This document shows, piece after piece, positions 1 through 57,082 of a stretch of DNA of 57,082 nucleotides. This DNA comes from an uncultured Candidatus Saccharibacteria bacterium. GTDB lineage: Bacteria; Patescibacteriota; Minisyncoccia; UBA6257; GWB1-50-10. How positions within the stretch are numbered: the first letter of the stretch is position 1; every line of letters starts with the position of its first letter. The stretch is from NCBI GenBank assembly GCA_964366055.1, contig CAYISE010000001.1, positions 1 to 57,082 on the forward strand, given 5' to 3'. A model generated the notes under the pieces. That model did not search any database, was not told where the DNA came from, and was given only the letters and a program-made list of their open reading frames with translations. Position numbers and translations under genes: made by a program.

Positions 1-271
1 GTATCGCTTCGATCCCCTGAAGCATCTTTCCGGTGGTCGCTCCGTGAGCCCCGGAACCCACGCGCAGATTGTATTTCGGCTGCGGCACCGACAAATTCTT
101 GAAGAAAACTTTGTCCATCAGATAATCGTAATGCTGGCCGGTGTGCAAAATGAAAAATTTTACCTTCCGGCGGTCCGCTTCCCGGATAACCGGCGCCATT
201 TTGATGACCTCCGGCCGAGTGCCTATGACAAAGCAAAAATACGGCCGGCGGGATTTATCTTTTCTTTTCAT
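1..271 (-). CDS. wecB: UDP-N-acetylglucosamine 2-epimerase (non-hydrolysing), N-terminal about 90 aa; gene runs off the window start
   Basis: Not in the ORF track because it is truncated. My manual translation of the minus strand from the ATG at 271-269 gives MKRKDKSRRPYFCFVIGTRPEVIKMAPVIREADRRKVKFFILHTGQHYDYLMDKVFFKNLSVPQPKYNLRVGSGAHGATTGKMLQGIEAI. GTRPE.IKMAPV, HTGQHYD and VGSG.HG are hallmark WecB/MnaA motifs. Confidence 0.75.
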   Translation of the reverse strand, partial: MKRKDKSRRPYFCFVIGTRPEVIKMAPVIREADRRKVKFFILHTGQHYDYLMDKVFFKNLSVPQPKYNLRVGSGAHGATTGKMLQGIEAI

Positions 272-1040
272 AAATTTTCGCATCCACCAAAAACCGATAC
301 CAGAATCCCTGCAGAAAATGAAAAATTAATCCTTCCTTTCCGTCCAAAAATCCCAGCCGCAGGAAATAGCGGTATAAAAAATAGAAACACGGCCGGAAAA
401 ACAGCGGCAGGCGGTAATAGAAAGAACGTTTGGGGTTGCTCGCGGCGCCGCCCTTTAAAATATCGTTCACTTCCCGGGAGGAATAATTATTGTGGCGCTC
501 TATCCACTCCCTCAATCCCTTCCGGTTGTCATCGGCAAAATCGTTCTCCAATCGGCCGGCTCCTCCTTCAGTCAGGACAATATGCTCGTCCATTTCTTTG
601 TCTTCGGAACGACCCTTTCCTCTCCGCCATAATCTCAAGAACCAAGCGGGATAATAGCCGCCGTGCTTCATCCACCGGCCCATAAAATAAACCCGGCGTT
701 TCATATAGAATCCCGAGACCTCGGCCGACACCCCCGGCAAAACCTCGGCGATTTCATTCTTCAATTCCGGGGTCAGGTATTCATCGGCATCCAATTTCAA
801 AATCCACTCGCTTTCTACCTCCAAATTATCCAGCGCCCAGTTAAATTGCTCGGCTTGATTTTTAAAGGGGTGGATGAAAAATTCAGCGCCGTAACGTTTC
901 GCGATGGCCGGGGTCTTATCGGTGGAATAAGAATCAACGACGAAAATCTCGCCGGCCCAACCGGAAACGCTCCGAAGACACCGATCAACATTTAACTCCT
1001 CGTTATAGGTCAGTATGATTACCGCGATAGATGGTCTCAT
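255..1040 (-). CDS. family 2 glycosyltransferase
   Basis: 261 aa. N-terminal VIILTYNEELNV...VVDSYSTDKT and a DxD-like LDADE, typical of the GT-A/GT2 fold. Confidence 0.8.
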   Translation of the reverse strand: MRPSIAVIILTYNEELNVDRCLRSVSGWAGEIFVVDSYSTDKTPAIAKRYGAEFFIHPFKNQAEQFNWALDNLEVESEWILKLDADEYLTPELKNEIAEVLPGVSAEVSGFYMKRRVYFMGRWMKHGGYYPAWFLRLWRRGKGRSEDKEMDEHIVLTEGGAGRLENDFADDNRKGLREWIERHNNYSSREVNDILKGGAASNPKRSFYYRLPLFFRPCFYFLYRYFLRLGFLDGKEGLIFHFLQGFWYRFLVDAKIYEKKR

Positions 1041-2193
1041 ATTCTTTCAAAAATTTGCCGGCTATTTCGGAAAGAGAAAATTCTCTTTTAATCAGTTCCC
1101 GGCCGCCGGCCTTTAATCGCTCGGCTAAAACGGGGTCCCCGATAATTTTCAAAATTGACCGCGCCAATTCTCCCTCGTCTTTATTTACCACTATACCCGC
1201 CTCATACTTCTCAATCAAAGGGCTAATCCCCACCCCTTTGGTAACCACGACCGCCGTTTGACTCATTCCTTCCGCAACCGCCATACCGAAATTTTCAGAA
1301 TAAGACGGCAAAACAAAAATCTGCGAGTCCCGAAAAGCGGCGGTTTTATCTTCACCCAAAAGCATTCCCGTAAAAATAACATTGCCCTTCAAATTATTTT
1401 CATCTATCCAATCCTCAATCTGCTTTCTGTAACCTTCGTCATCGCCGCCCGCTAAGACCAAAAACGCTCTCGGCTCTTCGGTCAGCACCCGTTTGAACGC
1501 TGGAATCAACGTATCCAAACCCTTCTTCCAATTCAGACGGCCCAAAAAGAGGACGATTTTTTTATCAGCCGGAATATTAAACTTTTTCCTGAAAAATCCC
1601 GCCGGGGTTTTCTCCTTAAATTCATCCGCGTCAAAACCGTTGGGGATGATAAAAGAATTTTTGAGCGGCAAGCCGGCTGCCAGATATTCTTCCTTTTCGG
1701 CCTCAACCGTAAAATGAATCGCCGCCGCCTTGGCCAGATTTCTTTTTTCAATCAAACCGAGATAAACTCTTTTTTTTAAACGGCCTTTCATGGCCAGAGG
1801 TTCTTTCATCAAACTGCCCCTCGGTGAAATAATATAGGGCTTATCGCGCTTTCTGGCATAATAAGCGCCCAATGTTGATGCCGCCAGAAAAACCGACGTG
1901 ATATGAACGATGTCAAATTCTTGAATGGTTTTGGCTAAAGTCAGGTGCAGATCCAAAGAATAAGACCACCCTCTCGGGAAAAAACTTTGGAAGTAAAAAA
2001 TCTTGACGTCGTCCAATCTCACAATTTCACCCAACGGCACCGCCAATTCCCCCGCTCCGTCTATATTGGTCGTGTAAACCGTCACATCGGCGCCTTTTTT
2101 AACCAGCCATTTGTTCAATTGGTGAACGCTCAAAATAGGACCGCCTTGTCTATAGGCGGGCAGATAAGTCGGAACAATGTGGAGAATTTTCAT
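1003..2193 (-). CDS. family 4 (GT-B) glycosyltransferase
   Basis: 396 aa. MKILHIVPTY... N-terminus and C-terminal EX7E-type motif PSYSENFGMAVAEGM. Confidence 0.8.
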   Translation of the reverse strand: MKILHIVPTYLPAYRQGGPILSVHQLNKWLVKKGADVTVYTTNIDGAGELAVPLGEIVRLDDVKIFYFQSFFPRGWSYSLDLHLTLAKTIQEFDIVHITSVFLAASTLGAYYARKRDKPYIISPRGSLMKEPLAMKGRLKKRVYLGLIEKRNLAKAAAIHFTVEAEKEEYLAAGLPLKNSFIIPNGFDADEFKEKTPAGFFRKKFNIPADKKIVLFLGRLNWKKGLDTLIPAFKRVLTEEPRAFLVLAGGDDEGYRKQIEDWIDENNLKGNVIFTGMLLGEDKTAAFRDSQIFVLPSYSENFGMAVAEGMSQTAVVVTKGVGISPLIEKYEAGIVVNKDEGELARSILKIIGDPVLAERLKAGGRELIKREFSLSEIAGKFLKEYETIYRGNHTDL

Positions 2194-3114
2194 TTATTTT
2201 CGGCCCAGAGCGTGCTTCAGGTCGCCCCGAAAACCTTCCCACTCGCCGACGCATCTCGCTAATTCCTGGATGAAATAAACATAAAGGAACGGGAAAAAAT
2301 CTTTCAATCCGTTTTTTGAGCGGCGGCTTATTTTTACGACGCGCAAGGTAGCGGGGACTATTAAAATAAACCTCAATACGAAAATTACATTCTTCGCAAG
2401 CAACTTTAGGAAAAGAAGCGGCAAGGGATACTTATCCATAAAATATTGCTGGAGGGGGCCGAACCGCCCGCGCGCCTTTCTCGCGTGCCAGAATTCTTTG
2501 AAATTATCCGGCTGGGGATGCTGAACTACAATTGACGGGTCGTAAACTTTTTTATATCCGCCTTCGGTCAGCTTCTTCCCCAAAAGCCAGTCGCGGCAAA
2601 ACTTCGCGGGGTAGCTCGGACCGAACATTCCCAATTTGAGCGCCAAGTCCCTCCGGCACGAAAACGCTTCGGCATAATACATATCACTCCGGCCCTCGTG
2701 TTCCGAAATATGAAGCGCGCCCACGAAACGGGAAAAAACGTTTTTTGTTCGTGGATAATCGGAATCCACCAAAACCCAATCGGCGCCGGCTTCGTATTTC
2801 TCGGCAAGCCGATCCAGAAAATCTTTCGGAGGCCGCACGTCGGCATCGGCCTGGACGATGATATCCCCCGTCGCCTGTTCAATGCCAAGATTGACCGCCT
2901 CGCAACATCCTTTTCTCGGGCCATTTATCAAACGCACGCCCTTTGAGACATATTCTTTGATTATCTCCGGCGTCCGGTCGGATGAATCGTCAATAATCAA
3001 AATTTCCTTATTCGGGTAGGATAAGCCGATGAAACTCTCCAATGTTTCGCGGATATCTTTCTCTTCGTTGCAGGAAGGGGTGATAATGCTGAATTTAAGG
3101 CCGTTTTTGGCCAT
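2194..3114 (-). CDS. family 2 glycosyltransferase
   Basis: 306 aa. FSIITPSCNEEKDI...IIDDSSDRT, then QADADV (DxD), with a hydrophobic C-terminal segment. Confidence 0.75.
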   Translation of the reverse strand: MAKNGLKFSIITPSCNEEKDIRETLESFIGLSYPNKEILIIDDSSDRTPEIIKEYVSKGVRLINGPRKGCCEAVNLGIEQATGDIIVQADADVRPPKDFLDRLAEKYEAGADWVLVDSDYPRTKNVFSRFVGALHISEHEGRSDMYYAEAFSCRRDLALKLGMFGPSYPAKFCRDWLLGKKLTEGGYKKVYDPSIVVQHPQPDNFKEFWHARKARGRFGPLQQYFMDKYPLPLLFLKLLAKNVIFVLRFILIVPATLRVVKISRRSKNGLKDFFPFLYVYFIQELARCVGEWEGFRGDLKHALGRK

Positions 3115-3949
3115 GGGGAACCGCTAAAATATTATGCGACGTTTCTATGGTAGGCGCTTCGGTTATCGACGTCAAATTATTTTCGCCTATCAGATGAAGA
3201 GCGTAATCATTTTGACCGAAGAATATTTTCGCGTCTTCCCATTTGAATCCGGCCCGACTCCAATTGTCCCGGTTATATTCAAAAATGACGGAGGGGTTGA
3301 ATTTTCTTATACTTTCGGCCGCGCCTTTAATGATGGGAAAATCGCTTCCTCGGGTGTCTATCTTGATGAGGTCCAAACGATTAAGTCCTTCGTCCGCCGC
3401 CACTTTGTCCACGGTTGATACTTGAACCTCAAAAGATTTTTCCAGATTGTTCAGTTCATACAAACTTGAAGTTCCCTTGTCCGGCATTTGGTCGTTGTAA
3501 GAAAAAAGGTTCGTCTTCCCCTCTTTATCGGACAAGGCCGAGCTGAAGACCTTGATGTTGTTGAGGCCGTTGAGAAGGATGTTATCCATCAGTTTCTTTC
3601 GGATGTCCGGATGGGGTTCAAAAGCCAGAACCCTTCCGGTCTCGCCGGCCAATCGGCCCATCACGAGGGCGTGGGTTCCGATGTAGGCCCCCGCGTCAAT
3701 CGCGACGGAGCCCTCTTTAAGGACGCTCTTGAAAAAATCAACGACTTTTTTTTCATACTGTCCGCGAAAAAAAATATCCCACTCCACGTACGATGAGGTA
3801 TCAACGTTAATCAGCAGGCCGTTACCGTATTTTATCGTCTCCTTAATCCGTAATTTTTTTGAGTTAAAAAACAATCTCAATATTCTTTGAGTCCCCCGCG
3901 GATGGAATCTTCGCGTAATAGCCGCCAGAACTCTAGCAAACGCGCTCAT
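3095..3949 (-). CDS. FkbM-family SAM-dependent methyltransferase
   Basis: 284 aa. DAGAYIGTHAL SAM-binding glycine loop and FEPHP, resembling FkbM-type sugar O-methyltransferases. Confidence 0.65.
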   Translation of the reverse strand: MSAFARVLAAITRRFHPRGTQRILRLFFNSKKLRIKETIKYGNGLLINVDTSSYVEWDIFFRGQYEKKVVDFFKSVLKEGSVAIDAGAYIGTHALVMGRLAGETGRVLAFEPHPDIRKKLMDNILLNGLNNIKVFSSALSDKEGKTNLFSYNDQMPDKGTSSLYELNNLEKSFEVQVSTVDKVAADEGLNRLDLIKIDTRGSDFPIIKGAAESIRKFNPSVIFEYNRDNWSRAGFKWEDAKIFFGQNDYALHLIGENNLTSITEAPTIETSHNILAVPHGQKRP

Positions 3950-5054
3950 TTGCTTCTTTCAGAGAGGAAACGACGTAGCTCAATTCTTCCTCGGATATAA
4001 CTGGCCCGCTCGGAAGATAAAAGCCGTTCCGAGCAACCTCATTCGCCACCGGACAATCGCTCTCTTTCGTCCATCCTTGCTTTATGAAAATCTCCTGCAT
4101 ATTGGCCGGAACGAAGGATTCCCGCGTCTCAATGCCTTTTTGTTTCAACGCATCTGTAATTTCTTTTCGCCGGCCTTCCAATCTGCCCCGAAGTACAACG
4201 TGAAACATCCAGTAGACATTCTTCGCGTAGGATTTTTCAACCGGCAGTTGGATATCGACCAAGTATTTCAGATTTTTCAGATAAAAATCGGCTATCGCCC
4301 TCTTTTTTTCTACGGCTATCTCAATTTTATTGAGTTGAGCGCAACCCAAGGCCGCCTGCAGATTGGTCAAGCGGTAATTAAAACCGACATCGCTGTGCAT
4401 GAACCTGTTTTCAATTCCGTAAGCCAATGATTTCAGAGACCTCGCGCGGTCCGCGTATTCCTTATTGTTCGTTGCGAGCATCCCACCCTCGCCAGTCGTG
4501 ATTATCTTATTGGCGTAAAAACTGAAAACGCCGATGTCGCCGAGCGCGCCGACCTTCCTGCCTTTGTATTCCGCGCCGTGGGCCTCGGCCGCGTCTTCAA
4601 TGACAAAAAGATTATATTTCTTGGCGACAGCGAGCACCGGGTCCATATCCACCGGATGGCCGTAAATATGCACCGCCATAATGGCTTTGGTTCTGGAGGT
4701 GATTTTTGATTCCAAAAGCGAAGGATTCAGATTCCAAGTGTCGGTTTCAATGTCTATCGGAACGGGTTTCGCTCCCGTGTAAAGCACGGCGAAAAATGTG
4801 GCCATGTTGGTGAAGGTGGAAACCAAAACCTCATCGCCGGGGCCTATTTTCAAAGTCGCGAGCGCCAGATGGAGCGCCGCCGTTCCACTAGAAGCGGCCA
4901 CTCCGTAAGAACATCCGGAATATCCGGCAAAACCACTCTCAAATTCGCCGATGAATTTTCCGAAGTTCCCGGAAATTTCTCCGGAATCAAGCGCCTCCGC
5001 CACTAATTTTTTCTCCTCCTCGCCGATGAACGGCCGGGAAACGGGAATATACAT
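3933..5054 (-). CDS. DegT/DnrJ/EryC1/StrS-family PLP-dependent sugar aminotransferase
   Basis: 373 aa. FE..FA.Y.G..Y..A..SGTAALHLAL and the PLP-lysine region FSFYANKIITTGEGGM. Confidence 0.85.
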   Translation of the reverse strand: MYIPVSRPFIGEEEKKLVAEALDSGEISGNFGKFIGEFESGFAGYSGCSYGVAASSGTAALHLALATLKIGPGDEVLVSTFTNMATFFAVLYTGAKPVPIDIETDTWNLNPSLLESKITSRTKAIMAVHIYGHPVDMDPVLAVAKKYNLFVIEDAAEAHGAEYKGRKVGALGDIGVFSFYANKIITTGEGGMLATNNKEYADRARSLKSLAYGIENRFMHSDVGFNYRLTNLQAALGCAQLNKIEIAVEKKRAIADFYLKNLKYLVDIQLPVEKSYAKNVYWMFHVVLRGRLEGRRKEITDALKQKGIETRESFVPANMQEIFIKQGWTKESDCPVANEVARNGFYLPSGPVISEEELSYVVSSLKEANERVC

Positions 5055-5107
5055 TGTCCCTAATTATGGCGAGAGTCCCCGAAAAACGCAAATAAATACA
5101 TAACTCC

Positions 5108-6889
5108 TCACTTGAAGATCAGGTAGTTTCCCAAAACCAAAATATCAATCCCGCTTCTCATAAAAGTGGAGTAGGCGTCTTCGGGAGTATTGACAATCGG
5201 TTCGCCTTTGAGATTGAACGAGGTGTTTAAAATTAAAGGCACGCCGGTTTTTTCGTAAAACGCCTTTATCAACTTATAGTAGCGGGGGGATTCTTCCGGA
5301 AACACGAGCTGCGGCCGGGCCGTCCCGTCCACGTGCGTGATGGCCGGAACGATTTTTTGCTTTTCCTTCCTGACATTCACGACGTAGAGCATGAACCGGG
5401 CCGGCAGACGGGTTTCCGCTTCGGACAATTCAAAAAAATCATTCGCCTTATCTCCTAAAACCGATGGAGCGAAGGGCCGATAGGGTTCGCGGAATTTTAT
5501 CTTGGTGTTCACGATATCCTTCATATCCGCCCGCCGGGGGTCGGCGATAATTGAACGGCTCCCGAGCGCGCGCGGACCCCATTCAAACCGGCCGTTAAAC
5601 CAACCGACAACTTTCCCTTCGGCAACGCTTTTCACAACTTCATCAATCAGCCCATTTTCATCGTTAAAATAACGATGACTGATTTTTTCTCCCTCTAAAA
5701 AACTTTTTATCTCGGCATCGGAGTACTCGGCGCCGAAATAGGCGTGCTTCATCACATACTTTCTGGGAGCGCTGAAGATTTGATGCTCAACGAGCAGAGC
5801 CGAACCCAGAGCGCCGCCGGCATCGCCGGCCGCCGGCTGGACGAACATGTTTTTGAACGGAGATTGCTTCAACATCTTCCAATTCGCCACCGAATTCAGC
5901 CCAACGCCTCCGGCCAAGCAAAGATTTTCGCAACCAGTTAATCTGTGCGCCTCGTTCGCGAGTCCTGTGACTGCTTCCTCATGAACCGCCTGGAGGGAAG
6001 CGGCAACGTCGGCATAATACTCTTGTTCCAACGCAATCCGTTCGTATTCTTCTCTCTCCGGCTTCGGACCGAAATATGACGGCCAGCCGGTCTCCCGGGT
6101 AAAAAATTTTGATTTCGGGTCGCGCGGCTTGCCGAAAAGTTCGGTGAATTTCTTCGAAAAACTCTTATTAAGCGAGCAATGGAAACTGAAATAACTTAAA
6201 TCGAGCTCATACGAGCCATCGTCAAAAAATTTGAGCATTTTTCTCACTTTATCCGCGTATTTCGGCTTGCCGTAAGGCGCCATGCCCATCACTTTGTATT
6301 CGCCTTCGTTAACCTCAAAGCCGAGAAAAGCGGTGAAAGCGGAATAAAGAAGCCCGAGCGAGTGGGGGAAATGAACCTCCTTGAGAATTTTTATTTTTGT
6401 CCCTTCTCCGATACCAATCGTCGTAACGGCCCACTCGCCAACCCCATCTATCGTAAGGACAGCGGCTTTTTCGTAAGGCGAGCAGAAGAAAGCCGATGCG
6501 CCGTGGGCCAAATGATGCTCGGCAAAAAGAATTTTTTCGGGAGCGATATCAAGTTCTTTGGCAATAAGGGCGCGGACCCACAACTTGCTCAAAAAAAGAT
6601 GTTTGATGGATTCCTTGAAAACAAGAGGCGCGAACGGAAAAGTCGCCAAATTATTCTTGAATATTCTTTCAAATTTCAAGAAGGGTTTTTCATAGAAAAT
6701 CACGTAATCAAGAGCGCCAGCATCCAAATTTCCTTCTTTTAGAACGAATCTAATCGCTTCTTTGGGAAAGGCGGAGTCATTTTTCTTCCTTGAGAAACGC
6801 TCTTCCTCCGCTAGGGCGACCGGCCGGCCGTCAATCAAAAGGGCGGCGGCGGAATCGTGATAAAAAAAAGACAATCCGAGGACTTTCAT
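5108..6889 (-). CDS. NodU/CmcH-family carbamoyltransferase
   Basis: 593 aa. N-terminal LGLSFFYHDSAAALL and C-terminal NTSFNLKGEPIV, both characteristic of O-carbamoyltransferases. Confidence 0.85.
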   Translation of the reverse strand: MKVLGLSFFYHDSAAALLIDGRPVALAEEERFSRKKNDSAFPKEAIRFVLKEGNLDAGALDYVIFYEKPFLKFERIFKNNLATFPFAPLVFKESIKHLFLSKLWVRALIAKELDIAPEKILFAEHHLAHGASAFFCSPYEKAAVLTIDGVGEWAVTTIGIGEGTKIKILKEVHFPHSLGLLYSAFTAFLGFEVNEGEYKVMGMAPYGKPKYADKVRKMLKFFDDGSYELDLSYFSFHCSLNKSFSKKFTELFGKPRDPKSKFFTRETGWPSYFGPKPEREEYERIALEQEYYADVAASLQAVHEEAVTGLANEAHRLTGCENLCLAGGVGLNSVANWKMLKQSPFKNMFVQPAAGDAGGALGSALLVEHQIFSAPRKYVMKHAYFGAEYSDAEIKSFLEGEKISHRYFNDENGLIDEVVKSVAEGKVVGWFNGRFEWGPRALGSRSIIADPRRADMKDIVNTKIKFREPYRPFAPSVLGDKANDFFELSEAETRLPARFMLYVVNVRKEKQKIVPAITHVDGTARPQLVFPEESPRYYKLIKAFYEKTGVPLILNTSFNLKGEPIVNTPEDAYSTFMRSGIDILVLGNYLIFK

Positions 6890-6894
6890 GTTCT

Positions 6895-7161
6895 TTAAAA
6901 TTCGTTCTCAAAATCCTTGAGCGCGAGGATAGTTTTTTTCTTCTCCACCCAATTGGAATTTTTTGATTGGGCAGCCAGCGGATTTTTGCCGAAAATCCTG
7001 AACGGCAGAGCGAAAAGAGCAAAGACGGTGAAATAAAAAACGACCAGAACCACGCCGGAAACAAAATTCCCGATAATGAGTCCGAATTTCATCCAAGCAT
7101 CCAGCATCCTCTTGAAAATCCCTCGGTTCATTTTAGAAAATGGTATAGATGAAAGGTCCAA
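6895..7161 (-). CDS. small membrane protein of the kind that accompanies carbamoyltransferases (SxtJ-like?)
   Basis: 88 aa with one long hydrophobic stretch (FGLIIGNFVSGVVLVVFYFTVFALFALPF), immediately upstream of the carbamoyltransferase. The family name is recalled from memory, not tested. Confidence 0.5.
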   Translation of the reverse strand: MDLSSIPFSKMNRGIFKRMLDAWMKFGLIIGNFVSGVVLVVFYFTVFALFALPFRIFGKNPLAAQSKNSNWVEKKKTILALKDFENEF

Positions 7162-7333
7162 GAGGAGAACTCTGGGCGAAAATTATGACAAGGAAAAAGA
7201 CGACGATGAGCGCGACCATGGGAATAAGCCACCACATCTTATTCTGCCAAAGAAAACCGAATAAACGCGCCACAATACCGAAACGTATTGAAATCGTTTT
7301 CCAAAGACCCGATATTCTATCGGCAAATCTCAT
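7133..7333 (-). CDS. DUF5989-like small membrane protein
   Basis: 66 aa ending ...WWLIPMVALIVVFFLVIIFAQSSPLGPFIYTIF. This resembles the conserved C-terminus of small proteins found with carbamoyltransferase genes. Confidence 0.55.
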   Translation of the reverse strand: MRFADRISGLWKTISIRFGIVARLFGFLWQNKMWWLIPMVALIVVFFLVIIFAQSSPLGPFIYTIF

Positions 7334-7400
7334 TATTTTTATGATAATTCACAATTGATACGTAATGCAACCTAATTTTGGATTATCACCCATGTATCTC

Positions 7401-7561
7401 CCCGCCGGCGCTTCACCCGAAAACACGCTGTGTCAAATTCCCCAGGGAATTTGGAGAAAAGCAATCCCATTGCTTTTCTCCTCTCGGCCTCGCTCTCTCG
7501 CTTCGCTCGAACCATGCCCGCTTGGCCTGCGAGACGGTTTTCTTGGCGAAGCGCCGGCGGG
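7401..7561. repeat. GC-rich structured element with 14-bp perfect terminal inverted repeats (MITE/REP-like or structured RNA)
   Basis: CCCGCCGGCGCTTC (7401-7414) is the exact reverse complement of GAAGCGCCGGCGGG (7548-7561). There is an internal 13-bp hairpin GGAGAAAAGCAAT-CCC-ATTGCTTTTCTCC (7453-7481). It shares TCGGCCTCGCT, GAGCGAAGCGAG (reverse complement) and TGCCCGCTTGGCCTG with the element at 35640-35885. Confidence 0.7.
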
Positions 7562-7649
7562 AATATAATTCAAGATGATTGAGACAACAATTGGTCAATT
7601 TATCAAATAGCTTGAAAAAATAATTAAAGGGTCTACAATCAAAAACATT

Positions 7650-8606
7650 ATGGCTGAAGAAATTAGGGGAAAAAAGGTCTGTGTTATCGGGGGCGCCGGT
7701 TTTTTGGGCAGTCATCTCGTGGATTATCTCGTGGAAGAAAAGAACTGCGAAGTGCTGGTGCTGGATAATCTAATCTCCGGGCTCAAAAAACATATCAATA
7801 AAAAGGCGGAATTCGCCTGGTATGACATCCGCGACGACGAGCACGAACTGATAGGCATCCTGAAGAGCCACGGAATAGGGTACGTCTTCAACTACGCGGC
7901 CGAGCCGTACATCCCGGAGGGATTTGAGCGACCGAAACATTTTTTCATAATCAACGCTTTGGCTGTTTTGAATGTCCTGAATGCCTGCCAGAAAGCCAAC
8001 GTGAAGAAAATCCTGCAGGTGAGTTCCGCCGAGATCTACGGGGATATGAAAGGCAAGATCAAGGAAAGCGATATGGTGGTGGCCCACTCCACCTACGGCG
8101 TCTCCAAAATGGCGGCGGACGGGCTGGTGCAGGTGCGCTGGCGGGAAGGACAAGTGCCAGCCATCGCCATGCGGCAGTTCAATTGCGTGGGTGAACGAGA
8201 AACTCACGAATACGTCATTCCGGAGATTGTGAGCCAACTGGCCCAAGGCCCCATAGTCCATTTGGGTAACAACAGCTTCCGTGATTTCCAATATGCCGGC
8301 GACGCCGTCCGGATGGCAACGGAACTTTTGGAGAAGGGCGAACCCGGCGAGGTTTACAATATGGGATCGGAAGAAGGTATCCAGATATACGATTTGGCGA
8401 ACCTGATCGGAAAACTGATGGGCTACGAAAAGATTGAGATCGTGACCGAACAAAAAAGAGTGAGGCCGTGGGAAATCTGGCACCTTCAATCGGATAATAC
8501 CAAGTTATATTCGATAATCAGCTACCGCCCGAAAACAAAACTTGAGGAAGCTTTGAAGAAAACCATCAAATACTTCCGGGATAACGCCGGAAAATGGGAT
8601 TTCTAG
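7650..8606 (+). CDS. NAD-dependent epimerase/dehydratase (extended SDR)
   Basis: 318 aa. GGAGFLGSHL Rossmann motif and catalytic YGVSK (YxxxK). Confidence 0.8.
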   Translation: MAEEIRGKKVCVIGGAGFLGSHLVDYLVEEKNCEVLVLDNLISGLKKHINKKAEFAWYDIRDDEHELIGILKSHGIGYVFNYAAEPYIPEGFERPKHFFIINALAVLNVLNACQKANVKKILQVSSAEIYGDMKGKIKESDMVVAHSTYGVSKMAADGLVQVRWREGQVPAIAMRQFNCVGERETHEYVIPEIVSQLAQGPIVHLGNNSFRDFQYAGDAVRMATELLEKGEPGEVYNMGSEEGIQIYDLANLIGKLMGYEKIEIVTEQKRVRPWEIWHLQSDNTKLYSIISYRPKTKLEEALKKTIKYFRDNAGKWDF

Positions 8607-8613
8607 CCGTTCT

Positions 8614-9795
8614 TTAAGAGAGCCACTTCCTCCCATCAAAGAAATCCACCCAACGAGCGGTGAACTTGTCAACCGAATATTCTTTGACCGTTTCGGCGGC
8701 CTGAACGCTCATCTGTCCGACTAAATCCCTGTCACGGGCGCAATGGAGCAATTTCCGGGCGATTGCTTCGCTGTCGCAAGGCGGCACGACGAAGCCGTTT
8801 ATCCCTTCTTTGATGATATCCGGCCCGCCGCTATGCGTCGTCGCGATGACCGGCAAGCCGTGGCTCATCGCCTCGAACATCACTTGGCCGAAACCGTCGT
8901 CCAGCGTGGGAAATACGAAGACCGACGATTTCCGGTAATAGTCCCCCAAAAGATGGTGACGCACCGGACCGGCATATTCAAAAATCCCATCGTATTTCCC
9001 CAAGAATGTTTTTATCTCCGGGTCAATCGGGCCGACAATAGTGAGTTTAATATCTTCGTTACTTTCTTTTTTTATTTTTTCCATCGCCTCCAAAAGATAG
9101 AGCGCGCCCTTCATTATTGAAAGGGAACCGACGTATAAAACTTCCAGCGGGCCGTTTTTATTCTTCTCCGATATTCCGGCGCTGGAAATTACAAGGTCCT
9201 CCGCCGCGCTCAAGGGGAAATGGATGATTTTATCTTCGGGAACGCCGCGCTCCGCATAGGTCCGGGCGGCAAACGACGAGGGGGTGAAGAGCGCATCGCA
9301 CAGTTCGTACTCCTTCAATTCCCTTCTTATCTTTTTGTCGCTGTTCGCGGTTCGGGGAACCAAACCAAGCTTCCGATATTCTCTTTCCCTTTCCTCTTTC
9401 TGGAACTCTATATGCGAGGAGCCCCGATACATCACGGTCTTCGCCCCTATTCGCTTGGCCGCCTTCATTGTCTTCAAGGCGCACATGGAACGGGTGATGA
9501 CGATATCACTGCCCTTTATGTGCTTTGAGGCCCAAGCGTCAAAAAAGACCTGCTCATAATAAGAAAAATCTTTGATGAATCTCCGGGCCGCGATGTCAAA
9601 AATCCGGGCGAGAAAAAAAAGTTTGACTTTTTCTTTGGGAATTTTTTCGTTGTCCTTCCGCCGCCATTCCAAAAAAGGGATTTTCGGACTGTAAAAATCC
9701 GTGAGAACCCGGTAAAGCAGGCCGCGCTTTTCAAATCCTTCGGCCCACCGGAAAAGGTCAAATTTGCCGTAAGTGGAGATGGTTATTTTTTTCAT
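8614..9795 (-). CDS. family 4 (GT-B) glycosyltransferase
   Basis: 393 aa. C-terminal FPTLDDGFGQVMFEAMSHGLPVIAT (EX7E-like) motif. Confidence 0.75.
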   Translation of the reverse strand: MKKITISTYGKFDLFRWAEGFEKRGLLYRVLTDFYSPKIPFLEWRRKDNEKIPKEKVKLFFLARIFDIAARRFIKDFSYYEQVFFDAWASKHIKGSDIVITRSMCALKTMKAAKRIGAKTVMYRGSSHIEFQKEEREREYRKLGLVPRTANSDKKIRRELKEYELCDALFTPSSFAARTYAERGVPEDKIIHFPLSAAEDLVISSAGISEKNKNGPLEVLYVGSLSIMKGALYLLEAMEKIKKESNEDIKLTIVGPIDPEIKTFLGKYDGIFEYAGPVRHHLLGDYYRKSSVFVFPTLDDGFGQVMFEAMSHGLPVIATTHSGGPDIIKEGINGFVVPPCDSEAIARKLLHCARDRDLVGQMSVQAAETVKEYSVDKFTARWVDFFDGRKWLS

Positions 9796-10863
9796 TTATT
9801 TATTCGGAAGTCCCAGGAGCTTCGCAATCGCTTCCGCCACCATTTCATGCCCCTTTTCGTTAATGTGCCCGTCCTTCGGCAAGTAGAGATTTTTTCCGCC
9901 AATGACGGTTTCGGTCAGGTCAACGAAGGGAATATCGTTGTTTTTGAGGATAGAGCCCATTCTCCCGCCCATCTGCCTTTCAAACCAGTTGTACTTTATG
10001 TTTCTGGAAGGAATAAGAACCGCCGCGAGGGTTTTGCCCAGCAGTAACTCCTTCATTTTTTTGATAATTCCTTCAAACAAGGCGAATTTTTGGTCGTAAT
10101 CGGCCAGATTTTTCACCAAACCAAGGCGGCTTAGGGATTCGTAGAAATACTCTTTAGCCAAAATTTTCGCCAAAGACAGCGTCTTCAAATCAAAAATCCA
10201 TTTGGTCAATTCGTAAACCTTTTCATTTTTGACGCGATAATCGGTTTTGGATTCCCGGGTTTCGAAAACGCTTGCCTGCGGGACATTTTCCCATTTGAGC
10301 AGATTGTTGTCCAAAGAAAACTTGGGTTTGGGACCGGACTGGGAACTCACGTTGATCTCATCAATGTCGTTAAGAAAATAAAAAACCAAAACCACGATAT
10401 CGGGGTTGTATTTCATCCCTTCCGTCTTGAGCGCGAGATAATACTGGCCCGCGTCGTATCCCGGGACACCGAGATTCAAAACCTCCCCGCCGGTATTTCT
10501 TTCCAGCAGTTTTTCAAAGGTGTTTTCAAGAGCAACGCCCTGGCCGAAGGTGTGGGAATCGCCCAAGATGACGATTCTTTTTTTCGCGGGGTCTTTTACA
10601 TATGAATGTTCCTCATCATCTCTAAGTCCCTTGCCGTTCGTCTTGTATTGAATATCGTATTCAACGGTTTTCTGCCGGCAGGATTGATTCGGCTGGAGCC
10701 GCCAGCCGATGACCGGGTCATGCGTATAAAGATTGTCAGCGCAATCATAAAAATTCGCCATCTTCTCTTTAGAGGTTTCGTAACTGTCCCAAGCCCTTAA
10801 ACCAAGTTCCGAAATCGCCAAACCTATCGCCAAACCCAGCAATATTAGAAACGCTTTCCGCAT
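9796..10863 (-). CDS. secreted or membrane-anchored SGNH/GDSL hydrolase (possible glycan O-acyl esterase or transferase)
   Basis: 355 aa. N-terminal hydrophobic anchor, block I ILGDSHTFG and block V DGHINEKGH. Confidence 0.7.
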   Translation of the reverse strand: MRKAFLILLGLAIGLAISELGLRAWDSYETSKEKMANFYDCADNLYTHDPVIGWRLQPNQSCRQKTVEYDIQYKTNGKGLRDDEEHSYVKDPAKKRIVILGDSHTFGQGVALENTFEKLLERNTGGEVLNLGVPGYDAGQYYLALKTEGMKYNPDIVVLVFYFLNDIDEINVSSQSGPKPKFSLDNNLLKWENVPQASVFETRESKTDYRVKNEKVYELTKWIFDLKTLSLAKILAKEYFYESLSRLGLVKNLADYDQKFALFEGIIKKMKELLLGKTLAAVLIPSRNIKYNWFERQMGGRMGSILKNNDIPFVDLTETVIGGKNLYLPKDGHINEKGHEMVAEAIAKLLGLPNK

Positions 10864-13316
10864 TATTTTTTCAGGGTATCACAGACGTAAATCTGCCGCG
10901 AGCCCTCGTGGACGGAATCAAAACAAATCCGCGCGCCGTCGCGGTTAAAGCGGGGATGGAGGTCGGCCCTCAAATTGCTCAAATCCCAATCGTCCCTCAC
11001 TCCGTATTCTTGAGCGGGCAAGGAATAAAATTTTCCGATTTCAATTAATCCGCCCGAGGATAAATTGAATAGCATTAGATGCCGATAATGTTCGTTGCCG
11101 GGATAAGTATCGGTCAAAAGCCATTCTCCGTTCGGAGAGAAAGAACAATGGCCGTCTTCCCTGATCAAACCGGCTCCGATTTTTTTAAAATTCCGGGTTT
11201 TGTCCTCAAAAAGCAGAAAGGCGTCACCGCTAATCACCTGCCTTATCCTGCCCGAGACGCGAAATAAACCGTGGTAAACCGGCACGGCAAACTTTCTCAA
11301 TAAACTGCTCGCTCCCGCTCTCGCCGCCACGCCTGGCGGTCTGCCCCAAACCAAAAGTTCATGGTCGCTTTTCCAGGTAAAATGGGAGGCCATTCCGCTA
11401 TCCAGCAAAAGATGAAGCGAGGAACCGTCGCTGTCCGCCGTATAAAGCCGGCTGTACATTCCTCCGTTTTTAAGCCGCCATCGATGAAGAAATGCGAACC
11501 TCGCGCCGCTGGGACTGAAGGTTAAATGGTCAACCCAGTGTTTGCCTTCATTCATTGAATCCAGATGCCGGCGTTCGCAAAGTTTCGCAAGAGATATTGC
11601 CAATCCGCGCTCTCCGCGCTCCAAATCAACAAAATAAATGCCGTCATCCTTCGGTTTATCCTCCGATACGGACGGGTCCTTGACGCCCTTATAACCGTAG
11701 CCCTCGCGCGCGTCATTCAACCGCGAGAAGTTTAAAGAAAGAGCGCGGCGGCCGTTCGAATGAACGGCATAGATTGGAAAGGGAATAATTTTTCTTTCTC
11801 CCGCGGCAATGTCAAAAATAACGGAAACGAAGCGCCCATTTTGAAGGTCATTGAAAATTATTTTCCGATTATAATCCGGTCCCAGCCATTGGAGCATGGA
11901 ACCCTGCTGCCAATTCCAGGCGCGGGTCTCGGCTATTCCGTTAAAATGACCGGCCTCCGCGGGTCTGAAAAAACCGATTCGCGCGATTTCTTTCCCGTCG
12001 GGCAGACGATTGATAAAATCGGCCTCGTGAGCCAGTATTTTCCCGCCAGCCATGTCCCACGGACATTTATCGTAGTAGCCGAAAAAATGATGCTTGCCCA
12101 TTGTGCTGAAATTTATCCGAACATCCTTATATTCTGAATTAATGCTTTTAATTGCCGTTAAGATGCCATCGGCGTCTTCTCTATAACTCCATTTCGCAAC
12201 CGTCCGCAGAGAATTTTCTCTGCATCTTTGAAGAAGTGCGGCATCAGTTGCGAGTTTTTCCATATGACCCGCCAAAGCATTTACATCGCCGAATTCGTAT
12301 ATAAAACCGCAACCACTATCGGCAATCAAATCCGGGGCGGTGCCCACCCTATCCGATATGATGAAGGCGATTCCAAAATTCATCGCCTCGTTCACTTGTT
12401 TCGGCGACGGGTCAAATTCCGACGGGAGCAGAAGAATGTCCGAAACGGCGTAATAAACTGGTATCTCGGATTGATTCTTGAATCCAAGGAAATAAATGTT
12501 CTTGATGCCGCGCTCGCGAACATATTTCTCAAGCGCTTTTCTGTCCTCGCCGTCGCCGACGAAAAGAACGTTGAATTCCGTATTTTCGCGCAACAGTTCG
12601 CAGGCCTTCAGAATATCAAAAGTCCTTTTCCGTTTCATCAGTTTGCCGATAAATATGAAAGTCGGCGCTTCCAGATTCTTAATTCCGATAGATTTTTTCA
12701 GTTCGTTTTTCTTCAATTTCAACTCCTCAAACTTCCGGCCGAAAAAATCGTTATCCACGGCGCACGGGAAGAAAAAGAGCTTCTCCTCCGGCACACCGTA
12801 GTGCGTGAAGAATTCCTTATTGAGCCGGTAGCTGTACAAAAAAGCCGGTATGGTCTTGAACAAATTTTTCAAGACCAATAATTTGACAAGATTCTTCATG
12901 GTTCCGTTCCGCTTCCCCATATTCGCCTCGCCACGCAGTATAATTTTCGCGCCGGTGTACCAGCGCGTGAAAAATATGAGCCACGAAGTAACGGTCGTGT
13001 ATCCGTGAATAAGCGCCGCGTCGTATTTATTTTTCCTTAATTCGCCGACGATTGACGGATTAATCTGGCCGAAAAAAGATGTTCCGGGTTTGGAACTGTA
13101 GTTTTTCAAAAGAACATACTTATAACCATCAAGAAGCGGCACATCCCACTTGACCTTCACGCCAAGTTCTTTATCAAACCCCGCTTCGGAAATACCGAAG
13201 TCCCAGCAATAGTAAACCGTCACGTCCAGCCGCGGATCTTGAGCTAGATACCGGAAAAGCGGCGCCTGATACTGGATTGGGTGAGAAGCAACAATAGCCA
13301 GTTTATATCTTTTCAT
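10863..13316 (-). CDS. fusion protein: N-terminal GT4 glycosyltransferase plus C-terminal TolB/oligogalacturonide-lyase-like beta-propeller
   Basis: 817 aa. Residues about 1-390 look like GT-B (LPSEFDPSPKQVNEAMNFG). Residues about 400-817 carry propeller-like repeats ending in LRADLHPRFNRDGARICFDSVHEGSRQIYV, a pattern I associate with TolB-like/PF14583-type propellers. Confidence 0.6.
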   Translation of the reverse strand: MKRYKLAIVASHPIQYQAPLFRYLAQDPRLDVTVYYCWDFGISEAGFDKELGVKVKWDVPLLDGYKYVLLKNYSSKPGTSFFGQINPSIVGELRKNKYDAALIHGYTTVTSWLIFFTRWYTGAKIILRGEANMGKRNGTMKNLVKLLVLKNLFKTIPAFLYSYRLNKEFFTHYGVPEEKLFFFPCAVDNDFFGRKFEELKLKKNELKKSIGIKNLEAPTFIFIGKLMKRKRTFDILKACELLRENTEFNVLFVGDGEDRKALEKYVRERGIKNIYFLGFKNQSEIPVYYAVSDILLLPSEFDPSPKQVNEAMNFGIAFIISDRVGTAPDLIADSGCGFIYEFGDVNALAGHMEKLATDAALLQRCRENSLRTVAKWSYREDADGILTAIKSINSEYKDVRINFSTMGKHHFFGYYDKCPWDMAGGKILAHEADFINRLPDGKEIARIGFFRPAEAGHFNGIAETRAWNWQQGSMLQWLGPDYNRKIIFNDLQNGRFVSVIFDIAAGERKIIPFPIYAVHSNGRRALSLNFSRLNDAREGYGYKGVKDPSVSEDKPKDDGIYFVDLERGERGLAISLAKLCERRHLDSMNEGKHWVDHLTFSPSGARFAFLHRWRLKNGGMYSRLYTADSDGSSLHLLLDSGMASHFTWKSDHELLVWGRPPGVAARAGASSLLRKFAVPVYHGLFRVSGRIRQVISGDAFLLFEDKTRNFKKIGAGLIREDGHCSFSPNGEWLLTDTYPGNEHYRHLMLFNLSSGGLIEIGKFYSLPAQEYGVRDDWDLSNLRADLHPRFNRDGARICFDSVHEGSRQIYVCDTLKK

Positions 13317-14319
13317 TGGGATGCCTCAAATACCAATCGTAAGTTCTTTTCAATCCCTCTTCAAGAGATACATTCGGTTTCCAGCCGGTCAAGCTTTGCA
13401 ATTTCGTGATGTCGGCGAGCCGTCGCTTTACGCTTCCCGGCGGGGACGATTTTATATCCAATTTTTTCGGCCGCCAGCCCGCGATTTTAAAAAGTTTTTC
13501 CACCAGTCCTTTCATATTGATTTCCTCAAGGTCGCCGATGTGCACGGTTTCAATCGGCTGGTTGTCGGTTTTCGGAGAATCCATAAGTGCCTGCATCGCC
13601 CGAATCGCGTCATCAATATAACAAAAGGTTCTCGTATCATCACTGCCGTAGATTGGAAAGGGGTCAACTTTATTCGCTATTCTCAAAGAGAACTCCGGTA
13701 TCACGTGGTCATAGCCGGCCCGCGGACCGTAAAAATTATGAGGACGAATTACCAAGGCCCGGAAATTTAACATCTTGGCATAATGAATGACGAATAACTC
13801 GCCTACCAGCTTGGTTGAAGCGTAAGACCAGCGCGGATTATAGGGGTCTTCTATCACAAGCGGAACCTTTTCGGGCGTCGGGATGGGCAAAATACCGAAA
13901 GCATTCAATCCCCCGGCGTAGGCCTCATTTGAAGAAGTGAAACAGAATTTGCCTTCGCGATTATGCTTGGCAAACCAATCAAGCATATGAACCAGAGTGA
14001 GAGTGTTGATTTTCAAAACCTCGTGGGGAATTTCGTAGAAAAGTTTGGTGCCGTTAACGGCCGCAAGGTGATAGACACGAGCATATCCGCTACCCAGTTT
14101 TTCATACGAAGCAAGGTTGGTGAGATCCAAAGTCAAGAACTTTATCCTCGGGTTTTTTATCAATTCTCCGAAATCCTCATCCATCTTTCCTCTTCGGAGA
14201 TTATCCACCAAGACAATTTCTGCTTCGGTACTCTGAAGCAAATGATTCGCCAAATGATAACCGATGAATCCCGCCCCGCCAGTTATGAGAATTTTCATGC
14301 TTCGCGCAACAGATTCCAA
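13303..14319 (-). CDS. NAD-dependent epimerase/dehydratase (extended SDR)
   Basis: 338 aa. GGAGFIGYHL and YASTK (YxxxK). Confidence 0.8.
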   Translation of the reverse strand: MESVARSMKILITGGAGFIGYHLANHLLQSTEAEIVLVDNLRRGKMDEDFGELIKNPRIKFLTLDLTNLASYEKLGSGYARVYHLAAVNGTKLFYEIPHEVLKINTLTLVHMLDWFAKHNREGKFCFTSSNEAYAGGLNAFGILPIPTPEKVPLVIEDPYNPRWSYASTKLVGELFVIHYAKMLNFRALVIRPHNFYGPRAGYDHVIPEFSLRIANKVDPFPIYGSDDTRTFCYIDDAIRAMQALMDSPKTDNQPIETVHIGDLEEINMKGLVEKLFKIAGWRPKKLDIKSSPPGSVKRRLADITKLQSLTGWKPNVSLEEGLKRTYDWYLRHPNEKI

Positions 14320-15503
14320 ACATCCACAAATTTCTTATCCGGATGATTCTTGGGATTGATCTCCAAATATTTCTTATGGGGCGTCGCCAGTATCAGAATA
14401 TCGGATTTCGCCAAAGCGACATCCAACGGAACGAATTCCGGGTTTTTGATGTGCTCATCGGTACAAAGAACCGTCTTGCACTCCATTTGGGCCATTTTCC
14501 GAAGCTTGTATGACAGGGACGCGCGCGGGTCATCCACTTCCGCCTTGAAAGCCATACCCAGAATTCCGACCGTCTTATCTTTAAGCGAATGTCCGTATTC
14601 CCGCTTCAGGTCGCCTATGACGTGATTGACTAATCCTTCATTCACCAGCATCGCCGCGTGGCCGATCCAAAAATTGTTATTGGTAAAAGCGGCCAGTTGC
14701 ATCGTGTCCTTAAAAAGGCACGGGCCGGCGGCAAAACCCGGCGACGGCAGGTCGCGGTTGCGCGGATAATCCTTATTCATCGCCCGATGGATATTGTGAT
14801 AATTAAGACCGTGGTCTTGGGCGATCATAAAAAACTGATTGGCCACGGCAAACCGGATGTAACGCCACGAATTTGTAAAAAGTTTTGCCAATTCCGCTTC
14901 AATCGGCTTGACGGGGATTATATCCGCCGGAGTGATTTTCCTGAAGAGCGCGGTCACTTCCTTTATGGTCTCATCGTCAAAACCCGAAATAATTTGGGGC
15001 CATAATTTCAACTCCTCTATCGCGTGCCCCTGCATAATCCGCTCCGGACAAAATGCTAATTTAACTTTTTTACCTTTCTTCAAGAAGTGATTCTGAAGTT
15101 TTTCGGTAGTCCCCGGAAAAACCGTGCTCCGAAGAATGACGAATTGCCCGTCTCTGAAATAATCAATGCTCCTGTCTATTAGCCGGGTGATACCGCCGAA
15201 ATCGGGACTAAGATACTCGTCTACCGGCGTCCCCACGATAACAACCACGAATTTGGATTGGCTGATGGCTTCCGGAGAATCGGTCGTGAACAAAAGATTT
15301 TTTTTCAGGGCGGATTGCAGCGCTTCATCGCCGTCTTTCTCCTTGAAGGGAAACCGGCCGGACTGAATTTTTTCCAGCGCGGCCTTGTTGATATCCAAGA
15401 GGATTGTCTTTACGCCGCAATCGGCAAAAACCACGCCCAAAGGCAGGCCAACGTGCCCGGCGCCGCCAATAATACAAAGCTCATATTTGGCATTGTTTTC
15501 CAT
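14295..15503 (-). CDS. nucleotide-sugar 6-dehydrogenase (UDP-glucose/GDP-mannose dehydrogenase family)
   Basis: IIGGAGHVGLPLG NAD loop and catalytic-Cys region GFAAGPCLFKD. The track start at 15548 is a TTG. I prefer the ATG at 15503 (MENNAKYEL...), which removes the overlap with the upstream NUDIX gene. Confidence 0.8.
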   Translation of the reverse strand: MENNAKYELCIIGGAGHVGLPLGVVFADCGVKTILLDINKAALEKIQSGRFPFKEKDGDEALQSALKKNLLFTTDSPEAISQSKFVVVIVGTPVDEYLSPDFGGITRLIDRSIDYFRDGQFVILRSTVFPGTTEKLQNHFLKKGKKVKLAFCPERIMQGHAIEELKLWPQIISGFDDETIKEVTALFRKITPADIIPVKPIEAELAKLFTNSWRYIRFAVANQFFMIAQDHGLNYHNIHRAMNKDYPRNRDLPSPGFAAGPCLFKDTMQLAAFTNNNFWIGHAAMLVNEGLVNHVIGDLKREYGHSLKDKTVGILGMAFKAEVDDPRASLSYKLRKMAQMECKTVLCTDEHIKNPEFVPLDVALAKSDILILATPHKKYLEINPKNHPDKKFVDVWNLLREA

Positions 15504-15516
15504 TGAGATTAATATA

Positions 15517-16104
15517 TTATTTTTTACTCTCTCTGTCAAATCCCGCAAATATTTCCGGGTAAAGCAGTGAGGCCTTCATCACGCACGCAACGGTATCCGC
15601 GACCCAAATCTTTCCTTCCTTAATCATTTTTAATGTTTCTTGCGGAGAGACGGCGACTATTTCAATATCCTCCGTTACTTCAAGGTTTTGCTTTGGATTG
15701 AACTCCGCGTTTCTGACGAGATAGCAATGGACGATGTGCATTATTTTTGTCGGGACGTTGGAAACTTCGCCAATTCTGATGAGGTCGCTCGCCTCCGCTT
15801 TGATGCCGACCTCCTCTTCCAGTTCCGCGAGAGCCGATTCTTCCGGGGTCTTGCCCTCTTGCTGAAACCCCGCGGGAAGTTCAAGGGTTATTTCTCCCAA
15901 GCCGTGTTTGTATTGTTTCGTAAAAACAATTTTATTGCCTTTCGTTATGGGTAAAACCATCACCGCGTGAATCATCCGGGAAATAAAGTAGTCGTCTATC
16001 ACCGTCCCGTTGGGCAGCTCCACGGTGTGCTGGAAAACGGGGAACCACTTACTCGGAGAAACATCCGCTTCTTTAAGTATCTTCCACTTTTTTATGTTTT
16101 TCAT
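15517..16104 (-). CDS. NUDIX hydrolase
   Basis: 195 aa. Nudix box GKTPEESALAELEEEVGI. Confidence 0.8.
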   Translation of the reverse strand: MKNIKKWKILKEADVSPSKWFPVFQHTVELPNGTVIDDYFISRMIHAVMVLPITKGNKIVFTKQYKHGLGEITLELPAGFQQEGKTPEESALAELEEEVGIKAEASDLIRIGEVSNVPTKIMHIVHCYLVRNAEFNPKQNLEVTEDIEIVAVSPQETLKMIKEGKIWVADTVACVMKASLLYPEIFAGFDRESKK

Positions 16105-16118
16105 AAATAACTAAGTAA

Positions 16119-17618
16119 TTAATCGCACTTATAAATCGCGTACCCATAACCCGGCATTGTATTACCGAGTTTTATGCCGAATACTTCAGGCAAATCGCGA
16201 GAAAATTTATCGGTTGAGAGCGCGCATCCGGGAATTTCGGGGGGGACGAGCATTCCGCTGTACCGTTGCTGGAAAAAAATGAAGGCGGTATTTTCTTTTG
16301 GCTTTTCCGGCCAAGTGTTATACGAATACATTCTGTCATAATCTTCCGAAAGCGACCAGAGACCACCCGTTACCCCGAACTTCAGATGGCTATCCGGATA
16401 TTCCCGGCTGATTTTCCTGAAGGCATCGCGGGCCCCGTAAAAATCGAGGGATTGCCCCAAAAAAACTGGGAATAAAAAAACCGTCCGCGCGATGCCGGTG
16501 GCGACAAGAGCGAGAGTTAGAAAAACAGCGCCTCTCGCGGCAATCCCCGACTCCGAAAAGTAGCGGATAAAACCGAGGAAAACGAGAGGAGAAAAAGATA
16601 AAAGGTAGAAAATGTGCCCGACCGAATAAATCATGCTTCCCAACATAAAAACAAGACCCGCCGCGCAAACCGCAAAAATGAAGAGTGAAGTTATCCGTTC
16701 GCGGTATTTTCTGTATAAAAAAATACCGGATATGAGAATAAGCAATGTAACAAAGCCGTAAAACGGAGTCACCGGCGATAAAAAATAGTAGTGCAGAAAA
16801 TTAGGCAATGTAAACAAATCGCTGAATTGCGAAGTGTAGCTCCGGCTCACCATTAAAGCGTTTTTGACGGTGCCAGCCAAAGTTTCCCGAATACCGAACG
16901 GGCCCAAAGAAATTACTGAGAAAAGCGTCAAAAATCCGACCAATATAACAGAACCGAATCTCAAAAAAAAATCCCTCGATTTGAATTTCACCGCCAGCAT
17001 CGCTCCCAAAATAAGGACCGAGATGATACTGGCCGCCAGATGCGTGGCGAGCATAAATCCCAAGAGAATTCCATACAAGAGCCAATCATATTTCTTGATA
17101 TAAAAAAACACGAGAAGGCCGAGCGTTACCCATAAACCGGCGAGTATTTCAGGTCGGCCACTACCGCCATTCAAGCCCGAAGCCAGCGCCAAAAGCCCGA
17201 GCATAATTACAAAAAGAGCCGGCCAACTTAACTCTTTTCCCCGCCTCGCCGCCCGGTAAAATAAAAACGCGCTCAACCAAATCACAACTATGTTTAAAAG
17301 AGCGATGGTCACGAAAATATCCACGGGCGACACTCCAGACAGCCCGCGGCTTAAAATCAGCGGAAACAGGGGCGGATAAAATAAAAATCTCTTCAAACCG
17401 GAGGGGTCTATCAAATTGAGCGCCTGCTCATCGGGAAACAAAGGGCTGGTTAAAACGCCCTTATTCGCGAATTGGATGGCCGGTACCAGAAAAAATGACG
17501 AGTCGCCGCCGGGAACGGGATAGGCGTTGCGCGCGAAAACAAAAAGCAGTACGGCTGTGGTCAGACAAAAAAAGATTAAAACCGCTTCTTTTAAACCCAG
17601 CTTGCTTAAAAAATTCAT
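16119..17618 (-). CDS. polytopic membrane protein, candidate GT-C-like glycosyltransferase or polymerase (paralog of 23747-25267)
   Basis: 499 aa with about 11-13 hydrophobic segments. It shares these blocks with the 506-aa protein: AYPV..GDS, DPSG.K.F.F.PPLFPL.LS, GRPE.LA, LATH, SE.Y.RMY.Y, and the C-terminal FGI.L.NT.PGY....Y.C. Confidence 0.5.
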   Translation of the reverse strand: MNFLSKLGLKEAVLIFFCLTTAVLLFVFARNAYPVPGGDSSFFLVPAIQFANKGVLTSPLFPDEQALNLIDPSGLKRFLFYPPLFPLILSRGLSGVSPVDIFVTIALLNIVVIWLSAFLFYRAARRGKELSWPALFVIMLGLLALASGLNGGSGRPEILAGLWVTLGLLVFFYIKKYDWLLYGILLGFMLATHLAASIISVLILGAMLAVKFKSRDFFLRFGSVILVGFLTLFSVISLGPFGIRETLAGTVKNALMVSRSYTSQFSDLFTLPNFLHYYFLSPVTPFYGFVTLLILISGIFLYRKYRERITSLFIFAVCAAGLVFMLGSMIYSVGHIFYLLSFSPLVFLGFIRYFSESGIAARGAVFLTLALVATGIARTVFLFPVFLGQSLDFYGARDAFRKISREYPDSHLKFGVTGGLWSLSEDYDRMYSYNTWPEKPKENTAFIFFQQRYSGMLVPPEIPGCALSTDKFSRDLPEVFGIKLGNTMPGYGYAIYKCD

Positions 17619-18725
17619 TTATTCGGCCTCAAAAATAAACTCATCCGTTAAAAAATAATCGCGGCTCGGTATAAAAGCGCGCTTCTTTGAAAACAACCTC
17701 ACGCCGCATTTCACCGCCCTCATAATAACATAGGGGAGAAACACGGCTACTATAATTAATTTTTCCATCGGCGCGTAATCCTTGAAAAAGATATCAATGA
17801 CGTTAGTAAAATATCTTTTCCAGACAAAGAAACTCAACTTTTTTCTAAATAAATCCGATAAAGCGGACGCGAGTATGCTTAGCCCGAATGAAAAATGCAC
17901 ACCTCTTTGATATTTTTTTAAATTCTCCGAACCGGCATAAATGGCTTCGTACGCCCGACGGATAGCGAGAGAATAGCGGACGGGACCTTCCAAATCCTCG
18001 GTGAACCCGCCCTGCAATCCAACGTGATTCGCTCCATGGATTGTATTAACATACCCCGCTTCGCGTATGATAACGAAATATTCATAATGCATTAACACCC
18101 CCGGAAAGATCATGCCATCTATCGGCTCCGGTATGCCGCCTCGTTTGATTAAACTCGTAGGCCTTGCCAACTCCCTTCTCAAAGAATTGACATAATCCTC
18201 CTTTCGCATAAGAGAATGGAATCCCCCGGCGGCGATGCTGGGATGATTGTAGCAATGACGGAAAAACCAATCGGCTGAATATCGGCCGGGTTTTATCCGG
18301 GTTTCATACGTAAAAATCATTTTGCCGGCGTCCGCGATCCTAAATGTAACGTCTCTCGTGAAGATGGCGGCGGTATCGGGATTGGCAAGAAAATATTTCA
18401 CGGATTCCTCAATATAATTCCGGGAAAGCCAATCATCGCTGCCTAAGGCCTCTATAAGATAGCCGGCGCCGGACTCGGCGCATTTTAAATAATTATTGCC
18501 GCTGCCGATATTCGTTTCATTCCGAAAGTATTTGACCCGCGAATCGCGCTTGGCATACCGCGAGACCACTTCGCGCGTATTATCCGTGCTGGCATTATCA
18601 ACCACGATAATCTCAATATTGCGATAGGTTTGGTTCATGCCGCTTAGTATGGCGCGCTGAACCATGTCAACGCGGTTAAAAGTGGGTATGCAAATACTGA
18701 CTAAGGGATTTCTATCCATTGTCAA
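17619..18725 (-). CDS. family 2 glycosyltransferase with C-terminal membrane segments
   Basis: 368 aa. VSICIPTFNR...VVDNASTDNT, GSDD (DxD-like), hydrophobic C-terminal third. Confidence 0.8.
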   Translation of the reverse strand: MTMDRNPLVSICIPTFNRVDMVQRAILSGMNQTYRNIEIIVVDNASTDNTREVVSRYAKRDSRVKYFRNETNIGSGNNYLKCAESGAGYLIEALGSDDWLSRNYIEESVKYFLANPDTAAIFTRDVTFRIADAGKMIFTYETRIKPGRYSADWFFRHCYNHPSIAAGGFHSLMRKEDYVNSLRRELARPTSLIKRGGIPEPIDGMIFPGVLMHYEYFVIIREAGYVNTIHGANHVGLQGGFTEDLEGPVRYSLAIRRAYEAIYAGSENLKKYQRGVHFSFGLSILASALSDLFRKKLSFFVWKRYFTNVIDIFFKDYAPMEKLIIVAVFLPYVIMRAVKCGVRLFSKKRAFIPSRDYFLTDEFIFEAE

Positions 18726-19466
18726 TTATCTTATCCTCTTCAAAAACCCATCGGGGGCGACTGTTATAAGCAATTTATTTCCCATCTCTTCATCAACCGC
18801 AAAATTCTTATGCTCCCTAAGAAACTTTTTGACGGCTGTTAGTGGGCTATTACCCTTGTCCCAGGGCCGATTTTTATTGCTGCCTTTCGGCATATATTCT
18901 ACGAGGGTATCAAAAGCCACTATATAACTTCCTTTGGAAACCAATGGGGAGTAAAGTTCGAGCTCGCGCAAAACATGTGTACCAGAATGATTTGAATCCA
19001 AAAATATCAAGATTTTTTTCTTGCCTTTGGCGATTTTTTTTACCCGGCTGATGATTTCCGGTGCAACCGAAGAACCCTCAATCATCTTTATCCTTTCGAA
19101 CATCCGGTGCTTCTCTATTTCGCGCCGATTGTGTTTTCTAATATCTATATCAATTCCCAATACTTCTCCTTTACCGCCTATCAATTCCAAAATCGAAGCG
19201 GATAGGATTATGGAACCGCCATGGGCAATCCCAGTTTCAATCACCAGATCTGGCTTAACACTCCAAATTAGCTCCTGCATCGCCATGATATCCTGCGGAT
19301 ATTGAATTATCGGCCGGCCCAGCCAAGTGAAATTGTACATATATCGGCTGAGCGCGGCTTTAATCGAAAAATCCATAGCACTCGCCTTTAGTTTCTTGTT
19401 CTTTCCCTGCCGAACGATATTTTGTCTGACTTCCTCTTTAAATTGTTCTATAGGATTATTTTTCAT
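18726..19466 (-). CDS. CmcI/cephalosporin-hydroxylase-family methyltransferase (sugar O-methyltransferase-like)
   Basis: 246 aa. WLGRPIIQYPQDIMAMQELIW..KPDLVIETGIAHGGS is the characteristic CmcI-family signature. Confidence 0.75.
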   Translation of the reverse strand: MKNNPIEQFKEEVRQNIVRQGKNKKLKASAMDFSIKAALSRYMYNFTWLGRPIIQYPQDIMAMQELIWSVKPDLVIETGIAHGGSIILSASILELIGGKGEVLGIDIDIRKHNRREIEKHRMFERIKMIEGSSVAPEIISRVKKIAKGKKKILIFLDSNHSGTHVLRELELYSPLVSKGSYIVAFDTLVEYMPKGSNKNRPWDKGNSPLTAVKKFLREHKNFAVDEEMGNKLLITVAPDGFLKRIR

Positions 19467-20416
19467 GACTTTAACCGATTGATGATTTCTTCTTCTTTTA
19501 TCTCAAAAACATCCGATGTCGGGTGAAGCCAGTCATCGCCCAATCGGCGCTTTATGACTACCTTTTTATCCAGCGGCATGCCGGCCAATTCGGCCAAAAG
19601 TGCGTCGGCGGCCACATGAGCGCTCTTACTGTCATCCATGACGACAATCTTCTTGGTTTTTTTAACACTTTCAATTATGGGCAACCAATCGGTCGCAAGC
19701 GCTGAATTAACGTTGAAATGCGCCGTATTTACCTTTCGCTCATTAAGCGTGGAATTTAGCTTATGAGCTTGAGGGAATGAAAAATTGAAAGAAACGAGCG
19801 TGGCACTATCCCCTTCCGAATATTGAAAGATCGCTCCGTCTCCGAATACCTTGATAGGTTTGCCCGGGTCAATAATCTCGGTCTTCCCGAGCCGCTGGCT
19901 TACTCCGATGATCCTGAAACCCGGCTGAACCAGATATTTATTGAAAATATATTCCGCATCTTCTTTATTCGTAACCGCAAACCCCGGAATTCTCGCGACC
20001 GAACAAAAATCGGCGAAATTATTCAGGGCGGACTGGGGACCCTCATAACCGCTATCCACGACTGTCGCCACTATCGTGAAAGAACCTTCCTTCGGCTGAT
20101 GCCCCATATTTCGGATTATATTGTAGGTATTCACCAACTGGTCTATGCCCAGAAGAAGAAAATCCATTTGTTTCATGAAGAAAACGCCGGAGGCGCCGTT
20201 CAACATCAGACCGAAACCGAAACCGACCAAACTATTCTCGGCATTCGTGGAATTAATGATCCGTCCACCCGACTGAACAGCAAGACCCTTCGTAAGTCCG
20301 CCAATGCAAGAGCCGGCGTTAATATTCTGCCCGAAGAGCACGGCATGCTTGGGTTTTAAAACCTCTTCTTTTATCAAGCTGTTGACGTGTTCAATATATT
20401 TCATTGCGAAGTTCAC
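19463..20416 (-). CDS. ThDP-dependent 2-oxoacid dehydrogenase E1 component, beta-subunit-like (transketolase Pyr and C domains)
   Basis: 317 aa. NAENSLVGFGFGLMLNGASGVFFMKQMDFLLLGIDQLVN resembles the E1-beta pyrimidine-binding domain. Translationally coupled to the alpha subunit. Confidence 0.7.
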   Translation of the reverse strand: MNFAMKYIEHVNSLIKEEVLKPKHAVLFGQNINAGSCIGGLTKGLAVQSGGRIINSTNAENSLVGFGFGLMLNGASGVFFMKQMDFLLLGIDQLVNTYNIIRNMGHQPKEGSFTIVATVVDSGYEGPQSALNNFADFCSVARIPGFAVTNKEDAEYIFNKYLVQPGFRIIGVSQRLGKTEIIDPGKPIKVFGDGAIFQYSEGDSATLVSFNFSFPQAHKLNSTLNERKVNTAHFNVNSALATDWLPIIESVKKTKKIVVMDDSKSAHVAADALLAELAGMPLDKKVVIKRRLGDDWLHPTSDVFEIKEEEIINRLKS

Positions 20417-21299
20417 TCATTACCGTTTGGGACAATTTTCCAAATTCATCCGAACCGATCTCCTGTTTTATCACGAAGACCGGATCGTCTTCGTTCTCCC
20501 TGAGGATCACCTTCGCCATATCCACAGTCGGGGCCGGGCCAGCGTGATAATTGATGTATCTTCCGTCGTCGGCTCTCCTATCGCCGAGGGTTTTCACGGT
20601 TATTTCAACACAAGCCGGATCGTCGCTTCTTAACGCTTCTCCCTTTATCCCTTTCAGCATTTCTATGTATTTATGGCAATGATTTCCATCAAGCTTGAAA
20701 TAGGAAATATTGACCGAGCCGGCCATCTGTTTCAGATCTATATTACATCTCCTTTCCGAAATGCTCGTGCCCAAAGACCACTCGTTATTTTCTATCATGA
20801 AGACCAGTCTTAATCCCAATGTCTTCGCCAAAACAAGGCTTTCATAGAAGCTCCCTTCTTCCATTGAGCCATCACCGCCAAAAACGAAAACCACGCCTTT
20901 TTTTTCTTTCATCTTCTCGGCCATAGCAATGCCGGATGCGACGGGAAAATTATTTCCCAAAATGCTGGAGCTATAGATGACGTGGCGCGCCGGATCAATG
21001 AGATTCATTGAACCCAATCTCCCGCCGGCAAGACCGGTGGATCTCAAAAGATACTCGTCCAGAATCGGTCGCAATTTTCCGAGCTGGGCGAGATTATAGG
21101 CCATATTCCGGTGCGACAATATCAGCTTATCTTCGCCAGCAAGAATATGATTCATCGCCGCGGCAATCGCTTCATGGCCAAGAGCCAAATGAACCGGGAT
21201 CTTGAACTTCCCGGCCTTATACTCCTCGTTTATGAGGAGTTGGCTTATCCTAAGCCGTAGGATTTCCTCCGCTATTTTCGTGTCTTTTAGATCGGCCAT
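20391..21299 (-). CDS. ThDP-dependent 2-oxoacid dehydrogenase E1 component, alpha-subunit-like
   Basis: 302 aa. HLALGHEAIA..., SHRNMAYNL, and the ThDP motif GDGSMEEGSFYESLVLAKTLGLRLVFMIENN (GDG-X26-NN). Confidence 0.75.
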   Translation of the reverse strand: MADLKDTKIAEEILRLRISQLLINEEYKAGKFKIPVHLALGHEAIAAAMNHILAGEDKLILSHRNMAYNLAQLGKLRPILDEYLLRSTGLAGGRLGSMNLIDPARHVIYSSSILGNNFPVASGIAMAEKMKEKKGVVFVFGGDGSMEEGSFYESLVLAKTLGLRLVFMIENNEWSLGTSISERRCNIDLKQMAGSVNISYFKLDGNHCHKYIEMLKGIKGEALRSDDPACVEITVKTLGDRRADDGRYINYHAGPAPTVDMAKVILRENEDDPVFVIKQEIGSDEFGKLSQTVMSELRNEIY

Positions 21300-21362
21300 T
21301 TACCAACTCATCTTCTCATAAAAAACTAGTGTCCGCAACGCTAGCGTGCTAGTATTTTAAAA

Positions 21363-21839
21363 ATGGAAATACCTCAATTATCCAAGAAAGAAATAGATGA
21401 GTGTTTGCTACGAGCCGAAGATTCAGGAAGGCGCCGCTACGCAAAAATCTTGCATAAGCCCGGCGATGAATTGAATCGGGCCTTCAATTTTATGCTACCG
21501 GATTCGTATATGCGTCCCCACTATCATCCAAGCGAGGAGAAAATAGAAAACATAAAAATCGTAGATGGAAAAATAGCGGTGGTTTTTTTTGACGACAAGG
21601 GAAGCGTGAAGGAAACGTTTATCTTGGAGTTGGACGGAAAAATGGAGATTGATGTGCCCGCTTTCGTCTGGCACACCTACGTCATTCTCTCCGATTACGC
21701 CATCACCTACGAGACGATGATGGGCGTCTATGACCCAAAAACCTATAAAAATTTCGCGGAGCAATGGGCGCCCGCCGAAAACACACCCGAAAGCGTCAGA
21801 TATTTGGAACTTCTGAAGGAAAGGACGGCCGCTCTTTGA
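21363..21839 (+). CDS. WbuC-family cupin-fold protein
   Basis: 158 aa. RRRYAKILHKPGDELNRAFNFMLPDSYMRPHYHP...IVDGKIAVVFFDDKG matches my memory of WbuC-like cupins found in O-antigen loci. Confidence 0.65.
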   Translation: MEIPQLSKKEIDECLLRAEDSGRRRYAKILHKPGDELNRAFNFMLPDSYMRPHYHPSEEKIENIKIVDGKIAVVFFDDKGSVKETFILELDGKMEIDVPAFVWHTYVILSDYAITYETMMGVYDPKTYKNFAEQWAPAENTPESVRYLELLKERTAAL

Positions 21840-22902
21840 GCCAGCGCAAATCGTCGGAAAGATATTGGTTTTCGTGAAGATACTCAAGTTGTTGAAGACG
21901 ATAAAAACCTTTATTTTTGAACATCTCCCGATTCATTGAGATTCTTTGGAAAAGCGCCACCATCTCCTTCATGCCCCGTTCAACACTCCATTCGCATTTG
22001 AAACCGGGGAATACTTCTTTTATCTTCGCGAACGAAACCTTGTAGGTGCGCGTATCCACGCCCCCTTTTACTTTGCGGTCGCGAATAAGGCCTTCTTTGT
22101 CCAAATCCGGATTCTCGTTCAAGAATTTAACTTCGCATCCAGGCACCGCTCCCGCTGCGATCTTCGCAAGTTGGATCACTTGGAGATTATTGGCTTCGTC
22201 TCCCACATTCAATACCAACAACTCACCGCCATTATAATCCAGCTCAATGGCGCGCCGGATGGCTTCGCAAAAATCCAAAATGTGCACATTCGGCCGCCAC
22301 GGCGTTCCATCCGAATTCAAAACGATGGCCTTGTCCGTGAAGGCCATCCCCGCGAACATATTGACCACCACATCAAATCGCAGGCGGGGCGACGAACCGA
22401 AAGCCGTCGCGAAGCGCAGGGCAATCGGCGAGAAATCCTTATCGCTTATGGAACGCAAATCTTCTTCTACCTGAATCTTATTTAACGAATAGCCCGTTTG
22501 GGGATGAGTGGGCGATTCTTCGGTCAAAAAATCATCGCCGCCTATTCCGTAAACGGAACAGCTGGAGGCGAAGATGAATTTTATCCCCTTCTTTTTGCAA
22601 ATCTTCGCGATAGCCAAGCTGTAGGCCCGAGTCGGGTCATAGACGCGCGCCGCATCCAGTTTCCCGACGGGGTCGTTGGAGATTCCCGCCAGATGCACCA
22701 CGGCGTCAAAGCCGTTCAAATCCTTTTCTTCAATATCCCGGACATCTTTCAGAATCGTCTCCGTCTCAATCGGTTTATAGAGAAGGCAGTCGCGGAAAAA
22801 TCCGGTGTCGTAGCCAACGCATTTATTGCCCCGGCTCTCAAGATAAGGAGTCAGAACGCTTCCGATATAACCCAGAGAACCTGTCACCAAAACTTTTTTC
22901 AT
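21796..22902 (-). CDS. NAD-dependent epimerase/dehydratase (extended SDR)
   Basis: 368 aa. VTGSLGYIGS Rossmann loop and YSLNK (YxxxK). Confidence 0.75.
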   Translation of the reverse strand: MKKVLVTGSLGYIGSVLTPYLESRGNKCVGYDTGFFRDCLLYKPIETETILKDVRDIEEKDLNGFDAVVHLAGISNDPVGKLDAARVYDPTRAYSLAIAKICKKKGIKFIFASSCSVYGIGGDDFLTEESPTHPQTGYSLNKIQVEEDLRSISDKDFSPIALRFATAFGSSPRLRFDVVVNMFAGMAFTDKAIVLNSDGTPWRPNVHILDFCEAIRRAIELDYNGGELLVLNVGDEANNLQVIQLAKIAAGAVPGCEVKFLNENPDLDKEGLIRDRKVKGGVDTRTYKVSFAKIKEVFPGFKCEWSVERGMKEMVALFQRISMNREMFKNKGFYRLQQLEYLHENQYLSDDLRWLKERPSFPSEVPNI

Positions 22903-23750
22903 ATCTTTTTGAAATATTCTACCGTTTTTCTAACGCCTTCTTTTATGCTTGTCCGCGGCTTCCAGCCGATTTCCTTTTTTATTTTTGAAATATTGGCATA
23001 GAACCCCCGCGGACGCGCTCTTTTGAGGCACCACTTCGGCGCCGGCAAATTGAAACTCTTATAAACCTCTTTCGCCACCTCCGCCACGCTCGTGAGACGA
23101 CCCGAGCCAATATTGTAGATTACGCTCGGCTTTTTGCTTTTTTCAAGAATTTTTATAAGAGCGTCGGTAACATCATCAATATAAACGAAATCGTTGGCGC
23201 CGGATTTATTCTTCACTTCCGGCATGACTCCGTTTTTAAAACTCCGGACGAGATGCGCGATAAGAGTCCGGGGCTTCTGACCCGGACCGTAGGCAAAGAA
23301 CAATCTGACCCACAAGAATTGCATTTTGCTTTGAAGAGCGATTTGTTCCCCCATGGCCTGAATGGTTCTCTTCGCGATGACGAAATCCGGAACGTGAGCC
23401 GGCAATAAAAGAGGAGCCGATTCCTTCAGGGCGCCTTCTCCGTCGCCGTACTCCCAGCAACTCCCGACCGAAAGGAATTTTTTGCACCCGAGCTCGGCGG
23501 CCGCGGAAATGATGTTCAAACTGTTCGTCATATTTCTCAAACTCACAGCGGCCGTGAAATCGTATTGCTCAAGCCCCTCCCAAGCCAAGTGAATCACGGC
23601 ATCCGGCCGGAATTTTTTGAGCTCTTTCTTCCAGACATCAATGTCTTTTAAATCCCCCTTCAGAAAAAGCAGTTTGTGCTTGCGCGCGATAAGCTTCGGC
23701 GCCAAATGCGAACCGATGAAACCGCTTCCGCCGGTAATAAAAATTCTCAT
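22899..23750 (-). CDS. NAD(P)-dependent epimerase/reductase (SDR)
   Basis: 283 aa. ITGGSGFIGSHL, with a 4-nt overlap to the downstream SDR. Confidence 0.75.
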   Translation of the reverse strand: MRIFITGGSGFIGSHLAPKLIARKHKLLFLKGDLKDIDVWKKELKKFRPDAVIHLAWEGLEQYDFTAAVSLRNMTNSLNIISAAAELGCKKFLSVGSCWEYGDGEGALKESAPLLLPAHVPDFVIAKRTIQAMGEQIALQSKMQFLWVRLFFAYGPGQKPRTLIAHLVRSFKNGVMPEVKNKSGANDFVYIDDVTDALIKILEKSKKPSVIYNIGSGRLTSVAEVAKEVYKSFNLPAPKWCLKRARPRGFYANISKIKKEIGWKPRTSIKEGVRKTVEYFKKI

Positions 23751-25267
23751 TGTTCAGAGGAACAATCGTACACGCCGAAAGCGTAGCCGGGCGTGGTATT
23801 AGCGAGAGGAATGCCGAAAATAACGGGTTTCTTGCGGATGAAAAAGTCCTTCACAGCGCGGCAGTAAAACAGTTCAGCCGGTAATTCAGTCCAGCCGTTT
23901 ACTCCCTCCCTCATAATAATGGTGGTGGTCGGATATTTAACGTCTTCGTAATCGCCATAGAGATACATCCGGCCATAATTCTCGGAAATAGGCCAAATAG
24001 TTCCGTCAACGCCGATCCGTTGGTTCGGGTCTAAAGGCAACTGTTGAAAGGCGGCCCGAGCGCGCTCCAAAGACATACCCGATTTAATGAAGAACGGGAA
24101 CAACGCCAACCGATAGAAAAAAACCAGGGAACTCAAAACTATCGCCAGGAGGGCGACATATTTTAATACTTTTGAACGCGCCAGAAACGCGGGGTAATAA
24201 GCGATAATCAAAATCCACAGCGGCGTCAGCGCGAAGACATAAGAAAGGTTCTGCTTGTACACGAGCAATAGAAAGAGGAGACCGGCCGTGAGAAGGCCGA
24301 ATAAATAAAAAAGAAGGGGCGCCGCGATTCTATTTTTAAAACGCCGATAAAATAATAATGAACATGCGAGAGAGAATGTAATAATCAATCCCTGAAAAGC
24401 AGCGCTCCCGGAAACGGTGAGATTGGAGATAATTTTGATAAGAAAGTCCTTAGTGATTGAAAACGGCTGGATAATGACCGGCGGTTGGCCGCTCGCCAGA
24501 TACCCCGCCGGACTCAAACCGGAATTGAGACGAGAGAACTGATGGAATACGCCCTGCGCGGTCGGCAAGAAACCATAACCGAAAATCTGCGTAATCAGAA
24601 AGAAAACAACGAGCGAAACGGCGAGGGCGAGAAACGTCAGGCCGAGGGCTTTTTTCATCGGATGATAGAAGGCGAAAAAGACGCCGATGAGAGGCGCGAA
24701 AAGAATAGCCGGCCCGGGATGAGTGGCGAGGTTTAAGCCAAGAACCGCGCCCAAAAGAAGCCACAACCAATTTTTATGGGGATAGAGCAATCCAAAAAGC
24801 GCTAATGTCATTAATAATCTGGCAAGCGTTTCGGGCCGGCCGGGATAGAAAATGGTGATGGCGGCGAGAGAAAATAAAGAAAACGCGTAAATAACGATAC
24901 GGTGCCAGCCGGCTTGTTCCCAATCGGGAATCAGCAACTTCTTATAAGCGAAGGCGGCCAAAAGAATGGTGGCGGCATAAAGTGTGAAGAGCGCCAGATG
25001 CGCGCCCTGCGGAGTCCCGGCGGGCATGAGCCAACTAAGGACGAGGGGAAACAACGGCGGAAATACCAAAAATTTACCGGCGCCGGACGGGTCTCCGGCG
25101 AGAAACATCGGGGAGAGCTGATTTATAAGCCCGTGGCCCAACTTGTGATTTATCGCGGTGGCGGCATAATATATGGAATCACCGCTCATAACCGGATAAG
25201 CGCGCAGGGCAAAAATAAAGAGAATGACAATTATAAAAAGTGGGACGAGGTAGACCGCCATCCGCAT
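23747..25267 (-). CDS. polytopic membrane protein, candidate GT-C-like glycosyltransferase or polymerase (paralog of 16119-17618)
   Basis: 506 aa with many TM segments. It shares conserved blocks with the 499-aa protein (see that entry). It is divergently adjacent to a DPM1/Ppm1-like GT2. Confidence 0.5.
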   Translation of the reverse strand: MRMAVYLVPLFIIVILFIFALRAYPVMSGDSIYYAATAINHKLGHGLINQLSPMFLAGDPSGAGKFLVFPPLFPLVLSWLMPAGTPQGAHLALFTLYAATILLAAFAYKKLLIPDWEQAGWHRIVIYAFSLFSLAAITIFYPGRPETLARLLMTLALFGLLYPHKNWLWLLLGAVLGLNLATHPGPAILFAPLIGVFFAFYHPMKKALGLTFLALAVSLVVFFLITQIFGYGFLPTAQGVFHQFSRLNSGLSPAGYLASGQPPVIIQPFSITKDFLIKIISNLTVSGSAAFQGLIITFSLACSLLFYRRFKNRIAAPLLFYLFGLLTAGLLFLLLVYKQNLSYVFALTPLWILIIAYYPAFLARSKVLKYVALLAIVLSSLVFFYRLALFPFFIKSGMSLERARAAFQQLPLDPNQRIGVDGTIWPISENYGRMYLYGDYEDVKYPTTTIIMREGVNGWTELPAELFYCRAVKDFFIRKKPVIFGIPLANTTPGYAFGVYDCSSEQ

Positions 25268-25305
25268 GTGTTTATAGTAACACCCGGTTAAGAAAATTGA
25301 AATTT

Positions 25306-26043
25306 ATGATTAACGAAAAAAAAATTGTGATTGTGATACCCGCTTACAACGCGGCAAAAAAAATAACGACTGTGTTTGAACGCATCCCTAAAGAAATTTG
25401 GGATAAAAATTCTGCCGTCATTATCGTGAACGACGGCAGTACGGACGAAACAGGCGAAAAGATTAAAGAAATTCAAAAGCGCTGGAATACTCGAATTATC
25501 CCGATTATCAAACCGAAAAATGAGGGATATGCCCGCGCTCAAAAAACCGGTTTTGCCATGGCTCTGAACATGAATGCCGATATTGTTCCGCTCTTGCATT
25601 CGGACGGCCAGTACGCGCCAGAGATACTACCGGAGCTTCTTAAACCCCTTGAAAACGGCGATGTCGACATCGTCCAGGGATCGCGCATGATTGACAAACG
25701 CGCCGCGCTTCGCGGAGGAATGCCTTTCTACAAGTTCATCGCGAATATTTCTTTAAGCGCTCTTGAGAATCTGGTTTACGGCCTTCATTTCGCCGAATAT
25801 CACTCGGGCTACATGCTTTACTCCCGAAAAGCGCTTGAAACCGTTCCCTTTGAAAAACTCTCGGATACGTTTCACTTTGACGGCGAGATGCTTTTGGTGG
25901 GGGCAAAGAAAGGTTTGCGGGTAAAGGAAATTCCAATTTCCACGACATATGCCGATGAAGTGAGCCATCTTAAGCCGATTCAATATGGATTTCACGTTCT
26001 TGGTATCATGATAAAATACTTGCTTGGAAAATATAATTTTTAA
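25306..26043 (+). CDS. family 2 glycosyltransferase, polyprenyl-phosphate sugar synthase-like (DPM1/Ppm1/ArnC-like)
   Basis: MINEKKIVIVIPAYNAAKKI...VNDGSTDET...HSDGQY. The track start at 25240 is a GTG that overlaps the divergent gene. The ATG at 25306 fits the canonical GT2 N-terminus. Confidence 0.7.
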   Translation: MINEKKIVIVIPAYNAAKKITTVFERIPKEIWDKNSAVIIVNDGSTDETGEKIKEIQKRWNTRIIPIIKPKNEGYARAQKTGFAMALNMNADIVPLLHSDGQYAPEILPELLKPLENGDVDIVQGSRMIDKRAALRGGMPFYKFIANISLSALENLVYGLHFAEYHSGYMLYSRKALETVPFEKLSDTFHFDGEMLLVGAKKGLRVKEIPISTTYADEVSHLKPIQYGFHVLGIMIKYLLGKYNF

Positions 26044-26058
26044 TATATTCTATAAACC

Positions 26059-27072
26059 ATGAGTTCAAGAGTATTCATAACAGGCGTGGCCGGTTTTCTT
26101 GGGAGCCATCTGGCAGACAGATTGCTTCGGGACGGGCATGAAATTATAGGCATTGATAATTTTCTCGGCGGACACGAAGACAATATTCCGAAGGGTGTCC
26201 AATTTCATAAAATAGACGCGCGAGACCTTGAAAAATTAAAACCCCTCATGAAAGGGGTGGAAGTGGTATATCACTGCGCCGCCGCGCCGCACGAAGGGCT
26301 GTCGGTATTTTCTCCGGATCTCGTGACTCAACATACCTATAATTCCTCAATTGCAACATTAACGGCTTCAATCGTAAACAACGTGAAGCGGTTTGTATTT
26401 TGTTCAAGCATGGCACGCTACGGCAAACAGGAACGGCTTCCTTTCACGGAAGATATGCCTCCCAGACCTCAAGACCCCTATGGAATCGCCAAGTACGCTT
26501 CGGAACTCACAATTGAGAGCTTATGCGACGCGCACGGCATGGAATACGCAATCGCGATCCCCCACAATATCATCGGTCCGAGACAAAAATATGACGACCC
26601 GTTCCGAAACGTCGCCTCCATCATGGCCAATTTGATGCTTCAGGGAAGACAACCGATTATTTATGGTAACGGCGAACAGAAACGAGGGTTCTCGTACGTG
26701 CAAGATGTAACCGAACCATTGGTAAAAATGGGGTTCGACAAAGTAGCCGTGGGCGAGGCAATTAATATCGGGCCGGATGAGGAATTCACCACGATTAATG
26801 AATTGGCGCGCCGACTGGCTTCCATTATCGGATTCAAAGAATTACAACCGATTTACCACAACCCCCGGCCGCTCGAGGTAAAATTTGCTACATGTTCCGC
26901 GGATAAAGCGCGAAAACTTTTGGGATACAAGACAACATATAGCTTGGATGATGCGCTCACAGAGACAGTTGAATGGATTCGCAGGCGCGGACCAAAGCCC
27001 TTTATATATCATCTTCCCCTGGAGATTATCAATAAGCATACCCCAAGCACCTGGAAAGACCGCCTTTTTTGA
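26059..27072 (+). CDS. NAD-dependent NDP-sugar dehydratase/epimerase (extended SDR)
   Basis: 337 aa. TGVAGFLGSHL and YGIAK (YxxxK). Confidence 0.8.
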   Translation: MSSRVFITGVAGFLGSHLADRLLRDGHEIIGIDNFLGGHEDNIPKGVQFHKIDARDLEKLKPLMKGVEVVYHCAAAPHEGLSVFSPDLVTQHTYNSSIATLTASIVNNVKRFVFCSSMARYGKQERLPFTEDMPPRPQDPYGIAKYASELTIESLCDAHGMEYAIAIPHNIIGPRQKYDDPFRNVASIMANLMLQGRQPIIYGNGEQKRGFSYVQDVTEPLVKMGFDKVAVGEAINIGPDEEFTTINELARRLASIIGFKELQPIYHNPRPLEVKFATCSADKARKLLGYKTTYSLDDALTETVEWIRRRGPKPFIYHLPLEIINKHTPSTWKDRLF

Positions 27073-27082
27073 TACCGGCCTT

Positions 27083-27808
27083 CTACGATTCTCTGATAAT
27101 CATCTTTCTGGCGAAAGCGGACAAATGCGCCGGATGAGTGATGGTGTCCGGCGCTTTATCTGTTTTCCAAGCCACCAGTTGATTTCTTGCCGCCAGGTCG
27201 GGAAGGGTTGCTTTGTTTAAATTGAAATTATCCTTCTCCGGCATAAAATTAACAATATCCCGACTCATAATAAAAACGCCCACCTCCGTCCAATTGAATT
27301 TGGGGTCATTGGCCTCGGGGCCGTATACATAACTCAAAACATTATTTTTATCATCCACCCAGACATTGCGTTTGCTCTCTCCGCCGCCGCAAACCGCCAT
27401 CAGCCCTGATTTGCCGGAAGAAAAGTAAAATTCGCTCATCTTCGGCAAATTCAAAGCGGGCCAATAAACATCGCCGTACATCAGAAGGAATTCCGGAGCC
27501 AGAAGATTTTTCGCGTTCCTCACGCGGGCGCCGGTTTCATCTTCAATTTTGCCGACGTGATGTTTAATCCTTAAACCGAAACGGCGGCCGTCGCCAAAGT
27601 GTTCAATGAACTTTTCCGGAAGATAGCCCAGGAGCAGAACAATTTCTTCTATGCCATTTTTCTTCAAGGGGTCAAAAACATATTCAAGAAACGGGCGGCC
27701 ATTCACCAATACCATCAGTTTCGGCCGGTCATCAGTAAAGGGCCGAAGGCGCATTCCCCGACCGCCCGCTAAAATCACGGCTTGCTTAATTTTTTTGTTG
27801 CCATTCAT
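27083..27808 (-). CDS. sugar-1-phosphate nucleotidyltransferase
   Basis: 241 aa. AVILAGGRGMRLRPFTDDRPK matches the LAGG.G.RL.P.T..PK pyrophosphorylase signature. Confidence 0.8.
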   Translation of the reverse strand: MNGNKKIKQAVILAGGRGMRLRPFTDDRPKLMVLVNGRPFLEYVFDPLKKNGIEEIVLLLGYLPEKFIEHFGDGRRFGLRIKHHVGKIEDETGARVRNAKNLLAPEFLLMYGDVYWPALNLPKMSEFYFSSGKSGLMAVCGGGESKRNVWVDDKNNVLSYVYGPEANDPKFNWTEVGVFIMSRDIVNFMPEKDNFNLNKATLPDLAARNQLVAWKTDKAPDTITHPAHLSAFARKMIIRES

Positions 27809-27832
27809 CGTAAATTATTATAAAATCGCATT

Positions 27833-28255
27833 ATGAGAATAAAAAAAATCAGCCCGGAATGCAACTTGGCGACCGTCCGGGACGGTCGCGGGGGTATTTT
27901 TACGTTTTACCCCGAAAAACCAATTGTTGAATTTAATTTCGTATTTGTTAATAAGGGCAAAATAAGAGGCAATCATTATCATCCGGAATTTGATGAATAT
28001 TATTTAATCACCTCCGGCCAGGGCGTGATAGTAACAAAATCCGAGGACGGCAAGGAAGAATTTCTTTATGTTGGCACGGGGGACTGCCTGTATCTGCCTC
28101 AAGGCGCGCCCCATGTTTTTTACGGCATTACTGACTGCACCATGGTCTCCTTTTTGGCTAAAAGGTGGAACGATTGCGCCGCGCCTATTGTTCACGAAAA
28201 CCTGGGTATGGGCGCCGGCGACCACGGCGACCCCAACTATACGGGAATCAATTAG
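27833..28255 (+). CDS. cupin-domain protein (sugar isomerase/epimerase-like, CapF C-terminal-like)
   Basis: 140 aa. KIRGNHYHPEFDEYYLITSGQGVIV is a cupin metal-binding motif. Confidence 0.5.
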   Translation: MRIKKISPECNLATVRDGRGGIFTFYPEKPIVEFNFVFVNKGKIRGNHYHPEFDEYYLITSGQGVIVTKSEDGKEEFLYVGTGDCLYLPQGAPHVFYGITDCTMVSFLAKRWNDCAAPIVHENLGMGAGDHGDPNYTGIN

Positions 28256-29183
28256 TGAAATGATTCACTTTCAAAATCTCGTATCCTTTAATTAGCTCGG
28301 CTATGCCTTGTTGGAGCGACACGGACGCTTTGAAGCCGGCGCTTTCTATTTTTGCGTTGCTGACAATGTAATTTCTCTTATCCGGGTCTTTGCCTATCTC
28401 GGCTTCCACAAAATAAAATTTGGGCAATTGTTTTTTAATTTCCTCGCAAAGTTCCTTTTTACTTAAGTTAGCGTCGGAAAGTCCGACGTTATATACCTCA
28501 TTTTTCATCTTATCAAAATTTTTAATGGCGTGGATAAAGACCTTCGCGACATCTTGAACGTGGACAAAATTACGTTTGAAATGGGACTCAAAAAGCACGA
28601 CATATCCTTTAGTAAACGCTTCATAGACAAATTGATTCACAAGCAAATCCAGGCGCATTCTCGGACTGACGCCGAAAACCGTCGCCAAACGAAAAGCTAT
28701 GGCTTCCCCGGAATCCAAAATCATTTTCTCGGCCTCAACTTTGGTTTGGCCGTATAAGGAAATCGGATTGAGGGGGGTCTTTTCATCGCAGTATATATCC
28801 TGCCAGCCCACCCCGTAACCGCTGTTCGTATTCGGAAAAATGATTTTTTGATTTCTGCTTCTTAATTGCAGGAGGGACTGGATGGCGCCAAGATTAGTGG
28901 TTCTGGCCGCGTGCTGGTCGGCGTCACAGGCGTTCATTCCCACAATCGCCGCGAGAGGAATAATGTAATCGGCTTTTTTAAGACATTCCTTCAATAATCT
29001 CTCGTCCCTCGCGTCGCCCCTGATTATCGTAAACGCATCGCCGAAAGAAATGCAGTCCAAAAGACTGGTTTGATTATAAATAAACTTGTCAAGAACGACG
29101 ACCTTAAAACCTTTTTGAAGCAGCATTGGAACGAGAATGGAACCGATATAGCCCGCCCCTCCGGCCACTAAAATTGTAGGCAT
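28248..29183 (-). CDS. NAD-dependent epimerase/dehydratase (SDR)
   Basis: 311 aa. VAGGAGYIGS and YGQTK (YxxxK). Confidence 0.75.
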   Translation of the reverse strand: MPTILVAGGAGYIGSILVPMLLQKGFKVVVLDKFIYNQTSLLDCISFGDAFTIIRGDARDERLLKECLKKADYIIPLAAIVGMNACDADQHAARTTNLGAIQSLLQLRSRNQKIIFPNTNSGYGVGWQDIYCDEKTPLNPISLYGQTKVEAEKMILDSGEAIAFRLATVFGVSPRMRLDLLVNQFVYEAFTKGYVVLFESHFKRNFVHVQDVAKVFIHAIKNFDKMKNEVYNVGLSDANLSKKELCEEIKKQLPKFYFVEAEIGKDPDKRNYIVSNAKIESAGFKASVSLQQGIAELIKGYEILKVNHFTN

Positions 29184-29218
29184 TAGACACCATTATACGG
29201 TTATTCTATCATTTGTAA

Positions 29219-29902
29219 ATGAAACAATCATACGGCCTCCCCGTTGTTGATCTCCAAAATCTTTCTGAATTAATCCGGTCGCGCGAGGTGGACCGTTTTC
29301 ATAAATTTGCCGAAGCGGTGCCCTTGGAAGAGTATTTGAAGATGGATTTAACGGAAGACGAAAAAAAGGAATTGAGATTCGCTCCGAAAATTGAAGCGGT
29401 AAAATTCAAAGACCCGCAGGGAGAAAATTTCACCGGTTTTAGAAACGTTTTTAAAAATGGGGTGCTTACTTTCGCCTTGTTGCCGGGAAATTTATTGCCG
29501 GTCTGCGCCGAGTTCAGGCACGGGTGCGAGAGGGTTATGCTGAATTTGCCCAGCGGCTTAATAGAGCCAAGCGATGCAAGCCCAAAAGCGGCGGCCAGAA
29601 GAGAATTTGAGGAGGAAACCGGCATCGCGCTTCAGAAAATCATACCCCTAAATCCAAAGGGCATCCCCGTGGACGCGAGAAGTTCCACTAGGCAAAATTT
29701 CTTTTTCTTGGGCACACTCGCCAATCCCCCTAAATTAAAGAAGTTAAAAATGCAGAAGGCGGAGTTTATCGCAACTTTTCTGATTCACGCCGATAATTGG
29801 CTGAAATTAATGGAATCCGGCACGGTGGACGGCTGTTCCGTGTCAGGCACTCTTTTGGCATTGAAAAAGTTAAATTTAATGGGCCCGAACAGGTTTTCTT
29901 AG
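29219..29902 (+). CDS. NUDIX hydrolase
   Basis: 227 aa. Nudix box GLIEPSDASPKAAARREFEEETGI. Confidence 0.75.
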   Translation: MKQSYGLPVVDLQNLSELIRSREVDRFHKFAEAVPLEEYLKMDLTEDEKKELRFAPKIEAVKFKDPQGENFTGFRNVFKNGVLTFALLPGNLLPVCAEFRHGCERVMLNLPSGLIEPSDASPKAAARREFEEETGIALQKIIPLNPKGIPVDARSSTRQNFFFLGTLANPPKLKKLKMQKAEFIATFLIHADNWLKLMESGTVDGCSVSGTLLALKKLNLMGPNRFS

Positions 29903-30808
29903 CGTAGAAAATAAGAAAGTTCCCATTCTAAAACTACGGATTAAAAACGCGCTCCAGGCCGCCGGAAAAATTCCGCTTATAACCCTTTTCACTCCGCCTC
30001 CCGGAAGAAGAATGAGGTCCGATTTCGGCCCGAGAATTTCGTTGCACTTAATATCAAACCCGGTCTTGCGCGCCAAATCGTTCCATTCGGAGATCCGATA
30101 ATAGCGCGCGATGGCCCCATCGGTCGCGCTTTGCATTGTTTGGTGGACGGATTTGCCTTTCAAAAAGTCCCCGAAAAAGATGTTGCGCAAAAATCCCGCA
30201 AAATAATAATTCCACCACCCGCGATGATAAACCATTATGGCGGCCTCGCCGCCGGGTTTTAAAACCCTGTAAATTTCCTCTAAAATTCTCCGGGTGTCGG
30301 ATGAATGATGAATTACGCCCCAGCTCCAGATAAAATCAAAATTGCCATCCTTAAAATCAAGTTTTTCCGCGTCCATTTTCAAAATTTTTCCGTTTAATCC
30401 GAACAATTTGAATCTCTCACCGGCGCTTTTCGCGGCATAATCCGTCAGGTCAATGCCGGTGAAGGACTTTGAAAATCTGGCCAAAAGCTCGGCGTGGCTC
30501 CCGTTCCCGACGCCAATTTCCAAAACATCCTTGTTTTTTAAGGATTCAAAACCAATCAGGGAATCAAACGGAATTTTCCCCGGAGGCAGATACTCGCCGG
30601 CATCGGAAAAGAATCTTTTGTCTATCTCACGGTAAAATTCTTCCGTGAACTCCCCCTTCCCCAAGTCCTCGTTCCAATCGTAGCGCATGGGATTTTTTTC
30701 CCACCATTCGTAGTTAGCTTTTTGCCACGCGGTTCTTTCTTCTTCGGTTTTAGGGACGATCGCCGGGGAATCAAAATCCCCGGCTGATTTTTTTTGAAAT
30801 TTTTTCAC
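29876..30808 (-). CDS. class I SAM-dependent methyltransferase
   Basis: 310 aa. VLEIGVGNGSH motif I and FDFIWSWGVIHH. Confidence 0.75.
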   Translation of the reverse strand: MKKFQKKSAGDFDSPAIVPKTEEERTAWQKANYEWWEKNPMRYDWNEDLGKGEFTEEFYREIDKRFFSDAGEYLPPGKIPFDSLIGFESLKNKDVLEIGVGNGSHAELLARFSKSFTGIDLTDYAAKSAGERFKLFGLNGKILKMDAEKLDFKDGNFDFIWSWGVIHHSSDTRRILEEIYRVLKPGGEAAIMVYHRGWWNYYFAGFLRNIFFGDFLKGKSVHQTMQSATDGAIARYYRISEWNDLARKTGFDIKCNEILGPKSDLILLPGGGVKRVISGIFPAAWSAFLIRSFRMGTFLFSTLRKPVRAH

Positions 30809-31981
30809 CTATTTGCCGTAAGTTAATTTGGAAACCATGGCATCGCAAGCGGCCTTGACCTCGCTAACCGAAATCATTCCCATACTCTTTTTGATGCATT
30901 CGGATTGGCGATAATTACAATCAAGAAACCGATGATACACCGGAATGTGGCTGTCGCCGTAAGGAAACCAATCGCCGAAAATATCAAGAATGGAATACAG
31001 ACCGACGGTCGGCTTCCCGACGGCGGCGGCAAGATGAAGCAAACCGCTGTCAATCCCTAAAACAAAACCGCAATGTTTTAAGAGAGCGGCGGTCTCAAGA
31101 ACAGTCAATTGACCGGCCGTAATCAGCGCGTTCTCCGGCGAAAGTTCCCGGCTGATGATTTCCGCGTCCGGCCGGTCATCCTCGCTTCCGGCAACGATAA
31201 TTTTAGCGGCGTATTTTACCTCCAGATATCGCACCACCTCCCCGAAACGTTCCGGGAACCAGCGTTTTTCCGGAAAATTCTTCTTGGTCCCCGAATGAAT
31301 CGCCACGAGCAATTCATTCTCAAAATCGGGCCATTTCCGGCTTAAAAGGGCCTCAATTTTTGATTCGGCCTCGGCCGAAATAGGCAAATCAAACTCCGTT
31401 TTATCGGCCTTAACGCCGTTCTCTCTTAAAAGGCGGAGCAACGACTCGGTTTCTTTCTCTCCGTCAACATAATCAATCTGCGTTTTCCGGAAAAGATTGA
31501 TGATAACCCTGATTCGGAAGCCGAAGGCCGATTCCACTCCGAGCAATTTGGCAAAAATTATATTGCGGACGAAAGTTCTGAAATTAGTCCATTCGTGCGG
31601 CGGAATCTGGATAAAGAGGTCAAAACGCTCTCGCCGCAAATCACTTATAAATTTTTTCAATTTTTGAAACGAGTTGATTTCATCCGACCCGTAAATAATC
31701 ATCCGATTAAAATACCAGGCGCCTTGGAGAAGTTCTTTCGCGCCGGGAACGCCCCGCTCGCCCGGCGAAGTCAAAAGAGTTATCTCGGCCTCCGGATAAT
31801 TTTTTCTGATGGCGATGAATGAGGGAATAGCGCACAAAATATCGCCGATGTTGCCGACTTTAAACACCACGATTTTCCGAGGCGATTCTATTTTTCTTGA
31901 AAATAAAATTCTCTCAAAAAGCCGCAAGACAGCGTTAAGGAAATATTTTACAATCTTAATAAAATTCAATTTCATGCGCAA
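30809..31981 (-). CDS. family 9 glycosyltransferase (heptosyltransferase-like)
   Basis: 390 aa. KVGNIGDILCAIPSFIAIRKNYPEAEITLL and C-terminal IDSGLLHLAAAVGKPTVGLY are typical GT9 blocks. Confidence 0.7.
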   Translation of the reverse strand: MRMKLNFIKIVKYFLNAVLRLFERILFSRKIESPRKIVVFKVGNIGDILCAIPSFIAIRKNYPEAEITLLTSPGERGVPGAKELLQGAWYFNRMIIYGSDEINSFQKLKKFISDLRRERFDLFIQIPPHEWTNFRTFVRNIIFAKLLGVESAFGFRIRVIINLFRKTQIDYVDGEKETESLLRLLRENGVKADKTEFDLPISAEAESKIEALLSRKWPDFENELLVAIHSGTKKNFPEKRWFPERFGEVVRYLEVKYAAKIIVAGSEDDRPDAEIISRELSPENALITAGQLTVLETAALLKHCGFVLGIDSGLLHLAAAVGKPTVGLYSILDIFGDWFPYGDSHIPVYHRFLDCNYRQSECIKKSMGMISVSEVKAACDAMVSKLTYGK

Positions 31982-31984
31982 AAA

Positions 31985-32548
31985 CTACACATCAAGACCG
32001 CCGTAAATATCCACAAACTCTTTGAAACTTTTCGCCTTTAAGTCCCTCTCCGACAATTCCTTTGGTTCTTTGACGGGCCACTGGATGTTTAAATCCGGGT
32101 CATTCCATAAAATCGCGTCCTGCGATTCGGGATGGTAATAATTATCCATCTTATAAAGGAGGGTGCAATCATCGCTTAGAGTGCAGAGCCCGTTCGCAAA
32201 ACCGCGCGGAGTATAAATCATATTTTTCTTCCTCAGAGAGAACTCCATTGAATCCCATTCTCCCAAGGTCGGCGAGCCCTTCCGCAAATCCACCCAAACA
32301 AGAAACGCCTCGCCCGACGAAATTCGCATAAGTTTTCCCTCGGAATGCGGCGGGCGCTGAAAGTGAAGTCCCCGAATGACGCCCTTTTGTCTGGAGAACG
32401 ATTCGTTTTCCTGAACCCAGTCGCGCGCCATTCCGTATTTTCCAAAAATTTCCTTGTCGTAGGTCCGCGTAAAAAATCCCCGTGAATCCTCGCGCGGCTC
32501 AAGTGTTATTTCAAAAGTTCCCTTTAATTTTCTTTCCTTAATGACCAT
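31985..32548 (-). CDS. dTDP-4-dehydrorhamnose 3,5-epimerase-family (RmlC-like) cupin
   Basis: 187 aa. D.RGFF...RGLHFQ...YTPRGFANG, the RmlC-type pattern. Confidence 0.8.
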   Translation of the reverse strand: MVIKERKLKGTFEITLEPREDSRGFFTRTYDKEIFGKYGMARDWVQENESFSRQKGVIRGLHFQRPPHSEGKLMRISSGEAFLVWVDLRKGSPTLGEWDSMEFSLRKKNMIYTPRGFANGLCTLSDDCTLLYKMDNYYHPESQDAILWNDPDLNIQWPVKEPKELSERDLKAKSFKEFVDIYGGLDV

Positions 32549-32551
32549 AGT

Positions 32552-33790
32552 TTACGTTTTGATGATGCGCGGATTGTTCGGCAAAGGCACGATATAAGTC
32601 CCTTTAAAGCCAAAATCTTTCCCCAAATAATTTTTGATCTCTTTCTCAAAATTCCAAGCCAGAATAAAAACGTGGGAGGGCTCCCGCGCCATCACCGCTT
32701 CCGGGCTTTCAATTAAAATGTGGGTGCCGGCGGTGTATTTTTTCTGTTTCAAGGGATTTTTGTCGGCGATTATCGGCAGTTGGCGACTGTTGATTTTGCA
32801 AAAATTCAGAAGGGTTGAACTTCGGGCCGAGGCGCCGTATCCTACGATGGAGTTCCGCGACTCCGGCCTCGCGACAACATTCAAAATTTCATTTAGTTTG
32901 TCGCGGTGCGAAAACACCCGTTCCGCAAACCCTTGCCAGATAGCCAGAGTATTCGCTCCGGCTTTTTTTTCTTCTTCCCGGTAATCTTTAAGTAAAACGC
33001 TCTCTTCGCCCCGGCTCTTCTTCGCGTAGACGATGATGGAGCCGCCGCTGATGGGACTCGCCATTATGTCAAAAACAAAAAGGCCGGAAGCGTTCAAAAG
33101 ATTTTCCAAACTTTTCAGAGTAAGGTAGCAAAGATGCTCATGATAGATGGAGTCGTAATGCAGTCCTTCCAGAATAACCTTCGCATAGTGGACCTCAATC
33201 GCAAGCACGCCGTCATCGTCCAGTGCGGCGGCCAGACCCCGGACAAAATCAATGGTGTTCGCGACATGCGGCAGGACGTTTCGCGCGAATACCATGCTTG
33301 CTTTCCCTCGCTCCGAAACCAGTTTTTGGGCCTCATTCTCGCTCCAGAAAACGCAGTGGGTTGGAATGCCGGTCCGCTCCGCCATCTCCGAAATATTCTC
33401 GGCCGGGTCAATTCCCAAAACCTTATAGCCAGCTTTAATAAAGGGTATCAAAAACGTTCCGTCGTTTGAGGCAATTTCAAGCACATACCCTTCTTTCTCT
33501 TTCGGCGCGCGGGCGATAAGTTCTTTGGAAAATGTCTCGGCAAATCGCCGCGCCACCCCCGAAGTGCCGGTTATCCAGACATACTCCGTAAATAATATTT
33601 TCGGGTCCACCGTGTAATTCAGCTGGACCAAATTGCAAGCGGGACACCAACTCAAAGAAAGCGGATAAACATTCTCTTTTTCATTCGGGTCGCCGAGAAG
33701 AGAATTAGCCGGGGGCTGGGAACCCAAATCAAAAAATGGTTTCAGACCGGAGCCGCCGCAAACCCGGCAATGTTCTATCAGGCCATACAT
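32552..33790 (-). CDS. NDP-hexose C-methyltransferase (TylC3/Methyltransf_13-14 type)
   Basis: 412 aa. N-terminal Cys4 zinc ribbon (CRVCGG...CPACNLVQL), a SAM domain (VLEIASNDG) and a C-terminal C-methyltransferase-like domain. Confidence 0.7.
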   Translation of the reverse strand: MYGLIEHCRVCGGSGLKPFFDLGSQPPANSLLGDPNEKENVYPLSLSWCPACNLVQLNYTVDPKILFTEYVWITGTSGVARRFAETFSKELIARAPKEKEGYVLEIASNDGTFLIPFIKAGYKVLGIDPAENISEMAERTGIPTHCVFWSENEAQKLVSERGKASMVFARNVLPHVANTIDFVRGLAAALDDDGVLAIEVHYAKVILEGLHYDSIYHEHLCYLTLKSLENLLNASGLFVFDIMASPISGGSIIVYAKKSRGEESVLLKDYREEEKKAGANTLAIWQGFAERVFSHRDKLNEILNVVARPESRNSIVGYGASARSSTLLNFCKINSRQLPIIADKNPLKQKKYTAGTHILIESPEAVMAREPSHVFILAWNFEKEIKNYLGKDFGFKGTYIVPLPNNPRIIKT

Positions 33791-33827
33791 AAGACAGATG
33801 GATTATAACAGCAAAATGGGGAATTGG

Positions 33828-34631
33828 CTATCGGGAAAATAATTTCTTCACGATGAGAGGGCCGGTTCTCACAAAAAAATATTTAAAGATACTCGGATAA
33901 TTCACAATTTCGCAACCGTGCGCCATAAACCAGAGGATGGCCGCGTGCGGGTCAATGGAGTTGCAAGCATCCGAGTCGGCATCCCAAAATTTCTCGTAAT
34001 TCGCTTTTAATTTTTTATAATCAAGGCGTTCCATTGATTTTTTGTTTAGGAAGAACTTGGCCGTCCGCCAAATTCTTTTGGGAACGATGAAGAACAACCG
34101 GAAAAATACCGCATCCCGCCACAGTATAGAAAATTTTACGATTTTTCCCCAAGGGCCAAAATCGCGGTAGGGTCGGACCGAATAATTTTCCGCGGCCCAC
34201 GGCCTCACCTGCCAAGCCGGCTTGAAGAGAAATATGCCGTTCTCCTTGAGAACCCGGAGCGACTCTTTGAGGGCGTTATCAATGTCCGGGATATGCTCAA
34301 AAACGGAGATGCTGAAAATCGCGTCAAAAGTTCCGTCTTCAAACGGATATCTTTCCCCTGCCTTATCAACGAAAAACGGCTTGTGGTAGAACTTCCTTAA
34401 GTCCTCCGTGATATCCAGTCCGGTGTAATCGCGGACGATGTCCTGGAACTGGCCACCGGCGCTGCCAATCTCCAAAATTTTCTTGTCTTGAAGATTGAAA
34501 TCACTTATGAATTTTTTGAGTTCCGGAAAAAAATTATGCTCCCCCGGGCGCGCGCCGGGATTGGTCACTTTGCGGTGATATTCCGACCTGTAAAAATCTT
34601 CGTATTTTTCCGCGCCGTTATTTGTTCCCAA
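33828..34631 (-). CDS. class I SAM-dependent methyltransferase
   Basis: 267 aa. ILEIGSAGGQF motif I and FDAIFSISVFEHI. Confidence 0.75.
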   Translation of the reverse strand: MGTNNGAEKYEDFYRSEYHRKVTNPGARPGEHNFFPELKKFISDFNLQDKKILEIGSAGGQFQDIVRDYTGLDITEDLRKFYHKPFFVDKAGERYPFEDGTFDAIFSISVFEHIPDIDNALKESLRVLKENGIFLFKPAWQVRPWAAENYSVRPYRDFGPWGKIVKFSILWRDAVFFRLFFIVPKRIWRTAKFFLNKKSMERLDYKKLKANYEKFWDADSDACNSIDPHAAILWFMAHGCEIVNYPSIFKYFFVRTGPLIVKKLFSR

Positions 34632-34634
34632 GTT

Positions 34635-35585
34635 TTATGAGTGCGTTTCTTTATACCAGGCCACAAGTTTTCTTACGCCATCAGTGTACTTGGTCTTCGG
34701 CTCCCAACCTAGAATTTTTTTGGCCTTCTCAATATCGGCAAAGGTTTGAAAAACGTCACCGGGCGGCATCGGCATATTGTTTATAATCGCCCTTTTGCCA
34801 GTTGCTTCTTCCAGTGTCGCGATCATCTGGTTCAAGGTAATGGCTTCCGAGCCGCCCAGATTGATTATTTCAAAACCGAAATTCTTGTTCAAACAAGCAA
34901 TGATACCGTCAACAATGTCGTCAACGTAAGTGTAGTCGCGTCTGGAATTGCCGTCGCCATATTTGTTTATCGGCTTGCCGTTCAAAATATCCCTGACCAT
35001 CGTAAAATGAGCCATATCCGGCCGGTTCTTCGGCCCATAAACCGTGAAAAATCTCAAGCAGACGATGTTCATTCCGTAAAGGTGGTGGTAGTTATAGCAG
35101 AAAAGTTCGTTGGCTTTTTTGGTGGCGGCGTAAGGGCTGATCGGATAATCAACGTTGTCTGTTTCCGAGAAGGGAACTTTTTTATTGTTGCCGTAAATGG
35201 ATGAGGATGAACCGAAAATGAAATTATTAACCTTGTAACGTTTGCAGACCTCCAAAAGATGAAAAGTCCCGATTATGTTATTGACGCTAAAACCCTCCGG
35301 GTCGTCCAGAGAAGCGCGGACGCCGGCCTTGGCGGCCAGATGAATCACCGTATCAATGTGATTTTCAATAAAAATCTTCTCCAAAGCGTTGTGATTGGTT
35401 ATGTCTTCAACAATGCAGGTAAAGTTCAAATTCTTTTGAAACGGGGTGATATTCTGCTTTTTTATGTCCGGAGAATAATAACTATTGAAATTATCCAGAC
35501 AAATTACCTGATAATTTTCCTTCAGCAAACGGTCGCAAAGATTGGAACCGATAAATCCCGCGCCACCGGTAACGAGTATCTTCAT
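34635..35585 (-). CDS. NAD-dependent NDP-sugar epimerase, UDP-glucuronate 4-epimerase-like
   Basis: MKILVTGGAGFIGSNLCDRLL...LDNFNSYYSPDIK, and YAATK. The track ORF extends to 35822 from a TTG through a GC-rich repeat. The ATG at 35585 gives the canonical SDR N-terminus. Confidence 0.8.
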   Translation of the reverse strand: MKILVTGGAGFIGSNLCDRLLKENYQVICLDNFNSYYSPDIKKQNITPFQKNLNFTCIVEDITNHNALEKIFIENHIDTVIHLAAKAGVRASLDDPEGFSVNNIIGTFHLLEVCKRYKVNNFIFGSSSSIYGNNKKVPFSETDNVDYPISPYAATKKANELFCYNYHHLYGMNIVCLRFFTVYGPKNRPDMAHFTMVRDILNGKPINKYGDGNSRRDYTYVDDIVDGIIACLNKNFGFEIINLGGSEAITLNQMIATLEEATGKRAIINNMPMPPGDVFQTFADIEKAKKILGWEPKTKYTDGVRKLVAWYKETHS

Positions 35586-35639
35586 AATGCTAAATTTTAC
35601 GGCTGTCTTGAATACTTTGTCAAACAATCTACCCGGACG

Positions 35640-35885
35640 CGCTATATTTTGCGCCCGCTCCCCGCCCGACCGAATGGCTTCGGTTATTCGGGCAGGTCGG
35701 CCTCGCTCGAGAGAGCCGAGCATTCCGTGGGGCAACTCTCGGAATTCCGCTTGGCTTGGTCTCCGAGCGAAGCGAGGAGCAAGCGGAATGAGAGTGTAGG
35801 TCGCCGCTGGCCGCTGGAGCAAGCGGACGACCGGTGCCCTCAGGAATGCTCGGCTCTCTCACCGTGCCCGCTCGGCCTGAAAACG
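35640..35885. repeat. GC-rich hairpin-rich element, same family as 7401-7561 and 51850-51975
   Basis: There is an 18-bp perfect inverted repeat: GAGAGAGCCGAGCATTCC (35710-35727) against GGAATGCTCGGCTCTCTC (35842-35859). A nested hairpin is GCCCGA-C-CGAA-TGGC-TTCG-GTTAT-TCGGGC (about 35664-35690). Shared motifs are CCGAGCGAAGCGAGG, GCCGCTGGAGCAAGCGG and GTGCCCGCTCGGCCTG. Confidence 0.7.
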
Positions 35886-35909
35886 TGTTAATGACATGTC
35901 GACTAAAAT

Positions 35910-36491
35910 TTACTTTAATTTATCCACAATATTTCTTACATTCTGGTCGTTGGGCCAGTATCCCAAAATGATATTCCCTATTTCCTTCTCTTTACCGAAA
36001 TCCCCTTTCGCCTGATATAAATCCAGCAAAGAATAGAGCACCGGCGGGAGCTTGGGGCCGATGGCCAAAGCCGCTCGGTAGGCCTCCTCGGTCTTCGCAA
36101 AATCCTCAATATGGCCGTATTTCTGCCACAAGAGATTATAAAGATTGCCGCGGGTTATGAGATGGCGCACGTCATTTTTGAAAAGATAGGGCTCAATGAA
36201 CGACACGATTTCGCGGGAAACGGCCTCGGGATTGTTCTGCGAAACGATGCCCCTCACGATATCGCTGCTTAAAAACTTAACGACCTCCTCCTGGCCGACC
36301 GGCGAGAAAATGTCCAGCGCTTTTCCGAAAACATTTTCAAACTCCGGCACATCTTTTACCGAGGACAACATATTAATCGCCCGAATGTACGAACGCGCCT
36401 TCACAATCGGAAGGTAGGAACCGGAAAAGACGGAGAGCAACGCCAGAATCAGCCCCGCGGAGATAAGAACGTTTTTAAAAACGTTTTTCAT
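35910..36491 (-). CDS. membrane-anchored TPR-like repeat protein, probable detached C-terminal partner of the O-antigen-ligase-like protein
   Basis: 193 aa. N-terminal TM helix, then helical repeat-like sequence (..AYRAALAIGPKLPPVLYSLLDLYQAKGDFGKEKE..). Its start overlaps the upstream stop (ATGA at 36488-36491). Confidence 0.5.
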   Translation of the reverse strand: MKNVFKNVLISAGLILALLSVFSGSYLPIVKARSYIRAINMLSSVKDVPEFENVFGKALDIFSPVGQEEVVKFLSSDIVRGIVSQNNPEAVSREIVSFIEPYLFKNDVRHLITRGNLYNLLWQKYGHIEDFAKTEEAYRAALAIGPKLPPVLYSLLDLYQAKGDFGKEKEIGNIILGYWPNDQNVRNIVDKLK

Positions 36492-37819
36492 TTGGCGTTT
36501 TTTTCCTGAAAAACGTAGGCGGCGAAAGCAAGTAAAATAAAAACATTGATGTAGATTACGAGCACGTCAAAAAGCGCGAAGCCCTGAACAAGATAAGCCA
36601 GCAAAACGCCGAGGAGAAGCGCGTTCGTAAAAGACGAGTTGCTTCCCGAAACTGAAATTTTCATTGAACGAAGCAATTGCCAGAAAAACGTCGCGAAGAT
36701 GCCGAGGAACGAAATAATACCCAAAAGGCCGGTCTCCACCAGATAGTCAAAGTAAATGCTGTGCGCCCGGTCAAACCACGCGCCGAAACCCTCGCTGGGC
36801 CGGAAATAGGCCGTGTTAAAGTGCCGGTCAAAAACCTGAATGTAATTTTCGGGGCCCCAGCCAAAAATCGGCCGTTCTTTAAACCCATCCCAAGCAATCT
36901 TCCACATTATGGCGCGGTCCTCAAATGTCCGCGCGGTAAAAGAAATGTCAAAGATGCGCGAACCGGGAATGGATTTTACGAAAGACGTGTCCTTAAAATA
37001 AATGAATGAACCGACTCCAATCACAAGAATGGCAACAGCGACCAGGAGCCACTTGCGCAGGGAAGCGTGAGCGTACATGAAATAGAATAAGCCGGCCGCG
37101 ACCGCCGCCATCAAACCGAGAAACGCGCCGCGGGTCGCCGCCGCGAAAAACATGGCCAAGAATCCGATGCCGGCGATGAAAAGCGCGATGGCGCCAGCGG
37201 ACGCCAGCCGCCGCCGATAAGCGGCAGAGAGAAGATACAACACATAGAATAACAAGAAGATGGAATACGCGGCGACATAAGCCGGATTCCCGATAGAACC
37301 GGAAAAACGGAAACCGGCATCGCCGAAGAGGGGGCCTATCGTTTTAGAAACGCCCAAAGCGGCCAGCAAACCGTAGAGACCCGAGAGAACGCCGCCAATA
37401 ATCGCCCAACCGAAAAGGCGCCGCCAATCCCGTTCTTCTTCAAATAGGGTTACGAGAAGAACGAAAAAAAACCAAAGATGGAGTATTTGAAAACCGCCCT
37501 CGCCGCGCTCAAAATTGGACCAAAAAGAATTCGCCGGATTCACCCCGAAAAGACCGGCCAGAAGAAACGCGGCGACAAACGCAGTAACGGCGATGACGAG
37601 CGGCCTCTTCAAAACGGCTAAAAGATTGCGGCCGATTACGCCCGCCTTATCCCGGAATAAAAGTCCGAGCAGAAAAAAGATGAGCGCGATATCCACCGTC
37701 GTCCGGAACCAGACGTACTTCCCGACAATGAATGGAAAAAGAGTGGAAATTGTCACGAGCACCACCGCGAGCGGCGCGATAAAAAGGAAGAATTTGGAAA
37801 TTTTAAAATAATCGAACAT
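36488..37819 (-). CDS. O-antigen ligase/Wzy_C-family polytopic membrane protein
   Basis: ATRGAFLGLMAAV...IFGWGPENY...AHSIYFDYLVETGLLGI is the Wzy_C signature. The track start at 37861 is a TTG. The ATG at 37819 is preceded by AGGA. Confidence 0.75.
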   Translation of the reverse strand: MFDYFKISKFFLFIAPLAVVLVTISTLFPFIVGKYVWFRTTVDIALIFFLLGLLFRDKAGVIGRNLLAVLKRPLVIAVTAFVAAFLLAGLFGVNPANSFWSNFERGEGGFQILHLWFFFVLLVTLFEEERDWRRLFGWAIIGGVLSGLYGLLAALGVSKTIGPLFGDAGFRFSGSIGNPAYVAAYSIFLLFYVLYLLSAAYRRRLASAGAIALFIAGIGFLAMFFAAATRGAFLGLMAAVAAGLFYFMYAHASLRKWLLVAVAILVIGVGSFIYFKDTSFVKSIPGSRIFDISFTARTFEDRAIMWKIAWDGFKERPIFGWGPENYIQVFDRHFNTAYFRPSEGFGAWFDRAHSIYFDYLVETGLLGIISFLGIFATFFWQLLRSMKISVSGSNSSFTNALLLGVLLAYLVQGFALFDVLVIYINVFILLAFAAYVFQEKNAK

Positions 37820-37921
37820 GTTCCTAAAGTATAGCAATAAAATAAAACCTCGCCAAACCAAAAGCTTTTTCCCGGGGGCTTTTGGACCGATTATACGCTA
37901 TCGGGAAACTTCATACAATCT

Positions 37922-37942
37922 TTACGATGCCGGGAATCGTAA
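37922..37942. repeat. REP-like hairpin TTACGAT-GCCGGGA-ATCGTAA, downstream flank of the transposase gene
   Basis: 7-bp stem and 7-nt loop. The 21-mer is identical at 38659-38679 and occurs as the reverse complement at 38448-38468. Confidence 0.85.
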
Positions 37943-37945
37943 GAT

Positions 37946-38638
37946 TTATTCTAATGTCGCGTCGCTGATATAATCCAAATCAAAATCTTTTAACCAATCA
38001 ATCAATGATTTTTTATATTCTAACGGCTCGCCTATTAATTCTGTAAGAAAATTCTTATTAATAATCGATGGAAAATTTTTAATACCTAAATAATCCGGCA
38101 AACTTGACCAATGATAAGTTTCTAAAAATTTCATTACCTTTTTATAATCTTTAATTTCTCTTTCTCGCCATTTTGGCTCATATAAATCTAACGGATTAAG
38201 GTGGATATAATAAGGAAGGTGGAGTAAATGCTGGTCAGATTTAATCGGAACAGCTTTGAATCTCCCTTGAAAAAGTACTCCGGCTCGTTCATTTTTATTA
38301 TTAAAATAATTGGCATATCCTGTCCCTAATTTTTTCATAAAATTTTGTACGCCATTATCTTGTTTTTGTCTAATTAAAAGATGAAAATGGTTGGGAATTA
38401 AAGAAAAGGATAAAATATCAACAATACATTTTCTATTGGGCCGATCTTTACGATTCCCGGCATCGTAAGATTGAAATTGGCGATAATAAATATTAGAAGC
38501 AGGGGCTTCGTCATTAAATTCGTATAAATCATGAATAAACCTGAAATAATCTTCGTCATCCAAAAAAATATCACGCCGGTCTACTCCCCTATTTAAAATA
38601 TGATAAATCCCTCCGTTAATAAATTTTTCTTTTCTCAT
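37946..38638 (-). mobile_element. HUH/Y1 transposase, IS200-like/REP-associated tyrosine transposase (RAYT)-like
   Basis: 230 aa. IYHILNRG..., the HUH motif NHFHLLI, the catalytic-Tyr region LPYYIHLNP and GRFK. The gene looks clearly more AT-rich by eye than its neighbours and is bracketed by identical hairpins. Confidence 0.8.
38448..38468. repeat. REP-like hairpin copy inside the transposase CDS (inverted orientation)
   Basis: TTACGATTCCCGGCATCGTAA is the exact reverse complement of the flanking 21-mer. It encodes ..SYDAGNRKD.. within the protein. Confidence 0.85.
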
Positions 38639-38658
38639 AATTGAAGTATATCACAACT

Positions 38659-38679
38659 TTACGATGCCGGGAATCGTAA
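38659..38679. repeat. REP-like hairpin TTACGAT-GCCGGGA-ATCGTAA, upstream flank of the transposase gene
   Basis: Identical to 37922-37942. The extended similarity is CTTTACGATGCCGGGAATCGTAA(G/A)AT. Confidence 0.85.
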
Positions 38680-38697
38680 AATCAAACTAACGGCGTA

Positions 38698-38738
38698 GTG
38701 AAACACAAAAACCGCCAACGGCGGTTTTTGTGTTTCAC
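38698..38738. terminator. strong hairpin, probable intrinsic (bidirectional-type) terminator downstream of the PG-binding surface gene
   Basis: GTGAAACACAAAAACCGCC-AAC-GGCGGTTTTTGTGTTTCAC has a 19-bp perfect stem with T-runs in the 3' arm. It lies 15 nt below the stop at 38753. Confidence 0.65.
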
Positions 38739-38752
38739 TCATTATTTAAGAA

Positions 38753-39689
38753 TCAGCGGCCGAGGAGTGAATTAATCTTTGCTCGCGTCTTGGGGCCAAG
38801 AGTGCCATAACCGACAACGCCGGGAGAGGCTATCCCATATTTCTCCTGGAATTTGCCCAGCGCTTTTTTGGTTAAGCCGCCAAAGTAGCCGGTGACCAAT
38901 CCTTCCGGATAAACCCCTTCGTTCTTCAACAGATTTTGAAGAGCCGTCACATCGCCTCCCTTTGACCCGAGAGAAAGGGGCTTGGTATAGGAGCCCGAAG
39001 ATGGAACAGCGGCGGATGGCGCGACCGAAGGGGTCGCAACTTTCTTGGACACTTGGAGAACAGCCAGATTTTCCATCAAAACCTTCAGATTGGCCTGAAT
39101 TTCAGCAACGGTTTTAGGTTGAGCGTAAGGCAGGGCCTTTGAGACGGCTGATGTAGCCGGGACGGCTGGCGTAGCCGGAACCGCCGGAGTTACAGTCGGA
39201 ACGGCTGGCGTAGCTGGCACAGCGGGAGTAACAACTGACACCCCACCCCCCCCACACCCGCCCCGAAACACCACCACCGCCGCCTCCTCCTCCTCCACCA
39301 CCACCACCCGAAACCGGATTAGTACAGGTATCGCTCGTAGGAGTGAGCGTAAGCGTCTCGGTTCCGGTTGAAGTCAGAGTTACTTCCGAATTTCCGCTAG
39401 AGCACGTAAACGTGCCCAAATTGTTGCCCAACATTTTCCTGTCCAGAGACCTGACCGTTATTGCGGACCCGCTCAACATATTAAAGCTCACCGAATCGCT
39501 CGCTACGGAAAAACTTGAAACACTCCCGCCCACCACGGTCAAATTAATGTTCAGTGAATCAATATGAATAAGAGCGTTCTCCGAAAAAACTATATCGTTG
39601 AATGCTGCCAAGGCCGAAAGAGGAGCGCTAAAAACCAGCGCCAAAGCAAGAAGGAAAACCGCCAATGGATAAATTATTTTGTTTTGCAT
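38753..39689 (-). pseudogene. secreted surface protein with C-terminal coiled-coil + PG_binding_1 module, split by a 1-nt frameshift beside a G8 tract
   Basis: ORF 39114-39749 has a signal peptide from the ATG at 39689 (MQNKIIYPLAVFLLALALVFSAPLSALA), a beta-rich domain and a poly-Gly run. ORF 38753-39307 has (TPAVPA)n, a helix, and LSLGSKGGDVTALQNLLKNEGVY...GYFGGLTKKALGKFQ. The two overlap in different frames. Removing one G from the run at 39246-39253 joins them into a 311-aa protein. Confidence 0.7.
39246..39253. repeat. homopolymer C8 (G8 on the coding strand) at the frameshift site
   Basis: Read directly: ...gaca cccc a cccccccc acacccgcccc... It is preceded on the coding strand by a 39-nt (GGN)13 tract encoding poly-Gly. 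Confidence 0.9.
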
Positions 39690-39783
39690 TATCTTGATTG
39701 AATTAACCCCAAAGACAGCGGAGCGGCCGACCTTTCCAAATAAACTCACGCAGTGCTCGCTGTTTTTAAGGCATTCCTTCTTA

Positions 39784-40803
39784 CTACTCGTTCTTGATGC
39801 AGAAATAATTCCACGTCAGCGTGAGAGTCGTTGTGCCGTGAATTACTCCGAAGTTCGTCGCGGTTGAAGTGGTATAAGTGCTCGTTGCCATCAATCCGGA
39901 ATTGGCGTCAGCGGCGGAAACGAGACAGACCGGCGCGGCGGTATATGTCGCGGCAAACGCTACGGTGGACGAGGAATGTCCGCTACTCACAGTCGTGAAA
40001 GAACCGACGGTATCCGTAGAAGCCGCGCTAACCGATGCTGTTCCATCGCCCGCTGTCGGAACGGTACTGCTGGAAACAAGCTGGCCGGCAAAATAGATTC
40101 TTCCGGTTCCTCCCTGAAGGACGAGCGTTGATGTTCCATTCGTGGAACCAACCATCACATAGTTAGGAGTCGCGTTGTTTGCAATACTCACTACTTTCCC
40201 GTTCGTCGCGCCCGTCGCGATGTTCACGGTCGTCTGGCCGGTGCCCGTACCGATACTCACGGTATTTACGCCGGAACTCTGACCCACTTTCAGCAATCCT
40301 GTCTGAACCGTACCGCCAATCGTAATCGTGCCGCTTGTGGTGGAGGTGCCAAAATTATACGTCGTGGCTCCAGCGCCATCCATCACGAAATTTCCCGTGC
40401 CGACATAAAAATTCAAAGACGACGTGCCATTCGTCGTCCCGATTGTCGTGAGATTAGGAACCGCGCCGGTGGCGATATTGACTAACTTCCCGTTTGTCGC
40501 GCCCGTCGCGATATTCACGGTCGTCTGGCCGGTGCCCGTGCCGATACCCACCGTGTTCACGCCGGTGCTCTGACCTACCGTGAGCAGGCCCGTCTGGGCC
40601 GCGCCGCCGATCAAGATGACTCCGCTCGTAGTGGAGGTGCCGATGGAAAACGTTGAGGTGGCCACCCCGTCTATGGAAATATCACCGCCCGTTGTGAACA
40701 CTCCTAAACCTAATGTTAAAGCGGCTTGCACGGAAATGATTCCCAAGAGCAATCCGCCCAGAACAACGCCGCTCAAAATTGAATATTTTTTGATTGTTTT
40801 CAT
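39784..40803 (-). CDS. secreted Gly/Thr-rich repeat protein (beta-helix or adhesin-like surface protein)
   Basis: 339 aa. Signal peptide MKTIKKYSILSGVVLGGLLLGIISVQA and two 97-aa tandem repeats containing GTGTGQTTVNIATGATNGK. Confidence 0.7.
   Translation of the reverse strand: MKTIKKYSILSGVVLGGLLLGIISVQAALTLGLGVFTTGGDISIDGVATSTFSIGTSTTSGVILIGGAAQTGLLTVGQSTGVNTVGIGTGTGQTTVNIATGATNGKLVNIATGAVPNLTTIGTTNGTSSLNFYVGTGNFVMDGAGATTYNFGTSTTSGTITIGGTVQTGLLKVGQSSGVNTVSIGTGTGQTTVNIATGATNGKVVSIANNATPNYVMVGSTNGTSTLVLQGGTGRIYFAGQLVSSSTVPTAGDGTASVSAASTDTVGSFTTVSSGHSSSTVAFAATYTAAPVCLVSAADANSGLMATSTYTTSTATNFGVIHGTTTLTLTWNYFCIKNE
40090..40671. repeat. 2 x 291-nt tandem duplication inside the 339-aa surface protein gene
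   Basis: GTCGCGCCCGTCGCGAT(G/A)TTCACGGTCGTCTGGCCGGTGCCCGT occurs at 40205 and 40496, a period of 291 nt. Protein residues 45-141 align with 142-238. Confidence 0.85.
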
Positions 40804-40963
40804 TGTTTTTTGTACTTTATCCTGTTTTAACTTACGACCTTTATTTTTTTATTATTTTTATTATTTTTTACACAAATCCCACCCGACCTTTTAAGCTCGC
40901 ATCTTTATTAAATATAGCAGATTACCAATCTTCTTGTTTGTGGATAACATCAGTAACACCAAA

Positions 40964-40991
40964 CCCCGCCAGTCCATATGGACTGGCGGGG
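40964..40991 (-). terminator. intrinsic terminator downstream of the 1140-aa surface protein gene
   Basis: CCCCGCCAGTCCA-TA-TGGACTGGCGGGG has a 13-bp GC-rich stem. On the minus strand it is followed by TTTGGTGTT. It lies 34 nt past the stop at 41025. Confidence 0.7.
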
Positions 40992-41024
40992 TGGTCTGAT
41001 TATTCGCTATCAGAAAACCGGATG

Positions 41025-44000
41025 CTAGTAGCCCGTATTGATCGTTCCGAGTGACGGCTTGCCATCTATGAAGAGGGCTTGCGCGATACCGGTAAGATCC
41101 GTCGGGGTGATGGTGCTCTCATACGGGTCTGAATCGTAACCCAGCTGGGAGTTATCGGCCTGATAGAGCAACAATCCGAGACGATTGACCGAGAAGTTCC
41201 AGTGAACTCCGCCCACCGATGTCTCGTGATTCTTGATAGTCAGGTAACGATAACCGCCGTTGCCGGTGATCTGACGATTCGCCGCCGTTGACGTTGAAAT
41301 ATCAAACGTCACCACGCCGCCGGAGACCGCCACATAGCCAGCAGACAGCATTTGAGCGGAATCGCTCTGTGAGCCGTCCTGCGCGGAAATGTACAGGTCG
41401 TAGGTGCTGGTTGAGGCGCCCGATTCGTTGAACGCGAAGGCCGTTGAGGTGCTCAAACGAATGGTCTTGGAACCGCTGTTCGTAATCTTGAAGATTCCAA
41501 GAGTGTTGTTCGCGCCGCAAGAGGCCGCCGCGGTTGAACCGCAAGTGGTAACTGCTCCGGCCGCAGGCGTTACGCCTGCGACAACCACCGGTTGGGAGGT
41601 TACGACAAAGTTGCCCGCCGAGGCCGGCACGCCTGTCTTCGTCGCCGCAGTAGAGCCGGTATTGGAACCCTTGACCGCAATGTCCACCGTGGTGGATGTC
41701 ATCACGAATCTGAAGAGGTCGCCAAGCCGGGCACTGCCGCCCGCGCCGATATCACCCTTCACGTAGATAGTCGTTCCGGAGACCGGCACTGGCGCTGAAA
41801 GGAGATTGTCGGAAGCGGTCACCGTGTAGGTGCAAGAGGTGGAAGAAGCCACCGTACCCACGTTCTGACAAGTCGGTTCAGCCGTCGCAAAGGCCGTTCC
41901 GCTGTTGTTCTCGTAGAATTTCACATTCTGAATCGTCGTCGTGGACAACTTGTTTATGGAAGATGTCGCATAGACGGTCAAGCTCGTGATTTTCTGTGTC
42001 TCATACTGCGAGGCCAACTGGAAGGCGAAGAAGGTCTGGTTGGTTGAACCCACAGCAACGGTCGTCGTCGTATTCGGAGAGCCAGCGGCGTCCGAAAGGA
42101 CGAGCCGTCCAGCCGCCACGTGCGTCTGGGCCTGACCGGAACCGGCAAACGTAATGTCGGAACCGTTCGTCAGGGTATTACCCCTCGTCACGCCCGTCGC
42201 CGTTATAGCCGAGGTGGAAGTCGCCACTTTGAATGTGTGCGCGTTCGTCCCGGAAGACGCATCTGCTTTCAAATGCAAAGTGACTTGAGTGGTCTTCGTT
42301 ACGATAAACGGAGAAGAGAAGTCAAAGGAAACCGTCGCGGCATTGGACGCCGTTGAAGCGGTCGTCGTCAGCGGCGATGTTTCGCTGTCCTTGTAGAGGT
42401 ACAAATTCTGGACCTCCGTCAGGTTCGCGCCGTCGGAAGTAACGACAATCTTTGAGACCTTTACATCCTCGCCGCCGGTTGAGGCGTCAAGTTTGATGGT
42501 GGAGTACTCGTACTGGGTCGTTCCCGCCACGATGCTGTTTGCCACCGGAGTGGAGAGCGTCGTTACGGTCAGAGCCGCGGCTTTTACGGAAATTGAATTC
42601 GCATCAGTCGCGCTCGTCGGATTAGAGACGAGGTCGTTCGTGGTCAAGCGCTTGGCGCTCGTGACCTGGAACGATTTCACCTGATAGGTGCTTACTGCCG
42701 TCGCGGTGGAGTTGATGGAACCCTCAATCGTGATGAAACTATTCACGCCCGAGGTAAGCACCGGGTAGGACGAGAGCGTGTACTCCGTCGCCGTGTCTAC
42801 CGAGATGCCGGAAGCGGCCGTTGAATAAACGATCGCGCCGTTCACTTTTACGTAAACCGTGCCAGTCAGCACTTTTGCGGCAGAGTTCGTGCTCGTCGCA
42901 ACGTAGAATTTAACCGCCCGGAGTTCGTAATTCTCACCAATCGGCTTCACCGTGTATTTAGCAAGGGAAACATTAGTGGAACCCGGAACCACGGCGGAAC
43001 TCGGCGAATCCGAGGCCTTAATCTGGGTCAAGGAACCCGAACCGATGGTCTGGATGTTGAAGCCATTACCAATCGGGAAGGTGGTGTCGTTCGTGCCGAC
43101 GCCCGGAATGACCGATACGGCCGTGCCGGAACCGCGGAGGTCAAGGTCATAGTTGTTGTAAACCACGTAGTTGATCGTCCGGGCCGCGCCGTCCACGATT
43201 TTCGCCTTGACGGTAAAGTCCTTCGTCTGACCCTTATCAATGAAGAACGGGGTCGCGAGATTGAAGGTCACATACTTGCCAACTTGCTGGGCCGTCGCGA
43301 GAACCGCCCCGGTCTGATCCAGTAATTGAACATCTTTAACATCCGCATCCGCACCACTCCCATTGTTGTAGATCATTATGGAGTAGAGATTCACCGCCTC
43401 GTTAGAGGAGGTTTCAGTAATGCGGAATTTGGTGATTTCCTGCATGCTCACGGCATCAACGTTCAAGGTGGAAGAACCCGTGCCCGTCAACACGTCTAAG
43501 GTGGTGGAGGCCAGAGAGGTTCCGCCGTTCACGATGGTCATCAAATTGCCGGCAATCGGGAAGGAGCCCGAGATCGCGGTCGTGTCTCCGGTAATCGCCG
43601 AAGCGGATTCAATGCTGAAACCGACATTGCCGTTCAAGTTTCCGGAGAGGAGGTTAAACCTGACCGTGAAACTGGTGGACATACCCGCGGACACCGTAAT
43701 CGGCGCGCTCGGGAAGGTGATACCGATGGTATTGTCGGAATTGATGGAGGTGACGACATTTCCATGTCGCACGCCCGCCGCGTCAATAACGTCAACGCCA
43801 TTCAAATTGGTGTTCGCCACGAAGCCGGTCTTTTTCAAGGTGATTCCGGTAACGCTCACCGCTTTGGAGCCGGCGGTCAGATTAACTTTCAACGCGGAGT
43901 TGAAAGCCGTGCCGCTGCCGATGGTTCTTACTGTCGGCGTGTCCGACGCCAAACTCACGACGAGGTCGCTCCCGGAGGGAACAACCACGACGGGGCCTGT

Positions 44001-44447
44001 GCCGGTACCCGTTCCCGTTCCTGTGCCAGTGCTCGTAAGAGCGATGGCCGCGCGGCTCTTAGGACCGAAGTAGCCAACCGCCGGCGAAACGCCAGCCGCC
44101 GCTTGCCACTTCGCCAAAGCCGCTTTGGTCATTGGACCGAAGTAGGCCGTCGGGGCGGAAATTTTCAAATACCCGCCGCTAATCAGAATGCCTTGCAAAG
44201 CGGTCACGTCCGCTCCCTTGCTACCCAAAGTGAGGTTCTGGGTGAAGTTATAGGAAGACGAAGTGGGAACGCTTGAAGAGCCCTGGAGGGCGAGTAATTG
44301 CGCCTGCAAGGCCTGGATCTGCGCCATTAAGGCGTCAATCGTGGCTTGCGAGGTCTGGGCAAAGGCCGGAATCACCGCGCCAGCGAACCAAACGGCCGTG
44401 GTGAGTGAAAGGCCTACTGCCACTGCTTTTCGACTTAAATTACTCAT
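41025..44447 (-). CDS. very large secreted cell-surface protein, S-layer-like: signal peptide, coiled coil, PG_binding_1, (TG)6 linker, about 8 Ig-like beta modules
   Basis: About 1140 aa from the ATG at 44447 (the track start at 44465 is a GTG). Features are MSNLSRKAVAVGLSLTTAVWFAGAVIPAFA, IDALMAQIQALQAQLLALQG, LTLGSKGADVTALQGILISGGY...YFGPMTKAALAKWQ and TGTGTGTGTGTG, followed by a Thr/Ser/Val-rich sequence with recurring V.V..I.L.D..G modules and no Cys until near the C-terminus. Confidence 0.75.
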   Translation of the reverse strand: MSNLSRKAVAVGLSLTTAVWFAGAVIPAFAQTSQATIDALMAQIQALQAQLLALQGSSSVPTSSSYNFTQNLTLGSKGADVTALQGILISGGYLKISAPTAYFGPMTKAALAKWQAAAGVSPAVGYFGPKSRAAIALTSTGTGTGTGTGTGPVVVVPSGSDLVVSLASDTPTVRTIGSGTAFNSALKVNLTAGSKAVSVTGITLKKTGFVANTNLNGVDVIDAAGVRHGNVVTSINSDNTIGITFPSAPITVSAGMSTSFTVRFNLLSGNLNGNVGFSIESASAITGDTTAISGSFPIAGNLMTIVNGGTSLASTTLDVLTGTGSSTLNVDAVSMQEITKFRITETSSNEAVNLYSIMIYNNGSGADADVKDVQLLDQTGAVLATAQQVGKYVTFNLATPFFIDKGQTKDFTVKAKIVDGAARTINYVVYNNYDLDLRGSGTAVSVIPGVGTNDTTFPIGNGFNIQTIGSGSLTQIKASDSPSSAVVPGSTNVSLAKYTVKPIGENYELRAVKFYVATSTNSAAKVLTGTVYVKVNGAIVYSTAASGISVDTATEYTLSSYPVLTSGVNSFITIEGSINSTATAVSTYQVKSFQVTSAKRLTTNDLVSNPTSATDANSISVKAAALTVTTLSTPVANSIVAGTTQYEYSTIKLDASTGGEDVKVSKIVVTSDGANLTEVQNLYLYKDSETSPLTTTASTASNAATVSFDFSSPFIVTKTTQVTLHLKADASSGTNAHTFKVATSTSAITATGVTRGNTLTNGSDITFAGSGQAQTHVAAGRLVLSDAAGSPNTTTTVAVGSTNQTFFAFQLASQYETQKITSLTVYATSSINKLSTTTIQNVKFYENNSGTAFATAEPTCQNVGTVASSTSCTYTVTASDNLLSAPVPVSGTTIYVKGDIGAGGSARLGDLFRFVMTSTTVDIAVKGSNTGSTAATKTGVPASAGNFVVTSQPVVVAGVTPAAGAVTTCGSTAAASCGANNTLGIFKITNSGSKTIRLSTSTAFAFNESGASTSTYDLYISAQDGSQSDSAQMLSAGYVAVSGGVVTFDISTSTAANRQITGNGGYRYLTIKNHETSVGGVHWNFSVNRLGLLLYQADNSQLGYDSDPYESTITPTDLTGIAQALFIDGKPSLGTINTGY

Positions 44448-44641
44448 TTTTACTTGTATTAACACAAATAACCAAAGACAAAGAATAAGGTTCTCTTATT
44501 GGTTACGATAGTTATTTGTTTTTAGAATTAACTTAAATTTATGCTTATCCGACTTAGAAACGATGTTTCGTTTTAAGCCGTCGACCTTTGGGATTCAGGA
44601 ACACCATTTAGTGAGGAAATGGTGGAGTAGTAACGAAGACC

Positions 44642-44673
44642 AAATAAATAAAAAGTCCCGCTTGGAGCGAGAC
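44642..44673 (-). terminator. probable intrinsic terminator of the clpB + membrane-protein transcription unit
   Basis: The minus strand reads GTCTCGCTCCAAGCGGGAC (imperfect 7-8 bp stem) followed by TTTTTATTTATTT. Confidence 0.5.
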
Positions 44674-44835
44674 CATAAACCCGCGAATACGCACTAATTC
44701 GTGCTTATTCGTGAAGTCCAGCTTAGCCTCACTCTAAGCAAACTTTAACTTATTATAACAAATTACAGGAATATTCTTCCCGCGTCAATCCCCGCTTACG
44801 GGGTCAATAACTATAACGAAAAATGGGCCTCGCTG

Positions 44836-45612
44836 TTACGGTAAAACCCAGGCGACGGTGGCGAAAATAAGCGTTAAAACCACGGCAAAAATGGTCACCT
44901 CCCTGAAAACCAGGGACAGGTTCAAAAGACCCCGAAGGTGGGCCAAAACGATGTCTCGGCTCAATATGTAAAAAAGAGCCAGGAAAGCGGCGGCATTCAC
45001 GAAACCCAGGGGAAGCAGGGCGGCAAAAGCGGCGATTTCGGCAATGAGAAGGGAGAGCGACCAGGCGGTTATCCTCAAATTCCTCCCCCGCGCCGCCTCT
45101 TCAAAAACCAGGGCTTCTTTTATAAGGAGCGCGGCGCCGAAGAAAATCGCCATGAACCAGACGACATTCGGAAGAGGCGAGAAATCCGGCGTTAAATAGA
45201 AAACTAAAAGAAAAAGGAGGACTGCCAGAGCGGTATTCACAAAATTGTAAACGAGAGTTCGGTTGCGGAAGAAGAGATTGACCAAACCCGACACCCCGAA
45301 AATAATCAGACCAAAAATTAAAATCAGGATTCCCGACATCAGACCGGCCAAAAAACCGCCGGGCAGAACGGAAATAATTGCCAACCCCAACGCGCTCAAA
45401 AGCGAAGCCAGCCAGAAAGACGAGCGCAAAACCCGCCGCTCCGGGGATTCTGAAAAATAAACGGCGAGCATCGCCGAGAAAAAAATTAAAAGGGGCCAAA
45501 AAGAAAAACCGGCCCAGACGAGAAACCAAAGCGCCACCGCGGCGAGGGCGGCCTTAGCGGCTAACCTCCACCCGGTTTTCTTTCGTAAGAACGACGTTAA
45601 TTCTTTGACCAT
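44836..45612 (-). CDS. hypothetical polytopic membrane protein
   Basis: 258 aa with 6-8 hydrophobic helices and no recognisable motif. It overlaps the clpB 3' end by 59 nt, so the true start may be internal. Confidence 0.5.
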
Positions 45613-48226
45613 CTTTCAAAAGACCGCGGACGATTTTATCGGCCAGGGCGTCCACAATCACTTTTTGAATCAGACGTTTTATCGGCCGCGCCCCGAAATC
45701 GGGGTCAAAACCGTTTTCCACCAGATAATTTTTCACCTCGGGCCGGATATTCAAAACCACCTCCCTTTCGGCCAGGCGCTTTTTCACCTCCTCCAGCTGA
45801 ATGTCCACTATCCTCTCTACCGACTTGGGCGTGAGGGCGTTGAAAATTATGGTTTCATCCAACCGGTTCAAAAACTCCGGCTTGAAGGTCTCGCGGAGCG
45901 CGCTCGTCACCTCGGCCCGGAACTTCTCCTCCTTATTCTGGAACTCCTCCTCATTTTTGCCGGATTTGAATCCAAGTGAGGACATCTCGCGGAAGTATTC
46001 GCTCCCCACGTTGGAGGTGAGGATAATCACCGCGTTTTTGAAATTCGCCGTCCGCCCCTTCGCGTCGGTGAGCCGGCCGTTATCCAGCACCTGCAAAAGA
46101 ATGTTAAAAACCTCGGGATGAGCTTTCTCAATTTCATCAAACAAAATCAAACTATAGGGCCGGTGCCGGATAATTTCCGTCAGTTGGCCGCCCTCATCAT
46201 GGCCGATATAGCCGGGCGGCGAACCGATGAGGCGCGAAATCGCGTGCCGCTCCATATATTCGGACATATCAATCCGCACGAGGGCTTTTTCATCGTTGAA
46301 CATAAACTCGGCCAGCGCCCGGGCCAGCTCCGTCTTCCCGACGCCGGTCGGGCCCAGAAACATAAAGGAGCCGGAGGGCCGGTCTTCGTCCGCGAGGCCG
46401 GCGCGGCTCCTCCTTAAAGCCCGCGCGACCGCTTCAATCCCTTCCTTTTGGCCGACGACCCGCTTTTCCAGAGCTTCTTCAATGCGGGAAAGTTTTTTCA
46501 TTTCGGACTCCAGCATTCTGGAAACGGGAATCCCCGTCCAGCGGGAAACAACCGCCGCGATGTCCTCCTCATCCACCACTTCTTTGATAAAACGGCTCAC
46601 CGCGTCTTTTTTCCCGCCTGCATCGCTATGCGAAGCATTGCGGGCAGGGGTTTTTGATTTATGTTCGTACTTCTTTTCCAAATCGGAATAATGTTTTTCG
46701 GTTTTGGGCAGTTCGCCGTAGCGAATCCGCGCCACGCGGTCAAAATTCCCCTCGCGCTCGGCCACCTCGGCCGTTCTTTTTAAATCCTCTATCTCGCGCC
46801 TTAATCCGTGGAGATTCTCCACGCCGATTTTCTCGCTCTCCCATCGCGCGGAAAGTTCCGCGTTTTTCTCTTTGATTCTTTTCAAGTCCCGTTCCACTTC
46901 TCTAAAACGCGGAGATTTTTTCCCCGCCAAAGCGGATTTTTCCACCTCCAATTTTGTGATGGCTTTCCTCACCTCCTCAATGTCGCGGGGCAAACTGTCC
47001 GACTCCAGCCGGCGGGCCGCCGACGCCTCGTCAATCAAATCCACCGCCTTGTCCGGCAAAAACCGGTCGGTGATGTAGCGGGCGCCCAAATTCACGGCGG
47101 CGATAATCGCCTCGTCCGTAATTTTCAAACCATGATGCATCTCATATTTTTCTTTGAGCCCGCGCAAGATGGCGATGGAATCCTCCACCGTCGGCTCTTC
47201 CACCAAAATCGGCTGGAAGCGGCGCTCCAGGGCCGCGTCTTTTTCAATATATTTTTGATATTCCTTGAGAGTGGTCGCGCCAACCGCGTGAAGTTCGCCC
47301 CGCGCGAGCGCCGGTTTCAATAAGTTGGAGGCGTCAATCGCGCCCTCGGCCGCTCCCGCTCCCACAATCATATGAATCTCATCAATGAAAAGAATAATCT
47401 TCCCCGCGGAGTGCTGGATTTCATTCAAAAACGCCTTGAAGCGGTCCTCAAACTCGCCGCGGAATTTCGTGCCGGCGATGAGCGAGCCCAAATCCAGCAT
47501 CACGATTTCCTTGTTTTTAAGCGTCTCCGGAACATCGCCCGAAACGATTTTCTGGGCCAGGCCCTCCACGATGGCCGTCTTCCCGACGCCGGGCTCGCCG
47601 ATTAAAACCGGATTGTTTTTCGTGCGGCGGGAAAGAATCTGCATCAGGCGGCGCAACTCGTCCTCGCGGCCGATAACCGGGTCTAACTTTCCGTCGCGGG
47701 CTTTCTGGGTGATGTTCACCGCGTACTTTTCCAGAACCTGGAATTTGGACTCCGGCGTTTCATCCGTTACGCGCGCCGAACCGCGGAGCTGAACCAACGT
47801 TCTCGCCAAAATCTCCCTCCGCGCCCCGAACCGAGTTAAAACTTCCTGCGCCGAGGAAGGCACTTCCAAAATCGCCAAAAGCAAATGTTCGCAGGAAATA
47901 AAATCGTCCTTGAATTTTAGCGCGATCTCCCCCGCCTTGTCCAAAATCATCATTAACTCCTGGGAAAGATATAATTGCCCAACGCCGCCCCCGACGCTGA
48001 AGATTTTAGGCACGCCTTGAAGAGCGTCGGAAACCGCGCGCTCCAATTCCGAGACATTCACGTTGGAACGCACTAAAAGCGGGCGCGCGAGCGTTTGCTC
48101 GTCATTCAGAAGCGCGGACAAAAGATGGAGGGCTTTCAATTCGCCGTGGTTGTGGCGCGCCACCGCCTCTTGGGCATTCTGAAGCGCCTCCTGGGCCTTG
48201 ATGGTGAATCTTTGAAAGTTTGGCAT
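45554..48226 (-). CDS. clpB: ATP-dependent chaperone/disaggregase ClpB
   Basis: 890 aa. Clp N-domain, Walker A motifs [15 protein letters not shown] and [15 protein letters not shown], a long coiled-coil M-domain between the NBDs, and VSRWTGIPV. Confidence 0.95.
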
Positions 48227-48242
48227 TCAATTATTATAGCGG

Positions 48243-48271
48243 ATTATAAGGGAACTTACTAAAATTAGCAA
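48243..48271 (-). promoter_or_regulatory. sigma70-like promoter of clpB overlapping CIRCE
   Basis: The minus strand reads TTGCTA (48271-48266), a 17-nt spacer, then TATAAT (48248-48243). The -10 box lies 16 nt upstream of the clpB ATG. The -35 box lies inside the CIRCE arm. Confidence 0.45.
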
Positions 48272-48291
48272 TATAGTATATTGAGTGCTAA
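48265..48291. promoter_or_regulatory. CIRCE-like inverted repeat (HrcA operator)
   Basis: TTAGCAATA-TAGTATATT-GAGTGCTAA compared with the consensus TTAGCACTC-N9-GAGTGCTAA. The right arm is perfect, the left arm matches 7/9, and the spacer is exactly 9 nt. It lies 39 nt upstream of clpB. Confidence 0.7.
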
Positions 48292-48316
48292 TAATTCACC
48301 CGGGTCCCTCGCACGA

Positions 48317-48342
48317 CACCGGTTCTATTTATAGAACCGGTG
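48317..48342. repeat. perfect 12-bp-arm palindrome CACCGGTTCTAT-TT-ATAGAACCGGTG upstream of the TrpR-like gene (candidate operator)
   Basis: Read directly. The core GGTTCTAT..ATAGAACC is repeated at 48759-48782. A TATAAT lies at 48350-48355, just before the ATG at 48363. Confidence 0.8.
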
Positions 48343-48362
48343 GATAATGTATAATTATCGGT

Positions 48363-48752
48363 ATGGCGCGATTGCACATAGAGAGAATGTCCAACATTTT
48401 GGAAAAAGAATCTCTGCAAAAATTGTGGGACGAGATTCAAAAGATTAAATCCCCCGACGGAACGGCGAAATTTCTGGATAATTTGCTGACCAACGAAGAG
48501 AAAAAACTTGTTCTAAGAAGATTGGCTGTTGTCAGTTTATTGAAACAAGGCAAGAAGTACAGAGAGATTGTAAAATTGCTGAAAATCTCCAAAATCACCA
48601 TCAGCAAAATAAAGGACATGATAGCCGGCAGAGGATACGGCCGGAATCCGCAAAGAAAAAGAGTGTACGGTTCATCTTATTCCGTCCTGAAAAGCAAGGT
48701 GAAAGAAAAGAAACTTTTCCGAAAATACAAAGGGGCTGAAAGCATTATCTGA
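48363..48752 (+). CDS. TrpR/YerC-YecD-family helix-turn-helix protein
   Basis: 129 aa. FLDNLLTNEEKKLVLRRLAVVSLLKQGKKYREIVKLLKISKITISKIKD matches the Trp-repressor-like pattern (LLT..E......R......L..G...REI...L..S..TI.R). By eye it is lower in GC than the flanking clpB and htrA. Confidence 0.65.
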   Translation: MARLHIERMSNILEKESLQKLWDEIQKIKSPDGTAKFLDNLLTNEEKKLVLRRLAVVSLLKQGKKYREIVKLLKISKITISKIKDMIAGRGYGRNPQRKRVYGSSYSVLKSKVKEKKLFRKYKGAESII

Positions 48753-48758
48753 ATTTCT

Positions 48759-48782
48759 CTTGGTTCTATAAATAGAACCAAG
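48759..48782. repeat. perfect 11-bp-arm palindrome CTTGGTTCTAT-AA-ATAGAACCAAG downstream of the TrpR-like gene
   Basis: Read directly. It lies between the convergent stops of the HTH gene (48752) and htrA (48816) and has the same 8-bp half-site as 48317-48342. Confidence 0.8.
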
Positions 48783-48815
48783 AAGGACTGCGTGTAGATG
48801 GGGTGTTTTATTATT

Positions 48816-50096
48816 CTATTGTCCCGCCGGGCGCTCGGTAAGAATTGCTTGGATATCCAAAGTTTTCCCTCCCTGGCCGGACGAGCCCCGCTGAATTTTC
48901 AAATTAATCGTGTCACCGATGTTATGTCGCTGAATCAAATTTCCCAAAGGATTATTTTCATCCACTTTCACGCCGTTGACCTCAAGAATAATATCTTCCG
49001 CCTGAATCCCCGCCTTCGCCGCCGGAGAATTCGGGAGCATCGCCGGACCGCTGTCATTTCCCCGCACGAGCGCGCCATGAGCCACCGGCAATTTTTCTCT
49101 TTCTTTCAGACCCTCGGTAACCGAGAGATAACGCACGCCTAGATATGGAATTTTAATCTCGCCGGTTTTTTTGACGGATTCAATGTCGCGCTTCGCCTGG
49201 TTCACGGGAATCGCGAAACTGATGCTTTGGGCGCCGGAGGCGATGGCCGTGTTGATGCCGATGACCTCGCCCTTCAGATTCAAGAGCGGTCCGCCGGAGT
49301 TGCCCGGGTTAATCGCCGCGTCGGTTTGAATGACATTCTGAATCGTTTCCGAGCCGAAGTTTGCCCCCGAGGCGGTAATCGTCCGAGACAGACCGGAGAT
49401 CACCCCCACCGAAACGGTGTTCCGGAATTCGCCCAGAGCGTTGCCAATGGCAATCGCGGTCTGGCCCAATTTTAAGCCGTCGGAATCGCCCAGAGCCACG
49501 ACCGGTAAATTCGTCGCCGCGATTTTTATTACCGCCAAATCCTGGGCCGGGTCGCGGGCCAGAATTTTCGCGTCATATTTTTTGCCGTCATTCGTGAGAA
49601 CGGTATAATCCGCCTTTGAGTCGGAGACCACGTGCTTGTTGGTTAAAATCAGGCCGTCGCCGGAAATGATAAAACCGCTCCCGCCGCCCACGTCCTGTTT
49701 TTTAGTTCCCTTCTGGCAGGGCTGGGAAAAACTAAACCCGCCGAAATCACCGCCGAATAAATCCCGAAACTCGGGCGGCAAATTGGAGAAGGGGTCGCCT
49801 CCCGGGCATTGTTCAATCACCGGCAAATCCTTGGAAATCACGATGGAAACGACGGAGGGCGAGGCCCTTTCCACCGCTTTCACAATCGCCTGTTCATAAT
49901 CAATGGTGGGGGCGTAGAGCGCGATATTCGTCCCTCCACCCGTTGTGGAGGTGGCCAATTCAGTTGGTCCACCCTTCAAAAAATTCCAAATACTTCCCAA
50001 TAAATCCGCCTGGGCGAAACGGGAGGTCGCGAGCGAGCCGAAAAATCCGCCGACCAAACCCGCGATAATTATTATAATTAAGGTTTTTCTGGGCAT
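48816..50096 (-). CDS. htrA: HtrA/DegP-family serine protease with PDZ domain
   Basis: 426 aa. N-terminal TM anchor, the triad regions LTNKHVV, DLAVIKI and GNSGGPLLN, and a C-terminal PDZ-like segment (PAAKAGIQAEDIILEVNG). Confidence 0.9.
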   Translation of the reverse strand: MPRKTLIIIIIAGLVGGFFGSLATSRFAQADLLGSIWNFLKGGPTELATSTTGGGTNIALYAPTIDYEQAIVKAVERASPSVVSIVISKDLPVIEQCPGGDPFSNLPPEFRDLFGGDFGGFSFSQPCQKGTKKQDVGGGSGFIISGDGLILTNKHVVSDSKADYTVLTNDGKKYDAKILARDPAQDLAVIKIAATNLPVVALGDSDGLKLGQTAIAIGNALGEFRNTVSVGVISGLSRTITASGANFGSETIQNVIQTDAAINPGNSGGPLLNLKGEVIGINTAIASGAQSISFAIPVNQAKRDIESVKKTGEIKIPYLGVRYLSVTEGLKEREKLPVAHGALVRGNDSGPAMLPNSPAAKAGIQAEDIILEVNGVKVDENNPLGNLIQRHNIGDTINLKIQRGSSGQGGKTLDIQAILTERPAGQ

Positions 50097-50112
50097 AATC
50101 TCCTCACTTTAT

Positions 50113-50892
50113 CTATCGAATTTCATAGCGAAGCGTTACGCTCACCGTCACATCTTGGGAGCCGGGTTCAACTGCCGGCGTCGGCGCTGTCGCGCTTTTT
50201 TCCATCATCGCTCCGGCGCCGTAAGCGTAATACGCGGGCGGCGTCCCGGAATTTTCATCAATCCCCAAAAGACGCCCCACGCCGAAGCCGCCGGCTTTGG
50301 CGATTTCTTTCGCTTTGGCTTTGGCCCTCCCTATCGCCTCCGCCCGCGCCTGTGATTTGACTGATTCCGGGTCGTCAATCGCAAACTGAAGCCGGGAGAC
50401 GGTGTTTACTCCAACCTTCACCACTCCCCCCAAAATGCCGCCGATTTTTGAGAAGTCGCGGACTTTCACTTGAACATCCTGACTCACCGTATAGCCCACA
50501 ATCTCGGCAGGCGGACACGGTTCCGCGCCGCTCTCAAAAGGCCGATAACAATTATATGTCTGATAACGCGGCGAGATGGCGTAGTTCTGGGTTTCCACAT
50601 CTTTCGCATCCACGCCCTCGTTTTTCACGAAATCAATTGCCTGATTCATCTTCTTGGTATTGGCGGCCTGAAGCGCGCCCAAGTCCTTTCCCCCTTCCGT
50701 TACGACGCTGAAATTAAATTGGGCGACATCCGGCACCGCCACCATCTTCCCCTCCCCCGAGACCGAGAAACTTCGGAAGGACGACGGCTGAATTGATTCC
50801 GAATAACTGGCGGCATACACCCAGACCGAATAAGCGCCGACCAAAAGAGCGACGATAATCGCGACATTCAAATACTGTTTTGTTTTTTCCAT
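50113..50892 (-). CDS. SIMPL/DUF541-domain protein (membrane-anchored)
   Basis: 259 aa. TM anchor, then SVSGEGKMVAVPDVAQFNFSVVTEG...AIDFVKNEGVDAKDVETQNYAISP, typical of SIMPL-family proteins. Confidence 0.7.
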   Translation of the reverse strand: MEKTKQYLNVAIIVALLVGAYSVWVYAASYSESIQPSSFRSFSVSGEGKMVAVPDVAQFNFSVVTEGGKDLGALQAANTKKMNQAIDFVKNEGVDAKDVETQNYAISPRYQTYNCYRPFESGAEPCPPAEIVGYTVSQDVQVKVRDFSKIGGILGGVVKVGVNTVSRLQFAIDDPESVKSQARAEAIGRAKAKAKEIAKAGGFGVGRLLGIDENSGTPPAYYAYGAGAMMEKSATAPTPAVEPGSQDVTVSVTLRYEIR

Positions 50893-50923
50893 ATTAATAT
50901 ATTAGTAAGAGCGAAATTCTAAG

Positions 50924-52312
50924 TCAACTATTTAAAATCTCTCCTAGAATTTTCAAAGCGCGGTTTAATTCTTCTTGCGACGTCATTTTACCAAAACTGA
51001 AACGCAAACTCCCCCTTACCCTTTCCGGAGAAAGACCAAGCGCTTGCAAAACGTATGACGGGGAATACGAACGAGCCGAGCAAGCCGAACCGGATGAAAC
51101 GGCCACGCCGGCCAAGTCCAGTTTAATCAGCAGGTCACCCGCAAATTCCGTGGGAAAATAAATATTCAGAATGTGCGGCGTTTTTGAGTCGCCGTTTGTC
51201 TCCGCTTCCGGATAGGATTTCTTGAGGCCGCGCCAGAAGTGATTTTTGAGTGACTCAACTTTTTTCGCGTTTCCTTTTCTTTCTCTCACGGCTAATTCCG
51301 CCGCCTTCGCAAAGCCGACGATTAAAGGAACGTTCTCCGTGCCGGAACGGAGGCCGAACTCCTGGCCGCCGCCCGTTATTATCGGAGCGATAAAATCGCT
51401 TCCAAAATTTTGATTTTTCACGAACAGCGCGCCGATTCCCTTCGGCCCGTAAATCTTCTGGCCGGAGAGCGTCATTAAATCCACGCCTAGTTTCTTAATA
51501 TCGCAGTCAAAATAATTTAAGGCCTGGGCGGCGTCGGTGTGCACCAGCGGATAACCGCTGGAATTTTTAATTTTTAATTTCCAATTTCTAATCAATTCGG
51601 AAATTTCTGCAATGGGCTGGACGCTCCCGATTTCATTGTTCACGTACATCACCGAGACCAAAATCGTCTTTTCATCCAGGGCTTCCTTTATTTTTTTAAC
51701 ACTAACCACTCCGTTTTTATCCACCGGAATATAAACCACTTCCGCTCCGCCTTTTTCCAAATCCCGCGCCGTCTCCAAAACCGATTCGTGTTCAATGCTA
51801 CTGATAATTATTTTGGGTTTTAAAAAAATATTCGGATTAGGCGGCGCGATTTGTTTTGAGCGGAATGCCTCGGAGTCGCGGCGAGCTTGGTCGCGAGCGG
51901 AGCGAGTGTCGCCGCGACGAGAGCCAAGAGAGTCGCTCGCCGCTGGAGCGAGCGAACTCTCGGTTCCGCGAGAAATAAAACGCGCCGCCTTTACCACGCC
52001 CCGCAGAACCAGATTGTTCGCCTCCGTCGCCGAGCCGGTAAAAATGATTTCTCTGAAATCCGCGTTAATGGCTTTCGCAATCGTCTCCCGCGCCTTATCC
52101 ACCGCGCCGAGCGCCGTCTGGCCGAAAGAATGGAGCGAGCCCGGATTCCCGAACTTATCGCTGAAATACGACTCCATCGCCTCCACCACCGCCGGGTCCG
52201 CCGGCGTAGAAGCGGCGTAGTCCAAATACACCCCCACACCTTTTTGATGTTGAGTATTGTTTGAACTTTGAGAGTTATTTAAGGTGGGGGGGTAAATCCT
52301 TCTGGGTTTCAT
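50924..52312 (-). CDS. cysteine desulfurase (NifS/IscS, class V aminotransferase) carrying a roughly 50-aa insertion
   Basis: 462 aa. YLDYAASTP, FTGSATEANN, SSIEHESV, the PLP-Lys region LSGQKIYGPKGIGAL and the active-site region SSGSACSA. Between LVLRGVV and KIIISS there are 59 aa, where E. coli IscS (recalled from memory) has 8. Confidence 0.85.
   Translation of the reverse strand: MKPRRIYPPTLNNSQSSNNTQHQKGVGVYLDYAASTPADPAVVEAMESYFSDKFGNPGSLHSFGQTALGAVDKARETIAKAINADFREIIFTGSATEANNLVLRGVVKAARFISRGTESSLAPAASDSLGSRRGDTRSARDQARRDSEAFRSKQIAPPNPNIFLKPKIIISSIEHESVLETARDLEKGGAEVVYIPVDKNGVVSVKKIKEALDEKTILVSVMYVNNEIGSVQPIAEISELIRNWKLKIKNSSGYPLVHTDAAQALNYFDCDIKKLGVDLMTLSGQKIYGPKGIGALFVKNQNFGSDFIAPIITGGGQEFGLRSGTENVPLIVGFAKAAELAVRERKGNAKKVESLKNHFWRGLKKSYPEAETNGDSKTPHILNIYFPTEFAGDLLIKLDLAGVAVSSGSACSARSYSPSYVLQALGLSPERVRGSLRFSFGKMTSQEELNRALKILGEILNS
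51850..51975. repeat. GC-rich hairpin repeat embedded in-frame in the cysteine desulfurase gene
   Basis: Hairpins are GTCGCGGCGA...TCGCCGCGAC (10 bp) and GAGAGT-CGCTCGC-cgctgga-GCGAGCG-a-ACTCTC. It shares CTTGGTC.CGAGCG.AGCGAG and GCCGCTGGAGCGAGCG with 35750-35830. Confidence 0.7.
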
Positions 52313-52313
52313 A

Positions 52314-52886
52314 TTATTTCTTGCCTCCTAGACCATTCAGGAGATTTTCCACAATTTCTTTCCCCCTCGGATTCTCCCCGCAAGCAACCAGCAACTTGAT
52401 AAGTTTTTTGCGGTGGCCCCACGAAAGCGCGGCGCCCTCCGATTCCGCGGTCTTCCCGTCCGGCAGTTTGTTCAATGAAAAAAATTTCGTCTTTTCAATC
52501 GCTTCGTCTCTCGCCGCGTTCGCCGCCGGTTTTAAATCCGCTTCGGTAACCACCAGAAAAAAACAATCTTCGTGAAATTGGGGAGCGCCGGGGCGGTCCG
52601 AAGGAATTCGGATGGAGACCGAAAGTCCCAAATCAATCAGATGTTCGTCAAAGGTAAGACCGGATTCTTCTTCAAATTCGCGGTGCGCCGTCGCGGCAAG
52701 GCCTCCATCTTTTTGCGGGTCAAAATGGCCCATCGGCATTTTCCAAATCCTATCTTCAACAAAAACACCACCGGTTTTTTGAAGATTTTTCTCGCCCGCC
52801 TTCTGCAGAATCAGAAGCAGTCGCGACTCGTTGTCCTTGAACCAAATGCAAGCGACACCCGCCGAATAACTGACGTCGTCCTTCAT
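52314..52886 (-). CDS. NUDIX hydrolase
   Basis: 190 aa. Nudix box GHFDPQKDGGLAATAHREFEEESGL. Confidence 0.75.
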   Translation of the reverse strand: MKDDVSYSAGVACIWFKDNESRLLLILQKAGEKNLQKTGGVFVEDRIWKMPMGHFDPQKDGGLAATAHREFEEESGLTFDEHLIDLGLSVSIRIPSDRPGAPQFHEDCFFLVVTEADLKPAANAARDEAIEKTKFFSLNKLPDGKTAESEGAALSWGHRKKLIKLLVACGENPRGKEIVENLLNGLGGKK

Positions 52887-52888
52887 CC

Positions 52889-53173
52889 CTATCTCTCTTT
52901 AAGGCGTTTTTCAACGAATGTCAAAAAAAGATTTACCAAACCATCCAGTGCGTCGTCAAACGAGCGCCGCGCTTCGGGATTCGCCGCCTTGCTCGGTATC
53001 ATGCCGCGCACGGCAAGCAGATGAGGGCCCTCTTCTTCCCGCGCGTCCTTTTCTCCGAAAACCAACGCGCGCACTTCTTCAACAAGAATCACCTTTGCCT
53101 GCGGCACTACTTTCTGGAATTCCTTAAATTCTTTTTGACTCAACGCGGGATACTTTGGCAAGTCCTCTTTCAT
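52889..53173 (-). CDS. hypothetical small protein
   Basis: 94-aa ORF tightly packed between flanking minus-strand genes, with no recognisable motif. Confidence 0.4.
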   Translation of the reverse strand: MKEDLPKYPALSQKEFKEFQKVVPQAKVILVEEVRALVFGEKDAREEEGPHLLAVRGMIPSKAANPEARRSFDDALDGLVNLFLTFVEKRLKER

Positions 53174-53189
53174 CTTTTTATTATATCAA

Positions 53190-53735
53190 TTAATATCTCG
53201 GATTTTCTTCCCTGATTCTTTTTTTATGATTCGCGTACCGGGCGAGGGCGAAAAACAAACTGGAGAGCCGATTCAAAAACTGAAGTAACGCCGGGGAAAG
53301 TTTTTTACTTCTGTTGAATTTCACCGCCGCCCGCTCCGCCCGCCGCGCCATCGCCCGCGCGATATCCAGCCGCGCCGAGAGCTCACTCCCGCCCGGGAGG
53401 ATGAATTTCCGAAGCGGCGGCATTTTTTTATCCACACTCCTGATTGTCCTCTCAATCTCCCCGGTCCTTCCCGCGTCAATCTTTCTGAAGCCCCCGACTT
53501 CGTATCCGAAACCGATTACCGCCACCTCGGCTTGAACGATAAAAAGGTTTTGCTGAACTATTTTAAGAATTCCAGCCAGGTCTTTTCTCGCCTCCACGCG
53601 CGCGAGTCCCGTCCAGGAATTTAGTTCGTCCAAATCGCCGAGCAGGTCAAAAAGAGCGTTATCCTTAGGCAATTTCTTCTTGCCAAAATAACTTTGCCCT
53701 TTGTCCCCCCGGCCGGTATAGAATTGGGTTTTCAT
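53190..53735 (-). CDS. PduO-type ATP:cob(I)alamin adenosyltransferase (MMAB-like)
   Basis: MKTQFYTGRGDKGQSYF...LGDLDELNSWTG. I chose the start at the ATG at 53735 because the track ORF start (53768) overlaps tRNA-His. Confidence 0.75.
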   Translation of the reverse strand: MKTQFYTGRGDKGQSYFGKKKLPKDNALFDLLGDLDELNSWTGLARVEARKDLAGILKIVQQNLFIVQAEVAVIGFGYEVGGFRKIDAGRTGEIERTIRSVDKKMPPLRKFILPGGSELSARLDIARAMARRAERAAVKFNRSKKLSPALLQFLNRLSSLFFALARYANHKKRIREENPRY

Positions 53736-53741
53736 AAGCGG

Positions 53742-53816
53742 GGTGCCTGATGGGAATTGAACCCACAACCCTCAGATCCACAATCTGATGCTCTAACCAA
53801 TTGAGCTACAGGCACC
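53742..53816 (-). tRNA. tRNA-His (GTG) with genome-encoded G-1
   Basis: The manual fold of the reverse complement is G-GTGCCTG-TA-GCTC-AATTGGTTA-GAGC-A-TCAGA-TTGTGGA-TCTGA-GGGTT-GTGGG-TTCAATT-CCCAT-CAGGCAC-C. The anticodon loop is TT-GTG-GA. No encoded CCA. Confidence 0.9.
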
Positions 53817-53904
53817 ATTTTAAACTAATCAGATTCTACTCTGATTTAAACCCGAAATGAAGGGGTCCCGGCAATAGTATGCTATATTTTAATAATATCC
53901 AATT

Positions 53905-54555
53905 ATGGGCGGTCTTTTAGACAATCTGGGCGCTCTCGTTTTGCAGTACCCGGCGTGGAGCCATTGGATTATCGCGGCGGGCATCCTCATTCAGGGCGAG
54001 CTGGCTATTTTGGTCTCCGTCTTTTTAATCGCGAATAACAGTTTAAGCTGGGGGGGGTTTATCGTTCCGGCGCTCTCGGCGGCGATTATCGGCGATATCC
54101 TTCTCTATTTTCTCGGCCGCGTTTTAAGAAATACCAGATTCGGCTGGAAATTATACAAAAAAATCAAACACAACCGCCGCGCCCAATTATATTTTTTCTA
54201 CGTGCGGGAAAATGTGAATAAACTCCTTATCGCCTCAAAATTTCTCCTCGGCACGAACATTCTGGCGGTATTCGCCATCAGCTGGTCCAAGGTGAAATTC
54301 AGCAAATTCTTGAAATCCAAGTTCATCGGTTTGCTCCTCTGGTTTTTCCCCATGACCGCCATCGCCTATTTCTTCGCCTCCGGTTTAACCTACCTGCGCT
54401 CCGAAAAAATTTTCCACCAGATGGAAATAGGCGTCGCTATTGTCGTGGTTTTAATCTTCGGCGGAGAATATCTTTTGAGGAGAATAATAAACAAATCTTT
54501 CGGTCTGAAAAGTAAGGCCGAAGAAATCGGCGACGCTCTTAAGGAAAAATTATAA
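53905..54555 (+). CDS. DedA/VTT-domain membrane protein
   Basis: 216 aa. IIAAGILIQGELAILVS...IGDILLYFLGR resembles the DedA-family core. Confidence 0.65.
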   Translation: MGGLLDNLGALVLQYPAWSHWIIAAGILIQGELAILVSVFLIANNSLSWGGFIVPALSAAIIGDILLYFLGRVLRNTRFGWKLYKKIKHNRRAQLYFFYVRENVNKLLIASKFLLGTNILAVFAISWSKVKFSKFLKSKFIGLLLWFFPMTAIAYFFASGLTYLRSEKIFHQMEIGVAIVVVLIFGGEYLLRRIINKSFGLKSKAEEIGDALKEKL

Positions 54556-54873
54556 CGCGTTTATCTTGGCCGCCACGATGAAATCGTTTCCCGACAATCC
54601 GCCGATGGCGTGCGTCCAAAGTTCCATCCTCACTTTACTGTAGAAAATATGAAAATCGGGATGGTGGCCTTCGCTCTCGGCAATGGCCGCCGTTTTATTT
54701 ACGAACGTCATTGCTTCCTTGAAATCTTTGAATTGAAAATCGCGGCTGATTTTTTTGCCGTCATCGGAAATAGTCCAGCCGGGCGTCTGTTTCAATAGGA
54801 TTTCCGCCTCAACTTTATTTAGCGGCGGCGCATCGCCTTCGCACGCCACGCACTTTTTTTGCGTGAGATCCAT
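54550..54873 (-). CDS. 4a-hydroxytetrahydrobiopterin (pterin-4-alpha-carbinolamine) dehydratase
   Basis: 107 aa. W......I.R.F.FKDF..A..F......IAE.EGHHPD......V...L.TH, the canonical PCD pattern. Confidence 0.85.
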   Translation of the reverse strand: MDLTQKKCVACEGDAPPLNKVEAEILLKQTPGWTISDDGKKISRDFQFKDFKEAMTFVNKTAAIAESEGHHPDFHIFYSKVRMELWTHAIGGLSGNDFIVAAKINAL

Positions 54874-54888
54874 GAATTTACTGAAAAT

Positions 54889-55359
54889 CTATCTCCTCTT
54901 TTTCTCTATTACGATAAGGCGCCGAATGATGGGATTTTTCCGATAAGACAAGAACTTCCCGGAAAAATCAAACCAGACACGTTTAAAAACCTCCAGGTTC
55001 AGTTTACGAATCTTCCCGATTTCCGGATCCTGCAAATAGATATATCGCCTATCCAAGCCGACTGCGACCGAATAGTGGCCGTCGTCATGAGAAAACCAAT
55101 TCACGATCACCGGGATGTCTCGCTTCACATACCGTTTGATATCATTAATGCTCGCATAATCTTTTACTCGTCCCTTAAAACCGAGTTTGACAGAAACACG
55201 GAGTAAATTTTTTGCATCCACACCGCGGGAGCGCGTGGCGCCTGATAGTTTTGCCAGCGCGCTCTCGCTTTTATTGACACCGTAATATCCCAATACCATC
55301 TTGAGCGACGCCGGACCGCAATAACCCGATGTCTGACGGAAGGATTTGATTTTAATCAT
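54889..55359 (-). CDS. stand-alone papain-like cysteine peptidase, C39-like domain
   Basis: MIKIKSFRQTSGYCGPASLKMVLGYYG (Q...C catalytic region) and HDDGHYSVAVG (His). Start set at the ATG at 55359 to avoid tRNA-Phe. Confidence 0.6.
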   Translation of the reverse strand: MIKIKSFRQTSGYCGPASLKMVLGYYGVNKSESALAKLSGATRSRGVDAKNLLRVSVKLGFKGRVKDYASINDIKRYVKRDIPVIVNWFSHDDGHYSVAVGLDRRYIYLQDPEIGKIRKLNLEVFKRVWFDFSGKFLSYRKNPIIRRLIVIEKKRR

Positions 55360-55363
55360 TTTG

Positions 55364-55435
55364 TGCCGCGGGGGTGAATCGAACACCCGACACGTCGCTC
55401 TTCAGGCGACTGCTCTGCCACTGAGCTACCACGGC
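55364..55435 (-). tRNA. tRNA-Phe (GAA)
   Basis: The manual fold is GCCGTGG-TA-GCTC-AGTGGCA-GAGC-A-GTCGC-CTGAAGA-GCGAC-GTGTC-GGGTG-TTCGATT-CACCC-CCGCGGC-A. The anticodon is GAA. No encoded CCA. Confidence 0.9.
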
Positions 55436-55493
55436 GATTCATTTCGTTTTCAAGAGCAATTCAATTATAATCAAATTGCCTTATTGGTCAAAA

Positions 55494-56189
55494 ATGTCCG
55501 AACAAACTCTTCTCAAAGTGGAAAATCTTTCCGTGATTCTTGATAAGCAAAAAATCATCAAGGATGTTTCTTTTGAACTGAAAAAAGAGGAGGTGCTGGC
55601 GATTGTGGGCCCGAACGGCGCGGGAAAATCGGTGCTCTTGAAAACTCTGCTGGGACTCTTCCCTCTCGCGAGCGGAAAAATTGAGTGGGCGCCCGGCGTC
55701 ACCTGCGGTTATCTCCCCCAGCGATTTCATATTGAGAATTATCTCCCGATGACGGTGGAGGAATTTTTGAAACTGAAACCGAGTCCGAAATATTCCATCA
55801 ATGAGGTGCTGAAATTGGTTGAAATAGACAAACATTGGCTCAATAAAAATCTGGCGACATTTTCCAGCGGCCAGCTCCAGAAAATTTTGCTCGCTTGGGC
55901 GATTATTGACCAGCCGCAGATTCTACTCTTTGACGAGCCGACCGAAAATGTGGACGTGGTGGCGCAGGAATCAATCTACGATCTCCTGCATCATCTTCAG
56001 GATACCCTGCGTATCGCTTCAATAATAATTTCGCATGACCTGACCGTCGTTTACCGCTACGCCAATCAGGTTCTTTGTCTGAACCACGCAATGACCTGCT
56101 ACGGCGAACCGCGGGAGATACTGACCACTAAAACCCTCTCCGAACTTTACGGCGACCACGCTTTTTTCCACCATCATCATTTTAACTAA
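55494..56189 (+). CDS. metal (Zn/Mn) ABC transporter ATP-binding protein, ZnuC-like
   Basis: Walker A GPNGAGKSVLLKTL, signature FSSGQLQK, Walker B ILLFDEPT and a C-terminal His-rich tail HAFFHHHHF. Start at the ATG at 55494. Confidence 0.85.
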   Translation: MSEQTLLKVENLSVILDKQKIIKDVSFELKKEEVLAIVGPNGAGKSVLLKTLLGLFPLASGKIEWAPGVTCGYLPQRFHIENYLPMTVEEFLKLKPSPKYSINEVLKLVEIDKHWLNKNLATFSSGQLQKILLAWAIIDQPQILLFDEPTENVDVVAQESIYDLLHHLQDTLRIASIIISHDLTVVYRYANQVLCLNHAMTCYGEPREILTTKTLSELYGDHAFFHHHHFN

Positions 56190-56199
56190 AAATTAAATT

Positions 56200-56964
56200 A
56201 TGTCTGACATTTTCATCTATGCCTTAATATCCGGAATTTTCGTGGCGGCGGCGAGCGGACTCACGGGCTCGTTTTTGATTCTCCGCAAAATGTCGCTTTT
56301 ATCCGACGCGCTTTCCCACGTGGCGCTCCCGGGCATCGCGCTGGGAATAGTCCTGAAATTCGCGCCGATTTGGGGCGGCCTCGCTTCTCTCTTTGTCGGC
56401 GTGATTTTAATCTGGCTCATTGAGGCGAAAACCAAACTCGCCACCGAGTCCGTAACCGGCGTACTTTTTGTAACCGCGCTCGCCGTGGGCGCGCTCCTTA
56501 TCCCCGAACAGGATTTATTGGAGGCCTTCTTCGGAAGCGTGGAGAAGATCACCCTGAATCAGATTTTGTTCCAAACCATTCTCGCTATCGCCATTGTCGG
56601 CTTCATCCTTAAATACCTGAAATCGCTCACGCTTTTTTCCATCGCGCCGGATTTAGGAATTTCAATAAAAATCTCGCCGGTAAAAATGCAACTATTGCTC
56701 TTGATTCTGATAGCGCTCACCATCGCGATTGGCATCAGTTTCGTGGGCGTGCTTTTAATCAGCGCGCTTTCCATCATCCCCGCGGCTACCGCCCGGAATC
56801 TGGCGAGCGGCTTCAATTCTTTTATTTACGTTTCCATCGCTCTTTCGGTCTTCTCCCTTACCGGCGGATTGTTAATCGGATATATCCATAACGTTAATCC
56901 CGGCATCGCCACGGTGCTCATCAGCGCGACGTTGTTCGGTTTAAGTTTGCTGAAGAAGAAATGA
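56200..56964 (+). CDS. metal ABC transporter permease (ABC-3 family, ZnuB/MntB-like)
   Basis: 254 aa with about 7-8 TM helices. MSLLSDALSHVALPGIALG is the typical ABC-3 motif. Confidence 0.8.
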   Translation: MSDIFIYALISGIFVAAASGLTGSFLILRKMSLLSDALSHVALPGIALGIVLKFAPIWGGLASLFVGVILIWLIEAKTKLATESVTGVLFVTALAVGALLIPEQDLLEAFFGSVEKITLNQILFQTILAIAIVGFILKYLKSLTLFSIAPDLGISIKISPVKMQLLLLILIALTIAIGISFVGVLLISALSIIPAATARNLASGFNSFIYVSIALSVFSLTGGLLIGYIHNVNPGIATVLISATLFGLSLLKKK

Positions 56965-57082
56965 ATTTTTCCGCGCCCAATTCTAAACTTTGCGCGAACC
57001 CATTTTGAGCGGAACGACTGAACCGCCCCGCCGCCCCACCCAAAACCACGCCCCAACACACAAAACTTTTGTTGGCATTATT

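Follow-up and report, generated by a model that had tools for sequence, protein, structure and literature searches.

A GC-rich palindromic repeat carried in frame by a cysteine desulfurase gene of Patescibacteria, probably comparable in behaviour to Rickettsia palindromic elements

The window (the whole stretch of 57,082 nucleotides analysed here) carries on its minus strand a gene for a cysteine desulfurase of the IscS/NifS type. The full open reading frame occupies 50924-52312, and the database protein (P0001) starts at 52225. In the alignment to solved cysteine desulfurases, residues 1-81 and 139-432 of P0001 correspond to chain positions 13-94 and 101-385, respectively, and 57 residues stand where the solved enzymes have a loop of six. 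A first-pass annotation had described 59 residues in place of an eight-residue loop, which is essentially right, and the inserted peptide it gave is present in the translation of the open reading frame. Its claim that the insert keeps the frame and leaves the catalytic motifs alone also holds, with both SGQK (PLP lysine) and SGSAC (catalytic cysteine) intact in the insert-bearing enzyme. The Pfam match to Aminotran_5 on P0001 is split into two stretches, and the 57-residue low-complexity insert has no Pfam domain match. In an AlphaFold2 model of P0001 (pTM 0.80) most of the core is predicted with confidence (pLDDT 86-96), and the insert is predicted to be disordered, as the first-pass annotation had proposed to check (pLDDT < 50 at residues 85-133; mostly coil, with one short helix at 94-99). 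Tryptic digestion of the insert would yield, for example, GTESSLAPAASDSLGSR.

At the DNA level the element is, as previously noted, markedly GC-rich (0.63 vs 0.484 for the contig). The two strong hairpins described earlier are both found in the sequence, and they lie within a longer inverted repeat with 27-nt arms (81% complementary) that encloses them. The region takes the shape of a Y, two hairpins joined by a closing stem (Table 1). The apex of hairpin 2 holds the family motif CTCGCTCCGCTCG at 51894-51906, followed by ACCAAGC. Folding energies are -85.9 kcal/mol for the coding strand (z = -5.6) and -100 kcal/mol for the opposite strand (z = -7.3), and for either strand none of 200 shuffled sequences reached the same value. 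In a scan of the whole contig the insert region and a region at 35701 were the two most structured 160-nt windows.

Table 1. Coordinates of the desulfurase gene, its insert and the element copies in the window (R1 and R2, covariance models; the training alignment of R2 includes the iscS copy and the 35.7-kb copy)
Feature	Position	Strand	Evidence or remark
Cysteine desulfurase gene (IscS/NifS-like, Aminotran_5), host of the insert	50924..52225	-	open reading frame open to 52312
Segment without counterpart in solved homologs (P0001 residues 82-138)	51812..51982	-	alignment to solved homologs; AlphaFold2
Element copy 1 (iscS)	51843..51981	-	full-length R2 match, 97.4 bits; R1 72.1 bits; sense strand = coding strand
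Copy 1, outer (closing) stem, arm towards gene 3' end	51839..51865	.	inverted repeat and folding
Copy 1, outer (closing) stem, arm towards gene 5' end	51964..51990	.	inverted repeat and folding
Copy 1, hairpin 1: 13-bp stem, conserved loop CCAGC, encodes ..APAA..	51928..51961	-	sequence, folding, alignment
Copy 1, hairpin 2: conserved base CUCUCG/CCGAG, variable stem	51868..51925	-	sequence, folding, alignment
Element copy 2, intergenic	35712..35852	-	R2 111.6 bits, R1 83.5 bits
Composite region around copy 2	35640..35885	+	sequence reading, folding and R2
Element copy 3, intergenic	7407..7560	+	R2 57.7 bits, R1 32.9 bits

Covariance model searches found exactly three copies of the element in the window. 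Model R1 was built from three equal-length seed copies, all from other contigs, and was used to re-align the family; model R2 was rebuilt from 52 matches. With R2 the next-best match in the window scored 16 bits. The homology between the insert and the region at 35640-35885, which had been proposed from the sequence, is far above chance, as R1 with its outside seeds scores the two copies at 72.1 and 83.5 bits. The copy on the plus strand at 7.4 kb was not listed earlier. The motif CTCGCTNCGCTCG occurs three times in the window, once per copy (0.31 expected even with one mismatch allowed). Copy 2 is flanked by two minus-strand genes, lies upstream of a promoter-like site (35623-35594) and is nested, in opposite orientation, in the hairpin-2 apex of a degenerate outer element (GGCCTCGCTC[...]ACCGTGCCCGCTCGGCC). 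Copy 3 has outer stem arms at 7395-7417 and 7545-7567, two hairpins in place of hairpin 1, and the motif CTCGCTTCGCTCG at 7497-7509. A role as a terminator was considered and rejected for both intergenic copies, as no T-tract follows the stem in either. Being only about 60% alike, the three copies give no hint that the element was active recently in this genome, which counts against a mobile element.

Beyond the window, the element has about 90 further matches in metagenome contigs, mostly of low GC content and with at most four per contig; this count derives from loci retrieved by a family-derived motif scan and iscS look-ups and is not an unbiased census. A contig profile search with the IscS alignment returned, among the matches listed, mostly distant taxa and few usable loci, and viral contigs gave no match to the family motif. 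Throughout the family the element measures about 135-150 nt and forms a three-way junction (folding z-scores -5.3 to -7.7). Conserved across the copies are the junction and the loops CCAGC and CUCGCUUCGCUCG..ACCAWGC; about 40% of the copies also have the stem-base motifs ..GCTC(G/A) and TCGCT... The outer-stem arms are unlike in sequence between copies and merely covary. In alignment A8, which is itself fitted to the covariance model, 88.5% of cells are paired, compared to 53.6% in shuffles and 41-50% with the partners slid, and double changes occur at 44 of the 45 pairs, with all four helices covarying. RNAalifold on a plain MAFFT alignment of 49 copies returned no structure because stem lengths vary among them. 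Pairing is near-exclusively of the Watson-Crick type: on the sense strand A-C mismatches (3.0%) outnumber G-U pairs (1.8%). R2 discriminates strongly between the strands (111.6 vs 16.3 bits).

The three-way junction suggested a hammerhead-type ribozyme, which was rejected in the absence of a CUGANGA/GAAA core and of any Rfam match. Loop-loop kissing, in which loop 1 (AGCG) would pair with the apex of hairpin 2 (CGCU), was likewise rejected, as loop 1 is unchanged where the apex differs. Variant apices are UUCG or GAAG tetraloop hairpins (L001, L085 and copy A of L170). In Rfam 15 nothing but tRNAs passes the gathering score within the window, and for the two elements tested at E <= 10 all matches fall far under the gathering score of each family.

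Several copies outside the window bear on how the element may spread. Elements of 87-100% identity sit between flanks of random-level identity in L127/L116, L125/L129/L198, L170/L122 and in the two copies on L189. In L126 and L189 the apex of hairpin 2 carries small inserted hairpins, and L170 carries two copies with 100% identical flanks that differ solely by compensated stem changes. Other copies lie within genes: one in sense at a first site in MnmA, and five in antisense, at a second MnmA site and in FolD, LigA, Lnt and a ComF-like protein. All are in frame with the reading frame open throughout, and the flanking Pfam domains are intact. Intergenic copies have on average 1.5 of three frames free of stops in sense and 0.8 of three in antisense. 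No transposase linked to the element was identified, which counts against mobility; among the copies no conserved terminal inverted repeats were identified, and the termini of recent copies, without empty sites for comparison, gave no convincing direct repeat as target-site duplication.

At the iscS site itself, 11 further orthologous genes from other assemblies carry the element, at identities down to 53%. R2 matches are found in L001, L083-L086, L206-L208 and L210, and in L209 on the opposite strand, i.e. inverted. The former nine loci were neither R1 seeds nor matches of the motif scan, with L001 and L083-L086 having joined the R2 training via R1. Gene order around iscS is conserved (Cob_adeno_trans-MgtC-IscS-SIMPL-HtrA-ClpB). 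Among ten orthologous iscS copies 86% of cells are paired (67% in shuffles), with double changes at 36 of 45 pairs against 19.6. Since 11 other iscS genes carry the element at the same site, the insertion is, judged from these sequences, ancient and not recent. Truncated remnants of the iscS copy are present in P0042, P0050, P0092 and P0061. In the ortholog comparison proposed in the first-pass annotation, the solved homologs and many of the aligned Patescibacteria homologs have a short loop at this site. The same annotation had held that a homologous loop in orthologs would speak for an ancestral protein feature. Such a loop is indeed shared within the clade, but the insertion scenario is not thereby refuted, because distant orthologs and all solved structures are without the segment and because the same DNA element occurs between genes and in other genes in both orientations.

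The encoded peptide had also been said to match in frame between the iscS copy and the copy at 35.7 kb. This similarity is only a by-product of the conserved DNA loops; the peptide varies where the stems vary. In the iscS orthologs the insert peptide differs wherever the stems differ; the short motifs which recur among them (AARxISRGT, APAA and SETFRSK) map to the conserved loops of the DNA and to the base of the stem.

Taken together, the insert is probably a palindromic repeat of a selfish, structure-dependent kind, similar in behaviour to the Rickettsia palindromic elements (RPEs) and read through to form a surface loop. Its source would be a non-coding, palindromic and GC-rich repeat, about 135-150 bp long, that is dispersed in Patescibacteria, chiefly on contigs of low GC content, forms a three-way junction with conserved loops and acts as a selfish element, mobile or duplicative. 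The desulfurase copy would have landed in the loop between an alpha-helix and the next beta-strand; it may have survived because its length keeps the frame, because the sequence has few stops and none in the frame concerned, and because a loop is tolerated at this site. The insert would be transcribed and translated with the gene as a disordered loop of about 50 residues; we infer that it is translated and not removed. From there the copy would have passed by vertical descent through a clade of Paceibacteria-type genomes, with some lineages losing or truncating it and one inverting it, and the stems would have evolved by paired (compensatory) substitutions while the loops stayed constant. The complementarity of the stems is presumably maintained at the DNA level, either by hairpin-dependent copying or transposition or by "quasipalindrome" correction through template switching. 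The element is probably selfish and not useful to its host. Pervasive covariation, conserved loops and retention at one site over deep divergence are also expected of a functional structured RNA or DNA, which counts against the selfish repeat scenario.

In such a functional scenario the element would be an RNA (for example a site for binding or processing, or a module that stabilises mRNA) or a single-stranded DNA three-way junction bound by a structure-specific protein, with the iscS peptide as a tolerated by-product; a mobile origin would be compatible with it. We consider this unlikely. The covariation of four helices around two conserved loops and a conserved junction in about 90 copies, the compensatory change at the orthologous iscS site over deep divergence, the strand discrimination of the model and the two L170 copies are all in its favour. 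Intergenic copies are moreover co-oriented with neighbouring genes in 22 cases vs 6, which hints at some strand-dependent selection. Against it, G-U pairs rarer than A-C mismatches are not the signature of selection at the RNA level, and gene-borne copies in both orientations place either strand in the mRNA. Furthermore, for both intergenic copies in the window the best promoter-like site of the downstream gene comes after the element, and neither copy has a terminator-like tail; no Rfam match is credible, and the iscS copy has been lost or truncated in many lineages.

A lineage-specific loop selected for protein function, e.g. as a partner-binding surface of the desulfurase, with the palindromic DNA being incidental, is very unlikely. 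Retention in many orthologs and the recurrent peptide motifs would suit it, yet these motifs fall on the conserved parts of the DNA (loops and base of the stem), and where the stems covary the peptide changes. The same DNA element also lies between genes and in five unrelated proteins in either orientation, thus encoding different peptides; it is inverted in one ortholog and absent from close relatives, and the segment is predicted to be disordered. Scarcely plausible is an intervening sequence (an intron or intein) whose removal would leave the mature enzyme without the segment. The strong fold and the precise site in a conserved gene might be expected of it, but models of group I/II introns and of ribozymes gave no match up to E <= 10, and an intein would be larger and differently composed than the segment, in which no splice-junction residues are recognisable by eye. 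All 12 iscS copies and all six copies in other genes keep the frame and are free of stop codons, which would be needless if the segment were removed. An assembly or binning artefact, i.e. a chimeric join within the gene, is extremely unlikely: repeats can cause mis-joins, and some contigs share an identical element with only one flank, but at least 12 independent assemblies, produced by different projects, have the same in-frame insert at one and the same codon.

The selfish repeat scenario finds its closest parallel in the RPEs, a resemblance already pointed out in the first-pass annotation and borne out by a dispersed repeat that sits in frame in IscS, MnmA (two sites), FolD, LigA, Lnt and a ComF-like protein. 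Common to both are dispersed palindromic repeats of about 100-150 bp, located between genes as well as in frame within unrelated housekeeping genes of a small, reduced host genome; the copy number here is three per 57 kb, and at most four per contig elsewhere. The element differs in its host phylum (Patescibacteria vs Rickettsiales), in occurring within genes in both orientations, and in its three-way junction, whose loops are conserved and whose stems covary freely, where RPEs have a consensus conserved over the full length. A sequence relationship between the two is not expected. We therefore say that the element works like an RPE, a likeness in behaviour in a host placed among Patescibacteria by the names of homologs, and do not file it as a member of the RPE families. 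Proteins accept the RPE-encoded peptide at sites that suit their fold (review PMC10969869). The literature searched gave no description of the element family and none of an equivalent in Patescibacteria, in line with the earlier statement that no equivalent is known for such genomes; the repeat family is apparently widespread and undescribed.

Outside Rickettsia, Ogata et al. and Suyama et al. (both 2005) reportedly described protein-coding palindromic repeats in Wolbachia and Methanocaldococcus jannaschii; these are likewise palindromic, have coding potential and lie in open reading frames, but hosts and sequences differ. For bcr1, compensatory changes in the predicted structure are known. 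With MITE-type elements and bcr1 the present element shares its small size, non-coding nature, multiple copies and strong secondary structure. It differs from MITEs in having no conserved terminal inverted repeats, no target-site duplication seen and no parent insertion sequence identified, and in being GC-rich in mostly AT-rich hosts, typical MITEs being AT-rich. REP sequences and REPINs, which are mobilised by RAYT transposases, are extragenic and are thought to move as single-stranded hairpins. Like them, the element is a hairpin repeat with co-evolving arms and a short motif at the hairpin base (here GCTC(G/A) and TCGCT); it is, however, 135-150 nt long and branched, enters genes and has no GTAG head. 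Integron attC sites are recombination sites in which the folded single-strand structure is conserved and the stem sequence is free. The covarying stems and the Watson-Crick-only pairing of the element are similar (as a mechanistic analogy only), but the element has no integron context or noticed R/L boxes, and its copies lie within genes and nested. MITE-type elements occasionally give in-frame fusions (PMC10969869), and REPs measure 20-40 nt with a GTAG or CGTC head (PMC3733652).

A bolder possibility, in our view rather unlikely, is a new class of structure-defined genetic module. Its junction, with loops CCAGC and CUCGCUUCGCUCG/ACCAUGC, would be recognised as single-stranded DNA or RNA by a protein of Patescibacteria that copies, inverts, exchanges or diversifies it, or the module would be a functional RNA within mRNAs. 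Three observations would suit an active mechanism, specific for site and structure, that uses TCGCT as its target or cleavage motif: the hairpin-2 apex as a self-target for nested insertions, the L170 stems being fully rewritten and still compensated between identical flanks, and the nearly complete Watson-Crick pairing.

If the RPE-like behaviour of the element is real, it would represent a second, independent case of the Rickettsia phenomenon, in the streamlined genomes (~1 Mb) of Patescibacteria, a very different sort of reduced genome, where palindromic repeats would enter essential genes such as that of the desulfurase and be read through as loops of the protein. Some 90 copies with compensatory change would offer a model for the upkeep and movement of hairpin DNA in hosts that appear poor in classical transposons, and the covariance model can be used for a census of the element in complete genomes. 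For candidate phyla, such inserts have consequences for gene prediction, protein models and phylogenies built on alignments, and the element would explain odd, variable, low-complexity inserts in the proteins of these organisms. The IscS homologs in this analysis range from 376 to 525 residues, and several of their loops carry different hairpin-type inserts.

The GC-rich insert in the cysteine desulfurase gene (iscS) is probably a selfish palindromic repeat similar in behaviour to the Rickettsia palindromic elements (RPEs; features summarized in PMC10969869); this is the best-supported account, and it upholds, as a likeness in behaviour, the comparison drawn in the first-pass annotation. The element would be read through as a tolerated loop. 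In a search of all solved structures, window positions 51812-51982 correspond to 57 residues, versus 6 at the same place in solved enzymes; residues 1-81 and 139-432 of the window's IscS protein (P0001) align with residues 13-94 and 101-385 of the best-matching solved chain. The peptide and the two hairpins originally quoted are present in the iscS translation and the insert DNA, and the PLP-lysine and catalytic-cysteine motifs are intact, as had been stated. Since a third, longer stem (51839-51865 with 51964-51990) encloses both hairpins, the insert folds as a Y. Its folding energies lie 5.6 and 7.3 standard deviations under those of shuffled sequences, a whole-contig structure scan ranks the insert region and 35.7 kb as the two places with most structure, and GC is 0.63 in the element versus 0.484 in the contig. 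An AlphaFold2 model of P0001 (32 homologs as input) has a confident core (pTM 0.80), with pLDDT < 50 and largely coil at residues 85-133. In this model the insert peptide is best seen as the disordered loop that modelling was proposed to look for, running from helix 66-84 to strand 138-142.

The intergenic region at 35.7 kb, proposed earlier as a homolog of the insert, has the same Y shape, shares its loop but not its stem sequences, and is matched, like the insert, by both of our covariance models (R1 and R2). An inverted-repeat scan found a third element of the same kind at 7.4 kb. Each of the three elements contains the 13-mer CTCGCTNCGCTCG once, and it has no further occurrence in the window (0.31 expected even with one mismatch). 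The JGI metagenome collection was scanned with a pattern from the CTCGCTNCGCTCG loop; among the matches listed, most of those on low-GC contigs share one layout around the motif that the pattern imposed. In order, it comprises a sequence-variable outer stem, hairpin 1 (loop CCAGC), CUCUCGG, hairpin 2 (apex YYCCUCGCUUCGCUCGGRRACCAWGC), CCGAG and the second arm of the outer stem. R1, seeded with three copies that all came from contigs other than the window, gave the window copies at 35.7 kb, in iscS and at 7.4 kb 83.5, 72.1 and 32.9 bits, respectively. R2 was rebuilt from 52 matches, its training alignment taking in the window copies; with filters off it recovers exactly three window copies, all full length, the next match reaching only 16 bits. 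The fetched loci hold at least about 90 copies by R2 (maximum four on one contig), in a set of short metagenome contigs, not whole genomes, collected via a motif taken from the family itself. Control loci from other Patescibacteria lineages gave no copies in the R2 search. Good model matches (44-104 bits) also occur in four contigs of GC 0.60-0.70 (L100, L103, L119, L121), so the family may reach past low-GC Paceibacteria-type genomes; the MnmA gene of L121 has an in-frame copy.

Coordinates of the iscS gene and of element copies in the window, and genes carrying in-frame copies
Feature	Position	Strand	Detail
iscS ORF	50924-52312	minus	start of database protein P0001 at 52225
Element copy	7407-7560	plus	intergenic; R2 57.7 bits
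Element copy	35712-35852	minus	intergenic; R2 111.6 bits
Element copy in IscS	51843-51981	minus	in frame; R2 97.4 bits
Copies in MnmA		one sense, one antisense	in frame; two different sites
Copy in FolD			in frame
Copy in NAD-dependent DNA ligase			in frame
Copy in apolipoprotein N-acyltransferase (Lnt)			in frame
Copy in ComF-type phosphoribosyltransferase			in frame

Translation and Pfam annotation place in-frame copies in six housekeeping proteins, which bears out the suggested RPE-like entry into coding regions without a break in frame. Stop codons are few in the element core. Of the three reading frames in each direction, intergenic copies keep 1.5 open along the full element in sense and 0.8 in antisense, and frame-preserving insertions are therefore not rare.

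Standard pairs make up 88.5% of cells in a model-guided alignment, against 53.6% with partners shuffled and 41-50% with partners slid by 1-3 columns, and both-sided changes occur at 44 of 45 pairs; these figures are somewhat inflated, the alignment being fitted to the model, and the margin is still very large. G-U pairs (1.8% of cells) are rarer than A-C mismatches (3.0%). Such almost purely Watson-Crick pairing is not as expected from selection on a folded sense-strand RNA, and points to stem complementarity kept at the DNA level. We infer that stems would stay complementary via selection for a hairpin needed in copying or, alternatively, through template-switch correction of quasipalindromes. 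What distinguishes the element is a branched fold in which the loops are fixed and the stems covary freely, and which recalls a family of structured RNAs or a recombination site recognised by its structure; an Rfam search gave no credible family match. That the element is a functional structured one is unlikely, and would be compatible with a selfish repeat. Readings of the insert as serving protein function, as an intron or intein, or as an artefact carry little weight.

The selfish-repeat account does not make the element an RPE: it is likened to the RPEs by behaviour and is not counted among the RPE sequence families, and its host differs. Nor does it have the conserved terminal repeats by which a MITE is defined. 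A full-text search of an incomplete literature returned no report of repeats, palindromic or MITE-like, within coding sequences of candidate-phyla-radiation bacteria, which is absence of evidence only.

Patescibacteria IscS homologs (by source names, including Minisyncoccia, Paceibacterota, Liptonbacteria and Wolfebacteria) are 376 to 525 residues long, and an insert at precisely this loop is found in many of them. The DNA of ten insert-bearing iscS genes (one on two contigs) gives a full-length model match at the same position in every case, including the "class B" insert of locus L210, whose peptide is unlike the others. In all solved structures, and in homologs at a greater distance, this loop is short. 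The insertion therefore arose before these lineages diverged (with IscS identity as low as ~53%). Gene order is conserved around six of the fetched iscS loci. Locus L209 is matched on the other strand (93 bits versus 16); because the closest relative of this copy across all the data is a further iscS copy (81%), inversion in place is the simplest account. Ten orthologous sense copies have 86% of their cells paired, versus 67% in shuffles, and double changes at 36 of 45 pairs, versus 19.6. The peptide varies wherever the stems vary (ESSLAPAASDSL, GRLFSPAEKSGL, GRSSAPAAEDVM), and in homologs P0042, P0050, P0092, P0061, P0002 and P0007 the insert is lost or its outer flanks alone are left. The iscS copy has been inherited, reshaped and at times lost. 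Different hairpin-forming inserts occupy other IscS loops (L085:10752-10821 and 10956-11025, L005:10944-11013, L209:10650-10719; peptides include ISDFGFRNSDFG, HPEWSEGSLRGDSSFAGRRTQNN and PDPESSSGRHDYMSVQDDK), so several palindromic families colonise one gene; other hairpin-like peptide classes also occur, in other homologs, at the loop used in the window.

Duplication or mobility of the family is indicated in two ways. Elements 87-100% identical, two of them on a single contig, have flanks at random-level identity. In addition, the 35.7-kb copy is nested, inverted, in the hairpin 2 apex of a degenerate outer element, and two other copies have small unrelated hairpins inserted at that apex. 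At the outer stem base, ~40% of copies have ..GCTC(G/A) as the left and TCGCT.. as the right motif (24/54 and 25/54; 1-2 expected), and the hairpin 2 apex joins these motifs in reverse order; they are possible signs of a target or cleavage site. No convincing target-site duplication was found at the copies examined. Intergenic copies are co-oriented with co-directional neighbour genes by 22 to 6. Each intergenic window copy lies a short way upstream of a gene, ahead of that gene's best promoter-like site, and neither has a terminator tail. These genes, 7650-8606 (+) and 34635-35586 (-), each have a promoter-like site between element and gene and open with a Rossmann GxxGxxG, the motif by which they look like NAD-dependent epimerase/dehydratase genes.

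Locus L170 has a tandem duplication (1395-1925) downstream of a SecF-like gene, whose final 19 nt are present three times. Flanks of 31 and 54 nt are 100% identical, and the element copies between them (1443-1575, 1668-1805) differ at most stem positions, with compensation every time; this may be a true duplication, a cassette exchange or a mis-assembly. L116/L185/L189 and L136/L145 share 99-100% identical elements and one identical flank, the other flank being unrelated: either a rearrangement broke at the element, or these contigs are chimeric assemblies across a repeat.

The window also holds other repeats. The 29-nt palindromic motif ATCTTTACGATGCCGGGAATCGTAAGATT is present at 37918, 38444 and 38655, and a perfect 20-bp hairpin at 38697-38739; this family is distinct from the main element. 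Two 205-nt direct repeats (40163-40658; 76% identical, starts 291 nt apart) lie close to a perfect 30-nt palindrome, ACCCCGCCAGTCCAT/ATGGACTGGCGGGGT (40963-40992), and the region near 40961 is among the most structured of the window. Positions 39137-39310 hold short tandem repeats, rich in GC and with periods of 9-39 nt (CACCGCCGCCTCCTCC and similar). A hairpin module, small and GC-rich (approximately CCCGCCTGCGCCGAAGCTTCGGCGGGCAGG), is found repeatedly within or adjoining copies of the main element (window 35655-35695, L098:~400-440, L175:~330-370), and homolog P0055 has it in its IscS insert as the peptide LPAQACLRRQAG.
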